DNA of 64,000 bases. Origin: Zootoca vivipara. Taxonomy: Eukaryota. The position numbers and the translations under genes are program-made. Below the pieces are notes generated by a model. That model had not been told where the DNA came from and made no database searches. It was given only the letters and a program-made list of their open reading frames with translations. Below are positions 1 through 64,000 of this stretch, in pieces (within the stretch, counting starts at the first letter, position 1; each line of letters begins with the position of its first letter). Location of the stretch: assembly GCF_963506605.1 (NCBI RefSeq), contig NC_083282.1:21080001-21144000 (forward strand), in the 5' to 3' direction.

Positions 1-1456
1 GCACTATAGCAACAGTAAACAGTAAAAAAAAAAAAATACACCTCAATACCAAATTTTAAAATCACCTTTGCATTATATTACCCCATTCCCATTCACTTAT
101 CATTTGGAAAAGTACAAAGAGGGAAAGAAAGAAAATCTGGAGCAAATCTGAGTCAGAGAAAGCAGTTAGCAATGCAATCCAATGTATGTTTATTTGGAAA
201 TAAAATGCATTAAGTTCAGCAGGGCTTGCTCCCAATTATGTGTGCACAGGATTGCAGCATAAGAGTAAAAAAACCCTGTTCTTTCCACTTCCAGTTGTAT
301 ATGTAGATACACCTCAAATTAAAGAAAAACCTAACATACCAAACTCAAACCGCAGATTTGTTACTCTTTAACATACTTTTGGGCAGTTAATAAGCAGAGT
401 TGTTGATGAATAGTAAAAGAAAATTGCCCCCTCTAGTCTTCACACTGATTATTCTAAATTGGATTAGTAGAGACAATATTTTACTCTTTTACTTATATTC
501 CTGCTTAACAAGGAGTAAGATATGTATGTTCTCCAGCCAACTCTCTCAGAATCTGTAGGCCGTGCACCGAGCCAGTATTTCACAGTAATACACAGTGTAC
601 TATCTGCTTGTATGGTGTTGCTATAAAACACAGCAAAATATGTGAAATGATGGATACAGCATCTAAGAAACATGTTTACTTTTTGTATTCAGTTTGAGAC
701 ATCAATAAAAACAAATGTGGCTCTTGTTTCAATATCACCTTAATAAAGCAACAAAGTTACAATACAATCCCTACAGCCTTCCAATGGCCACTGAGGCACC
801 ATTCTACTGGAAGGATGGCACTTACACTATTGGAAACTCCTTGGAGCGCCAGGAAAAACTTTTCTGGGTTTGGATGCCCCACCGGCAATGTTCCACTGGT
901 GCAGAGGGTCAAAATGGGGCATTCTGGGAGCAGCTATGGATTCACAGGATGCTAAGCTTCCTTCCCTTGACATGCCTCCTACATAGGTCTGAAGCTACAA
1001 CAGCACTGAGACAGGTATAGTAATTTCCCCTCACTAAGGTCAATGGACATGAAAAACAATATTGGAGGAGCTTTGCTAAGAAAGAGGGCCAATAAATATT
1101 TTAATTAATGATTTATTTATTTTTTTAATGGAGGGTTTGTGCCTGAGGTGGAGCAAACCAACAGAGCTATGGATGTGGCGGTTCTTCTACATGGAAGCAT
1201 AGATGCACTGCTTCTGCTGAGAACAACCTGCACATATAGAACTCAATATCTTTGGCACCTATAAGGAACTTTCCACAACCTGCCCTCTACACATGCACAG
1301 ATATGGGGGACACCACTGTACTATCTATAATTGAATCCCAGACACAGTAATGCCCATCATCAAATGCAGTAATATTCACAATTGACACAGCATGGAATCA
1401 GAAGGAACACATACTGTTTTTAAATTAAAATTTTAATTCTAATGGTTTAAATCAAT

Positions 1457-1879
1457 GTTGTTGTTGTTGTTAACATCCATTTGTCTCAAGAGACAATGGA
1501 GTAGGCCTCCAGGAGTGAAGCCAAACAGCCGTGCTAGCAGCACCAAAGTGACCTTCCCTGGGGTGCAAGCCTGGGCTGTGTGTATGGAGGTCCTGGGCTG
1601 CTCAGATGACAAGACCCCAGCCCAACCCTTGGCCTTGCTAATGTGGTCCAAAGGAAAACAGAGCAGTATGTTTGGCACCAGCCTGGGTGCAGGAGTTGCT
1701 GAAAGGAGGCATACAAGATGCCATCCAACCATCTTAGGGACTCCACTCTGGATTTGTATAGGGTTTACTTCTTAGCCTTTTCTTCTTCCAAAGATATCTC
1801 ACAAAGTAGTGGAGGTTAAGGATCAGAGTTTTCCTTCCTAGATGGGCTACCTTCCCAGGTTGATGAGCCTCATCTGCCC
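1457..1879 (-). mobile_element. Short non-autonomous RTE-type retroelement with (CAA)n tail
   Basis: 7-bp TSD aatcaat (1450-1456, 1880-1886). Minus-strand start GGCTCATCAACCTGGGAAGGTAGCCCATCTAGGAAGGAAAACTCTG resembles an RTE 5'UTR motif. (CAA)n 3' tail. Confidence 0.6.
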
Positions 1880-2874
1880 AATCAATAAATAATACAACAT
1901 GTGTGTATAATATACAGCTTGTTGCTTCTATGTTTGAGTTGAAACCCTTTTTAATAATTTAGAGATAGTTAAAAGAGCATGTTAAGAGGCTTTCAGAGAA
2001 AGGCATTCAGCTGTTGAACTAGAGAGCACAAAGGGTGAGTAATGTTTCTCTCCAGACCTTTTATTACCAAGGAATGTCATCAATTTTTTGTTTCTGCCAA
2101 GTCATCATTTTTCAATCTTCATTTCTCAACCTTCCTGAACATTTGAAACATGATATTTCCATAGCGAGACAAGGAGTAAAATACTCAGTACTTTGAAATG
2201 CTTCTTTCCTCACTATGCTCCAATAGCCCTGGACTAGCCACATGACACATTACCAAGAACTCCAAAAAATGTTTACTACACACATGCAGACAATGCTGTA
2301 TTTGTATTTCCCCCCCCCCCCGTCATTTCCTTCACAATATCACTGAACTAGGTAGTTTTTGGGCAGACCTGCAGTACTCATCTGTAAAGGCAAATAAGTC
2401 ATTTGTAGCTCTAATAATAATTTCATCAGATTTTAATATTCTATCATGTCCAGTACTTGTGTAGTAACTGCTTCTGTGCTATAAAGTGTGTTGTTCACAT
2501 GACATAAGGCTATTTGTATGATTCTGAAAGAATGCATAATTCTTCTACTCTCAAAGTTATGGTTTCTAAACCTCATTGCTGAACAGATGTGATTGACAAG
2601 CCTGTTTCAGACTTTCTTCACACATGAAGACCTAAAGAAGTAGGGCTTGAGAATCACTTTCCTTGGCCTGTCATTACCACATTCTACATACATCAGTCTA
2701 TGACCTTTGTACTTTGAACCAAAGGTCTTAAAAGGAACAACTACAGTATGTACATAAAGCTAGAAATATGTAGGAGCTAAAAGCAGTTTCTACTCCTGCA
2801 CAGTTAGGGTTTCCCAAAACATGGATCACCAAATCACATACAGCTTTACGTGCCCAGATGTTGCTTTTCAGATC

Positions 2875-3032
2875 TTAGAATCATAGATTGTAGTGCTAGA
2901 AGGGACCCCAGGGGTCATCTAATTCAACCCCCTGCCATGCAAAAATTCTGCCCACAGCCATTCCTGGGTGGACTCGAACCGCCAACCTTCTGGTTAACAG
3001 CCAGACATACAGACCCACTGCATCACTGGAGG
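2875..3032 (-). mobile_element. tRNA-Asn-derived SINE with CR1-like 3' tail
   Basis: Minus strand GGCTGTTAACCAGAAGGTTGGCGGTTCGAGTCCACCCAGG resembles tRNA-Asn(GTT) with a B box. It is followed by a GATGACCC..GGGTCCCTTC stem and ATCTATGATTCT, typical of a CR1 tail. Confidence 0.75.
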
Positions 3033-4249
3033 ATATTTTCCCCTTTATGGGGTAAATTCAGGGGCTGGGCCAGTAGGGTGAGCAACACTACAGGTAAGGC
3101 CAGAAGGAATGGTCCCACTCACTCCTCTTCCATGTATTCACTGTACACTGGGACAGTCTGAATAGGACTAAAGAATATAGGCAATTCTACTGGAATCTCA
3201 AGAATCCATTGGCTTCGCAGTAACTGGGAGCAAGAATTCAATCACCTGCAGTTTATAATCTCTCCATTACCACCAAAGCCAGAAAAAATAAGTAAAAAGT
3301 AAAAACAGAAAAATAAGTTATGTATATAAGTAATACAATATTTGTTCAATCTGTACAGTCTACCTATTCTTCACATAGAAATTGGACTGCATAGAGGCAG
3401 AATTTATTTTTAGCTCAGGCTACATACAGCCCTGTTTATAGGACTGGGCTTCCAGAGAAAGCAGAGTTGGATGACTCTGTTCTACTTCCCAGGAAGAGGA
3501 TGCCACTATACCTTCTTTGTAGGAGGTCCAAAGATTTACTTGGCACTCTTTCCCAAATTGGAGGCAGGGTTTTGCCTCTATTATTTCATGGATCTTCAAA
3601 GGCACCCAGAAACACCTTTCTGAAATCTTTCTGCAGCCTGAGAAGAGTTTATGTATTCATGCTTTGGCCTTGCTGCCTTCTCAGTGTGTCTAAAATCATG
3701 GTGCTGGAAAAGTCCAGCTGCACTACATTATCCAGATCATAAGAGGTGGCCACCACTGATGACGGCATTTGTGCTTCTCCATAACAAAGCAGCTAAAGTG
3801 TTTTCATAATAATAAATATTTTATATGGCACTTTCCGTAAGTCAAAACATTCTCAAAGAATTCTTAAAGGTTTTTAAGGCAGAACTTTCCTCTAAAGCTA
3901 CTCTCATTTTTACTCAGCAAGGCTGCTTTTTCTATATACTATATAAAACAACTCATATGGGAGAGAAATTAGGCTTACAAGGTCTGTAACTCCCAAAATT
4001 CATTTTTTTTAAATATTGTTCTTTATAGTTCTGTTACCTCTGGTGACTGGCAACAGAATGCAGCATTTCCCCGGCACTACCACTGGGGCTTTATAAAAAT
4101 AAGAGATTCCAAATGGTGATTATATGCAAAGGATATACTTTGCACTTACAATCATTCACTCTTAATAATGAGCAGGTGTTCAGGTATAGAAGCTTAGAAG
4201 TTGCAAGACTGGAAATGGAGGCTCAAAACAGGTCTGCAAGTTGCCTAGG

Positions 4250-4404
4250 CAGTGCTTTTTTCTTCTTCTAAAAAAATGTTTAGGCGTACTCTCATTTTCC
4301 TACTCATATTGAAATACTGCCCCTCAATGAGGCCAAACTTAGATTCACAAAATGTTTAAGGGTATGTGTACCCCTGCGTACCCCCCCCCCAGAAAAAAGC
4401 ACTG
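4250..4404. mobile_element. hAT-like MITE
   Basis: TIRs CAGTGCTTTTTT...AAAAAAGCACTG. Flanking 8-mers match at only 5/8. Confidence 0.65.
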
Positions 4405-5346
4405 GGCACAGGAACTAATAATATGTGGGAAAGTGAGATTTAATTAACAAGAATAAAGAATAAATTAAAAGTGCCCGACGCTGCAATCCTAAAGTGGTGG
4501 GGAACTGAAGTCAGATGAACTACTATTTAGCCAAGGTCCTGTGGGTTTCTCGCTAGCAAGGGAGAAATGCTCTGGTATGTTTCCATGCATTTTGCAGTCC
4601 CCCCCCCTTTTAAACATTATTTTCCTCCCATTTGGAACAATGTTTCCCATTGGGATTTTTTTTTAAAGCTCAATTTGAGCAATTTAGATCAAAGCAATTT
4701 CCCAGACCTCCCCAGCATGCACCAAATATTCTCATTTTTTGGCCTAACTAAAGTTGGACCTCCTATGTCAGTTGGGCCAGGGTCTCATAAGTTTGCAGTG
4801 TCAGGGAGGGGGATAAAATATATCCTATGGCACAAGGGGCATAGAACTACAGCTGAAATGTAATTAAAGTCACCACCTATTAATTTTATACATATAAAGA
4901 CAAGCCTTTTGTTTTTCTAAACTCCTGCCAGCTCTTAAATTAGTTAATAGGAAAATAGGTATGTGATAAGGGTAATAACTGTAATTATAATTACATTTTT
5001 ATATATTAATATTTAATTTTATTTTAAGGGGTGTTTTATTAACCATTCACTTTTTATCAAGTTTTCAAGAAATATGGGTACAGACTGCATAGATTCAGGA
5101 ACAGCTATGAGGTATTGTACAGAATCACTATACTAAGACAATAAAACAAAAAAAATTAACTGTATCCTGCTGCATATCCAGAGGAAACTCAAACTGACTC
5201 AGGAAGAGGATGTACACTAGCAGTTATTACAATGTCCAGTGTTCATTAGGAATAAGGTTAAGACCACAAATGTTTTGGAAATACAAATACCAAAATGATT
5301 TATTTTTTTTGTCTCTGAAGGTTTCACAAGTCCATGTTGTCTAGAA

Positions 5347-5720
5347 CAGCGTTTCTCAACCGCTGTTCCGCGGCACACTAGTGTGCCGCGAGACGCTGGC
5401 TGGTGTGCCGCGACGTGCCGCGACGAGAAGGGCGATTTACATTGTCACGTGCCTGGCGGCCGCCAATACACAATGCTGACCCGCCGGAAAGCAATATTTC
5501 TCCTCCTCTTTCCCAAAGCTCAGTGCTAACGAGCCTGGCGGCCGCCAATACACAACACTGACCCACCGGAAAGCAATATTTGGCAAGTGTTTCTTACAGT
5601 CATAATTATAATATAGGGCGGCACAGAGTTAAATTTTTTAACTTTTTTAATGGTGGTGTGCTTCGTGATTTTTTTCACGGAACAAGTGTGCCGTGGCCCA
5701 AAAAAGGTTGAGAAACACTG
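5347..5720 (-). mobile_element. hAT (Charlie-like) non-autonomous element, family A copy 1
   Basis: TIRs CAGCGTTTCTCAACC / GGTTGAGAAACACTG. Perfect 8-bp TSD gtctagaa. 22-bp palindrome cgcggcacactagtgtgccgcg. Internal duplication of about 50 bp. Confidence 0.9.
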
Positions 5721-6501
5721 GTCTAGAAACATAGATAAGGGAATACCATGTATTTACACATGAATGTTTGTATCTTACTCCCTGATCCACTCTGTTTTGA
5801 CTTCATAAGTTTTTCAGCCAGCAGTACATCCCAGACCTTGGTTAGGAAAGGGTGTTTGGTTCAGACAAAATGCCAAACCAGTTAAAATAAGCCGCAGTTT
5901 GTAAGCCAACAATTAGATTGGCATGGTGCAAGCTTACTGGTGGAGCCAATCTGGTGCTCCTGCACCACACTGACCTCCTCATCCCTCTTTCCCCATTCAT
6001 AAGCAGCAAGCAACCCCCCTGCCAGGAAGTTACAGTAGATTAAAGGCTTCACACTCACAGGTGAGGTGCTTCTGCACCAGACTATTATTATTTGATTTGA
6101 TTGTTTTTAATTGTTTTATGCTAGTTAACAGCCATGGGACCAACCAAATAGAAGGACAAACAGAAATTTTCAGCTAAATAAATAAAATAGGCAGGCATTA
6201 TTACTCAGGCTTCTAGTAATTCATTACCTAGTACATAATGTAAAATTAATCTCTGCTTTGGCAATGAATTGATCATAATGCTTTCCCTTTTCTGCTCTTA
6301 GCCTTATAGGAGCCACATTAATTCTGATTAGTGCCACAGACTCTTTAAAAAGCTACTGAATCCTATATTTTCAAAGACGGAGAGGGATCATTTCTTTTTG
6401 TAGAAATACATTGTGGTGCAATGTTAAGATCTTGCACACTGAGCATAAACTAACCTAACTAGTCTGCAAAGAGCATCAGTTAGAAACACAATTAAGCAGT
6501 A

Positions 6502-6719
6502 CAGTGGTACCTCAGTTTAAGAACAGCCCTGTTTACGCACTCCGCAAAACTGGAAGTAGGTTTGCAAACTTTACCTCGGTCTAAGAACGGAATGCGAACA
6601 GTGGAAGGGCAGCGGCAGCAGAAGGCCTCATTAGGGAAAGCGTGCCTCGGTTTAAGAACGGTTTCAGTTTAAGAACAGACTTCCGGAATGGATTAAGTTC
6701 ATAAACTGAGGTACCACTG
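6502..6719. mobile_element. TcMar (Tigger/pogo-like) MITE
   Basis: TIRs CAGTGGTACCTCAGTTTA / TAAACTGAGGTACCACTG, flanked by TA on both sides. Confidence 0.88.
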
Positions 6720-6899
6720 TATATACCAGTAAATGTCTTAAAGGAAGTAACGGTAAAGTACTATTTGAAAATTAACATGTAGCAAGTAGGACATATACCA
6801 TGCACTGTGCCAGCAACACAGGAATATAGGAAGCTTCCTTATACCAAGTCAGACATTGGGCTGTATCCAAATATGTACTACGTGAACATTCTGGCAGTA

Positions 6900-7134
6900 C
6901 AGTGGAACCTTGGTTCTCGAACTTAATCCATTCCGGGAGTCCACTCAACTCCCGAAACTTTTTGAAAACCAAGGTACGGCTTCAGATTGGCTGCAGGAGC
7001 TTCCTGCACTCAATCGGAAGCTGCAGAAGCAGCGTTGGACGTTCCTCTTCCAAAAAACATTCACAAATTGGAACACTCACTTCTGGGTTTGCAGCGTTCG
7101 GGAGCCAAGCTGTTCAGGAACCAAGGTACCACTG
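6900..7134. mobile_element. TcMar (Tigger/pogo-like) MITE nested in an older SINE
   Basis: TIRs CAGTGGAACCTTGGTTC / GAACCAAGGTACCACTG with TA TSD. Interrupts a degraded tRNA-SINE at about 6815-7420. Confidence 0.85.
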
Positions 7135-7420
7135 TACAAGGATTTCTGCTTGTGTAACAAAATGTACCCCCCCCCCATGTTCAAAGGATTCCCCTAACTT
7201 CTGGGGCAGATTGGTGGTGGTGGTGCAGGGTACACACAGGCAGCGGTAGAGAGAAGACCTTTTCTGCTCTTGAGACACAGTAGTTGAACACCACTCAATA
7301 TTTTCTACATCTACTGTCAGTGGCTGTTTAGGGTTTCTTTCAGAGGATGTTCCTAGCTCTACCTAGAGATGCTGCGGATTGAACCTGGGATATTCTGCCT
7401 GTAAATCAGATGCTGTACAG

Positions 7421-7626
7421 CAGTGTTTTTCAACCTTTTTTGGGCAAAGGCACACTTGTTTCATTAAAAAAATCACGAGGCACACCACCATTAGAAAATG
7501 TTAAAAAATTTAACTCTGTGCCTATATTGACTATATATAAAGTAATTTTTCATTTTTTCCCACAGCACACCAGGCAACATCTCGCGGCACACTAGTGTGC
7601 CGCGGAACAGTGGTTGAAAAACACTG
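7421..7626 (+). mobile_element. hAT non-autonomous element, family A copy 2 (minimal form)
   Basis: TIRs CAGTGTTTTTCAACC / GGTTGAAAAACACTG. TSD ctgtacag/ctctacag. Same 22-bp palindrome as copy 1. Confidence 0.9.
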
Positions 7627-7634
7627 CTCTACAG

Positions 7635-7797
7635 CAGGCCAACTCCCGAGAGATTGCGATCTACTTTCAAAATTAGAATCTGGCAGTGATCTACCCCCAT
7701 TTTTTGGGGGGGGGGGTTCAGCTCTAAGCTGTTTAGCTTTTTGGGGGGGAGGGGAAATGCCACCAGTAGATCGCAGCTGACGTATTGGACATTCCTG
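7635..7797. mobile_element. Second hAT MITE (different family) abutting the previous one
   Basis: Ends CAGG..CCAAC / TTGGACATTCCTG, GATCTAC subterminal motifs, TSD ctctacag/ctccacag. Confidence 0.7.
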
Positions 7798-7929
7798 CTC
7801 CACAGTACCATTAATACATAGCCCTTGCTCAACTTCCTTTTTAAACATAAAGTGTTCTTTGAAACTCAAAAGCTATTTTGCGATATCTTTTTGGCCCTTG
7901 ACATCACCAGTTGATAACCCATCCTTTAC

Positions 7930-8115
7930 TTCAGCTCAAGGTGGTGAACATGGTTCTCCCCCTCTTCATTTAATCTCCACAACAACTCTGAGATACCGTA
8001 GGTTAGGCTGAGAGGCAGTGACAGGCAAAAAGTCATCCAGTGAGCTCCATAGCCATGTGGGGATTTGAACCCTGGTCTCCCAGGTCCTAATCCAACACTA
8101 GCTGCTATGCCACTC
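7930..8115 (-). mobile_element. MIR/CORE-like tRNA SINE
   Basis: acaacaactctgag...aggttaggctgagag...gatttgaaccctggtctcc (B box on minus strand). Related fragments near 29600-29715 and 59960-60100. Confidence 0.7.
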
Positions 8116-9529
8116 CAATCTGTTAAATTTTTCAGGTAAATAAGTGTAAATTACTGATTTTGTCATTTACCTTTCAATTTCTTAGCCACCATACTACATT
8201 ACTTAAAACTATTCCCCAGTAAGGTAAACAGGGACCTTCTCAGAAATTTGTTGGAACATAGTGCTGTAATTAAACCCTGTTTCTGCTAGGCCAAAAGCCA
8301 AAAAAATGGAGAAACGGGTCAGATTAACTACTGTGTTGTGCACACAGTTGCAATTAAGTGTCTGGCAGTAGGTAATTAGTGTATTAACAGGTATCATAAA
8401 TTACCTGATTTGTTTCAGATCTCATTACTCATTAATTGCTGTATTCTACATTCTAGCTGCTTATTCCTAAGAAGTTGGTCTGCCCTTATATAAATAATAA
8501 ATGCTAAGAAGTGACTATACTCCATGTTTTTCTTTCCCATACTTTATAGTCCCTGTTTAAATGCCTGTACACTAAACCCAAATATCTATACCATCTGAAT
8601 TAGTAATATATCCCAGAGCACATCATGAAGAGCAGGGAGAATCTGCACCATATCCTGGTCAAGTCTTTGTCTCTGTGCCAAGTTTTGCTCCAGGAAAAAT
8701 GAAAGTCTTGTGAGAAAGGTAGCAAGTATCCTGCAATATCTATATAGACCTCTATATCTATGTGCAATTACCCTCGCATACATCAAACAACAGAACACAT
8801 AAATTGTTTAACAGAAGTCATGAGGCTGATACCCAAGAGGGGAAAATATTCATGCAATGTTGTGTTCCTGCTCTTTCCATAAATTTATTCAGAAGTAACA
8901 TTGTACTGTGCTTTGATGTTATTGTCAATTGTTTCTGTTTTTTGCTGCTGTGACATATATGTATTGCACATAGACAAAGAGCAGTTCAAAAACAATGATG
9001 GACAAAACCAAGTACCACAAATTGATAGTAGCACAATCAAAGTTCCACTTGAGCAAGCTTTGTATATTCTCTTTAATGACAACAAATGTTTCAGTAATAT
9101 TCTGGTGAAGTAACACATAAACAATAAAATTTTGTAGCAAACATGAAAAATCCCAGCAGTAACTCCATACTTGCAATTTACTGATGTTTTTAATGTGCAG
9201 TGTAATTTTGGCTACATTCTTGAAACCACCCACTAAAGAGAAATCTCAGTGTCTATTATAGAGCTATTCCACATTTTCAGCAATACAGCCTTTTTCTTTT
9301 GAAAAGTAATGATATTTTATAGCAAAGACAACTGGTGATGTTCATTACACTTAATCAGAAATCTCCTACACATTCTGAAACCCTGAACAAGTTAAATAAA
9401 AACTGGGGCTGATACTTCTCCAATTTAACATTCCTCTGATTGACCTCTTAATTCCCCCTGTCTGAATAATGAGAGAAGGAAAACTTTTACAAGTTGCCTT
9501 AAGACTTGGTGATACCACTGACCCTCAAA

Positions 9530-10200
9530 GGGACCTCATTATTAATTCATCATTTAATGCATATATTTGACCTTTAGAAGTGGTCATTGGGGGATTTGGT
9601 GCAAGGTGTCACTAGTACTCTGATCACACCCAGCTCTATTTCTCCTTTCCACTGGAATCAGTTGGAGCTGTGCAAGTGCTTAATCTGTGTTTGGAGGCAG
9701 TACTGTAATGGGTTGGATTACCCTAAATGGCAGTGCTATAAATTAGTGTTTCCTGGGTCTGGGAATGAACAGTGTCTTCTGGATGGGGTTGGACTCTCCT
9801 TGAAGGAGCAGGTACAGTCACAGGGAAGCGGGCGGGGATAGCTTGACTAATGTACTCTACATGGGATTGCCCTTGCAGGTGCATTGTACACCACAGCTAG
9901 GAAATAATACAGCAATGAGGGTGTTGGCTAGTCACAGTGTACCTGTGAGATACTATGTAACACCAATCCTTGAAGAACTTCACTGGGGCCTGTTTGCTAC
10001 CGAGTGCAATTAAAGGTGATAGTTTTGATTTACAAAGCCCTAAATACAGTAGCTTAGGAGCCAGCTATCTGAAGGAGCACCTCCCACTGTCCTGTCCTGT
10101 CCATACCATCATCAAACAAGGACCAAGCTTCTGAAGCATATAATAAAGCCCTCTTGGTAGTGGAACAATCTTCCTCCTGAGGTTAGACTGACACTAGCAT
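9530..10200 (+). mobile_element. Old degraded L2 LINE ORF2 fragment
   Basis: Remnants of L2 RT C-terminal coding (LDGV.L.LKEQV; TPIL.ELHW; LK..VL.YKALN) similar to 58872-59653. Confidence 0.65.
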
Positions 10201-10307
10201 AAACTACTGTAGCTTTTGGTGCTAGTTGAAAACATTTCATTTTCACTATGCCTTTCACTGTATCTGCCTATAGCTAGGGTGAGGTATACTTTTTGTTCTC
10301 AAAGCTA

Positions 10308-10422
10308 TGAACATGAGTTTGACCAAGCTGCGGGAGGCAGTGGAAGACAACAGTTCCTGGCGTGTTCTGGTCCATGGGGTCATGAAGAGTCGGACACAAC
10401 TAAACGACTAAACAACAACAAA
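10308..10422 (+). mobile_element. BovB (RTE) 3' end
   Basis: gagtttgaccaagctgcgggaggcagtggaagac...gtccatggggtcatgaagagtcggacacaactaaacgactaaacaacaac is the BovB 3' terminus. Confidence 0.85.
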
Positions 10423-12211
10423 AACTGCTGCTGTTGGTTTAATTATGTTGTGGTCCATAATGAAGGGCAGGATAAACATTTTACAAATAAAAAAACAGGA
10501 GAGCCTGTTGGACAGAGCATGATGCACAGGCATGAGACAAAGATAGGAATGTTTCGTTAATATGTTTGTGTCATAAAAGAGACAAAATAGGCTGCTAGGA
10601 AAAAGGTAGGATATCCTTTATTTCTTAATCATTGTAACAACACCACATAACTACTATTTCTATCACTAATAGCAATGTTTATTTCAGTTCTTGTTGATAA
10701 GCAAAACTATGACTTTGTAAGCAGCATTTTATCTAAGAAATGGCCTTTCATCTCATTTTTTTGTGCATTTTGATGTCTGGTATCTTTACTCACTTCATGT
10801 TAGTAAGGAATTACGTGGTTTTTTGAGGGATTTTTATTCACTATTAATTGTGAAATTGTTCTGCAATCTTTTATAAGGAAAATGATGGATAATTACATAT
10901 TTATGTGTTGTATGAGTAATGTATTTGCATTTTTGTTTGTTTTCATAAGAACACTTTCTGTTGTGAACTGCTTTTGACATTTGGCATTTGGTCCCATTTA
11001 TAACAAATGAAGCAGAAAACTTTAGTTATCAGCAGACAGATCTCTGAAAGTATCTACATAACCATTTGAGCTGATTCTCTATTACTCATCGTTGACTTCC
11101 AGGGTACTTAAGCATGTGTGTCCAGCTGGAATTTTGCACTCTCTTGGGATAGAAAGTAATTGAATAAAACAGAGATAGGAACTTTGGCAGACAGTTAGCA
11201 AATGTTTAACTGCTTTTACCTGTCATCCCTATCATCAGCAGGCACCTTCTCTGAATAGTTTTAAACATCAGCTGAAAATTTTTCTATTCCGCCAGGCCTA
11301 AGCAGGCAATGAAGAGTACATCGCCGACAATGGTCTATTGATGTTTGTTTCAATTTCTTTTATTTTTAACTTCTTTAATTCTTTTTATCATTTTATTGTT
11401 TGGTTTATCAGATATTTTGTATTTCTGCAAACTTTGGGTCTTAGCTGAGCCTGTGGATGGCTACTTCTTATGTATGGGTGATGTAATTTTAGCTACAGAT
11501 GACCTGACACAGAGCTTGAAGATCAGAAATAGAGGAAACTATTATGATAAATGCAGATGACCGAACAGATCTTAGAAGACTAGGCAGAGTGGAAAAAACC
11601 AAATAAAATATCAGGACTATGGTATCTCAATTAACCAATAACAGCATTGTATAAATAACACAGAGAATTTAAGAGACTGCAACCCAGATGTTTATTGTCC
11701 AAGAAGGTTCCTGATTAGTGATGGGTCATTATTCTTTGGGCCACATCAAAAGACTTTTGACTAGGTTGTAACTCTAACAGTGTGTAAGAGAGAAAACTAG
11801 CCAGTGCCTAAAGCTTGTCAGATACAATGCGCTGGGCATTGCCCAAAGGAGATTCTCATTTTGTTTTTGTTTTAGCACATACCTTTATGCTGAATTGCTT
11901 TTATAATATTCCCTTAATTTTAAGAGCAGTTTGCCATGTGGTAGTGTAGTTTTGTAAATTGAATACCTCCAACTTTTGCTGGGCTTAGAGAGCATATATT
12001 ATGGTTCTCCAAATTGTAGCCATAATATAGGGGGAGAAGTTATCCCAGATAGTACCATAAACAACCTACTGAGTACTGGTATGGCCCATGCCAGTCAGAC
12101 ACCTAGTAATCCTAACTTGTGCTCCCAGTTTATTTAACAAAACATTTGTAGTAGCTTAGCAGCCTATGCAGAGCTAGGGGTGCCTAATCTCATTGAAATT
12201 AATGGCTTTAG

Positions 12212-12347
12212 CATATCCTCCAACATTTCTCCAATGAAAATAAGGACATCCTAAGGAAAAGCGGGACATTCTGGGATCAAATCAGAAACCGGGACATCTT
12301 CTCTAGATCAGGGACATCCCTGGAAAATAGGATACTTGGAGGGTCTG
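12212..12347. mobile_element. hAT-like (Tip100-type) MITE
   Basis: Imperfect TIRs CATATCCTCCAA / TTGGAGGGTCTG and repeated GGGACA subterminal motifs. Confidence 0.6.
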
Positions 12348-13325
12348 CTTTATGCAAGCCTAAATCAACACAGGATTGTATTGTTAACAGGGGTCTTTCA
12401 AAATAATTTTTGGCTTTGAGTTCTGCACACTGCCCTATTACTTTAACATGTAAATTGTTGCTTTGCCATAAATTACCAATGCCTGTTGAGCTTTTCTTTT
12501 GTGTCAGCTAGTTCAGATGAGTAAATCCTATATATGCTGTGCCCCTACTCAATCTGTGTGAATGCTCTAAGCCTAAGGCCAGGTATCTTCAACCTTTTCA
12601 GACCCGGGGCCCACGTTTAACCCAAATATGCATTTGGGGAAGCATTTCTGAATCTTTTACCATATATTTGTATGATGGTAGTGCTCCTGTTACGACAAAC
12701 CTTGGATCAGGCTGTGACTCACTAGTGGGTCCCAACCCACCAGTTTAAGACAAGTGCTAGGAAAATTACTATTCTGATATAGGCTTGCTCAACAATCATT
12801 GAAGGAGGACTTGGATTGATTATATCTGAACTTCATTCTCTACTAAGGAGAATTGGAAGGGAAAACCTTCCTTACTCCCACTTATCTTCACTGTATTTTC
12901 CTGTTTTCTCAAGAATTTTTAAAACCCTACTATGTAGGAAATCCTTTTGTCTATTTTTAAATAGCATGTGTCGGTATCATTGATTATGTCACCCAGAGAG
13001 GCAGCAACAAAGAATATTCTAATCTTGCACTGTTTCAAGGGATGGGGAAGGACGACTTATTTGTACTTTTCTCACCTTCTTCTCACCCCCAGATTAGCAT
13101 CATCATATGAACTACAAAGGTTTATTGCCCTTATTTCTCAGGAACAGGATTATTACCAGATTCTAAGGCAAGTTTTGGAGCTAGGTGGTGGGAAATTTAG
13201 GCATATTTAAATAATAAAGCATAACCAAATGTGACAACCCATAGGGAAGAAACAGTGTGGTGTTGTTTTTATTTTGTGGTTTTATATTCTGATTTTATCC
13301 TGAGACCTGCAGGAATAGGGCTGTA

Positions 13326-13372
<47 letters not shown>
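13326..13372. repeat. (ATT)n microsatellite
   Basis: Direct observation. Confidence 0.95.
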
Positions 13373-13373
<1 letters not shown>

Positions 13374-14279
13374 ACATTGCCCCAAAAAGAAAGTGTGAAT
13401 ACTTGCCTCATTGAAGTATGAACAGTAAGATGGAAAAAGGAAGCCAATTGTTACTCCAGGAGTCATAAATGATTAGAAGGAATCAGAACTATTATAACTT
13501 TAAATGCACCCACATCCACTATAGCTAGTAAGCAAGAAAACTTCTGTTTAATACTTTGTCATCTTCTCTTCTGTCTTACTGCTTTCCTTCTTTTTCCTCG
13601 TTTGGGAGCAGAAACAAGTTTATTGACATAGACATAGCCAGAGGGAGTGGGGGAGGCAGCTGTCCCTCCCAATCAATCAATCAATCAAGTAAATAAATAA
13701 TAATACTTAACTGACCAATTGCATGACATATAGCTTGGTTCTCCCCCCCCCAAAAAAAATCTTGACTACATCAATGTTTCTTGATATTAGAAATATACTT
13801 TAAATGAATCACAACTTTGTGATGTGATCAGACATATTACTTAACCAACATCAGCTCTGCAAGGTCCCAAAAATAGAAGTAAATAAGACAGAAATAATAA
13901 ATAACTTGAAGCATGTGTTGCCTCTCAGCTGTGTTTGTTTAGTCCAAAGTAAATCCCAATATCTTCATTTTAACAGCTTTCCAGGTTAAGTGTGCACAGG
14001 ATTACAGCCTCAGTCTCTTATCTGTAAAAATGGGGTCTATGAAGTTGTGAAAATCAACAGGATCAAATTCTGCAGCAGCTTAAAAATGCTGTGTAAATAG
14101 CTACAAGCTGTTTTAGGAACAGTTTCTGTTAAGTCATTGCAACTTTGTTACTGAAAACTAACTATAAATATAGAACGGACATTGGAAGGTTTGAGTTAAG
14201 AAAAAGGCAAATGTCACATAGAGTCTATAGAATGTCACATAGAATGTCACATAGAGTCATAGACTATAAGACTTCTTCA

Positions 14280-14500
14280 TAGAAATAAGTTCCATTTTAA
14301 AATAAGAACCACAAAGTTGGAAAGGCACTCAAAGCTGATCTAGTCCAACCCCTGCTAATGCAGGAAATTAACTGCTACAATATCCCTGTTAGATGATCAT
14401 CTGCCTTAAAAATTCCAATAGAATGTTCACCACCTTCCTAAGCAGTCTGCTCCAGTTTAGAACAGCTTATACTGTCAGGACTTCCTAAATCTAAGTCGTG
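14280..14500 (-). mobile_element. Degraded CR1 LINE 3' end
   Basis: aagttggaaagg...gatctagtccaacccctgc... is similar to the better copy at 38770. Confidence 0.6.
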
Positions 14501-16089
14501 AGTTACTTTGTTGTAAAAGAGTATATAGAAATGTTGTACTCACACTGCCCATTAAGATCCCTATTAAAAGCCACCTATCAAGAGGAATACAGTAGCTTCT
14601 TTTTACAAAGCATCTGACAAGTTACTTTAGTGATAAATTTATAGAGTGCCATAACTAGTTTGGTGTGTACAAAGGGGCTTTGGACATGTTTCTCCAACAG
14701 CATTTCCTCATGGCATATAGCAAACCGCTTTTTAATATGAGGAGGTATGGAGGTAAGCTGTACAAAGGGGGAAAGTCCAAAATTCCACTGAGCCTAGCTA
14801 ACAGCATAACAACTGTGCCATGCTCTTGTGCACAGATGCTCCAAGATTCTAAAAGATATTATAACAGCATTGTAGCTAAAATTGTATAGAATTGTTTTAA
14901 ATAGCCTGCTGAAGAAACTAAGTTAGTAACAGAATATGCAGAATGAAACGGAAAGGGGCTCTGGCCTGCCTAGCCCATGTCCTCTACACTTCTATAAGTT
15001 TCTGTAGTTCAAAACCTTTAAAACTCTTTAACAAAAACCTAAAATAGCACACCTTCAAAGCTGAAATATTCAGCTACTGCTACATTCAATTATTTCCATG
15101 TATGAAATGTTCCCTTATTAGAGTGCCGTTTTAGTGTACAGATGAGGTGTCACTGTAACACTTTTCAAGATGAAGAGGAGTCTTGGAATATTTTATTTCC
15201 CAGGGGAGTTAATGGAAACTAAACCCCAAGCCGCAGTAGCTTCCTTTGTGTGTATCTTCCCCCACTCCTCCCACCACTTTGGACTTGAGAGCAGCAGTGT
15301 GGAGACAATGAGCATTCTGTGCACAACGCCCACACGGATTGGCTGGGCTCCCCCCAATACCCCATGATGTAATGTGGTTGGAATGTGCCGGGACTTTGAG
15401 CTGGAAGGGGTGGGGGACAGGGGTGCTATTTCTCATCTGTTTCCCAGACCAAGTGGGTTCAGTAAATTAACATGATGCCAAATCTCACTACCTTTCTCAT
15501 ACTTCTGTTTAGTATGAAATTGATTTTTTTTAAGCCTGAGAGCCAGTGCCATTCCCATCTCAATACATCACAGTGTTTGGGAAAATATGACTGCATACAA
15601 GAGTGTACAGGAAATGTGTAGGTGAGGAGATAGTATCAAATATAGGTGCTGAGGGGTGCTAAAAGACTAGCCTAACAGAAGTGTGGATGGGAAGGCTATA
15701 CATTGGGGGCAAATAAGGCAGAATTCAGAGAAAGCTGCAACCGTGTCCCATTCCCATTTGTTTTTTTTAATCATCCTTTCTCCACAAACAAGAAGTCCAT
15801 ACCTTCACAGCAAACTTCATCCTTGCTGGCATTTTAATCTGACAACTGCCAGGGTTTTAAAAGTGACCTCCATTTCAGAAATCAATCTGCCCTCTGTATA
15901 ACAGAGTCTTTGGTACTGGTCTTTTAAATGCTGTTATCGGGAGATTGATTTAAAAAACAACAACAAAAAACCCTAAAAGTACAAACTTCCTCGCCCTAGC
16001 CGCCTAGTCCTGTTTTGAGAGGAGAGCTCTGCGTCCACAGACTTGTTAAGGGGCAATCAGAAGAAGTAACCCAGGGAGGGAGGCAGGGA

Positions 16090-18010
16090 GAGTGCGTGCA
16101 CCAGCCATCTCCTTAGCACACCATCCTGCCTGGCGCTCGCTAGCTCTAGACTGGAGCCACGTAGGCTGGGATCACCTCGCGCTCCCCCTGCTGCTGCTGC
16201 CGCCATCTCCCGAGCCTGGGTGGGTCCCGCAAGCCGGGCTCCTAGAGAAACGAGGTGGAAATCTTTTAAGGCAGCAGCAGCAGCTCCACACTAGTCCCCC
16301 CCCCACCGCACGTCAGAAGGCGCAGTCACGAGCGCGTCCCGAAGCCACAAACCAGCGTTCCTCTTTGTTTGTTTAGCCATCCAGCCCCCCCCCCCGCTCC
16401 CGCAACCCCACTTCCACCTCCCTCCGCTTTTCTCTTCATTAGACCCTAGCTTGTCCCGCCGCAGTGATTTGCCAAGAAGGAGCGGCTGGGCTGGCTGGCT
16501 GGCTTTCACCTCGGCCTCTGCAGTTGGGAGAGAAAGAAACAAAGTCTCTCTCTTCCCCCCCCCCCTCTAAAGTCTCTCTCCCGCACACACCCCTTGGGCC
16601 TTCCCTCTTAAGCAGGAGGGAAGAAGAAAGAAAAATTACACCCAAAACTTTCCCACACGCGAAAAGAAATACCCTCCTCGCCTGCGCGCGAAGTTAAAGG
16701 GAGGGAGAGAGGGCCATCATTATTCCCCATCCACGAAGGAGGCGAAGCGAGACAATTCTCCCCGCGACCGAAAGGAGAGAGGGCTGAGGGGAAGCCACAC
16801 AGCCGCTTTTGTCTCTCTGGTGATTTTTTTCGCGATACATGCGCGGACGGTTGGTAGCGAAGGGCTTTGTTTCTAACCATTTAAAAATAAAAATAAAATA
16901 AAATGGGGCGGAGGGGGTGCGGTGCCGGGAGTGCCAGCCTGTGATTTACCTCACACGTACATCTGAGGACGACAAGGAGGTCACACGTCGTCTTCTGAGG
17001 GAAGGGGAGGGGGGAGAATGGTGGTCTCCGCGAGGGGGAAAGTGGGGGCTCCGTCCAGTCCTCCTGCCGAGAAGCAAGGGGGCTCACTCGTCCTACACTG
17101 CCAGAGTTTGGGGTGGGGGCTTCGTTTCGCTCATGCCCCACAGTAAACGAACCCCCCCCCCATTACACACACACACACACACGGTTTTGAAACCACAAGG
17201 CTGGGGTAACCTTCGCCTTTCACGCGCCCCCCCCCACCTAATCCCGTGCATGGTGAGGTGATGATGGAGCAGGCAAGGGAAACGAAAAACGTCCGATATA
17301 ATAGGCAGCTGGGAGTTTGGAAGGGTTTCCCCCTCCCCTTTCGCCCTAAAAGTTCTGCGGGGGGGGGCGTCCGTTCCCCTGACCCTGAGGAGAGCGAAAC
17401 CATTCTCTCCCACCACCACCACCCCACTCTCTTAATTCCCCTCAGGAAAAGGGGGGGGCTTGTTGTCGCCCGCGCGTCCCTCCCTGTCCACGAACAAAAG
17501 CCGAAAGAGGCGCTGGAATCACCATCTTCTTCCCCTACCTTGTTCTTGACCTCGGCCGAGAGCCCGTACGAGGGGCCCTTGTTGAAGTGGGTCATGGCGG
17601 CGGGTCGGTGTCCGTGTTCCTTACGCCTTGTGGCGCCAGAGGTGGTAATGCTCTGGCTCGCCTATGCTGCTTCTTCTGCTTCTGCTTCTGCTTCTGCTGC
17701 CGCCTGCCTTCCTGCGCTCGACTGGGCGGCTTTCTCGGCGCTGCCTGAGCGAGGGAGCGAGGGCGGGCCGGGCTCGCAGGGGGAGAGGGAAGGAGAAAGG
17801 GAGGGACGTGGGCCAGGCTGCCTGACAGGGGAGCCCCGACGCGGAGCTGCCGCGAGCTGGAGAAAGTTCTAGTCCCTCCCTTGTCCGAAAGGGCGGCCTC
17901 CGCCGAAACATCCATTTCCCTTCACAGAAACTCAGGCGGCGAAACGGCCTGGGGGGTGGGTGGGGTGGAATTATAACTCCCCTCAGCTGGGCTCGTCGTA
18001 CCACACAACA
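16090..18010 (-). promoter_or_regulatory. CNN3: CNN3 CpG island covering the promoter, 5'UTR and start of intron 1
   Basis: Sharp rise in GC and CpG around exon 1. CACCC/GC-box-like tract at 17951-17968. (GAAGCA)n repeat near 17665-17700. TSS not determinable from sequence. Confidence 0.8.
17539..17595 (-). CDS. CNN3: Calponin-3 (acidic calponin), coding exon 1: MTHFNKGPSYGLSAEVKNK
   Basis: Translation matches the vertebrate CNN3 N-terminus. Kozak context GCCGCC-ATG. A phase-0 donor AAG|GTAGGG follows at 17538. Lies in a CpG island next to ALG14, as in human. Exon 2 (IASKYD...) was not found in 1-17538. Confidence 0.96.
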
Positions 18011-18164
18011 ACAACAACACCCCAGGGCAAACTCTTATCCCCTGGTAGATCAGACTCCAATATAAACTATTCTGGGTTCATACACAGAATAAACTCCATG
18101 CAGCTAAACCCATAAAATAACAACACTCAGAGGCACACGACCTTAGTTACATCCAAGTTGGATT

Positions 18165-18307
18165 GTTTTCCCCCAAACTTGGGTCCTTAATGCTGTTTTG
18201 GGGGACTACAATTCCCATCATCCCTGACTGCTAGTCCCTCTAGCGAGGGATGATGGGAGTTGTAGTCCTCAAACAGCTGGAGACCTCTCTAAGTTTGGGA
18301 AACACTG
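18165..18307. mobile_element. Palindromic hAT MITE (family B-like) just upstream of CNN3
   Basis: ggactacaattcccatcatccct...agggatgatgggagttgtagtcc hairpin core, ending in TTTGGGAAACACTG. Confidence 0.75.
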
Positions 18308-18805
18308 GATTGCTGCGACTTGGGGCGCCTCCACTTGGGGCGGCTATCTGAAGAAGTGTGCATGCACACGAAAGCTCATACCAATGACAAACTTAGTTGG
18401 TTTCTAAAGTGCTGCTGGAAGGAAAATAATAATAATTTTATCTTTGAAAAGTTAACTGGGATGCTTCAGCTGGCCCAGAATGCAGCTGTGAGGATGTTTG
18501 TTGGTGGGCCCAGGATCCCACAACAGCTGCACCGGTGTCATGAACTGGCTGGATGCAGGGGGTTGGGGGTGGGAAGCACCTGCTGGGGGACCCCCCCTAG
18601 GATAGGAGAGCTACACCAGTTGCATAGGGAACCCCCAGGTTGAGAGAAAACTCTAGCCTAATCATGGTGATAGCTGATCACATCTGAGTCCACTCAAAAT
18701 GACTTAACTACTCTGGGATTAACTCTTTTTTCTCTCAAGCTACATGCAGTGAGTGAGACTATGCTTATAATTCCTTCAAGGTGGTAATGAGGATTTTACT
18801 ACATA

Positions 18806-19655
18806 CCGTGTTTCTCATATTTTAAGACATCCCCCCAAAATAAGCCATGACAGGATTTCAAAGGGTTGGTGAAAAATAAGACATACCCCGAAAATAAGCA
18901 CTATCGCAAAGCCCCGACCAAGTGAGAGGCGAAGCCACGGGACCCAGCAGGAGCCTCGGTGTCCCCTGTGCGAAGCCCTGGGACCCGGCTGGAGCTTCAG
19001 CGCGCGCGCGCTAACCCCCGGGACCCGGCTGGACGCATAGCTGAAGCCGCGGCAGCTTGCAGGAGCCGCGGCAAAGCCCTGGGACCCGGCTGGAGCTTCA
19101 GCGCGCGCGTGCTAACCCCCGGGACCCGGCTGGACGCTTAGCTGAAGCCGCGGAAGCTTGCAGGAGCCGCGGCGAAGCCCTGGGACCCGGCTGGAGCTTC
19201 AGCGCGCGCGCACTAACCCCCGGGACCCGGCTGGACGCTTAGCTGAAGCTGCGGCAGCTTGCAGGAGCCGCGGCGAAGCCCTGGGACCCGGCTGGAGCCT
19301 CAGCGCACTGTGCTTGAAGCCCTTGGACTACAACTGAAGCCGTGCGAAGCTCCGACCCAGCGGGACCCAGCAAGAGGTGCAGCTCTTCAAAGCCTGTTCT
19401 GTAAGTGCACTGAACTCTTGTTGGGCTAAAAACATTGAGCTTGCACGGTATGCATGCAATGCAGGAAAAGTTTGTGAAAAGCATGCTTTTATCATGCTTG
19501 TTTGGGCTCTGTTCTGCTGCTTTTGATCTCAGAAACCTTTCACTTGCTTGATGCACTTTATTAAAAAATAAGACATCCCTTGAAAATAAGCCATGGTGTG
19601 GTTTTTTTGAGGAAAAAATTAATATAAGACGTGTCTTATAATATGAGAAACACGG
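18806..19655 (+). mobile_element. TcMar-Tc2-like non-autonomous element carrying a GC-rich 101-bp tandem array
   Basis: TIRs CCGTGTTTCTCATAT.TAAGAC, TA TSD (18804-18805, 19656-19657), AAAATAAG(A/C)CAT subterminal repeats. Confidence 0.88.
18970..19305. repeat. 101-bp GC-rich minisatellite, about 3.3 units
   Basis: Units start at 18970, 19071, 19172 and 19273 (gcgaagccctgggacccggctggagc...). Confidence 0.9.
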
Positions 19656-21789
19656 TAGTAGGCACATATGCTAAAATGATTGTCTGTGTGCATCATTCAG
19701 CCAGGTATTAAGAATTTTACCACACATCAGCTGGTAAAATACGGTAGCTTTATGGGCATCTGGGCACGTGCAGGGTGCTTCTCCCGCCCCAATTGAATAA
19801 GAACAGTGCACCCACCAATAAATTCCTACAAAAGCTGCATTCTTTATTTCCCTTCATATAATTCAATAAACACTCTTAACCAATATACATTTAGCAGAGT
19901 GCATTTGGTGGGTTAAGAGACTGTTGGAAGTTCTGGGATTTGGGGAAGGTGCTACAAGGAGAAGGAAGGCTCAAGCGAAGGAGAATATGTGGAAAAAGTT
20001 ATTATGAAAACATATTGGGAACTGTGTACTAAGATCACGGAGCCAGGGGATAGCCAAAGGGAGAATTGGCAGTTGTTAACTACTGGAGCGTAAACTGCTC
20101 ATCGTTTTTTTGCCAAAAAGGGGAGAAACATCAAGATCAGTAAGTAAAGAATCCCTTGCCATTCAGAGCTTTGTAGCAACGTTATGGAAAAATAACATGC
20201 AGGAAACTTTGCCTTAGGAATCTGAAATAGCCACTAATTTCTAACACATGGTGCAAGAGAGATACAGATACTTGTTAAAAATGAAAATAAAAGAAGCCAT
20301 TGCTGGACTAGATCAGTGGCTGTGCTAATTCTCTCCCTGCCTAAACATCACTTGAATTTAAACTACACACACACACACACACACTTCCTGTAATTTAGTC
20401 TTCAATTATTTTATCCCTTGGCTCCATCACAGGGAATTGTGGATATGTGGGATGACTTCATAAGAAGAGTAGCTACATTTGTCCTGGCAGGGTTTATGTG
20501 CTAGAGAGAGAGAGAGAGAGAGATTTTCACAATGTAATTGCCTATTATTGCATATCTTTGGTACAATAAACACATTACCTGCTGAACTTCTGCCTGTCAT
20601 AGGCAGAAGAGGCAGAATGCACATGTGTACACATAACATATGACAACTCCTACAAATGTTTTGTAGATGAGTGGAACTTAGAGGCAGCGGATTGAAACAT
20701 TGGACACCCCTCCTATCCAATCACTGGGACAAGTGTGCTCCATTGCTAGAGTGTCTCCTCCCACCTCTGGCCGGTGCAACAGCTACTATGGACAGTGCGA
20801 AACACATTGCATTAATATTGAAAGGACATATTGAGACAGAGACTGGTCACAAGAAAGCACTGTATTTTAGAACATTTGTGAGAGAGGGAAGAGATGAGGG
20901 ACTATAAGGGGTTTGTGGCTGTTGCATGGAGATGTCTTCACCCAATGTGCATTACCAGGTTCATTTTCCCATGCCTGCAACCCACCCCTCAAACTCCAAT
21001 TCAATGAAACTGTCATTTGCACATGCATTGTATTCTGTCTGAAATGTGCATACCTCGGCTTACAGCAAGATGTTTTCAAATCGGATGGATGTTGGTTGAG
21101 GAGAAATGCATCAAACAGTGGTATTTCTTAAAAAGCTGCACTTTTAAAGAAAATGTAGGGTGCATATGAGTTGTGGCTAATGTCATGTGTACTCAGCTTC
21201 AAATACCAGAGGTGGGAGGGCATTGAAGATGGGAGCAATCGGTAATGTGTACACAGTCTTAGTCTGCTCTTTCATCCTTACATAGGTGCAACAGACAGTG
21301 CCATAACACTACAAAAGACATTAGGCTCAGGCTTGCTAATTAAGGTGCTTTTAGGTTTGAGCTGCATTTTGCAGGGGAAAAGAACTATTTACTGGTTTAA
21401 AACATGGGAACAGCAGTGTAAATTTGTGGTAAAAAGGTAACTGACAACAAGAGCATGCACCAAAAAGTTTTAATTTTAACAGATTTTTTGTTTCTGGGAT
21501 AAAGAAATTAGAATTCATTAAAAAAAACAAAAACAAATAGGCATAGAACTCATAATGCCCTGGCCCTAATTAGAGGTATTCCTGCAAGAAAATGGTTTGA
21601 AGAACCTCGCGTGCACAGCAACATAGGTAATTTCAACCCACTGGTTCCAGATGGACAATATTTGGGGTAGAATTCAACAGAAAAAGCAAGAGGAGCCCCA
21701 AACACAGCAGGGCTGAATTACGACATTAATACTGTTAGCATCTAAAGAAGGAACCCCATAAAACCATCACTCCAAAGTCTGAAACAACT

Positions 21790-21922
21790 GCAGGAAACCT
21801 GTGACTCTCCAGATGTTGCTGGCCTACATCTCATATCATCCCTGGTCATTGCCCATGCTGGCTGAGGCTGATGGGTGTTGCAGTCCAACAACATCTGGAG
21901 GGCATCGTGTTCCCCAGGCATG
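21790..21922. mobile_element. Palindromic hAT MITE (family B-like, degraded)
   Basis: ctccagatgttg...caacatctggag inverted core. Further degraded copies at about 44860-45000 and 56198-56322. Confidence 0.65.
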
Positions 21923-24177
21923 GCCTAAAATTACCTAACCGCATCATAGTCTCAACTTCACGATAAAATGGGATGGGGGTGGAGTCATGTACACCACCTT
22001 GAACCCCCTGGAAGGAGGAAAGACGAGATGCCCAAGTGATCAATAACAGCAACAAAATAAAAGGTGCCATGTGAAGGCTGCTCAGCTGATGAAGGCTCAG
22101 ATGTGCATATCCATCAGCATCATTTTAGATCACAGGCAGTCCCCTAAGAGCCACTCAATAAGAGAGGCCAGTTATGGACACTGGATTGCCATTGCAACTC
22201 CTCTGGCATGCACAAAGCTTTGTACCTGCAGAAGAGGATCTGCAGATCTATTCTTTCAATCTGAACTGGATTTCCTTCATTTATGATTAACACACTGCTG
22301 GATTTTATGCATGCAGAAAGCAGAGCAATGGGTGTTTTCCCCTGCCCACCCACCCCCACCCGAAATCTGAAATCTGGAAAAGAGTAAAAAATCTGGTGAG
22401 GAGTTACCATGTCTCTACCACACATGGACGGCTGTTGTACTGAGGTGTCAATTATTATTAATTTCACTGGAAAGACTCATATTCCCAGAATTAAGAGAAC
22501 AGCCATGTCATTGTATGGCCAGGACTTTCTTTTCTTTTTAAAATAGGGAACCACAGTCCTGTCTTTCATATACTTAATGGTTGCATGCTGGTACAAACCC
22601 TTGGAGATAAATGTTTCTATACTCATGTAATTTCACTTTTAAGTACCGTAGTGGACACATTGTCCAGCAATAGCTACTCTCTTCTTTCTTTCCTTTTTGG
22701 TTTTTGTTACATTTGTTCTACTAGGTGCAGACTTTCCCAGCTCTCAGTCTGTAAACTATGTTGAAAGATTTCTCTTTTCATCATTTTGTCCCAAAAGGGT
22801 TTCATCTGCTTTTTGAATGACTGTGAATGTTGCGAGGCACCTGTGCATCTCTCATGCTTGCTTTGTAGCAAATAATAGATGATGACAGATTTTCTTGGCA
22901 GTCATCATTGGATCCTAAATTACGCTTATGGATATTTCATAATCGATGTCTGGACAGACTTCTTCTTCTTCTTTAAAAAAAGGAATGCTCACAAACCCCA
23001 GAATATAAATGTGAAGTTGGAAAGTAGCAAAAATAATAATATAGGTTTTAATATAGATAGATAAGAATTATAGAGGCTGATAATGGTTAAAATAAAATTT
23101 ATTGTTAAGGATCAGTTGCTTTCTGTATTGATAGCATTTGACCACAAATTCCCAATGTTTAAAATGAATTTGGGCTGTGGGTGACTTACAGAAAAGAACT
23201 AGAAATTAGCACAGCATAGTAGTGGTTCTATTTAATTATGAGCACTAGTCTTCATTTAAAACAAAACTTTCCAACACTAAAGGATGTCTCCTCCCTGTGT
23301 GCATTCTGCACACAGATGACTACCAACTTTTAATTTGGTAAAATACTGGACTCTTTTTACAATTACAGTCTTCTATTAGAGAGGTAGGGTCACCATGCGA
23401 GCAATGGATGGTACAAAATTCAAATGTATCTGCTCTTGCATTTTCGTATCTTCTTTAACACTGAAATGCTTTGCTATTGGTTATTTGTAAAATATCAAGC
23501 ACCAATCACACAATTGCCAAACATATGTTTCCTATTCTGCTTTATTCTATTACAGCCAGGTAGGTTTTAGATATCATTGCTGCTACAAGAGCAGTATTCT
23601 TTGGCACATGCAAGCTGCTAAAATGTCATTTACCCTTCACTTTCTCCCCCTTCCACCAGAATACTCCCCCTCTCTCATTTGTTCTTCACTCTGGTCATTC
23701 TCATTTCACTTTCAGGAAGCTTTCTTCAACATTATACTGAAAAACTTAATCGAATATTGCCCCACCCAAATACTGTATCTGTACTGAGATCCAGTAACTG
23801 AAAACTTCCAAATCTAGTCCAGCTCGTAAATATGCTTAAGTATTGTACTCATTTTGTGCCACAAAGTATGGGTTTTGTGATACAATCCATAAGTGTTTAT
23901 TTACAGCTCATCGGGGTTTGTAGTTAATGCCCCACCCCCTGCAAAATAACCTTGTCTGTACCAAAGTTTTGTGTGGCTTTGTGCCTTGCTGGGAAGCTGG
24001 ACAAACACTTTTGACTAATGCCAGTCCCAGCAGGGCTTGCCAAATTTTGAAGGTGAGAAATTCAAGTTCCACTTGCCATGGGAGAGTCAGCAGTGGACTT
24101 TTAGGGTCCCAACTGTGGTCCCAGACTTAAGTGCTCCACACCTGGGGCAGGTTAGCATGCCTAGGAGAAAATGACCT

Positions 24178-24740
24178 GAGAAGGAAGGTACCTTTTTCAT
24201 ATGTGGTGGACGTGTAATATAGCAAAAGCGTTCTGGGAAATGATTTATAATGAATTGAAAAAAAATGTTGAAAACATTTTTTGTTGAAAAGACAGAAGCT
24301 TTTCTATTAGGTATAATTGCAGAAAAGGTACCCAAAGATCAGAAAAAGTTATTTATGTATGCTATCACAGCTCTCCGAATGGTATATGCCCAAAGACGGA
24401 AAAAAGACGCAGTTCCAACGAAAGATGATTGACAATTAAAACTGATGGAATATGCGGAGATGGTGAAACTTACCGGAAGAATAAGATATCAAGAGGAGAG
24501 ACTTTTCTTAACAGAATGGGGAAAATTTGTTGAAACGTTACACAGCAAGTAAGAAATGACTTAAAAGGAGTACAAAAAAAATAGGTAAATAGGTTTGAAT
24601 TGGTTATGCAGTAAGATTATGATATAAACTAAGGAACTGCAGAGAGGGGGGAGGGAAGTAAATGAAAAAGCAGGCTGAATTTGTTTAGATTTAATTTTTG
24701 TTCTTAAAATATTGTAATATGCAAAAATAAAACATTTAAA
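24178..24740 (+). mobile_element. 5'-truncated L1 (ORF2 C-terminus plus 3'UTR)
   Basis: Frameshifted EGTF.HMWWTC..AKAFWEMIYNELKK...EAFLLGII...LKLMEYAEM.KLTGRIR...EWGKF. A-rich end. TSD gaaaatgacct/gaaaattacct. Confidence 0.85.
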
Positions 24741-27700
24741 GGAAAATTACCTAGGGAACCCAAGTCCTGGGGCTATGATGGAATGCCCATGATACCTTGC
24801 CCTTCCCCCCTTTTTCACAAACTTAAATTTATTTATCTTACTTTGCTTTTAGGATGGCTGGGCACACTGAAAAACACAAGGGCTGATGAGGTCCCAACCA
24901 CCCACCATTCCAATTTAAAAATGAGGCACACACAAATCGTCTGCAAATCTGTGTCATGGGTCTGTATCCTGAGTTCTTTAATCAGCTAGCAATGCTCCTG
25001 TCTGCCACCGACTACTGAAGAGCTGCCATCACTGAATAGTGTGTTTTAGTGGCACATGCTTCATGGCACATACACAGCAACACATACACAGTTGATGCTC
25101 ATCCCACTTTTCTGAGCGATGAGAAGTTCAAGGACCCAACACTCACTTGGGGTTGGCTCCCTTTGAAATGTGGTGAGGTTGATTTGATATATATTTTTTT
25201 TAATACCTGGTTTTATATTCTCCCTCCCTCCCTAGGCTTGAACACAGCTTAAACATTAAAACTGACACCAAAGCCCACTGCTCCCATATCATATATCCAG
25301 GGTGATAGCCAGAACCCTAAGATGCTTTCTGTGTGTGTCCCCGCCCCGCTTATGATTTAAAACTACATTCTGTCCTTTACACACAAACATTTGGATTACC
25401 TCATCCTTAGCTTGTGTGTGTGTGTGTGTGCCCTTCTATAATCAGTTTTCCATACTCAGAATATTCCCAGAATCATCCTGCTTCAAAAAGCAAATATGTA
25501 ACTATTTAGTTCCCATAGCTCTGTGTATCACCTTCAGTTTGCATCCACCAAAAGGATGTGCCTGGCCAGAGTGTTCCAAAAACTTTAAGCAGTTCTATTT
25601 CCCCATTAACCTTCCCCTATCTAACCCCCAATATTACAATTTTTCCTCCTTTCTAATCCAGTGTTTTTTCCTTACTATACTCTGTAACAGGATATGTGGA
25701 GAAAAATGCATTTTTAAAGCTTTGTATCTTTAAGGTTCAAGTCATAATTCCATGCTTTCCCCCCATTAACCATGAGACTAAGATATTTCCTTTTATAGGC
25801 AATGAAATATGAGATTAGTATATTTTCTGGGCTGAGGCCCTGGCCAAAAAAAAGTACCAAATGTTACAAAGCTAGTGATAATATCAAGAGAATTGGCACC
25901 AGTAAGAAAAGCAGGCATCCCACTGTTGAAGTTTTGTCACTGGTAATAAATGCGAACGGAACACATTTTCTTCATTAGATCTAATCTGCTCCTGCTGGTT
26001 TTTACTAATGAATGAAACAATATGTTAAGAGAATGAAGGTCAAATGTGAGGTGTATAACATTTTCTACAACCTAGATGGAAGAGATAGTTTTCTATCTAA
26101 AAGTCACAAGGGAGGGGAGCTGCTTGCAGAAATTATTTGTGGCCGGGAATAGTGATGCAGCTAGGTGATTTTGAACACAGAACTCAATGGCCTTATGGGG
26201 ATCCCCTTAAGAAAATCCACGTGTATTGCTTTAGTTACGAAACACACGGTTGACATTATGCACCCACCCACCCAGAGCTGTGATTCCATGCTCTACAACT
26301 GTGTGTCTGCATTCCTGAAACATGGGGGTGCGGTGAGGTGGATAAAGTTAAAAACCCAATTATAAACAAAATTGATACTTTGAGCATGTGCACTTTCAGA
26401 TTTTAAACTCACTTAAATCTTAGCGCCATCATGACTTTGAGAATAAAATAGACTTTGGCTTATTGGGGGGGGGGGAGTACCATTTTCTGGTACAGAAGAT
26501 TGTTATAAGTTTGTGAGGTGCCTGGACTCTGGATCCAACCCTTAAATCAGTTTTGCTGCTTTCTGAGCTCTGCACATTTGGATTCCAAACTGCAAATAGC
26601 TCCGTTTCCTGTTATTCTATGCAATCTAGAGTCCTGTGTAATCAAATTAATCATTTTAAATATTTAATGGTAAGTACCGTAGTTTTTTCTTTGTGAACCT
26701 GTGATAGCCAGGTTCTTGGGGAATCTTTCAACCATGTAGGGATCCATAAAGAAATTTCAAGCCCTGGGGAATTGTGTTTCTCCAGAGGATTAGTCAACAT
26801 TTGATATTCACATTGTACTAAGACCTAGGAAATCCATCCCTCATGACACAACAACATTGATACCAGCTGAATTTATTTACTTACGGTTGATTGGGATAGG
26901 AAAAACATCTATTGTGAACTTTGTATCCCCGATATTAAATTACCTGGTAATGGAAAAGATTTGGGGCATTTCATTTTAGGGAGGATTTATAACAAAATAT
27001 AATGGATGCTCACCTCTCATTTGTCAATTCACATTTAGCCTAGGCAGCTGGAAACCACATCACCCCAATCTCCAAGCAGTGTGAGACTCCGGGGTTACCA
27101 TGCTCTTCCCCATGGTCTGGTTTCCTCAGAATAAGGAACAACGGAGACTGTGGTGTCTTTATGATATGGTTTATTTATACAACCTGAGCCTACAACAGAG
27201 AGGCTCACAGCATTAATGACCCAAGAGGGTCTTGCTTCTCCCATAGCCACAGTCTTGGGTTCAAGCAGAAATCAGGCATGGCTCTGTCTCTCAGCTGCTA
27301 AGTCTGCAGCCAGCTTCTGGCTCATACACCTCAACTCTCACCTTTGTCTTTCTATCTAACAGAGAGCTGAGGGAGGAGGTCCACCCATTTGCCCTCTGGC
27401 ACAGAGTCACTTCCTTTGTTACCTTAATGACAGTAAGGTAACAAAAGGGCGGTACAGTTTGAACTGGGCCTCTCTCTCAGCTTCCCCCCTATTTGCAATA
27501 ATTCTGACCTACCTTGCAGGGTTGTAATGAGATAAGGCATATGTGAAGTGCTCTGAAAACGCTAAAAAGCACTATATAAACCCCAAGTATATTAAACGTG
27601 AAAAATAGCCACTTTTTATTATATGGCTTGTTCTAACCTCTGTGTCCTCACTGTGTGTCACAGTGAAGTTCTGATCATCAACCACTATCGCTAATGCATT

Positions 27701-29985
27701 CCAAAAGAAGGAGAGACTGATTTGTCTTCAAATGAGATTCTGTTGAAGTCAGGGGCTTCAACAGCTAGTGATGAATGTGATCCAAAACACCTGAATAGCT
27801 GTCACACACTCCATTTTACACTCCAGCTGTAGTGAATCATTTCCTTTTTCCATATCCCAACAGATAATTTAATTCTGCAGCACAGAATGCAGGCAAGATT
27901 AGGACATTCGCCCAGTTTAATTGCCAGTTAGATTTGCAAGCAAGGTCACAATTCACAGTGCCAGACTTTAGTTGGACAGTGTTATGACAGAGCAGGAAAC
28001 ATTAATCACCGTAGCCAGCAGAAAATTACAGTTTAAAGAAATACTTATTAATCCTGTTTGCAGGGGTTGTCCCTTTCCTTGTTTTTTTGTTTAAAGAAAA
28101 GGTGTATTCAGCTGTACTGTCAGGTGAGGCATAGCTAGGAGGTGGCTGCAGACAGCAGACATTAGTGGCTGACACGGAAGGATTACATCCTTAATTAAAT
28201 TATTAAATTAAATTATTTTGTTTTCATCCGCTTTCCTTCAGCATGCAACTGGTTTGCTACAGGAGGAAATGTGAAACTCTTTGTGGTACACCACAGAAAC
28301 CTCACTATACTGATGCCCTCCACCCCCTGCAGTGAAAATCACCATGTCCTCTATTCCCCTTGTCGCAGCAGCTGATTGGCTGTGAAAACCAAAAAAACGG
28401 TGGGGTGGCTTTTCTTAACATTTAACATACCTTCTTTGTGCATTGCTAGGGGAAGAAGAAAGTCAGAGACAGATCTCTTAGGACAATAGAACTGCAACCC
28501 TGCACCTCTGGAAGAGAATGAGGAGTCGGGGAATATCTGCACAAAATCTTGGTTTCAATCTAATGGGCCAGGAGAAGCAGCAGCTTCCCATTCTGAATCC
28601 CACTCTCAGGTTTGAGCCCATTGTGCGTCTTGTTTGAGGGGGTGGCCCAAGGATTGTCATGACTCCTCTGATGACAGCAGCCCTGCGTGGTGGTGGGGAG
28701 ATGCATTCATTCCCTCACCCATCCCATGTGGAGATGCTGTCACTGGAACCAGCATCTTCTCTCCTAAGCTCCAAGGAGACACTGTAGATCTGTGGAGGAG
28801 CTATTCCTGCAGTTTGAAACGCTAAGGTCTAAGCCAACAGCTGCAGATGAAGGCGCTTGCCCCTTGACTGGCTACATTCAGAGTTCAGGGGATGGAACCT
28901 CTAGTCCAGGCTAGAAAGATCTGACCGCTGAGCCAGGACGCTGCTGAGACAACTTGCATCTCGTACCCCAGCTGCTGGATCAGTGATCGTGGTCCTGAAA
29001 CCCATGCCTAGGTCCATTTACTGAGGTGCCCTGCCTCACTTTCTTCTCTGCTTGGAACCCTGGGACTACTGACCTTTCCCTTGCTTGGGCCATCAACCAA
29101 CTGTAACAGTGGTCACTTCCATGGCTCAGGACAAGGGAGTCCTGCATGGAGTCAGCCTTTGTGCCAGCACACAATCCTGGCCAAAGAAGGAAGCTGCCAG
29201 GAGACCTGCTCTTGCTGTCTGCAGATCACTTTTGCTTCTTCCCCTTTGCCTTGGCATCTATCCTCAGTTCCCCGGGAGAAAGAAGCAACTCCTCTGGTCA
29301 CCATTGGGAATATCGGTGACTGCAGTCTAATTATGTAAGCAGCACAGTACTAAGCATGCTTATTCTGAACTAAATTCTACTGAATTCAGTGGCGTTTGCC
29401 CCCAAGTAAATGTGCAAATGATCACAACTGCAACCACTTATCCCTACACTAATCTTTTATCTTCCTGGCTTAATTTTAATCTAAACCTACAACACATTTG
29501 GTGTTCATGGGTAAAACCCAGAATAAGGTTAAATATTACCGTGTTCCATGCAGCAAAGCATTGCAATTTTTAATTCAATTTTTAACCCACACTTCTTCCA
29601 AGGAGCTCATAGTGTCAGTATCCAATTCTTCTTTTAACTTTCACAACAACCCTGTGAGGGACAGTTAGGCTGCGAGAGAAAGGTTGGTCCAATGACATTC
29701 AGTGAGCTTTATGGCTTTGGAGTGTATGATATTGTTTTGACAGCTATAATATTTTTTCCTTTTATGTTTCTTAAACTTTAATAAAGGTTAATTTAAAACA
29801 GTTTTTGAAAAAGAAATAAAACAACTCAAGGATCCAGAATTATAGAGTACCTGTGATTGGGGAAAGAAAGGAGGACCTCAGGATTCTTCTTACTCAAGCC
29901 TTATTCCATACAAAATATGTCCATAAACATTTAAGAAAATTACTGGGCTATTGCTAATTCAGCTAAAGGCCATCATTATTATTAT

Positions 29986-31216
29986 GGGTTCCGGTTTCCG
30001 CCTGCAGGAATGGCGGACCTGTTTTCCATCTCTCTGACCTTCGTAAGGAATTTGGCGGTTGCTAGGGGAGTAAATGGCAACCCCCTACCCTCTCCGGGGG
30101 TTACGGAGAGGGGCCGCTGGCCCGCGATGCCCCCAGACCCACTCCGACTGTTTTTGGAGTGGGGGGAGCTTGGGCTGAGCACTTACGACGGCCAGGACTC
30201 CCGGACGCTAATCTGCATGGCGGGGATTTCCATGGTTAAAGAAGATAATTAGGCTTAAATCTATGGACATACTTCAGAAGGAGGGGAAGAAGCGCTGTTT
30301 ACTGCTGAGAATTTTATGCTGCTGAGCGAGAGGAGTCAAAGAATGTACGGCATCTGGAAGAAGGATTGATGGGGACGGAGCGATAAGGGAAGCAAGTTTT
30401 TATTTTTTCTTCATATTGTTGCCTCGTATCTTCCCGGACGCGATGTCCTGGCTTGTTTGGAGTGAAAGAGAAGCAAAAGACTGTGTGAGTTGAACTCTAT
30501 AGCTGTTGTTACTGAGCATATTTCTTAAAGATGTGAAGTTGCCGATGAGAAAAGCCCCCCCCTAGTCAGACGGAAGGAGTCCTGGACGCGTTCGGAGGAT
30601 TTATGAGCTGTGACGCACTTTAAATTGGAGCAGCGACCTGAAGCTAAGTTCAGCTATAGGGCAAGGAGATCCATTAATTTACCAAGAGTTCATGGTTGGA
30701 TGTTTGGGTCTCCTGCCTGAAAAAGCTGTAAATTCTATAAAGATAAATAAATCGTAAATCTTCATGGCTATGAGAGAAAATGAAAGTGATTTGAGCCTTT
30801 TAAGATGGCGCTGCTACTCCGTCGCAACAGGGAGCTCCACTAAGAAGATTTATGGGGAGGCTGGACTGATTAACTCACACAGGAGAAAGAACATCTGTGA
30901 AACTTCGTTTGACATTTATCTCAGCAGCTGGAACAATTGGATGAAAGTGGAAAACATCTAGGTGACTGTAAGGGGAAGATTTGGAATATTATGAGCTTGG
31001 AGGACGATTTGAACTTTAGAAATAAGACGGCAGTGGACAGTTGCGAGGAATTCCCAATTTCTTGAAGCATGGGAACCCAAAAATAAATTATTTAGATGAT
31101 TTGGCATAACATTCGGTTTGATTGATATATATATGTGTATAATTTGAAATATTGAATGTGATATAATTGGTTTTAATTGGAAAATTAATAAAAATATTTA
31201 AAAAAAAAAAAAAAAA
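29986..31216 (+). mobile_element. Non-autonomous L1-derived retroposon of about 1.2 kb (CpG-rich 5' end, degenerate ORF2 C-terminus, poly(A))
   Basis: 18-bp TSD aaaggccatcattattat (29965-29982 and overlapping the end of the poly(A)). Start GGGTTCCGGTTTCC..AATGGCGG. Remnants ISAAG.IG*KWK, KIWNIMSLE and FLEAWEP near the 3' end. Confidence 0.8.
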
Positions 31217-31954
31217 GGCCATCATTATTATACCCACATTGCAGGGGTGGGGCTGTGGCTGAGACAGCTTGGGTTACATCAACTCTGCAAAGGAACCCCA
31301 TTTTGGATGAGGTACTGAGGAGTTAAGAGTAGCATATTACAACCATGAAATACAATCCACTGTTGTTAGGTTGTTATGCTGGGCTGGGCATATTGTGAAG
31401 TTGATTGTAGCAACAGTGCAATTAGTTAAAGGTGGGAAGGGACAAAGGAAGCCAGGGAAAGGATTTGGGTTCCAGCGGTGAGTGGGAAGACAATGTCTGG
31501 ATTCCAGGTCTGCCTGTAGATAAGAGAGCAGATCTACGAACTGTGAAACAACTGAAGGGTAGACCAGAAAGACAAGTTTCTCAGAGGCATTGGCAGTGCG
31601 TACACTATTTAAAAAATCTACCAGAAATGATGGTCATGTTTGTTTTTAGTATTTACTTTGCGTCCCCTAGAAAAACACCTGAGGACACCTATGATGCTTC
31701 ACACCCTCTGGGAAACCCACCTGGCACCAACATTGCCATCTTTTTGATGCTAGGCCAAAACTTTCTGTCATTTGCAGGCATTTGATAGTTAACCTTTTCT
31801 TCTTCTGTTTGGCTTTTGTAAGTTCACTGTTTTAATGGTGATTAATGCAGTTGGTAAAAAGGGAGTTTCAATTGTGGGAAATTAGTAGAGGACCACTTTT
31901 GGCTTTATCTTGCAGGCACTTCTAAATTTGCTTTGAGACCTTTGTGGTATAAGG

Positions 31955-32969
31955 CAGTGTTTTTCAACCTTTTTTGGGCAAAGGCACACTTGTTTCATGA
32001 AAAAATCACGAGGCACACCACCATTAGAAAATGTTAAAAAAATTACTATTTTTTTTTTTTTGGCTTTGTGTTGGCGTTCAGAGTCTCTTAATTAGCGTTG
32101 CTTTTGCTCCTTAGAACCGGCGCTCTTAGCTGCTCAGTTCTCCTTTTAACAAAGTCTCTGTCTTTAATGTAAAACACACCGCAGTCTCTCTTGTTCTTTT
32201 TCTCCCTTTTTAACTAACGTTTGCCTCGTATGAAATCCCGTGTTAACAGTTTTGTAATATTAGAAGGGCTTCCTTCGTATTTTCCCTTCTTTTCCCCGCG
32301 AAATACTTCACTGGCGTCTATTTCATTTAATGGGGAAAGAGTCCTTTTTTCCTTAATAAGCTGGTCGCTTCCGCGCTCAGCGTCAGTCTTTTTTTCCGGT
32401 TCCCCTCTCTTTCGATGGTTCTAATGACTTTTTCTATGTTTTATTTTGGGGTTATGTTAATGGATATTCCCCCGCCTTGCCCCCTCGGACTCTAAGGCTT
32501 GCTCGCCTTGGGTTGCTCTCCGCCTTGCGCCACGAGTTCACCTCGTCGGAGATGTAGGTTTCGGTGGTCTCCCTTTTACTGGCGCTGCAGGCTTCAGTTT
32601 CGTCCTGGTCACCCCAGGACTCACGGGGTCGCCTAGCCTCTGCGTTGCCCCCAAAACCCCTTTAGGCGGCCGCTTTTTTCACGGAGCTTCTTCAGAGCTC
32701 CGGCAAAGCGTGTCCGTAGCAGGCGCGAGGAAACCGGAAGCCCCGGAAGGCTGACTCTGCCTTCTTTCCCCACAGAAGCGTTTCCCCCTGCTGGTGCCTG
32801 CCAGGCTCCTCTTGGAAGGAACCACACGCGCTCAGCCAGCCAGCCAGCCAGGGATCCTGCAGGCGCGACGCGGCGGCTCGCCGCCCCACTGCCGTCTTTT
32901 CCCCACGGCACACCAGGCAACATCTCGCGGCACACTAGTGTGCCGCGGAACAGTGGTTGAAAAACACTG
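31955..32969 (+). mobile_element. hAT family A copy 3 with about 850 bp of foreign interior
   Basis: Arms near-identical to 7421-7626. Perfect TSD gtataagg. Interior 32048-32895 differs from the other copies. Confidence 0.9.
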
Positions 32970-34495
32970 GTATAAGGCAACAAACGAACAAACAAAAATA
33001 ATAATGGCAAAGCTGGATTCTTATGGATTTCCCCCCTCATATACCCCTTTAGCTAAAATTTCAAGTGTTATGTGTGAAGCTTCCACTCTCAGTCCTTGGC
33101 CTATTTTCCCCATCATCCTGTTTATGAACTTTAATTTAGAATGAAAACTATCTATCTATCTATATATACACAACACCCGAACAATACACAAAGCATCTTT
33201 GCTGAAATTCCTGTCCTTCAGTTTACTTGGCAGTTTAATTAGACTGACAGTGTTTCACAAGTTGGTAGAACGCATGTTGCTATAGTTCAGCGATCGTGTT
33301 TGTTTCTGTTGTTTTCTTTTTAAAGGTTGATCCTTGCCAAAACCGGATAATCCAGTGATTAACTTTGATTTATCTCACATAACAGCCACTGAGTGTATAT
33401 CATCATTCCCTCTTAATTTATAGCAGAATGCAAATTCTGCTGTGTCAGCTTCTCTAAAAAATCCATTAACTAAAATAGAATCTGGCAATTTATCGTTACC
33501 AGTTCTCTAGGATGAAAGCGAAGATGGTTGACAAGGACAACTCCTGAACAGCATGTTTGTGGGTAGGCGACAAGAAAAGAGGCACTACAGAAGGGACTTT
33601 GGTTTCCCCTTAAAAAACCCAAAAGGAGCACAATCTCTTCTCAGACTTGTCATACCTGTTTATGATGAACAGCTGCTTTAGACTTGGCAAAATACGGAAA
33701 GCATCTGTCTCAAATGGCAACAGCTAAGATTATTTTTTTCATACCACTCGCAACTTATACGGAACAACATTGGTTTTGGAACAACTTAAGACTATTGCTC
33801 CGGCCTACGAGCTTTTAACCACATATCTTTGCTTATTCTTTAATGCATATAGAAACAAAATACGGTTATGTACAAAGTAGAATGTGAACACTATTCCAAT
33901 TGAAGAACTGTCAAAGTGGAGTCTTTTCCCCCCACTATCCCCCATGGGGGATAAATTAAATTAGGTTGCAGCTTATGGGTATTGAGAAATGACTCTGCTG
34001 GGGAAAGGAATAAGCACCCGAAATTGATTAAATGGGTTAATGATTGAACTAAATCAAGCTGCTCCAATGTTTCTTTAAAAATGCCCCTTCCAGCCGTCAT
34101 TTAATCAATTGATTCTCTTAAGTGTCAGAAGCACAAAGCTAGCAATGGGTGACTATGATACTGCCACAGGAATGCATCTATCACCTAAAAGGCATGCACT
34201 CCCTTCACAATTTTATTAGGACATTTAGAGCAGAACGGGGAGGGGGTGGAAGTTCACTCAGAATGTGTCAAAGGCAGGGTGAGAGGCAAGGGGGTCCAAT
34301 ATGCTACAATTCTATAGCTTTTCCTGCCCTAGCTCAACCTACAGTTTTCTCAGCCTAACCTACCCCATGGGGTTATCGGGAGGGTAAAATGCAAAAATTC
34401 TATATTCACTGCCTTGAACTTGTCAGCCCAGCTTCTTCTGTGCTGACCAAGGTGGTCTGCATTTAAGAACAGCAGGTCTTTCTAATGGTTATGAC

Positions 34496-34631
34496 CAGGC
34501 ACCCCCAAACTGCGGCCCTCCAGATATTTTGGCCTGCAACTCCCATGATCCCTAGCTAACAGGACCAGTGGTCGGGGAAGATGGGAATTGTAGTCCAAAA
34601 CATCTGGAGGGCCGAAGTTTGGAGATGCCTG
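34496..34631. mobile_element. Palindromic hAT MITE family B (136 bp)
   Basis: TIRs CAGGCACCCCCAAACT / AGTTTGGAGATGCCTG with perfect TSD gttatgac. Confidence 0.9.
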
Positions 34632-37513
34632 GTTATGACCAATGAATCAGTCTAACCTATAGGTCTTTATAGGGGTCAGGCAGTATCTGCTTTCACCTGT
34701 TGATGCAAATAGTTTTACCTGACTTACTTCTTTCTGTAGTTCTTTGCTTTGGTCAGACCTAATGGGCAAGAAGCTACCGTATTTCTCTACCTAACAGCCT
34801 TCAGAGCACCATTTCAAGACTTTTTAAAAGACACCTTCTGAAATCAGGTTTCAGCCAGTGTAAATTGTTAATTTTAACAGAAATTTCAGGCATTGTCAGA
34901 CCTGTGAACTGATAATTGTGTACATTGTTTTCGTAATGTGAAGAGTCTGGGTGTGTTACACAGACAGATTACTTGCAAGTAAGAGACATATTTGTGAAGA
35001 ACTAAGTTCAGTCCTTGGATGCAAATATTATTTCCATTTATATTTCTCATTGACATGTTTTAAGTTTTTTTATTTCATTAAATCCAGCAGGTAATTTGTT
35101 TCATCATATTTTTTGGAAGCTTCAAAAGGGGATATGGGAGAATTCATCTTGCATAAAGGAGAAATGTAAAAGAAAGAACAATTGTGCAAAGACTCGTGGC
35201 TAGTCCTGAATGAACAGACTAAAACAAAATATTCAAAATTTCTGCCATTTGTTGCATTACGATGCCTTTACCAAACCATATTCTCTGAAACAACTTTTCA
35301 AGATAGCAGAGGGTTGTGGGTGGAGGAATCCAACCTTGCTGGCACTTTTTGCTGGAACCTGCTCAATTACTTAGCTACGAACACAACAGGGATATCCCAA
35401 AGACAGAAGAATTGGTTTGAGATGGCGTTTCATGATCCATTACTGTACTTTGAAGCATATTTTCTCTATGGGGCTCTGAAGGAGCTATGTAAGATGAGAG
35501 ATCTTTGCACATGTGAAGTTTCCATTAAGGAAAAGAAGAAGAGGCCCAGAATAAGCAAGCTGTGTCTGGTGCATTATCAAAGCTTCTTTCAGTGCCTGCA
35601 AGTGAGGTCTCCTGGCGGTATCACTTCCTGAGTGCTGCTGCAAACACGAGCAGAACTGAGCAGCAGGTTCAAGGGAGTGAGCATCGTGCTGGGAATGCTT
35701 TTTTTTTTTTTGGCAAGTTGTTTCTGATGCTACATATCCTCTTGATGAGCATGGCAGAAAAGAAAACTCCGCACTCAGACCAGGTGGCATTTCCTGATGT
35801 GATCTGTACTCCCAAGGTGTGTTGCCTGTCATGGGGATCTGGAGGTAAAGTGGGAGCCATACAGAGAACTAGGTGGGAAAAGGCCGCACATTTACTGTGT
35901 AAAAACATTCCAAATGTCTTGGCAGAAGGACAAAGCACTGTAACATCCAGCTGGTCTGTTTTGTAGACCTACGGTTCCCAATTTTTTGTAGCAATTGTAA
36001 TGCGCTGTGATAGACACTGTATGATTTTTAAAAATTGCATTTTCATTGCTCCCCCTGCACTTACACTGCATTTTATTGTATTACAATTTGCATTCCATTT
36101 GCACTCATTGTAATACAATGACATTCAATGCAAGAGATGAAAGAAGCAAATAAATGCAATTTAAAATCAATACGATTCTTCTATTGTGCCAAGGCCTGAA
36201 GCCCACCTGTGCTTTGTTATGCAGGCAGTAACTGGGCTGTCTCATCCGTTGTAACAGTTTAGTGTTAGGTTAAGATCTTTCCTCTCTCAAGGTTATGGTC
36301 GATTGAGGCATTTGCACCAGATTTGACTTCAAAATGTGCTTTGGCCTTGGCTTTGGGTTGCTGTACGAAACAGCCTGTTCCACTAATGGATCTTACTTGT
36401 TCCACTGGCGATGAGATGTTTTCCCAACTTTAGGCGAGAGCCATCTGTTCCAGAGTGTGCTAATGTGTTGACACCAGATAACTTTTGAAAACAAGCTAAA
36501 CAAGTCTAAACAAGCCAGGGGTGGCTTCCAAAAAACCCTGCAAAAAGGTTGCAGGCAGGGCAGCAGAGCAGGGATGACAGCTGCCTATGAAACTGCAGTA
36601 CAGATCAAAGTAAAGACTTTGACTTTGCAAATTAAAAAACTCAACAGAAACATGCATCTTGCCCTGGGCAGCCCTACTAGGGTTGCCTTTTAATATACCC
36701 AGACTGCCAGAACACCATTAGAGAAATTGCAAAACATATGCTGCAGCATTCTTTGTTGCTGCCCTACCCTAACTAAGGCATCTGACACCTATATCAGGTT
36801 TATCTCTCTACCACCCTGCCTCAAAGTTGCTAAGGATGGCCTAGCTGAGTTTTTAATGTCATGTCCCTCCCCACTTTGGAAAAACAACAACTACTGGTAT
36901 GTTATGCGTTGAAAACTGTTAGGGATTCCCAACTGATTGCTTGCGGCCAATGAGCTGCCAAAGTGCAAAGCAGGGTGGGAGGCAGGGGTGTGGCATTTGC
37001 AGGGTGAAAGCTTTCATCGGTCCCAGCTTCTCTTCTGCAACTTCTCCACCTGGCCGCTCCCCTTCCCCCCCTTCCTGCCCTGCAAATGGAGAGAAAATAG
37101 AGGGCTGGAGAAGGGTTGAAGAGGAAAAGCTCCTATTTTCTTGCCCACAAATGCTACTGCACCACAGGCATTTTTTGCATGTTTAGGAGAAGACTCAGCC
37201 GGCCATACTATGGCCCCCATGAATTGTCCTCTGGAAACATTGTGGAAATGGGCTTTTTCAGTTTTTGCACCAACTCTCTGGAAACCCTCAAGAGATTCAG
37301 GAAACTTCATTGCTTCGATGTTTTAAATGCTTGTTAAAAACCTAGGCTTGCTTACTTAGGCCTTTACTGATGTTTAAAAGGCTTATCCTGTTTAGCAGCT
37401 GAGACTGTTGTTCTTAACCCATGGATTTTTAAAAATCAAGTTAGTTAGTTAGGATACTTGAAAACCAATTAACTGATTCCCCCCCCCCTTAAAAAGTGAG
37501 GATATAAATTATG

Positions 37514-37544
<31 letters not shown>

Positions 37545-37640
37545 CTGCTTTAGTTGTATCTAGCATTAATGGACCAAATGGTCTGGTTTAGTATATAGGT
37601 CTTTACTGTTAGTTTGAGCAAGTGCATAAATCCTTCAACT

Positions 37641-37764
37641 CAGGGATAGAGAATCTTTGGCCCTCCAGATGTTGTCATCTTACAACTCTCATCACCAGCT
37701 GGCTGGGGCTGATGGGAATTAAGAGTCCAACAACATCTGGAGGACCACAGCTTCCCCATCCCTG
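37641..37764. mobile_element. Palindromic hAT MITE (family B-like)
   Basis: CAGGGAT...ATCCCTG ends with TSD cttcaact/cttcacct. Confidence 0.8.
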
Positions 37765-38560
37765 CTTCACCTGGAAATGTGGGGGGCTGAACCAGAATCC
37801 TCCAACCACTTATGTTTTCTATTAACACTGTTCTATGGCAGTTGTTCCACATGTAAGCAAATGCAGTGCAGCAGCATCTTTTAGACTACAGTACAAATTG
37901 AGTGACACAAAAAACTATAAATATTCCCAGGGAACGAAAAGAGTTTTAGCCATAACAGGCAGTAAGTACATCTTCCTTTACTTACCAAAACAATTTGCAA
38001 GGCTGCAGGAAGTCCTGATAATATAACCCCCATTTGAGTTACTAGGCCAAAAGCTAGCACACATAAGTCGAAGCCAGGGTCAGGTCATTCCCAAGGATAT
38101 TAAGTGCTGACCCATACATTTTGCACAGAATTCTTCCCAAGAAAGCATTTTATCCCTTTAGGTTCCATGTAGAAGCCATTAAACACATTAATGGCTCTGT
38201 GGCAGCTAAACCAGTACACAAGGTTACTTTTGAGTATTTGATTTATTTCACACCTAAGCCAAAGGATTAGATTTATTTCACACCTAGGCCAAATGCACTA
38301 GAAACCAAACACAGTTTTCCACAGTAAGGAAAGCTGAGGTCTATGTGTTCACACTGGATGGGAATATTTGTTATTTTCTTTAAAATAATGTATTTCACAT
38401 TTTTATATCCTCCCCTTCATTCTGCAATGGAGCACAGAGTGGCTAACAGAAAAAAATTGCATACTTCACAAAACCATTAAATGACCTAACAGGTTCTCAT
38501 CAATAAAAACAGCAGCAGCTAAGAGCTCCGTAACACCAGTTAAACCTCCAAGGCCTAGAC

Positions 38561-38696
38561 TAGGCATCCCCAAACTGTGGCCCTCCAGATGTTTTGGCCT
38601 ACAACTCCCATGATCCCTAGCTAACAGGACCAGTGGTCAGGGATGATGGGAAATGTAGTCCAAAACATCTGGAGGGCTGAAGTTTGGGGGTGCCTG
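38561..38696. mobile_element. Palindromic hAT MITE family B (136 bp)
   Basis: Highly similar to 34496-34631. Perfect TSD gcctagac. Confidence 0.9.
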
Positions 38697-38769
38697 GCCT
38701 AGACAAATAGGTGAGCTTCCAAATTCTGCCTAGAGTGGAGGACAACCTGATTTCACCCAGGAGGAGGTT

Positions 38770-39042
38770 CATAGAATCATAGAATTGTAGAGTTGGGAGG
38801 GATCCCAAGGGTCATCTAGTCCAACCCCCTGCAATGCGGGAATCTCAGCTAAACCATCCATGACAGATGGCCATCCAACCTCTGCTTAAAAACCTCCAAG
38901 GAAGGAGAGTCCACAACCTTCCAAGGGAGACCGTTCCACTGTCAAACGGCTCTTACTATCAGAAAGTTCTTATTGGTGTTTACTGAGAATCTCCTTTCTC
39001 GTAACTTGAAGCCATTGGTTTTAGTCCTACCCTCCAGTACAG
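38770..39042 (-). mobile_element. CR1 LINE 3' end
   Basis: (catagaat)2 is the ATTCTATG tail repeat on the minus strand. CR1 3' stem and ORF2 terminus also present. Confidence 0.88.
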
Positions 39043-41605
39043 GTTATTAGAACATGGATAATCAAGGTTAGACTATCTTCGTCCAGGAACAGTCGTAGCT
39101 GGTGAAACAGCACTCCTTATCACCGTAGTCACTTTGGGCCCCGGTGACAGCTTGGAATTGATGAGAATTGCTACTCTTTCAGTGGGAATTTTACCCCACC
39201 CAGAGCAGCCATCTTCCTAGCTCCTGAACCTGGGAATGGCTGACCCACAGCATCTCAATCTTCTCAGGATTTAACATCTGTTTACTGGTCCTCAGACTCT
39301 AGTCCACCAGACTCCAGCCCTTGCACAGCCTTTCTGATGGAATGGAGATACGGAGCTGGGTAGCACCTGCATGTTGGTGGCACCATGCTCCAAATCACCA
39401 GATGATGCCTCCCAGTAGCTTCATGTAGATGCCAGTTCCTCTGCCGAAATAGAAACAGAGAGTTCCCAAAATGTGAACCAGGCTTCACGGGATATTAATT
39501 GAAACATATATTTTGACCAAATTGAGAAGCACCTTCTGATAAAGGTTATTTCCCTTATCAACCCATGTATCAACATGGCAGCATCAAGATGAATACTTCT
39601 CTAGAGAAGCAGGATTTTAAATTAACAAACAACAACCGTACTCATCTGGACAGTTTGCAACCCACAGGCACCTTCACTTCTTCGTATCAAAGCTACCCCT
39701 CTCCATATTTTAACATCCCTCTAGAAAAAAATGATCAAAAGTCACAGTTACTATAGAAAGTAAAAACTATCACTCTCTTGCAGTAAAGTATAGCATTATT
39801 GTTTGGCTTCCTTGTGTTTCGTTTGTGCATCATGTGGACCTTTTCCAATTTTCTGTTACTCTCTTCAATGTATATGTTTCTCCAGCCAAAATTTGTTCAT
39901 CGATGTGACTCAGTATAGGCAGATGACAGATGTGTTTACATTGCTTTATATACAGAACAACATATATAGTTATGGTTTGCCAGATGGGTGAAAAAGGCTG
40001 CAACAAACTTAGAAAATAGATATGGTGGGAGACTGGATTTTGCTAACAGTGTTTGATATTAAATGCCATTTCCCATTTAAGGGAGGGGATGGGTTCACGC
40101 GCTAACTAAACATGTCTTGAACTTTTAAACATACAAAACCTACATATACTTAAGTTCACTGAGAAAGTGACATTTTACCTTTTTTTGGCATCATTAATGC
40201 TCATTATCCACACATGGGGCTGCAAAGTGTGCTAAAGAGTCTCACTGCTTCCTAATGACAGTTTCCTCCCTGTAATTCAACACTGTTAAAAGATTTAACG
40301 CTCAGCTTGGAAAAATCTGTCTCCCTCGTGCACATGTGGTTCATCTGTTTGTGACATCCGCTACCTCTTTATTTATCTTAACAATTAAACACAATGCTTT
40401 AGAAAGCTTACACAGGGCCAACTTTTGAGAGGCCAAAAGGAAAAATGATACTGGATTTAATGCTATGGGTTGGGTTTTTTTTTTTTTTTTGGAAAGGCTG
40501 CAGAACGAAAACTGTCCTCAGGCCAAGTTAATACGACTGTTTCCTTTACGCTCAAAATATTCACTAGGGCTTTTGCTGCTTGCATACAGGAAACAAGGGC
40601 TATGGTACCAGAACAAGATTTTGTTTCTTATAATTTAAGGGGCATGTTTAAGCAACTACTCGGTGCAGCTATGGCTCTAAAAAGCCACTGCCCCTGAATG
40701 GCCTTTGAGGAGAGACCGCAGGACCCCAACACACCACATAGTCTTACACCAGAAGGCGGGTAATGGGTAGAGTGAACAGGTCAGGGAGAAACTGTGTGCA
40801 AATAAGTACAGCCCATTCCAATTCTGACTTGTTCCATGTGGAGAAGAGGGCAGAAGGAAATGTGGAATGTTAACATCTGACCAAGGCCAGTATCTTCCCA
40901 ATTGGAATTCTCCATATAAATCTCAATGGGATCTCATTGCAATAGGCTAGCACCAGCCAACATCCTCGCCTTTAGTGACTGGAGAAAAACTTGTGACAGC
41001 AGGTGAATAAAACATTATTTTGTGATCGGGAATGAGATGATGGCGAGGGACCAGCCCTACTTCCATGATTCCTAGGTGGTACCTTAGGGATAAGCCAACA
41101 TCATACGTCAGTTTCATGTTTTATACGTATATGAATTGTGTGTGTAACATAAAGTAAAAAAGGAAAACAAAAACAAAGAAAATTTAAATAAATGCTTATA
41201 TCCAATGTAAGCAGGGGTGTTTGTGAGAGTCTATTTTTTTCCTACTGTTTTGTACAGTGCCGTGCACCTTGATGGACACCACATAAATATTAGTGATCCT
41301 CTCCGCTGTGCAATTTCACCACAAACTAATATTCTTTCCCCCCTGCCATATTACTCCATTTACCTTATTCCCTGACTCATCAGAAAGGGGCTTTTTTAAG
41401 AGATGAGGATGAAGGGCGGCAGTCCTGGAAACCAAAGTGATGCAACAGAGGTAGAGTTGAGTTCCTGACAGCAACTGGAAAGAGAAGCATAATCTTGTGA
41501 CATCCAGCCATGCGATTCTGGCTCGACTTGTGTAAATTTATGAAGGACCAGTTGGGAAAAAAAATCAGAGTCGGTACTAAAACACATTGAGATTGTCCTT
41601 TCTTG

Positions 41606-41836
41606 TCACACGATTCGCCCAAGATAGATAGACTTGGGATACTTTTCTTTCAGCGCAGGCCACTGGACGAAGAAATAATCTGAAAAGTGGTAAAGGATCT
41701 TCCCGGACAGAGACAGGTTTTCCACGCGGCAGATGCTCTCGACGTATACAATGGTTACATTTTTTATCCCCAGCATCCTGACCAGGAGGGCAGATGCGCA
41801 TATGGGAACGCAAGTTCCTGGGCCATTGCACAAAAC
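41606..41836 (-). CDS. ALG14: ALG14 UDP-N-acetylglucosamine transferase subunit, last coding exon (VLCNGPGTCVPIC...YVESICRV...QWPALKEKYPKSIYLGRIV*)
   Basis: ALG14 motifs NGPGTC, YVESICRV and VQWP. Polypyrimidine tract plus TAG acceptor ending at 41837 (phase 0). TGA stop at 41606-41608. Upstream exons were not found in the window. Confidence 0.96.
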   Translation of the reverse strand, partial: VLCNGPGTCVPICASALLVRMLGIKNVTIVYVESICRVENLSLSGKILYHFSDYFFVQWPALKEKYPKSIYLGRIV

Positions 41837-42599
41837 CTAAAAAGAAAAAAGAAAAAATGCCATACAGAAAATTAAATTTCAAAACCCCACCATTAATGGA
41901 GAGTGCAAGGATAAATCCCATCAGTCATACAGGACAATAAAAGAACAAAAGTGAAAGGCTAATGCAATTTCAGTTCAAGACAAAATAAAAATGATTATTG
42001 GAAAAAACAAAATCATTGCCTTCTCCACTGTCAAAATTTGGGGTTTTAAGGTACAGAGAATCTACTATTTGCTCGTATTATTCTGTAAACTGCAATCTAT
42101 GGTGACGAATAAATGAAGATGGCTTCCACTGAGTCGAAACAGGGCTTAGAAGTTGATTCGCAGCAGTTCCCTGGGAAGAGGCCTTTCTGATCCTAGCCAT
42201 CTGACATCCATTTTTTCTACAACAACAAAATGCCTTGTGGCACCTTAAAGGCTAACACATTTATTATGGCTTAGTTTTCATGAACCAGAGTCCTGCTTCA
42301 TCAGATGCAGCTGATGTTGTTTTTGCTGCAACAGGCTAACACAGCTACCCTTCTGGAAACGGTTACGTTTTGCTATTTGTCCAGGCTTTCGGCAGGGGAT
42401 AGGTGCGTTTAGGGCATTTAAATTATTGCATACTGGATGTTGTTTTATTTCGGGTTTTGTGCTGCTGACTGCCCTGGGTAGCCTTCAGAGAGAAAGGCGC
42501 AGGATACAAATTGTACAAACGAAGACAAAACTTTTCTACAGATACTGAGGACCGAATCTTCACCCAAAAGTGTAACTTCCCCACCTATGACCCCTGAGA

Positions 42600-42930
42600 G
42601 TGAGTCCACATCTGCATCATACAAAGCACTATTAAGCCACTTTTAACTGTTGTGGTTCCCCCCAAAATATCCTGGGAAACTGTAGTTTGTTAAGGGGGCC
42701 AAGAGTTGTTGGGAGACCCCGATTCCCACAATTTCCAGAGTAGTTTAACAGTCCATCTCTCCTCCCATGGAACTTGGGAATTGTAGTTATGTGAGGGGAA
42801 TAGGGGTCTCCTAAAAACTCTCCACACCCTTAACTAACTATAGAATTCCCAGGATTCTTCAGGGGAAGGGAGTCATGATTGTTAAAGGGATTCAATAGCG
42901 CTGTAAAAATACGGTGTGGGTGCAGCCTGA
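42600..42930. mobile_element. Long palindromic MITE (possibly PIF/Harbinger-like)
   Basis: Extended inverted arms (tcctgggaaactgtagtttgttaaggg / cccttaactaactatagaattcccagga; ggagacccc / ggggtctcc). Shorter relative at about 50120-50230. Confidence 0.6.
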
Positions 42931-43364
42931 GAGAATGCACATTGCACACAGGTATGTAGAAATTCTCAAATAAATTCGCAGGGCAAGTGTGTCACTAGGC
43001 CATTCCTTCCTTTGTTACTACCCTGCTCTTACTTCACTCAGGCAACAATCCCAATTCCACTCCTATCCTTGTGACAAACCTTTCAGTAACAAAGGGGGAA
43101 ACCAACCTGGTGCTGAAATGCTCAGGGGGCACCCAATCTTCTTGTCGCTACTGTCCTTTCTAGGGCTAGGTGATTGGAATCCAACTGTGGAAATTACTGG
43201 GTAATTTGATTTTTTTTCCTTCATGGTTGCCGGGCTGACTTTGGGGGGCTCTTCCAGCTGAGGTTTTGTTATACATGTACCCTGCCTTATTCACTGATTT
43301 TTTTTCCAGAGGGCCCAGTTCTTAAATTCCTCCTGTTTTTAAAACAAACTGTCATGCTTTGGAT

Positions 43365-43502
43365 CAAGGCTTCCCAAACGTGAGCTCTCCAGCTGTTTTG
43401 GGACTACAATTCCCATCATTGCTGACCACTGGTCTTTCTAGCTAGAGATGATGGGAGTTGTAGTCCCAAAACAGCTGGAGTACCCAAATTTGGGAAGCAC
43501 TG
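43365..43502. mobile_element. Palindromic hAT MITE (same subtype as 18165-18307)
   Basis: TIRs CAAGGCTTCCCAAA / TTTGGGAAGCACTG. TSD matches at 6/8. Confidence 0.8.
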
Positions 43503-46252
43503 CTGTAGATGGAGGCTGTCATTGTTTGTCATGTCACAAATTAAAAAGACAATTCCCTCCCCCCCCCAAAAAAATGGGGTGGAGGAGACAGCAGAGGTGA
43601 AGCACAGCTCACAGGTGGCTGGGTACCCATTTGCCCCAGCCTGGCTACAGGTCTGGGTGGGAAAGTGACAAAAAAATTCCCTACAATGGAAAAGTAGCTT
43701 AGGGGGAGGGAACTGTTGGAGGGGACAGGAATGATGCGAACATGTCTGTGTGAAAGATGGGACAGTACATGAGAATCAACTACTTCAAAAGTCCTAAGAG
43801 TAGCCTAACTGGGGCCCCCTGCCTTGAGGCCTACAATCTGTTAACAGCATCATGGCATAATTACAAATGGCAAGTGTGTTACCACATACTGTACTATATT
43901 GAAGAGAAAGAGCTAAACATGGGGATGCCGTTTCTGCTAGTACCCTATTTCCCCTCACATGTAGTCCTGTTCGGCGCTTTGGATATTTGATGGGTTTTTT
44001 TTGTCCTGCTTTTACTGCTAGCTGACTAAAACTTCTAAATCAGATGGGGTTCTACAGAAATATTAAATCAAAATGTGTGCCTTAACGTGCGCCAAGGAAG
44101 CTTGCAGTTCTGAGAAAATTATCAGGGAAAATAATAATGTGCTGTGGGACTATCCAAGATTTCTGTGGGGAGAAGAGGAATTGCGAATGTGGTCAGCATG
44201 AGTCATCCACAAATTTATTATAATTAGGCTTCGGAGAACTCTTTTCGTGGGCTATCATGGAGATGAACAGCTAATAATAATAAGAAAAAAAACTGCAGGA
44301 GTCTGCTTTAAGAATTTCTTCCCCTCCCCCTTGGCTTGTTCTCCCATTGAAATAAATAGTAACTGGTTCCCCCATTAGGGTAGAAAGGCACCTCAAAATC
44401 TGCAATACCAATTTTGACATAGTTGTTCTATAGTTCTTATTAACTGTTCAACAGTTTTAATTCGAGAGAGAATCACCTCACGAATTCTGTGTCAGCAGAA
44501 CTGTAATGTGTCCCTTACCATGTTCCAATTTCACCCAGATACAACTTTCCATGAGATTAGTTCACAGCATTTTGACCACCTCTGTGTGACGGTATTCTTG
44601 AGGTGTCAACAACTGGTCACATCCAGCCTCCCAAGTACTAATTATCCACACACTTTCAACTGCCAGCCCACAAGGGAAAGAAAATATGGAAGAAGCAGAG
44701 GCTGTAACAGCCAATTGTTTTGCCAGAAATCCACCATGGTGTGTGGGACCGGCCTGCTCCCCTCTTTCACCTCCAATAAGAGAATGTGTTGACCAGAGCT
44801 CTGTTCTTTTAATCAGGACTGTAACCTTTAATTAATTAATCAGTTCAAAAAAACTTTTGACTCAGTGCGGAGAACACGTGGCCTTCCAGATATTGTTGGT
44901 ATCGAATTCCCATCAGACTGAGCTAGCATGGTGAACAGTCAGGGATGCTAGAAATTATAGGTCAGCAACAACTGGGGGGCTACAAGTTCCCTGCCCCAGT
45001 TTTAAATCAACTGAAAAGACTTCCCCCCCAACACATTTTTAATATACACACAGGCCCCACTATCCAAATGTTTATTATATGAAAATCTCCAAACAAACTT
45101 CTCCAAACAAGAGGAGTTAGTATCCAAACTTCGCTATACACACTGCAGATTCAGATATCCAAATAGCCAGATCTGCCTGCAGTACTGTAAACGAATAAGC
45201 AACCTTAAACAAGTCTTACTTTTTTGTGTTGTGCTGGTGTGTGCAGCCGTTTCACCAGAAATCATTGGGGAGAGGGGGAGTAAGACATTAGACATTCCTT
45301 GTCTCCTTTCTGCAAGGTTTCAGATGGTTTTCTTGAGTTTCTTCATCACTTTGGGGTCAAAGTTTTTACCACAGAAATTAATGGAAATTGTTGACTCATT
45401 CTGCGAATGCTTACTTAACAAATGAATTCCTGATAACGCATTGTGTTCAGATAGCGAAACCTGCGTCTGCTCCCCTAAAATTGGCTAGGTCCACATTGGA
45501 AGAGGTACTCTCCTTTCACTTTCACAGAGAAGGGAACATATAGCCTAAGATGGTGCCTCCAAAACCAAGCATGTATCCCCCCCATAAAACAAGCTGATAA
45601 ACAAATTTAAATCTTTAAAACAAACTGCCTGAGCAAATTTACACATTATTCAATTTGTTGAATCAATTGATTAAGTTTTCTTTAATTGGGCAGTAATTGT
45701 ACTTTCATAGAACCTTTACGATCCAGTGCTCTCATAGCAGAAGATTTCCCTGTGCTGAAAATATTTCCTCTGGGCTTTGTCTATATTATTTTCTTTCTCT
45801 GTTCCATTGCAGGGATTTCACTTGCCTTCCACCTTCACATTACAAAGAGTAACAGGCTGTTGTAACAAAAGCTGCAGGTCTGCATTGAACTTTTCTACTC
45901 TCCCTCACTCCACAGCTAGCTTAACTTACCCTGAGCCCTTCCATCATTTCAATGTGCTTTTAATTGGCTGCTGCTGGTGAAATGATTGAAATAGCATCAG
46001 GATACAGAGCAAGTTGAACTACTAGACCCTACCAATGGAAAGAGCCTGACACAGGACTCCTGTTTTCTGTGATACTTATGTTCTTTGCAATCTGCAGTGC
46101 TAACCACAGAACGTAACATTGAAAGTTGCAATCCTAAATACTTGAGAGCATGCGCCATGGAACAGAGTGGGATTTCCTTCGGAATTAATATGCATAGGGA
46201 CTGCACTGTATAAACACTCCCAGAATAATTAACTGCAAGTAGCAACCCACAA

Positions 46253-46599
46253 GGGACGCGGGTGGCGCTGTGGGTTAAACCACAGAGCCTAGGGCTTGCC
46301 AATGAGAAGGTCAGCAGTTCGAATCCCCGCGACGGGGTGAACTCCCATTGCTCGGTCCCAGCTCCTGCCAACCTAGCAGTTCGAAAGCACGTCAAAGTGC
46401 AAGTAGATAAATAGGTACCGCTACAGCGGGAAGGTAAACGACATTTCCGTGTGCTGCTCTGGTTCGCCAGAAGCGGCTTTGTCATGCTGGCCAAATGACC
46501 CGGAAGCTGTACGCCAGCTCCCTTGGCCAATAATGCGAGATGAGCGCTGCAACCCCAGAGTCGGTCACGACTGGACCTAATGGTCAGGGGTCCCTTTAC
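46253..46599 (+). mobile_element. Sauria SINE, full length
   Basis: gggacgcgggtggcgctgtgggttaaacc...gttcgaatccc (A/B boxes), BovB-like 3' part ending CCTTTAC, and 10-bp TSD caacccacaa. Confidence 0.9.
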
Positions 46600-48029
46600 C
46601 AACCCACAAACAGGACCAAAATGCACAACACATAAACACACCCACCCTTCCCTGTGGGCAAAGGAGAAAACAGACCCAGTTGATGTAGGCAAAATGTATG
46701 AAGACAGCAGAAACCATTTCTCATCCCCCTCCCCCCAGACTTGGCATCCATTGAACTTTGACACTTTGCAGATGAAAGCTGCCTCAGTCTACTGAATCTG
46801 TAAATCTGTTCAAATGACATTTACTAGTTTCCAATGCAGAAACCTAGCTTTGCATGGATTAAATGTCAGCCAAACTGGCCACAGAAGGGAGAAAGCCACT
46901 TTTAGGCCACTTGTTGAAACAAATGAACTCCTATGTGTATTTTAATTCCACATTGGAGATCTCGGGATGCTCCCAAGCTAAAAGAAACAAAAAGGGGACA
47001 ATGACTCCAGACTCTTGGTGCAAACCCACACATTTTGAGCATGCAGCCGTTCTGCTGAAGAAAGGCTTAAGGACCTTATCAGAGCGGAAAGCTGCCGTAG
47101 ACACTGGCCTTTGTAAGTTCCAGCAGTGGTAGTGTAACACACTGTATTTCCATGTTCCGTGCCAAAGCTCTGATTTGTGGCCAAATAACTGCCTGAACTT
47201 TGGCAGTGATTCGCGAAGGCACCTAACAGCATCTTTGTCCTCCCTTATTTGCCAGTGCCTTACAAAACAAAGAGCAATTATAAGTGCCTTTCCCACATAG
47301 AACAGTTGGCATGGCAAAACAGCTATGATGTTAAATTTGTATGTGTTTGAAATCCCTGCTTGGACACTTAAGGTGTAATCCTGCCATGTTATTCACACAC
47401 AGTTCTAATGGGGCTTATACATGAGTAGTCCCTTTACGGAGTTCCAGCCAAGTGTTTCTAGGAAGCCTTAGGCAACCCACTATACGTGTATGTGTGCCTG
47501 TTTAATTAATTAACAGCAGGGGAGAGTGCTCTTGAGCTCAAATCCTGCAACTTGGCTATACTGAACTTTTGATGTGAGCAAATAACAAGAGGGTTAGCTC
47601 CAGCTAGCCAGACCTCTTCCCAAACTGCCTCTGCTGCAGCCACTGAGAAGCTTTTGAGAGCCCTGGCAGCTTTCTAGAGCAGGGTGAGAGAGAAGATGAG
47701 TTGCTTCCATTGCCTAGTTGGAATGCAAGCAGCACAGAGGTGGTTGCAACTGATTTATAATGACAAGGGGTGACTGTAGAGATAAGGAAGCCTCACCTCA
47801 TTTGCTACTTGTTCTCTCCATACACCCTTTGCTAGGTGGGGCATGGAGGTGGAGTAGGTTTAGACTGCAGAATTAACTGGTTTTTTCCAGATGTGTGATG
47901 CAAGGATGCCTTGGAATCACAAAAATAGAGGGAAACCCCCCCCCAATTTTAAGATTCATGAAGGCAAAATGATTGACGGCCAAGACTGATAAAAGGCTTG
48001 TGCTGTGGCATCCTTACACTGGAGACATA

Positions 48030-48154
48030 TAAAGAAATGAAGGCAAGTTTTTATTCTTTGATGTTTTACTGTGGTTTTATAATTCTTGGAAGCCACCCAG
48101 AGTGGCTGGGGCAACCCAGTCAGATGGGCAGCATATAAATAATGAAAGTGTTGT

Positions 48155-48186
<32 letters not shown>
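48030..48186 (+). mobile_element. L2 3' terminus with (CAT)n tail
   Basis: ggaagccacccagagtggctggggcaacccagtcagatggg matches the 3' end of the L2 at about 59680-59730. Confidence 0.75.
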
Positions 48187-51100
48187 TAACCTAGGCTACA
48201 TAAAGTGATTGCATGAGCAATTACTTCTTGATACACCCCATTCTACCTTTACACTTACAAGGAAATGGCGCGGGCAGGCAGGCAGGCAGGCAGGCAGGCA
48301 GGTAGGCACAGTCTTACTTACCGGTTTTGCTAGAGTCACAGGAGAGCTGCCCTGTTACATAGCCACCCGTTTTGTGCTCTTCTGTGGGGTACATTATAGC
48401 CATGTGGATATCCAATGGCCCCATATTACTCCGAAGTTTTGGGGCAGGCATTGTGGTGTGGGGATAGATGTGGCAAAACTGAGGAAGCGATCCGCTGCTA
48501 CACGAATCCTAAAGCTTCGAAAGAGTATTTGCACGCTGGAAACCAAGAGACCACCACAGGACCTCTTTACTGCTCAGTGCTACACGGAGTCTTTCATGCT
48601 CTTTGATGGTCCACGATTCCATGTGCCTGCTTCCCAACTTTCGTTCTTCTCTTAAGCTACTTAATGGGCCATGCAAACACCACTGCAGCGTCTCCCTGAG
48701 CCGGTTACAATTAAGGAGTGGACCATTAGTAGATGTATTCCCCATACCTAACCAAGGTGGAGCACAAGAACCTAAGGAGCTGCCTTACACTGAGCCAGAT
48801 CATTGGTCCATTTAGCTCAGGATCAACTACACTAGGAATGGGCAGCTGGATTCTTATCTCCCTCACCCACTGCAGACCAACTGACGGGTGGGAGGAGCCA
48901 CCCACTTGTTGGTCACAGGGTTGTCATGACATCAGGTGACTGACAAGAGGCAAAGTTCAAAGGAGGTTGCTGCAGTTGCTGATTGTCTGCTAGAGCAACC
49001 ACCCTGGAAGATATGGATTTAGTGTGCATTCAAAGAGGCTCCCTTATAATGGACTATCAGCTGAAAATGTTTCTAAAACTGGAGCATTTGTCCCTCTGCA
49101 GGGAAAGCAGCTTGTATTCAAAGTCCTTGGGGAAGTTCTCTGAATACAACATGCTTCCTTCTGAGAGAGGAGCGCACCATTTAAAACACAGAACTTTTTT
49201 TTCCTTTCCAAAGGAAGTTTGCACAGCCCCTTGTGCTGTGCTTCCCAAGAGCCTGACAATCAGCTGTTTGTTGGGTGCTTGGAAATCAGTGCCCCAGAGG
49301 TTTTAGGTTTGCTGAGCACAGCACTTCAGCCAGCTGATTGTGCCTGCAAAGCCCCTTTCAACAAAGCCCCATCTTTACCTGCCCCTCACCTGACACGAGG
49401 TGTAGGGCAGGTGGGCATGCATGGAAAAAACAGCCTGGCAGGATAAATGCTGGTGCCTGATTTAGTTATTGAACAAGCAAGCAAGGATTTAAAGAAGAAA
49501 TGTTCTGGCTTGGAACTCTGGTTTCACCACTGGATGACTCTGAACTGTTATGGTACTTTACTTTTCTTCTCAGGCAGGGAACTTTGAGGACAGAAGAGAG
49601 CATTGGGAAGCTGTCGGACTGATGAGACTCCTTTTGTTTTACTTGCCACCTCTCTTCCTCCTTGGAGGCGTTTACAAGGGGTGCCGAAATTATCCTATCA
49701 GGACTCCAGCACATTCCCTTACTAACTTCATGGCCCATATTGTGGGTCCCTAAATCTCTAGGGAGTTAGGGACCCTTCTGATCATAGGTGCTTCCCATTC
49801 TGTGAACCCCACTTTCCTGTCCTTGGCTCACTATATGACAGTGACCCCCCTCCTTTCTTCCTTCTACTCTGCTCAGTGTTTTCTTAATTTCCTTCACTTT
49901 CACTGTTCTGTTTTCTTTTGCTTACTCTTTTGTTTCAGCTGCCTTTCCACTTGTACCTGAAGTGCATGGAGACAATCTGACCTCCTGGAGCATTTCCTCT
50001 GCTGTACCTTCACTGTCAAAACAGTCACAAGGTTTTGGGGTCTAGCCGCAATAATGCATTCTATGCATTTGCAAGTTACTTTTCAGCTAAGGCAGCTCCC
50101 GAAGTGACTTAGGTTGCTACACCATTTTAACATTCATGGAGAATCCTAAGAAATACAGCTTGTAAAGGGTGCTGGGAACTGTAGCTCTGTGAGGTAAGCA
50201 CCCTTAACAAACCACAGATCCCAGGATCAGCTGCGTTTTCTTCCGCAGCCTCAGGTGGAACGGGTGGCTGTTACATCCACCTGGCTTCTCAAGAAGATTG
50301 CACAGCAATTATTTCTGGTCCAGCCTTGCGAGCAAGCCCGCAACAATTACCAATCCACAATTTCAAACAGCCTGTCTGCCTGCACATATAGGTTTTTAAA
50401 ATTAAATACAGCCCCTTACAAATTAAAACAAATCCTTTAATTTCACACCCTTACAAGTTTTTGGCAAAAGAACAGTTGCTCTGGGACTGGTGAGGAGAGA
50501 GACATCTAGCACTTCTGCTTTGAGGTAACTTCAAATAAGAAATTATCCCCCTACTTTCCTTTACAGCCTGAATGTAAAGCACACACCCCTTTCTACCCAA
50601 ACTGACATAGGCGGCTCAATCCTAAATATGCTGACTTGAAAGACAGGTCCAGCTGTGTTCAACGAGGCTTGTCCAAGGTAAGTACAGCCTTTGGTTTACA
50701 GTGGAATAAGCCCTGTTCAACACAGCAGGGCTTATTTCAGAATAAACATGCATAGAGATAACATTGCAATTCTAATCACGTTTACTCAGAAATGAGCTCC
50801 ACTGAACTCAGCAAGACTTACTTCCAAGCAAACATGCTTAGGCTTGGGCGGCAATTCACATTTTACTCCAAAGGACTGTTCGCAGCTGGGCTTTGCAGTG
50901 GAAGGTGGTTCTCTCTATTCTCAATGCCTTCTTAATTTGGCAATGCTTGCTAAGCTCAGATCCGGAAGCCACTTTCAATTAATGGGGCCAAACCAGAGTA
51001 ACCACAACACGTCTTGGAGCAGGGAGCCTGGGAATAAACTTCCCCCTCCAGCATTTTTCAGCCTGCTTCCTCCTATAGCTCCTTCAAGCTTCCAAATTCC

Positions 51101-52332
51101 AAGAAGAGGAGTTAAAACCAGAAAGCTGCTTTTCGTGATTATGGGGGAAGTATCTCAGCTGTGGAAAATAATTCAATGGCAGCTTCTGCAAGTATGAAGG
51201 TAAAAGTATTAACAGACTGATTCATGGTGAGATACTAAATGATCATAAGAGAACTGGATAGAATATGTGAAATGGATTTCTTGTATTTTTAAAAGCTTTC
51301 TGCTGTAGAAAAGCTGCATGAATGATTTAAAGAAAAGACTCTGGATTAACATTTGGTTGCCTAAGGAGAAATTCATACTTGGCACAGGTAAGTGCCTATT
51401 TGCAGGCCTGTTTTAAGCACTTCCTGAGGCTTGTGATTTCCCATTTTAGGCCTGGTGCCGCCTGTTTGCTAGAAACCTCCTCGGGTGGATGAGAGTTGTC
51501 AGAATCACAGAAATTATGTGCAAGTAGACTGCTCAGATGAACAGTTGATTCAAGTGCTTGGCACTGGCCCTCTTTGACTGTGCTGTTTTGGTAGGGTGGT
51601 TGCCCCAAATATTTGCACCAGCATGGTGGGAGGCTGTGCCACAAGACCCTATATATTCTTTATGTTAAGATGCAAGAAAAGCCAAGTAGACGGCCTTTGG
51701 GAAAGACATATCTTAACGATAAGGACAAAAGAGCTCTGTATAAAAGTTAACTCTAAAATATAATTCGCCAACAGAAAGGGGAAGTTCTGTTTGAAAAATG
51801 CACATAACCAAACATGTATTAGAAGCAACTCCAGAACTGGCCCTATTAAATATTTTCCAAGCATATACAGGTATATGAATGCAAGCAGCTGCTTTATAGT
51901 GAGTAAGACCACTGGTCCATCAAGCCTAGCATGGGCTTTTCTGACTGGTGATTGATTAAACCTGGGGCCTTATCAGCTGCACCACTGAGTTATAGCCCTG
52001 CAAAACAAAGGTGTTTTTTTAAATAAAAAAAGATGGTGTGGAAAATAAATAAGTGGAGGATGCCAGATCCAAAAATCAAAACAGAATGATGGAAAGACTG
52101 AAGGAGCTCAATTAAACACACACTTTCCCAGGAACAGTCTTCAGGTTCCTCAAGCACATATCTGAAATTGCAATCTGGAATCCTTCAGTCTTTAAAGAAG
52201 GCTTATCTGGAGCAATGTTTTAAAGGGTGTGTGTGTGCTGCCTTTCCTAAGTGAATTGTATTGCTTGTTTTCACTATTGCTCAAGAAAGATGCCATAACC
52301 CTATGCCACTAGGAACTTTACATGAATGCTTA

Positions 52333-53784
52333 CCGTGTTTCCCCTTTTTTAAGACACCGTCTTATAACTTTTTTTCCTCAAAAAAACACACGGTGTCTTA
52401 TTTTCAGGGGATGTCTTATTTTTATTATATTTTTATGGTACCTATGGTTCCGGGCAGTGGGGCGGCAGGCCTCCTTGGCTGGGCCAGGAAGAGGTGATGC
52501 CTTTGTCTTGGTTTTTTAAATCTTTCTCCCATCCCCCCCCCCCCGCCAACTGCTCCAAAGTTCCTGCTGCTTTATTGGGGGGGGGGTGTTTTGCGAAATA
52601 AATGCATAAAGATGAGCAGGGCTGAGGGATCCCGCCCGGCCTTAGACAGGCCACCCGCGCGCCTTCCACCCACCGCGTGAGGCCGGCCGAGGGGGAAGGC
52701 CTCCGGGGAATGCGGGGCCCGGGCAAGGCAGCACCGAGAGCCCCCACGGCCGCCAGGAGACGTGACGCGCGCGCAGCCATCACCCTCGTCGCTGCGTCCA
52801 TTTCATGCCTCTTGCTCAAAGCTAGGCGCGGCGTTCACTGTGCTTGGAAGGAGCCGCGTGCCCATGGCTCGTGCAGCAAGGGCCCTCCCGACTCCTTCCC
52901 AGGTGCCCCTTTCCCCTCCTCCTTGCCGGTTCCGGGTGGTGGGGTGGCAGGCAGGAAGAGGCCAGGCCGCTGGCTCGGCGCTCCGCCCAGTGCTGCTGGG
53001 CGCTCTGAGGGCTCAGCGCTGCGGACCGCTCTGCTCTGCAGCCGCCGGTTCCGGGCGCTGGGGCGGCAGGCCTCCTCGCCGTGCGGTCCGGCGGCGCAGA
53101 AGGGGCCAGCAGCGCTCCCGCTCCCGCCTGTCGCCCCGGTGGCGCAGAAGGGGCCGGCGGCGCTCCTGCCGCCTGTCACCCTGGTGGCGCGGAAGGGCCG
53201 CGGGCCTCCCGCCTCCCGCCCTGCTTTCTCCCTCCTTGGCTCCTCCTTCCCTTTCAGGCGCACCGACCCAGACACTAGAAATCCACTCACACAAGCCGCC
53301 CGCAAAAATGAGCTGAGCCAGGCGGAGAGCGGAGCAGCGCCTTGCCTCGGACTGCACCCGCCTCCGCCTCCTGGCGCCGTTAACGCCGCCACTGCCACGG
53401 TTGCCGCTGCCATTTTCCTGACGGGAAGGGGTCTGTGGGAACCAGGGCAAACCAACACGCAAGTGTCGAGCTCTTTTGCCCGGCTCTGCCCTTTACTTCC
53501 CGCTGCTGTGGCTTGGGGCGCTCCGTGCTGTGTTGCTGGGCGCTTTGTCGGTCCCGCTGCTGGGGCGCTCGGCGGTCTCATTCTAAGCGGCGCTGCTGCA
53601 GCAGCAGCAGTAGCCAGTTCCGGGCACCAACCCAGCAGCCCTCCTTTTCCTGCCACGGCCGGCATGCTGGGTTCCGCTGTCTCGGGGTATGGCTTATTTT
53701 CGGGGTATGGCTTAATTCCGCAAAAGTGTAAAAATCCTGCTACGTCTTATAAAATGACTACGTCTTAAAATAGGGGAAACACGG
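52333..53784 (-). mobile_element. TcMar-Tc2-like non-autonomous element (1.45 kb) with CpG-island-like interior
   Basis: TIRs CCGTGTTTCCCCT.TTTTAAGAC, TA TSD (52331-52332, 53785-53786). Arms are homologous to 18806-19655 in the opposite orientation. No transposase motifs. Confidence 0.88.
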
Positions 53785-53907
53785 TACATACATAAAGGGG
53801 GGGGGGCACATCCATTGCTAAAGCTACAATGGGCGGTGCTAACAGCAACCAGTGTTACTTTTTCTCCCGGAGTGTTAATGCTCCAACTGTGAACGTTTTA
53901 GCAGAAG

Positions 53908-54296
53908 TAAGGTAAAGGTAAAGGGACCCCTGACAGTTAAGTCCAGTCGCAAACTACTCTGGGATTGTGGCGTTGCATCTTGCTTTACAGGCCGAGGGAG
54001 CTGGCGTTTGTCTGCTCTGCAGACAGTTTCCAGGTCATGTGGCCAGCATGACTAAGTTTCTTCTAGCGCAATGGAACACTGATACCAGAGCAGTGCACGA
54101 AAATGCCGTTTACCTTCCCGCCGGAGCGGTACCTATTAATGTACTTGCACTTTTGGGCGTGCTTTCGAACTGTTAGGTTGGCAGGAGCTGGGACCGAGCA
54201 ACGGGAGCTCACCCTGTTGCGGGGATTCAAATCACCGACCTTTTGATTGGTAAGCCCAAGGCTCAGTGGTTTAGACCACAGCACCACCTGCGTCCC
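53908..54296 (-). mobile_element. Sauria SINE, full length
   Basis: Reverse-complement homolog of 46253-46599 with (ACCTTT)n tail. Confidence 0.88.
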
Positions 54297-54927
54297 TTAG
54301 GACCTTTATTAGGTAGCTAATAAATGGAATTCCTCATTACATAAATACAGGTATTGAATACAGGCCAAAGAACATTGGTCTGGCACCAGCAAGACTACAC
54401 TCGGAATGCTACGTTTATCCATTCATGTCATCACCATTGTCAGGAGAACCAAGGAACACGGGCATAGGTAGTAGAGAGGAACCAGAGAGATACAGGAATT
54501 CATGGAATTTAAGGACTTTAAAATGGGGGCATTGCTGATCCCAACGCCCACTTGCAATTCAGACAAATAGGCTGCAAGGGTCACTTTAACTCTGAGGTCA
54601 GAATTCACATTACACATATGGAAAGAAGGATCCAGAGTGTCTCCTCAGAGGATTTTAGCCTCTGAGAACTCTTAGAAAATAAGCTTCAGAGGGTGGCTAC
54701 TAGAGGGAGAGCCATGTCTGTGGTTGCTCCTTCAATGCTTTTTTTTCAGCACAAGGTGAATAACATTTCATTTCCCCAGACCTTTCCATCGTAAAAAAAA
54801 ACCTTTCAGTGTTTTTCAAATGCTTTGTACTGATGTCATTCTCTGTTGGGATTTTTTTTAATTCCGTGGCTGGTTTAATTCTGTTTTAGATGTCATGTTT
54901 ACAAGTTAATTTTTTGTATCTTATGGC

Positions 54928-54959
<32 letters not shown>

Positions 54960-56789
54960 TCTAAACCACCTAGGGAAGCTTTGCTACTGGGTGGTATAGA
55001 AATACTGCAAGTCAGTAGCCAGACTGTTCCTTCTTGGTTATGCACGTGGCAATGCAGTCCTTTGAAGCCAAGGTCCCCCTGCGCATCACCTCATGGAGTC
55101 CCACACGTACTTTGGCTCAGTGATGACTGGTCCCCATTGGGACTGACAGGGTGGAAGGGAGAGAACCAATGACAGGCAAGAGTCATCCCCCCCCCCATCT
55201 CCCTCCCTGCTGAATTCTGCAAATCTCCTCCTCCAACTAAAGAGAAGGAAGCTGACAGACAGGGCCACCTCCTAAACTGGATGCAAGTTAAGAGGGCAGG
55301 GAGTTAGGGACTGGCTGAGAGGGTCCCCACCCTATTATCTACAGCTGCTCTGCATCCTGCCCTCCATGTGTATTGCAGGTAGGGAGGCAGATTGCAGGAC
55401 TGTGACTAATGTGTGCACTTACAGCCATGCCTAGGCAGTTTAAACTCAACTCTCTCTCTCCCCGCCGCCACCTCCAATTTCTCTAGCCAAAAAAAGAGGC
55501 CTGACAGCTTGGATATTTCCAAAGCAGATATCCAAAGGAATGCAACCTCCGTTATTGATGAAACAAAGAACATTCAGACCTCTCTCTCATGCTATCAGAT
55601 ATTATTGCTTAGGTAATTATCAGCCACACTGTGTTCTTTCTAAATACTGGAGATCGTATCGCAGCTTCCTCTCCTCTCCCCCACCGGCACTCAGGATGGC
55701 ACTGAATAGAACCAGTTGAAACTGCATGTTCAACGCTATTAGAAGGTAATGGTCTGAAACGATACACAGAACTGCTGAACGCCGCATTTATTTCTGATGT
55801 CCTTGGTGCTGGAGGTGCGTTAACTGGTTTCAGGAGAGCTTCCCCGTTAACAGTAACAAAAGCAACCCTGGCTGCAGGCCTCCTTCCTAAAATACTAAAG
55901 CTGCACAAAATAATAATAATAATAGGGAATGGTGGTCCCAATCCAGAGCAAGTTAGTCCAAGTCCCATTTAAATCAGCGGGACAACTAAAGTTGTGTTGA
56001 ACTTTTAAGTTCCCTTGAAATGGATGGGATTTAAGCATGACCGCCTGAATTGGGGTTTCATTTTTCTGCCTCTAATGCAGGAGCTTTGCCTTGTAGGTAT
56101 GGATGACTTCTGTTTATATTTTCCTACATTGGCCATTATATTTTCCAATTAAGTTTCTGACTTGGTTGCTTTGCAGCACTGGATTGTATATCTAGGCCAG
56201 GGGTTGCTAACCTGTGGCCTTCCAGATGTTGTTGAACGGCACTTTCCACCAACCCCAACCATGGCCAGTGGTCAGAACTATAGTTCAGAAACATCTGGAG
56301 GGTCATATCTTAGCCAGCCCTGATATTGACTGAAATTAATATGGGCTGTATAAAGAATTCAAATTGTTGCTTTTTGGTTGTTGTTCAGAACAATTGTTAT
56401 GATCCTGCCAACTTTAGATATGTTTAAGTTTAATTGATTTCAGCAGGCGAATTGAACATGTTCTTAACTCTCTCATACTGAAACCAATGGGATTAAAAGT
56501 GCACTCAGCTTAAGCTCTGTCATGCTCAATATTAACAAAATGAACATTACACAGATGCATCCACTGCAGCTTATAGGAATGTCTCATGTTAGCAATTTGC
56601 AATTCTTATTATTGGCACAAATATATTTCTAGTCGACTTGAAGGCATTTCTCCCCCTTGAAATTATAGTGAAGGGCAAGAGACCAAACTTTTCACACTGG
56701 GTGTTCTGCTCTGGCCTCGCAAAGGAGCCCATGGGGTGACGTGGCAAGGGAAGGTCAGTTCTTGCAGGACCAAGGAGAGCTCCTAGTCA

Positions 56790-57180
56790 TTAAGAGATCT
56801 GGGGCAAACGGATGGATGGCCAGCTCTATTTCTCCGTAATATCCAAATTAGAGAGGCTATGCAAGCCCTGGAGCAGTGCCTGAACTTGCTGGTGGGCTGG
56901 ATGAGGACCAACAAACTGACTCTGAATACTGGTAAGCCGGAGGTATTCTGGGTGAGTGGTTCCCAAGTCTGGATAATTGATCAATTGCCTGTTTTGGACG
57001 GGGTTGCACTCTCCCTGAAAAAGCAGGTTCCTAGTCTGGGGGGGTGCTCCAGCTTTGGCTGATATGCGAGCTGCAGCTGTTTCTTAACCGAGGCAGCCCG
57101 ACTGCTGTTGCCCATGCACTGTAACCAGATTGGATTGCTGCATTGTGCTCTATGTGGGGCTGCCCGTGAGAATGGCAGGT
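56790..57180 (+). mobile_element. Degraded L2 ORF2 fragment
   Basis: CL..L.GWMRTNKLTLN..K.EV...LDGVALSLKKQV.SLG. Confidence 0.75.
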
Positions 57181-57295
57181 ATGGTCTTCTCAGGAGGTCT
57201 AATCCATGCAATGTCAGAATCAGGTCTTTAGTGTGGCAACACCCATCTTTACATATTGGACAAAGTGTCGTCACTATTGTCTTTCTGGCAGGCCT

Positions 57296-57368
57296 GTCTG
57301 GGATAGCTCAGTCAGTACAGCATGAGGCTCTTAATTACAGGGTCATGGGTCTGAGTCCCAAGTTGGCC
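57296..57368 (+). pseudogene. Degenerate tRNA-Lys(CTT) copy or SINE head
   Basis: tagctcagtcagtacagcatgaggctcttaattacagggtcatgggtctgagtccc aligns to tRNA-Lys-CTT but the T-loop and stems are disrupted. Confidence 0.7.
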
Positions 57369-57616
57369 TTCTTGCCTGCCGAGGACACCATATCCAGCTG
57401 TACCCATCATTAGGCAGGTCTTCAAGGAACAGAGGTTGAGAACATAAGATGAGCAAGACATCTAGCCCAGCATTCTGTTCCCACAGTGGCCAGCTCTATG
57501 AGGGAAAGAACATTCCATTGTGCAAGCAGAAATCCTTTTGCAACATTCACCTAGCACTACTTTAGATACAACCCCAATATGTTTGTTCTCCAATTTTTTA
57601 AAAAAGCACATGAGAC

Positions 57617-57617
<1 letters not shown>

Positions 57618-57662
<45 letters not shown>
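57618..57662. repeat. (CA)n microsatellite
   Basis: Direct observation. Others at about 62505-62538 (CA), 37514-37543 (GAT) and 20366-20384 (AC). Confidence 0.95.
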
Positions 57663-57663
<1 letters not shown>

Positions 57664-58540
57664 CAGTATTTTGTCAGACAAGTTATGGATGGAAAACCCC
57701 CACAAAGCAATTTAGCCAATTCTCTCTGACAGGAGAAAACTATTTTTAATAATAATAATAATAATAATAATAATTTTTTCTATGTGCTCTGTAAACTCCA
57801 GAGATCAGGACAGAAGAAACCAATAATATACTGGAACATAATCTAGGTTTGCACTCTCTCCTCTAATAAAAAGTGGGGGGAAAGCCCTAATGCAAATAAT
57901 GCTACAAAGGAACAATACCTTATTATCCATTCTAGCATGCTACAGAAGCGCTATGAACTTAAGACATTTTGAGAGCTGCGGAGAGAATGGAAAGTCTTAG
58001 CTAAGTGAAATAAAGATCGCCTTTCATCACTGTGTGAGCGTTTCTATAACAATTGTATCTGTTTGCTATGGTGGAACTTAGCAAGACTGTGACTCCGGCA
58101 CCTTACATTGCTTGCTCATGTCCATAATGCTATATGTATGCACTGACGGTACTCCCTACCCAATCCCACCTTAGGGTGCCTAACTTGGCACCTTTGGGAG
58201 ATACAGTAACCAAATGGTGTTGTAGTCGGCCTTAAGCTAGACAGCTGCCTCCAGCCTATCCAGCTGTAAAGAAGTATGAAATCCATTAGGGTTAAGGAAG
58301 CCAGATGGAATCCTTGCCTCGTCACTCTCTCACACAGAGCAGGAAGGAAAACATTGGAGTCCCTTAGGTCAGTCGGTAGAATCAAGAGGTAAAGCCTTTT
58401 TCCTGGGCTTCATCACTTCAGGCAATAGGATGCAGGGTTTGTGCATGTACAAGAATGCTGTCTTGGTGGAGAAAGCACTCTGTGCATATAGAAAAACACC
58501 CTGTCATAGAGAAGGTTTTATCTAAATAGACAGATTCTTG

Positions 58541-58684
58541 CAGTGCTATTTTTTTTATAGAAAAAGAGGTGCCAGAACTCACCATGAACGCCTCCCTTGT
58601 TCTCTTATAATGGCAATGGCGCCCACCTGAGAGGTGCCGGAATTGAGTTCTGGTGAGTTCTGGCTAAAAAAAAGAGAAGCCCTG
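58541..58684. mobile_element. hAT-like MITE
   Basis: CAGTGCTATTTTT...AAAAAGAGAAGCCCTG ends, repeated GAGGTGCC.GAA, TSD gattcttg/gaatattg. Confidence 0.7.
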
Positions 58685-58871
58685 GAATATTGCTTTTTTT
58701 CTTTGAATTTATAAACACTGGCGCAATCTACACCTGAGAATAATGCATTGCTCTGAAAAGGGATTGGAAGTTTGTCACTGGGGGATTACACAAAAGCAGT
58801 GATTGGATGGAGGAAATGAACAAAGCACTGCAGTAGCACATGCTCTCTCTTTTACACCCTAATGGCTAAAT

Positions 58872-59738
58872 GTGAGTGCCTGGAGGTGGTTGGAGGATGG
58901 ATGGCGGCTAACAGATTGAGGTTGAATCCTGACAAGACAGAAGTACTGTTCGTGGGGGACAGGAGGCGGGCAGGTGTGGAGGATTCCCTGGTTCTGAATG
59001 GGGTAACTGTGCCCATGAAGGACCAGGTGCGCAGCCTGGGAGTCATTTTGTACTCACAGCTGTCCATGGAGGCGCAGGTCAATTCTGTGTCCAGGGCAGC
59101 TGTCTATCAGCTCCATCTGGTACGCAGGCTGAGACCCTACCTGCCTGCAGACTGCCTAGCCAGAGTGGTGCATGCTCTAGTTATCTCCCACTTGGACTAC
59201 TGCAATGCGCTCTACGTGGGGCTACCTTTGAAGGTGACTAGGAAACTACAACTAATCCAGAATGCGGCAGCTAGACTGGTGACTGGGAGCGGCCGCCGAG
59301 ACCACATAACACCGGTCTTGAAAGATCTACATTGGCTCCCAGTACGTTTCCGAGCACAATTCAAAGTGTTGGTGCTGACCTTTAAAGCCCTAAATGGCCT
59401 TGGTCCAGTATACCTGAAGGAGCGTCTCCACCTCCATCATTCTGCCTGGACACTGAGGTCCAGCACCGAGGGCCTTCTGGCGGTTCCCTCGTTGCGAGAA
59501 GCCAAGTTGCAGGGAACTAGGCAGAGGGCCTTCTTGGTGGTGACGCCTGCCCTGTGGAACGCCCTCCCAACAGATGTCAAAAAGGAAAACAACTACCAGA
59601 CTTTTAGAAGACATCTGAAGACAGCCCTGTTCAGGGAGGCTTTTAAAGTTTAATAGATTACTGTGTTCTACTTTTCTGTTGGAAACCGCCCAGAGTGGCT
59701 GGGGAGACCCAGCCAGATGGGTGGGGTATAAATAATAA

Positions 59739-59789
<51 letters not shown>

Positions 59790-59790
59790 A
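58872..59790 (+). mobile_element. 5'-truncated young L2 LINE (RT C-terminal region, 3'UTR, (ATT)n tail)
   Basis: Uninterrupted frame to the stop at 59653: WMAANRLRLNPDKTE...LDYCNALYVGLP...QNAAARLV...HITPVLKDLHWLPV...FKALNGLGP, typical of L2 ORF2. The ORF-track ATG lies in flanking DNA. Confidence 0.92.
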
Positions 59791-61185
59791 ATGCAGTTAT
59801 ATTGGGAGAGCGCAGGTTGGTAAAAATATTCCTGTGGACTAGCAACTTGGGTAGACTTATTTGGCCAGTTGCTTTGCCGGCACAACATCAAACCGCTACG
59901 CACAAGCAAATGACAGAATGGTAGAGCGGCGAGGATGTCAGACTGATCCCCACTCAACCCTGAAACTCGCTGGATAACCTTGGGCCAGTTACTATCTCTG
60001 TGCCTAACCTACCTCACAGGGTTGTTTTGAAGGAAAAAACGCAAGAGGCATGTGTGCTACTTTGACTTCCTTGGAGGAAAAAACAAGCTTTAAATGTAAT
60101 AAACAAACCTCTGTGTGTGATCTACTCAGAATGCTGTCTTCCAGAGCCTGCTGTGCTGTGCTGTGTCTACAACCTTGTGCCATAGCCAATTGCCCTCTCT
60201 GCTTGTTACCACCAAAGCCCTACTTGCAGGCAAGGCTGCTTGACTGCCACTTTTTCCCACAAAGTAATGTTGAGGGCAGCGCTTGCTGTATTTGCTTAAT
60301 CTCGCATTCCTTGAGCTCCTCGGATTTCTTCTTGCCGTCGAGAGGAGTTTGGGAGGGCACAAGAATCTGCACAATCAGGTCTTGCTAGACGCAAGTGACT
60401 TTTCAAAAGCATTCCGAAATCCCACTGCTTCCCCATTAGCAGTGCAGTAGAAATAGAAGAACGACAGCAACAACAACCTGCCCACACCGATTAACGCCTA
60501 GTGTGTCCACAGATTCCAGCACAGCAACCGTGTCATTTGGGCCTCATTTGGTGCTTTTCTTGGTGTTTCCTATTTTTAACACCTTTGAAGTTGAGCTCCG
60601 TGGCAGATGCCTTTGACAGATGCTGTCAACTCGGAACCCCAACTTTTTTTTGTTCCACCCTCCTCTGAAGACTTTTTAAACCTTTGGGACCTGGTAGCCT
60701 GCCAAGGATCTTGTGCTCAGTAAACACAGTCTCACCCAAGCAGAGTTAAATATATGTTGTTGTTGAGGCGGCTTTCAAGCTCAAAGCTAGATACTCTGAC
60801 TGATAAATGTCTGTGTAATAATATATTAAGCCAAGGCGTACGATAAAGGGGTTGTGCGCTGTTGCTCTTAAAAAAAGATGCAATACCTCAAAGTGTTCAG
60901 GGAGAACCTTATCAAACAATACACAGCTTTCCCTTTCAATTGTTATCAGATGCTCTTTCCCAAGACACTTTAAAAGAGGCGGCAGTTAACATCTCTAACG
61001 TCGGTTTTACGACAGAAAGCCGTTGGTGGCGCCTCCCTTACGAATGGATTATTTTTTCTCCAGCTATTTACATTAACTGGTTTTCACCTTCAAAGCCTTG
61101 GGTGATCTGAGTCAGAGTTATCTGAAGGACAACTTACACCTGTATCCACCTGCCCACACGCAATGATTAAGAATGGAGGTCCTCT

Positions 61186-61800
61186 GATAGCAGCCAACTG
61201 GAAAGGGGACAAAATTCCATCCATTGGAGAATGGAGATCGAAGCTACTAGAATTTCTTGATATGGCTCAATTAACAGATAAGTTAAGGGGAAATTCGAAA
61301 CAAAAATTTCTGGAAAAATGGGGAAAATTTAGGAAATATTTACAAGAATATTATAACAATGACGAAATCTTTATGGCTGCCTTGAATTGATTGGTATAGA
61401 AAAATGATTCAGTTAATTGGGTATGATCAGTATAAGTGTGTACAAAAGAACTAACAGAATTCTGAAGAGAAAAGACGGTACATAGAACAACTAAATGAGT
61501 CGCACGGCAATAAGCGACCGGAAGTCAGGGGTATTAACATGATTTAATGACTTAAAGTTGAATATGTTATATTGTAGAAATTATGGTTTGGTGGGGGGAG
61601 TAAAAAAAAAAGGATGTATTATTTGTTTACCTTATGTTAGAAATTAGGAATCACAGTAAAGGTAGTAGGAAAAAGAGACAAGAAACCGTAAAATTGATTA
61701 TTATTTTTTATTGATATTGCTTTGTAGTTTTGTTTTAATTGTATGAAGTATTCTTTTGCATTATATCTGTAATTTACCTTCAATAAACTTAAAAAAAAAA
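61186..61800 (+). mobile_element. 5'-truncated L1 inserted into an old L2 fragment (about 61080-61975)
   Basis: 17-bp TSD aagaatggaggtcctct (61169-61185, 61801-61817), AATAAA plus poly(A), and L1 ORF2 end IAANWK...P...EW..KL.E...M..LT.K.R....F.EKWGKF. Confidence 0.92.
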
Positions 61801-62500
61801 AAGAATGGAGGTCCTCTTGGTTTGCATACCACTGCAGCCAGTGAAATACGTCACAGGGCCCTCTCTGTGGTAGCCCCACGACTCTGAAATTTGTTGCCAG
61901 CTGACCTCTGGAAAGCGACCATGCTCCAGACCTTCAGAAGCTTTTTGAATATGTATTTGTTTTGGGTGGCCGGTGCATCCTTTGGTGCTTTTCTATTGGT
62001 GCCCCTTCTAGCTGAACTGCAGTGATGGAAGTGGTAATGAACCTATTACCCTTGGGGTGTTGTTGAACGCCAGTTCCCGTCACTCAGTAGGACCGATGGT
62101 CAGGGACTACAACTGCGGGTTCCCCACCACTAAACGAGATGATTTGACTCCGCATAAGGCAGCTGCATGTGTTCAGATGAGCGCTCAAAAGCATCTCGTA
62201 TACATTATTTCAGCAATCCTAACCAAAACAGTCTTGCCAGCCCTATACCACAGGCATTAAGACAGGAGTGGGAGGAGAGAAAGAGCCGATTGCTTACAGC
62301 CACCTATAGAAAATCACGGAAGAGGAGAGATTTGAACCGGGGACACCCATAGCCACAATGCACACCACTTCACAAGCCAGTCTACAAGTTGCTCTAAATC
62401 AAAGCACCTGAGTGATGCTGCTGTGGCTGAGCACAGAGTGTATTCAGTTTCACTATGCATTGGCAAAACTCCATTCTGTTGCAACAAGAGTCCCTTTTTT

Positions 62501-62541
<41 letters not shown>

Positions 62542-64000
62542 GAGATTTTAGTGCAAAGTCCATGAGGCACTCTGGCACCAGCTGTGTATTTTTTGGCACT
62601 GCTATTTCAAGCAAAAAAGCTATACAGAAGTTAAACCATCACTAAGTTACCCGCCCATACCCTTTCTCCTTTGACTTTTTCCACATCATCTCCTCCAGCA
62701 ATGTAATGGTCTGTTTGATTTTCCAGACAATTTCCCTTAGGATGGAAACTCAATACAATTGATGCTAATTAAACGGAGCCATCGCTGTAACAAGGCAATG
62801 TCCTAATGTACTTGTCGTATAAAGACGGTCTGTTTCATTTGAATTAAGGCATTTTGCTTCCTCTTTAATGAAAAGCAAAAATCAATGTATGGGGAAGAAA
62901 CGGGGAACAGGGATGGGCTCACAAAGGTCTCTCCTTTGTTTTCTTTCATACTCTGGTCAGCAACTAGCTTTACGGAAGAATCACTTTGAAGTCTGGAAAG
63001 TGTTCCACCCCCTCTGACTTTGCAACGGACCGTCAACAAGCCCCACTCTGTTCCCACATTGCTCTTCTGGGTGTGTGGGGGGGGGGGGAGGGCGCCAGAT
63101 AGAAAGAAAAGTTAGAAAGAAAAGTTAGACAGAAAGAAAAGTTACCTTGAACAGTTACCTTTTTAGAACGTTGTTATTACAACGTGGCACAAGCTTCTCC
63201 TAGCAGACTATCTAACCTCATCTGAGGTCCAATTTAGCACTGCCTATGAGAAAGCTTTGCCATTTTACAAAAAAAAGCTTCTTAAAAATTATGGCAAAAT
63301 TCCAACACCAAGGAAGCAGACGTCTGCTTGTGTGACAGGAGTTTCCCTTCATCTTCTTTCCCCTACAGGTTTTGTGGTCCTCCAAATCTGCTCTGCCTGG
63401 TCGCCCAGCTGCCCAGAGCAGATTTATGGGGTACCTTGAAGAGAGATAATCCATTCTAAATAGGGTGCCTGCTCTGCTGGCAGGCAGGCATTGTTGGATT
63501 TCACTTTTAGTCTCAAGGTACCATCAGACACACTTCTTTCTCTTTATTACAGATGAATAGAAGACAATCAGAGTTTTCATACTGTATAAACAGGAATGTT
63601 GAGTCTACTTGTTGTTCAGTAGCACCCCATGATCCCACCAAGCGAGGCACAAAGGACACCTATTTAGTATGGAAGAACAGGGTGCCTCTGAGCACATGAG
63701 CCGAAGGAATTTGTTTTTAGTAGAAAAACTGAGGCGAGTTCACAGTCCTTTCAAAAACTTCACTCCTGGTTAGCCTTCTTATTGTAGCAAACTAATAAAA
63801 AAGTCACGTTGTTGTTGCTATTGTTAAACAAGTTTCAACTGGAAATCCTTGTTATCTGGCCGCAAATCACTGCAATATCTTCCATTAGATCCTGATCTAA
63901 CTTCTGCCACCTTTGATATAAATCAGCTAGACAGACTGATAATACCCTGTTTCATGAGTACCCCCACTGCCACTTTGAAACTAGCCTGAAAATGTGACAT

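Follow-up and report, generated by a model that had tools for sequence, protein, structure and literature searches.

How a block of CpG-rich DNA resembling the starts of host genes comes to lie between the ends of a DNA transposon is the question raised by this locus of the lizard Zootoca vivipara. The window (the whole stretch of DNA analysed, 64,000 nucleotides; G000:C7:21080001-21144000) gives the positions below wherever no contig is named. The element in question lies within the last intron of ALG14, because the next upstream exon of that gene starts just past the window end (Pfam Alg14 exons at C7:21121612, 21144160, and 21147672). Its ends and setting are as follows:

41612-41842, minus strand: last coding exon of ALG14.
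52331-52332: left TA target-site duplication; the empty allele skips 1454 bases, i.e., the element plus one TA.
52333-53784: non-autonomous pogo element (DD35D, Passer-like), 1,452 bp, with TA on both sides and 23-bp terminal inverted repeats (TIRs).
52333-52441, minus strand: TIR (52333-52355) and subterminal arm, matching the 3' end of the autonomous element L207 (91% over 110 columns).
53688-53784, minus strand: subterminal arm and TIR (53762-53784), equivalent to the 5' end of the autonomous element (78% over 98 columns).
53785-53786: right TA target-site duplication, kept in the empty allele.

The two 23-bp TIRs differ by one mismatch (96% over 25 nt including the TAs) and are 100% and 96% identical to those of the autonomous element L207; TA flanks both ends in 55 of the 59 bounded elements of the family. 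In three of five DNA runs (X1, X6, and X11), contigs join 52330 to 53785 without the element and one TA, and the X6 contig (646 nt) has a depth of 55.7, compared with 58.3 in the flank. This joint is absent from the listed joints of runs X2 and X4. The empty site indicates that the insertion is polymorphic. Three other near-identical copies carry 0, 1, and 2 substitutions, the four copies lying on four contigs with distinct flanks, and 52333-53784 is a recently inserted copy. The interior (52445-53680; 1,236 bp) has a GC content of 0.68 and a CpG observed/expected ratio (o/e) of 0.74, against 0.41 and 0.12 in the upstream 1-kb flank and 0.47 and 0.44 in the flank on the other side. The preliminary description had seen a TA-flanked TIR element with a GC- and CpG-rich interior in AT-rich surroundings, and all of this holds. 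Long frames inside the element gave no Pfam family match. A high-copy SINE-like repeat stands immediately to its right (53910-54100), and a CpG-rich stretch elsewhere in the window (32400-33000) looks like the 5' end of a repeat.

In the genome, 1,262 sites match a 34-nt end pattern exactly (0 for a control), so the family has at least 1,262 ends; its copies exceed a thousand, and many of them bear the starts of other genes. Among 20 DDE_1 places fetched whole, six carry the TIR of 52333-53784 at both ends. These six elements (3.1-3.7 kb) contain an intact frame of 431 amino acids, differing by 0-2 nt, in which Pfam detects DDE_1 and HTH_Tnp_Tc5; the transposase triad is D174, D278, and D314, with a spacer of 35 (DD35D). 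This transposase likely moves the cargo-bearing copies in trans. Compared with the earlier label "Tc2-like", the pogo superfamily is the better assignment. "Passer-like" is used in place of Passer because a Brinker-type (Brk) motif was not reported by Pfam in the 431-aa protein (only HTH_Tnp_Tc5 at E ≤0.003). Other transposase-bearing pogo elements (L192-L194, L197, L205, L198, and L199) have two further TIR variants, and some of these have a SINE-like insertion upstream of the transposase frame. One of the two variants matches another element in the window:

18806-19655, plus strand: non-autonomous element of a sister subfamily; its interior consists of 101-bp tandem repeats.

The arms of 52333-53784 had been described as homologous to this element, and they do match it (85% over 93 columns and 71% over 94 columns), but it belongs to a sister subfamily with a different TIR variant, and its interior is 65-70% like the 5' repeats of its own autonomous type. 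It lies about 1 kb upstream of a minus-strand first coding exon near 17540-17596, presumably that of CNN3, which is accompanied by a true CpG island (window 16000-18000).

Between its arms, 52333-53784 is a mosaic of five modules:

52446-52490, plus strand: partial unit of a family-internal GC-rich repeat holding a recurring motif.
52491-52926, minus strand: TEDC1 5' end taken from the host; it comprises exon 1, about 130 bp of the sequence preceding the start codon, and the first part of intron 1.
52928-53212, plus strand: family-internal GC-rich repeats (a motif unit of about 125 bp, then three units of 45-48 bp).
53213-53499, minus strand: MPZL1-like 5' end taken from the host; it comprises the 5' leader, exon 1 with the signal peptide, and the first part of intron 1.
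53500-53680, plus strand: GC-rich module common to sister subfamilies (L052 and L106 types).

The TEDC1 piece matches G000:C7:9461145-9461571 at 78% with gaps, or 90% by substitutions. This donor is a CpG island without a TIR; its exon encodes, at 100% identity, the N-terminus of a protein named TEDC1, and downstream exons match Pfam TEDC1. The start codon of the piece is at 52780, with a frame disturbed by indels. The piece occurs in at least 50 places: 39 other places in one search (about 30 of which were examined for family ends) and 11 of 12 further elements. One one-armed copy (L275; G000:C4:25.04 Mb) breaks off in the TEDC1 piece and continues into the intron/exon of another gene.

The MPZL1-like piece, with its start codon at 53413, is 87% identical to G000:C4:63198001-63198220 and 82% identical to a paralogous exon at C4:63174309-63174605, neither of which has TIRs. 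Each paralogue fits a different part of the piece, the second being the better fit to its leader end, and the pattern is accounted for by this second exon; an inversion at the locus was considered and dropped. Sister elements L037 and L051 match the 63198001-63198220 locus for 765-828 bp, into the intron. Both donors sit in a cluster of single-Ig-domain genes on C4, and the best structure match of the downstream V-set exon is MPZL1 (E 2.4e-27). The cluster (G000:C4:63174000-63220000; L061, L065, and L117-L119) holds at least two MPZL1-like genes and an orphan first exon in opposite orientation, with a short duplicated stretch of the adjacent promoter alongside.

For the last module, no TIR-less place was present among the 40 candidates scored out of 115 (query 53500-53672), and 12 lower-ranked or sampled places that were fetched all had family ends. 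Two candidate donors, at C4:37.53 Mb and C9:73.88 Mb, were dropped for the same reason. The repeats at 52928-53212, for which no host donor was seen, recur in at least 8 of 30 sampled copies (the sample described below) and form tandem arrays in L142 and L144. A source of the family repeat or of the last module was not found in 50 transposase loci.

The recurring motif had been proposed as the boundary of stitched segments. Its copies at 52446, 52928, and 53047 stand, as does a partial one (70%) at 53616, and so do the three units of about 45 bp (53073-53197, spaced by 48 and 45 bp). As a general boundary of captured segments it is not supported: only the motif at 52928 lies at such an edge, where the TEDC1 piece ends, and of 70 exact matches in the genome, all 30 examined adjoin a family arm, with none in 13 donor loci. 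The motif also forms arrays in other family copies. It is a family-internal repeat, and much of the GC-richness stems from family repeats rather than host DNA. Elsewhere in the family, a 73-bp GC-rich unit is arrayed in about 20 copies (L049 and L050; C9:68.24 Mb and C7:28.51 Mb), and several subfamilies (L147, L155) have long internal inverted duplications (about 290-340 bp) of the kind expected from fold-back template switching.

The interior could have been simply the consensus of the family, present in hundreds of identical copies without a host donor. The first 30 end-pattern matches on C1, picked by position (15 of them seen over 1.5 kb only), contain 18 interior types, which contradicts a single consensus interior. 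Twenty of the 30 have a GC content of at least 0.55 and an o/e of at least 0.6, and the share of 400-bp windows that are island-like is 56% in interiors, against 0.6% in flanks and 2% in far tiles. In several types, family repeats account for most of the interior. For donor tracing, interiors were chosen by eye and 40 candidates of each search were scored. Twelve of 16 queried segments or elements gave donors, 14 TIR-less donors in all, and 11 of these are CpG-island-like, mostly gene 5' ends (background 0.6-2%). They bear out the suggestion of host capture of the Pack-TIR type. The island-like donors are TEDC1, MPZL1-like, and TAL1; a gene taken to be AFDN, a name that downstream RA domains (Pfam) back; three presumed from their peptides to be MYO1D, IQSEC2, and RFX7; what appears to be intron 1 of a PON-like gene at an island edge; the 5' leader of a presumed protocadherin (PCDH17-like); and the loci at C17:40.75 Mb and C1:102.32 Mb. 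One of the 11 is counted as an island although it is an island edge with a GC content of 0.54 overall. Donors at C14:30.30, C15:39.47, and C5:90.92 Mb are not islands. Pfam gave no name for four donor first exons, and PDB searches with two short ones gave no match. Further candidates were dropped because they have family ends (L226, L230, L233-L236, L238-L243, L246, L247, L288, L290, L291, and L293), and weaker TIR-less matches (L227-L229; 69-77%) to a piece assigned to C16:40.15 Mb were left uncounted.

The junctions of 52333-53784 bear on how these pieces came together. Where the repeats meet the MPZL1 piece, the L007-type left part and the L037-type MPZL1 piece are identical over 8 bp; where the MPZL1 piece meets the last module, about 500 bp are deleted from an L005/L006 type at a 5-bp identity. 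The left junction of TEDC1 has no clear microhomology. Given these junction identities and the related types, the element was likely assembled stepwise from older cargo-bearing relatives. Elsewhere, two pieces from a single locus lie in opposite orientations in L138, and L159 has two pieces that are 600 bp apart, which looks like a multi-jump pattern.

We consider it quite probable that 52333-53784 is a recent non-autonomous pogo element whose TEDC1 and MPZL1-like first exons were captured at the DNA level, reshuffled, and moved by transposase, and now ride as methylated, decaying passengers. Host pieces would be copied in when repair of an excised copy, or replication at a stalled fork, switches template, and open, transcribed CpG islands would be favoured as templates. 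Cargo would then be reshuffled between family members at short microhomologies, helped by shared repeats, and the copies would be moved by the intact transposase of the family.

A preference for islands at the moment of capture is one reading of the donors; another is that capture is unbiased, and that GC-rich cargo amplifies or persists better or that conserved islands are easier to trace. AT-rich, non-island donors at 91-98% identity do exist. Moreover, four of the 16 queries (53500-53672, L132, L135, and L147) gave no donor among the 40 candidates scored for each (family copies only), and one of them, the AT-rich L135 type, is the commonest sampled type (6 of 30 copies). On the other side, each donor was counted once regardless of its copy number, and when the four donors tied to the GC-rich modules of 52333-53784 are set aside, 7 of 10 donors are still islands (p 8e-8 against a generous background of 5%). 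With four donorless queries and 10 of the 18 sampled types queried, the island bias is strong but its size is uncertain, and it would fit a bias in capture, amplification, or survival alike. Unbiased capture is possible, if doubtful. Among nine gene pieces of known direction, eight have the same orientation as the transposase gene (two-sided binomial about 0.04), a skew that in so small a sample serves as a lead only.

Capture as such, followed by methylation and decay, agrees with the CpG record. At 112 of 422 CpG sites of the donors the element has TpG or CpA, compared with 17 of 321 in the reverse direction (10 donor pairs), an asymmetry which indicates that copying ran from donor to element. 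Relative to its donors, the cargo has lost 27% of its CpGs. Among 61 copies in 8 subfamilies, private transitions occur 6.8 times as often at CpG as at other C/G (p 2e-39; the GpC column, which overlaps CpG contexts, was left out of the counts). Methylation raises the rate of CpG transitions, and by this established link the fast transitions suggest that the cargo is methylated in the germline. The copied CpG-rich cargo is thus likely methylated and decaying rather than made up of working promoters. The four youngest copies have no private CpG changes, and their high CpG count reflects youth and island origin. The preliminary description had taken retained CpGs as a sign of a young or unmethylated copy, and had supposed that the family delivers CpG islands to new loci; youth is upheld, whereas CpG decay leans, indirectly and by sequence, against unmethylated copies and working islands.

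The opposite view is that the family spreads working CpG-island promoters, some copies being unmethylated and starting, or splicing into, new transcripts. The cargo still qualifies as a CpG island (o/e 0.71-0.82 in each module) and has kept start codons and leader sequence, eight of the nine gene pieces are co-oriented with the transposase gene, and promoter-bearing Helitrons of bats reached higher copy numbers (PMC4224331). Against this view are the 6.8-fold CpG decay among copies, the loss against donors, and the RNA data. In three RNA runs of one study (about 6% of the data), the TEDC1 piece and the upstream flank have zero depth and the MPZL1 piece has at most 0.93, and reads on the arms mostly continue into other sequence, which is weak evidence against expression of the cargo. 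Spread of working promoters is thus unlikely. Somewhat less so, though still speculative, is the proposition that a still-active pogo family preferentially copies CpG-island gene starts, mostly co-oriented with its transposase, and accumulates and exchanges them among its copies, some of the youngest insertions being portable promoters or first exons. If true, this would be live, population-variable promoter shuffling in an amniote, and it would point to transcription-linked capture.

Capture at the DNA level has also to be weighed against entry by an RNA route, in which transcripts would have been spliced or reverse-transcribed. In its favour, most pieces come from the 5' part of genes that is transcribed, and eight of nine have a common orientation. 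However, pieces run past splice donors into introns, by up to 680 bp, which argues against spliced RNA and indicates a template that was DNA or unspliced; some pieces are purely intronic or upstream; and in the sole split donor the interruption is 1.3 kb of repeat-bearing sequence, taken for a later insertion. An RNA route is accordingly very unlikely, though nascent, unspliced RNA may have served as a template in a variant of it. That the "donors" are decayed element copies, or that filler entered dead copies without later transposition, is extremely improbable: several low-identity matches did prove to be family members, but the accepted donors lack TIRs, encode conserved first exons, and lose few CpGs, each cargo is present in many copies with distinct flanks, and the idea is contradicted for TEDC1, MPZL1-like, and TAL1.

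Gene capture by DNA transposons has known counterparts. A survey of Pack-TIRs found four multicopy cases among 370 (1.4% is given for multicopy cases) and noted that these are GC-rich in cargo; Anolis, the sole lizard surveyed, had 0 Pack-TIRs and 77 annotated DNA elements, and a frog element, Pack-hAT-N8_XT, carries the CAPSL 5' UTR (Tan et al., 2021; PMC8277862). Like the animal multicopy Pack-TIRs, the present family has host DNA between TIRs, distant donors, GC-rich cargo, and several transpositions with distinct target duplications, and a template-switch model (FoSTeST) has been put forward for them (PMC8277862). Unlike the surveyed elements, it numbers 1,262 or more ends, and a partial trace already gives 14 donors; single elements combine 2-3 donors, each type runs to tens of copies, transposase frames are intact, and one insertion is polymorphic. 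In rice, the gene sequence that Pack-MULEs prefer is GC-rich, and local GC rises where they insert (PMC5861414). They too are non-autonomous TIR elements that duplicate GC-rich gene sequence, but they are Mutator elements with 8-11-bp target duplications, whereas the lizard family is pogo, with TA and short TIRs, in a vertebrate (PMC5861414). With its TA duplication and the pogo transposase of its family, 52333-53784 has neither the Mutator ends nor the 8-11-bp duplication of a Pack-MULE. In the bat Myotis lucifugus, Helitrons such as HelibatN3 with NUBPL show a preference for promoters, 5' UTRs, and the first exons and introns of genes (PMC4224331); these vertebrate DNA transposons share the gene-5'-end bias and the many copies, but are rolling-circle, TIR-less, and largely older, whereas the lizard family is cut-and-paste, has TIRs, and is currently polymorphic (PMC4224331). 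Passer, a pogo group, has DD35D, TIRs below 30 bp, TA, one frame of 400-500 aa, and elements of 1.6-4 kb (PMC9976928). The lizard family fits Passer in DD35D, short TIRs, TA, and frame and element size; it differs in its host cargo, capture being absent from the parts of the Passer account drawn on (PMC9976928), and in a transposase for which Pfam reports no Brinker-type motif.

A literature search, mostly of open papers, found no report of a multicopy, multi-donor animal cut-and-paste Pack-TIR on such a scale, and no such pogo family in squamates, though Repbase/Dfam consensus entries may exist. What is new here is the scale, the multiple donors, and the current activity; Pack-TIR-type capture itself was already known. 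How DNA transposons gain host DNA, and why the cargo is so often GC-rich gene 5' ends, is a standing question, and the animal multicopy cut-and-paste cases so far are few and mostly old. The lizard family offers many independent captures and graded subfamilies whose junctions can be read; its intact transposase frames are near-identical and its insertions vary between individuals, which lets capture models and the fate of a relocated CpG island be tested directly. It also calls for caution, as many CpG-island calls and stray first-exon matches in the Zootoca vivipara genome are transposon cargo.

Two observations concern mobile DNA outside this locus. In the first intron of the MYO1D-like gene (L254:5479-9615), a frame of 1,379 aa is of the Ty3/gypsy type, with protease, reverse transcriptase, RNase H, integrase, and chromodomain. 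The transposase of L207 (L207:2652-3944; G000:C4:33.91 Mb) is 85% identical to sequence in a horseshoe bat protein model and 73-78% identical to sequences from a rattlesnake, frogs, and another bat, a likeness that hints at horizontal transfer; several of these models are fusions to host genes.
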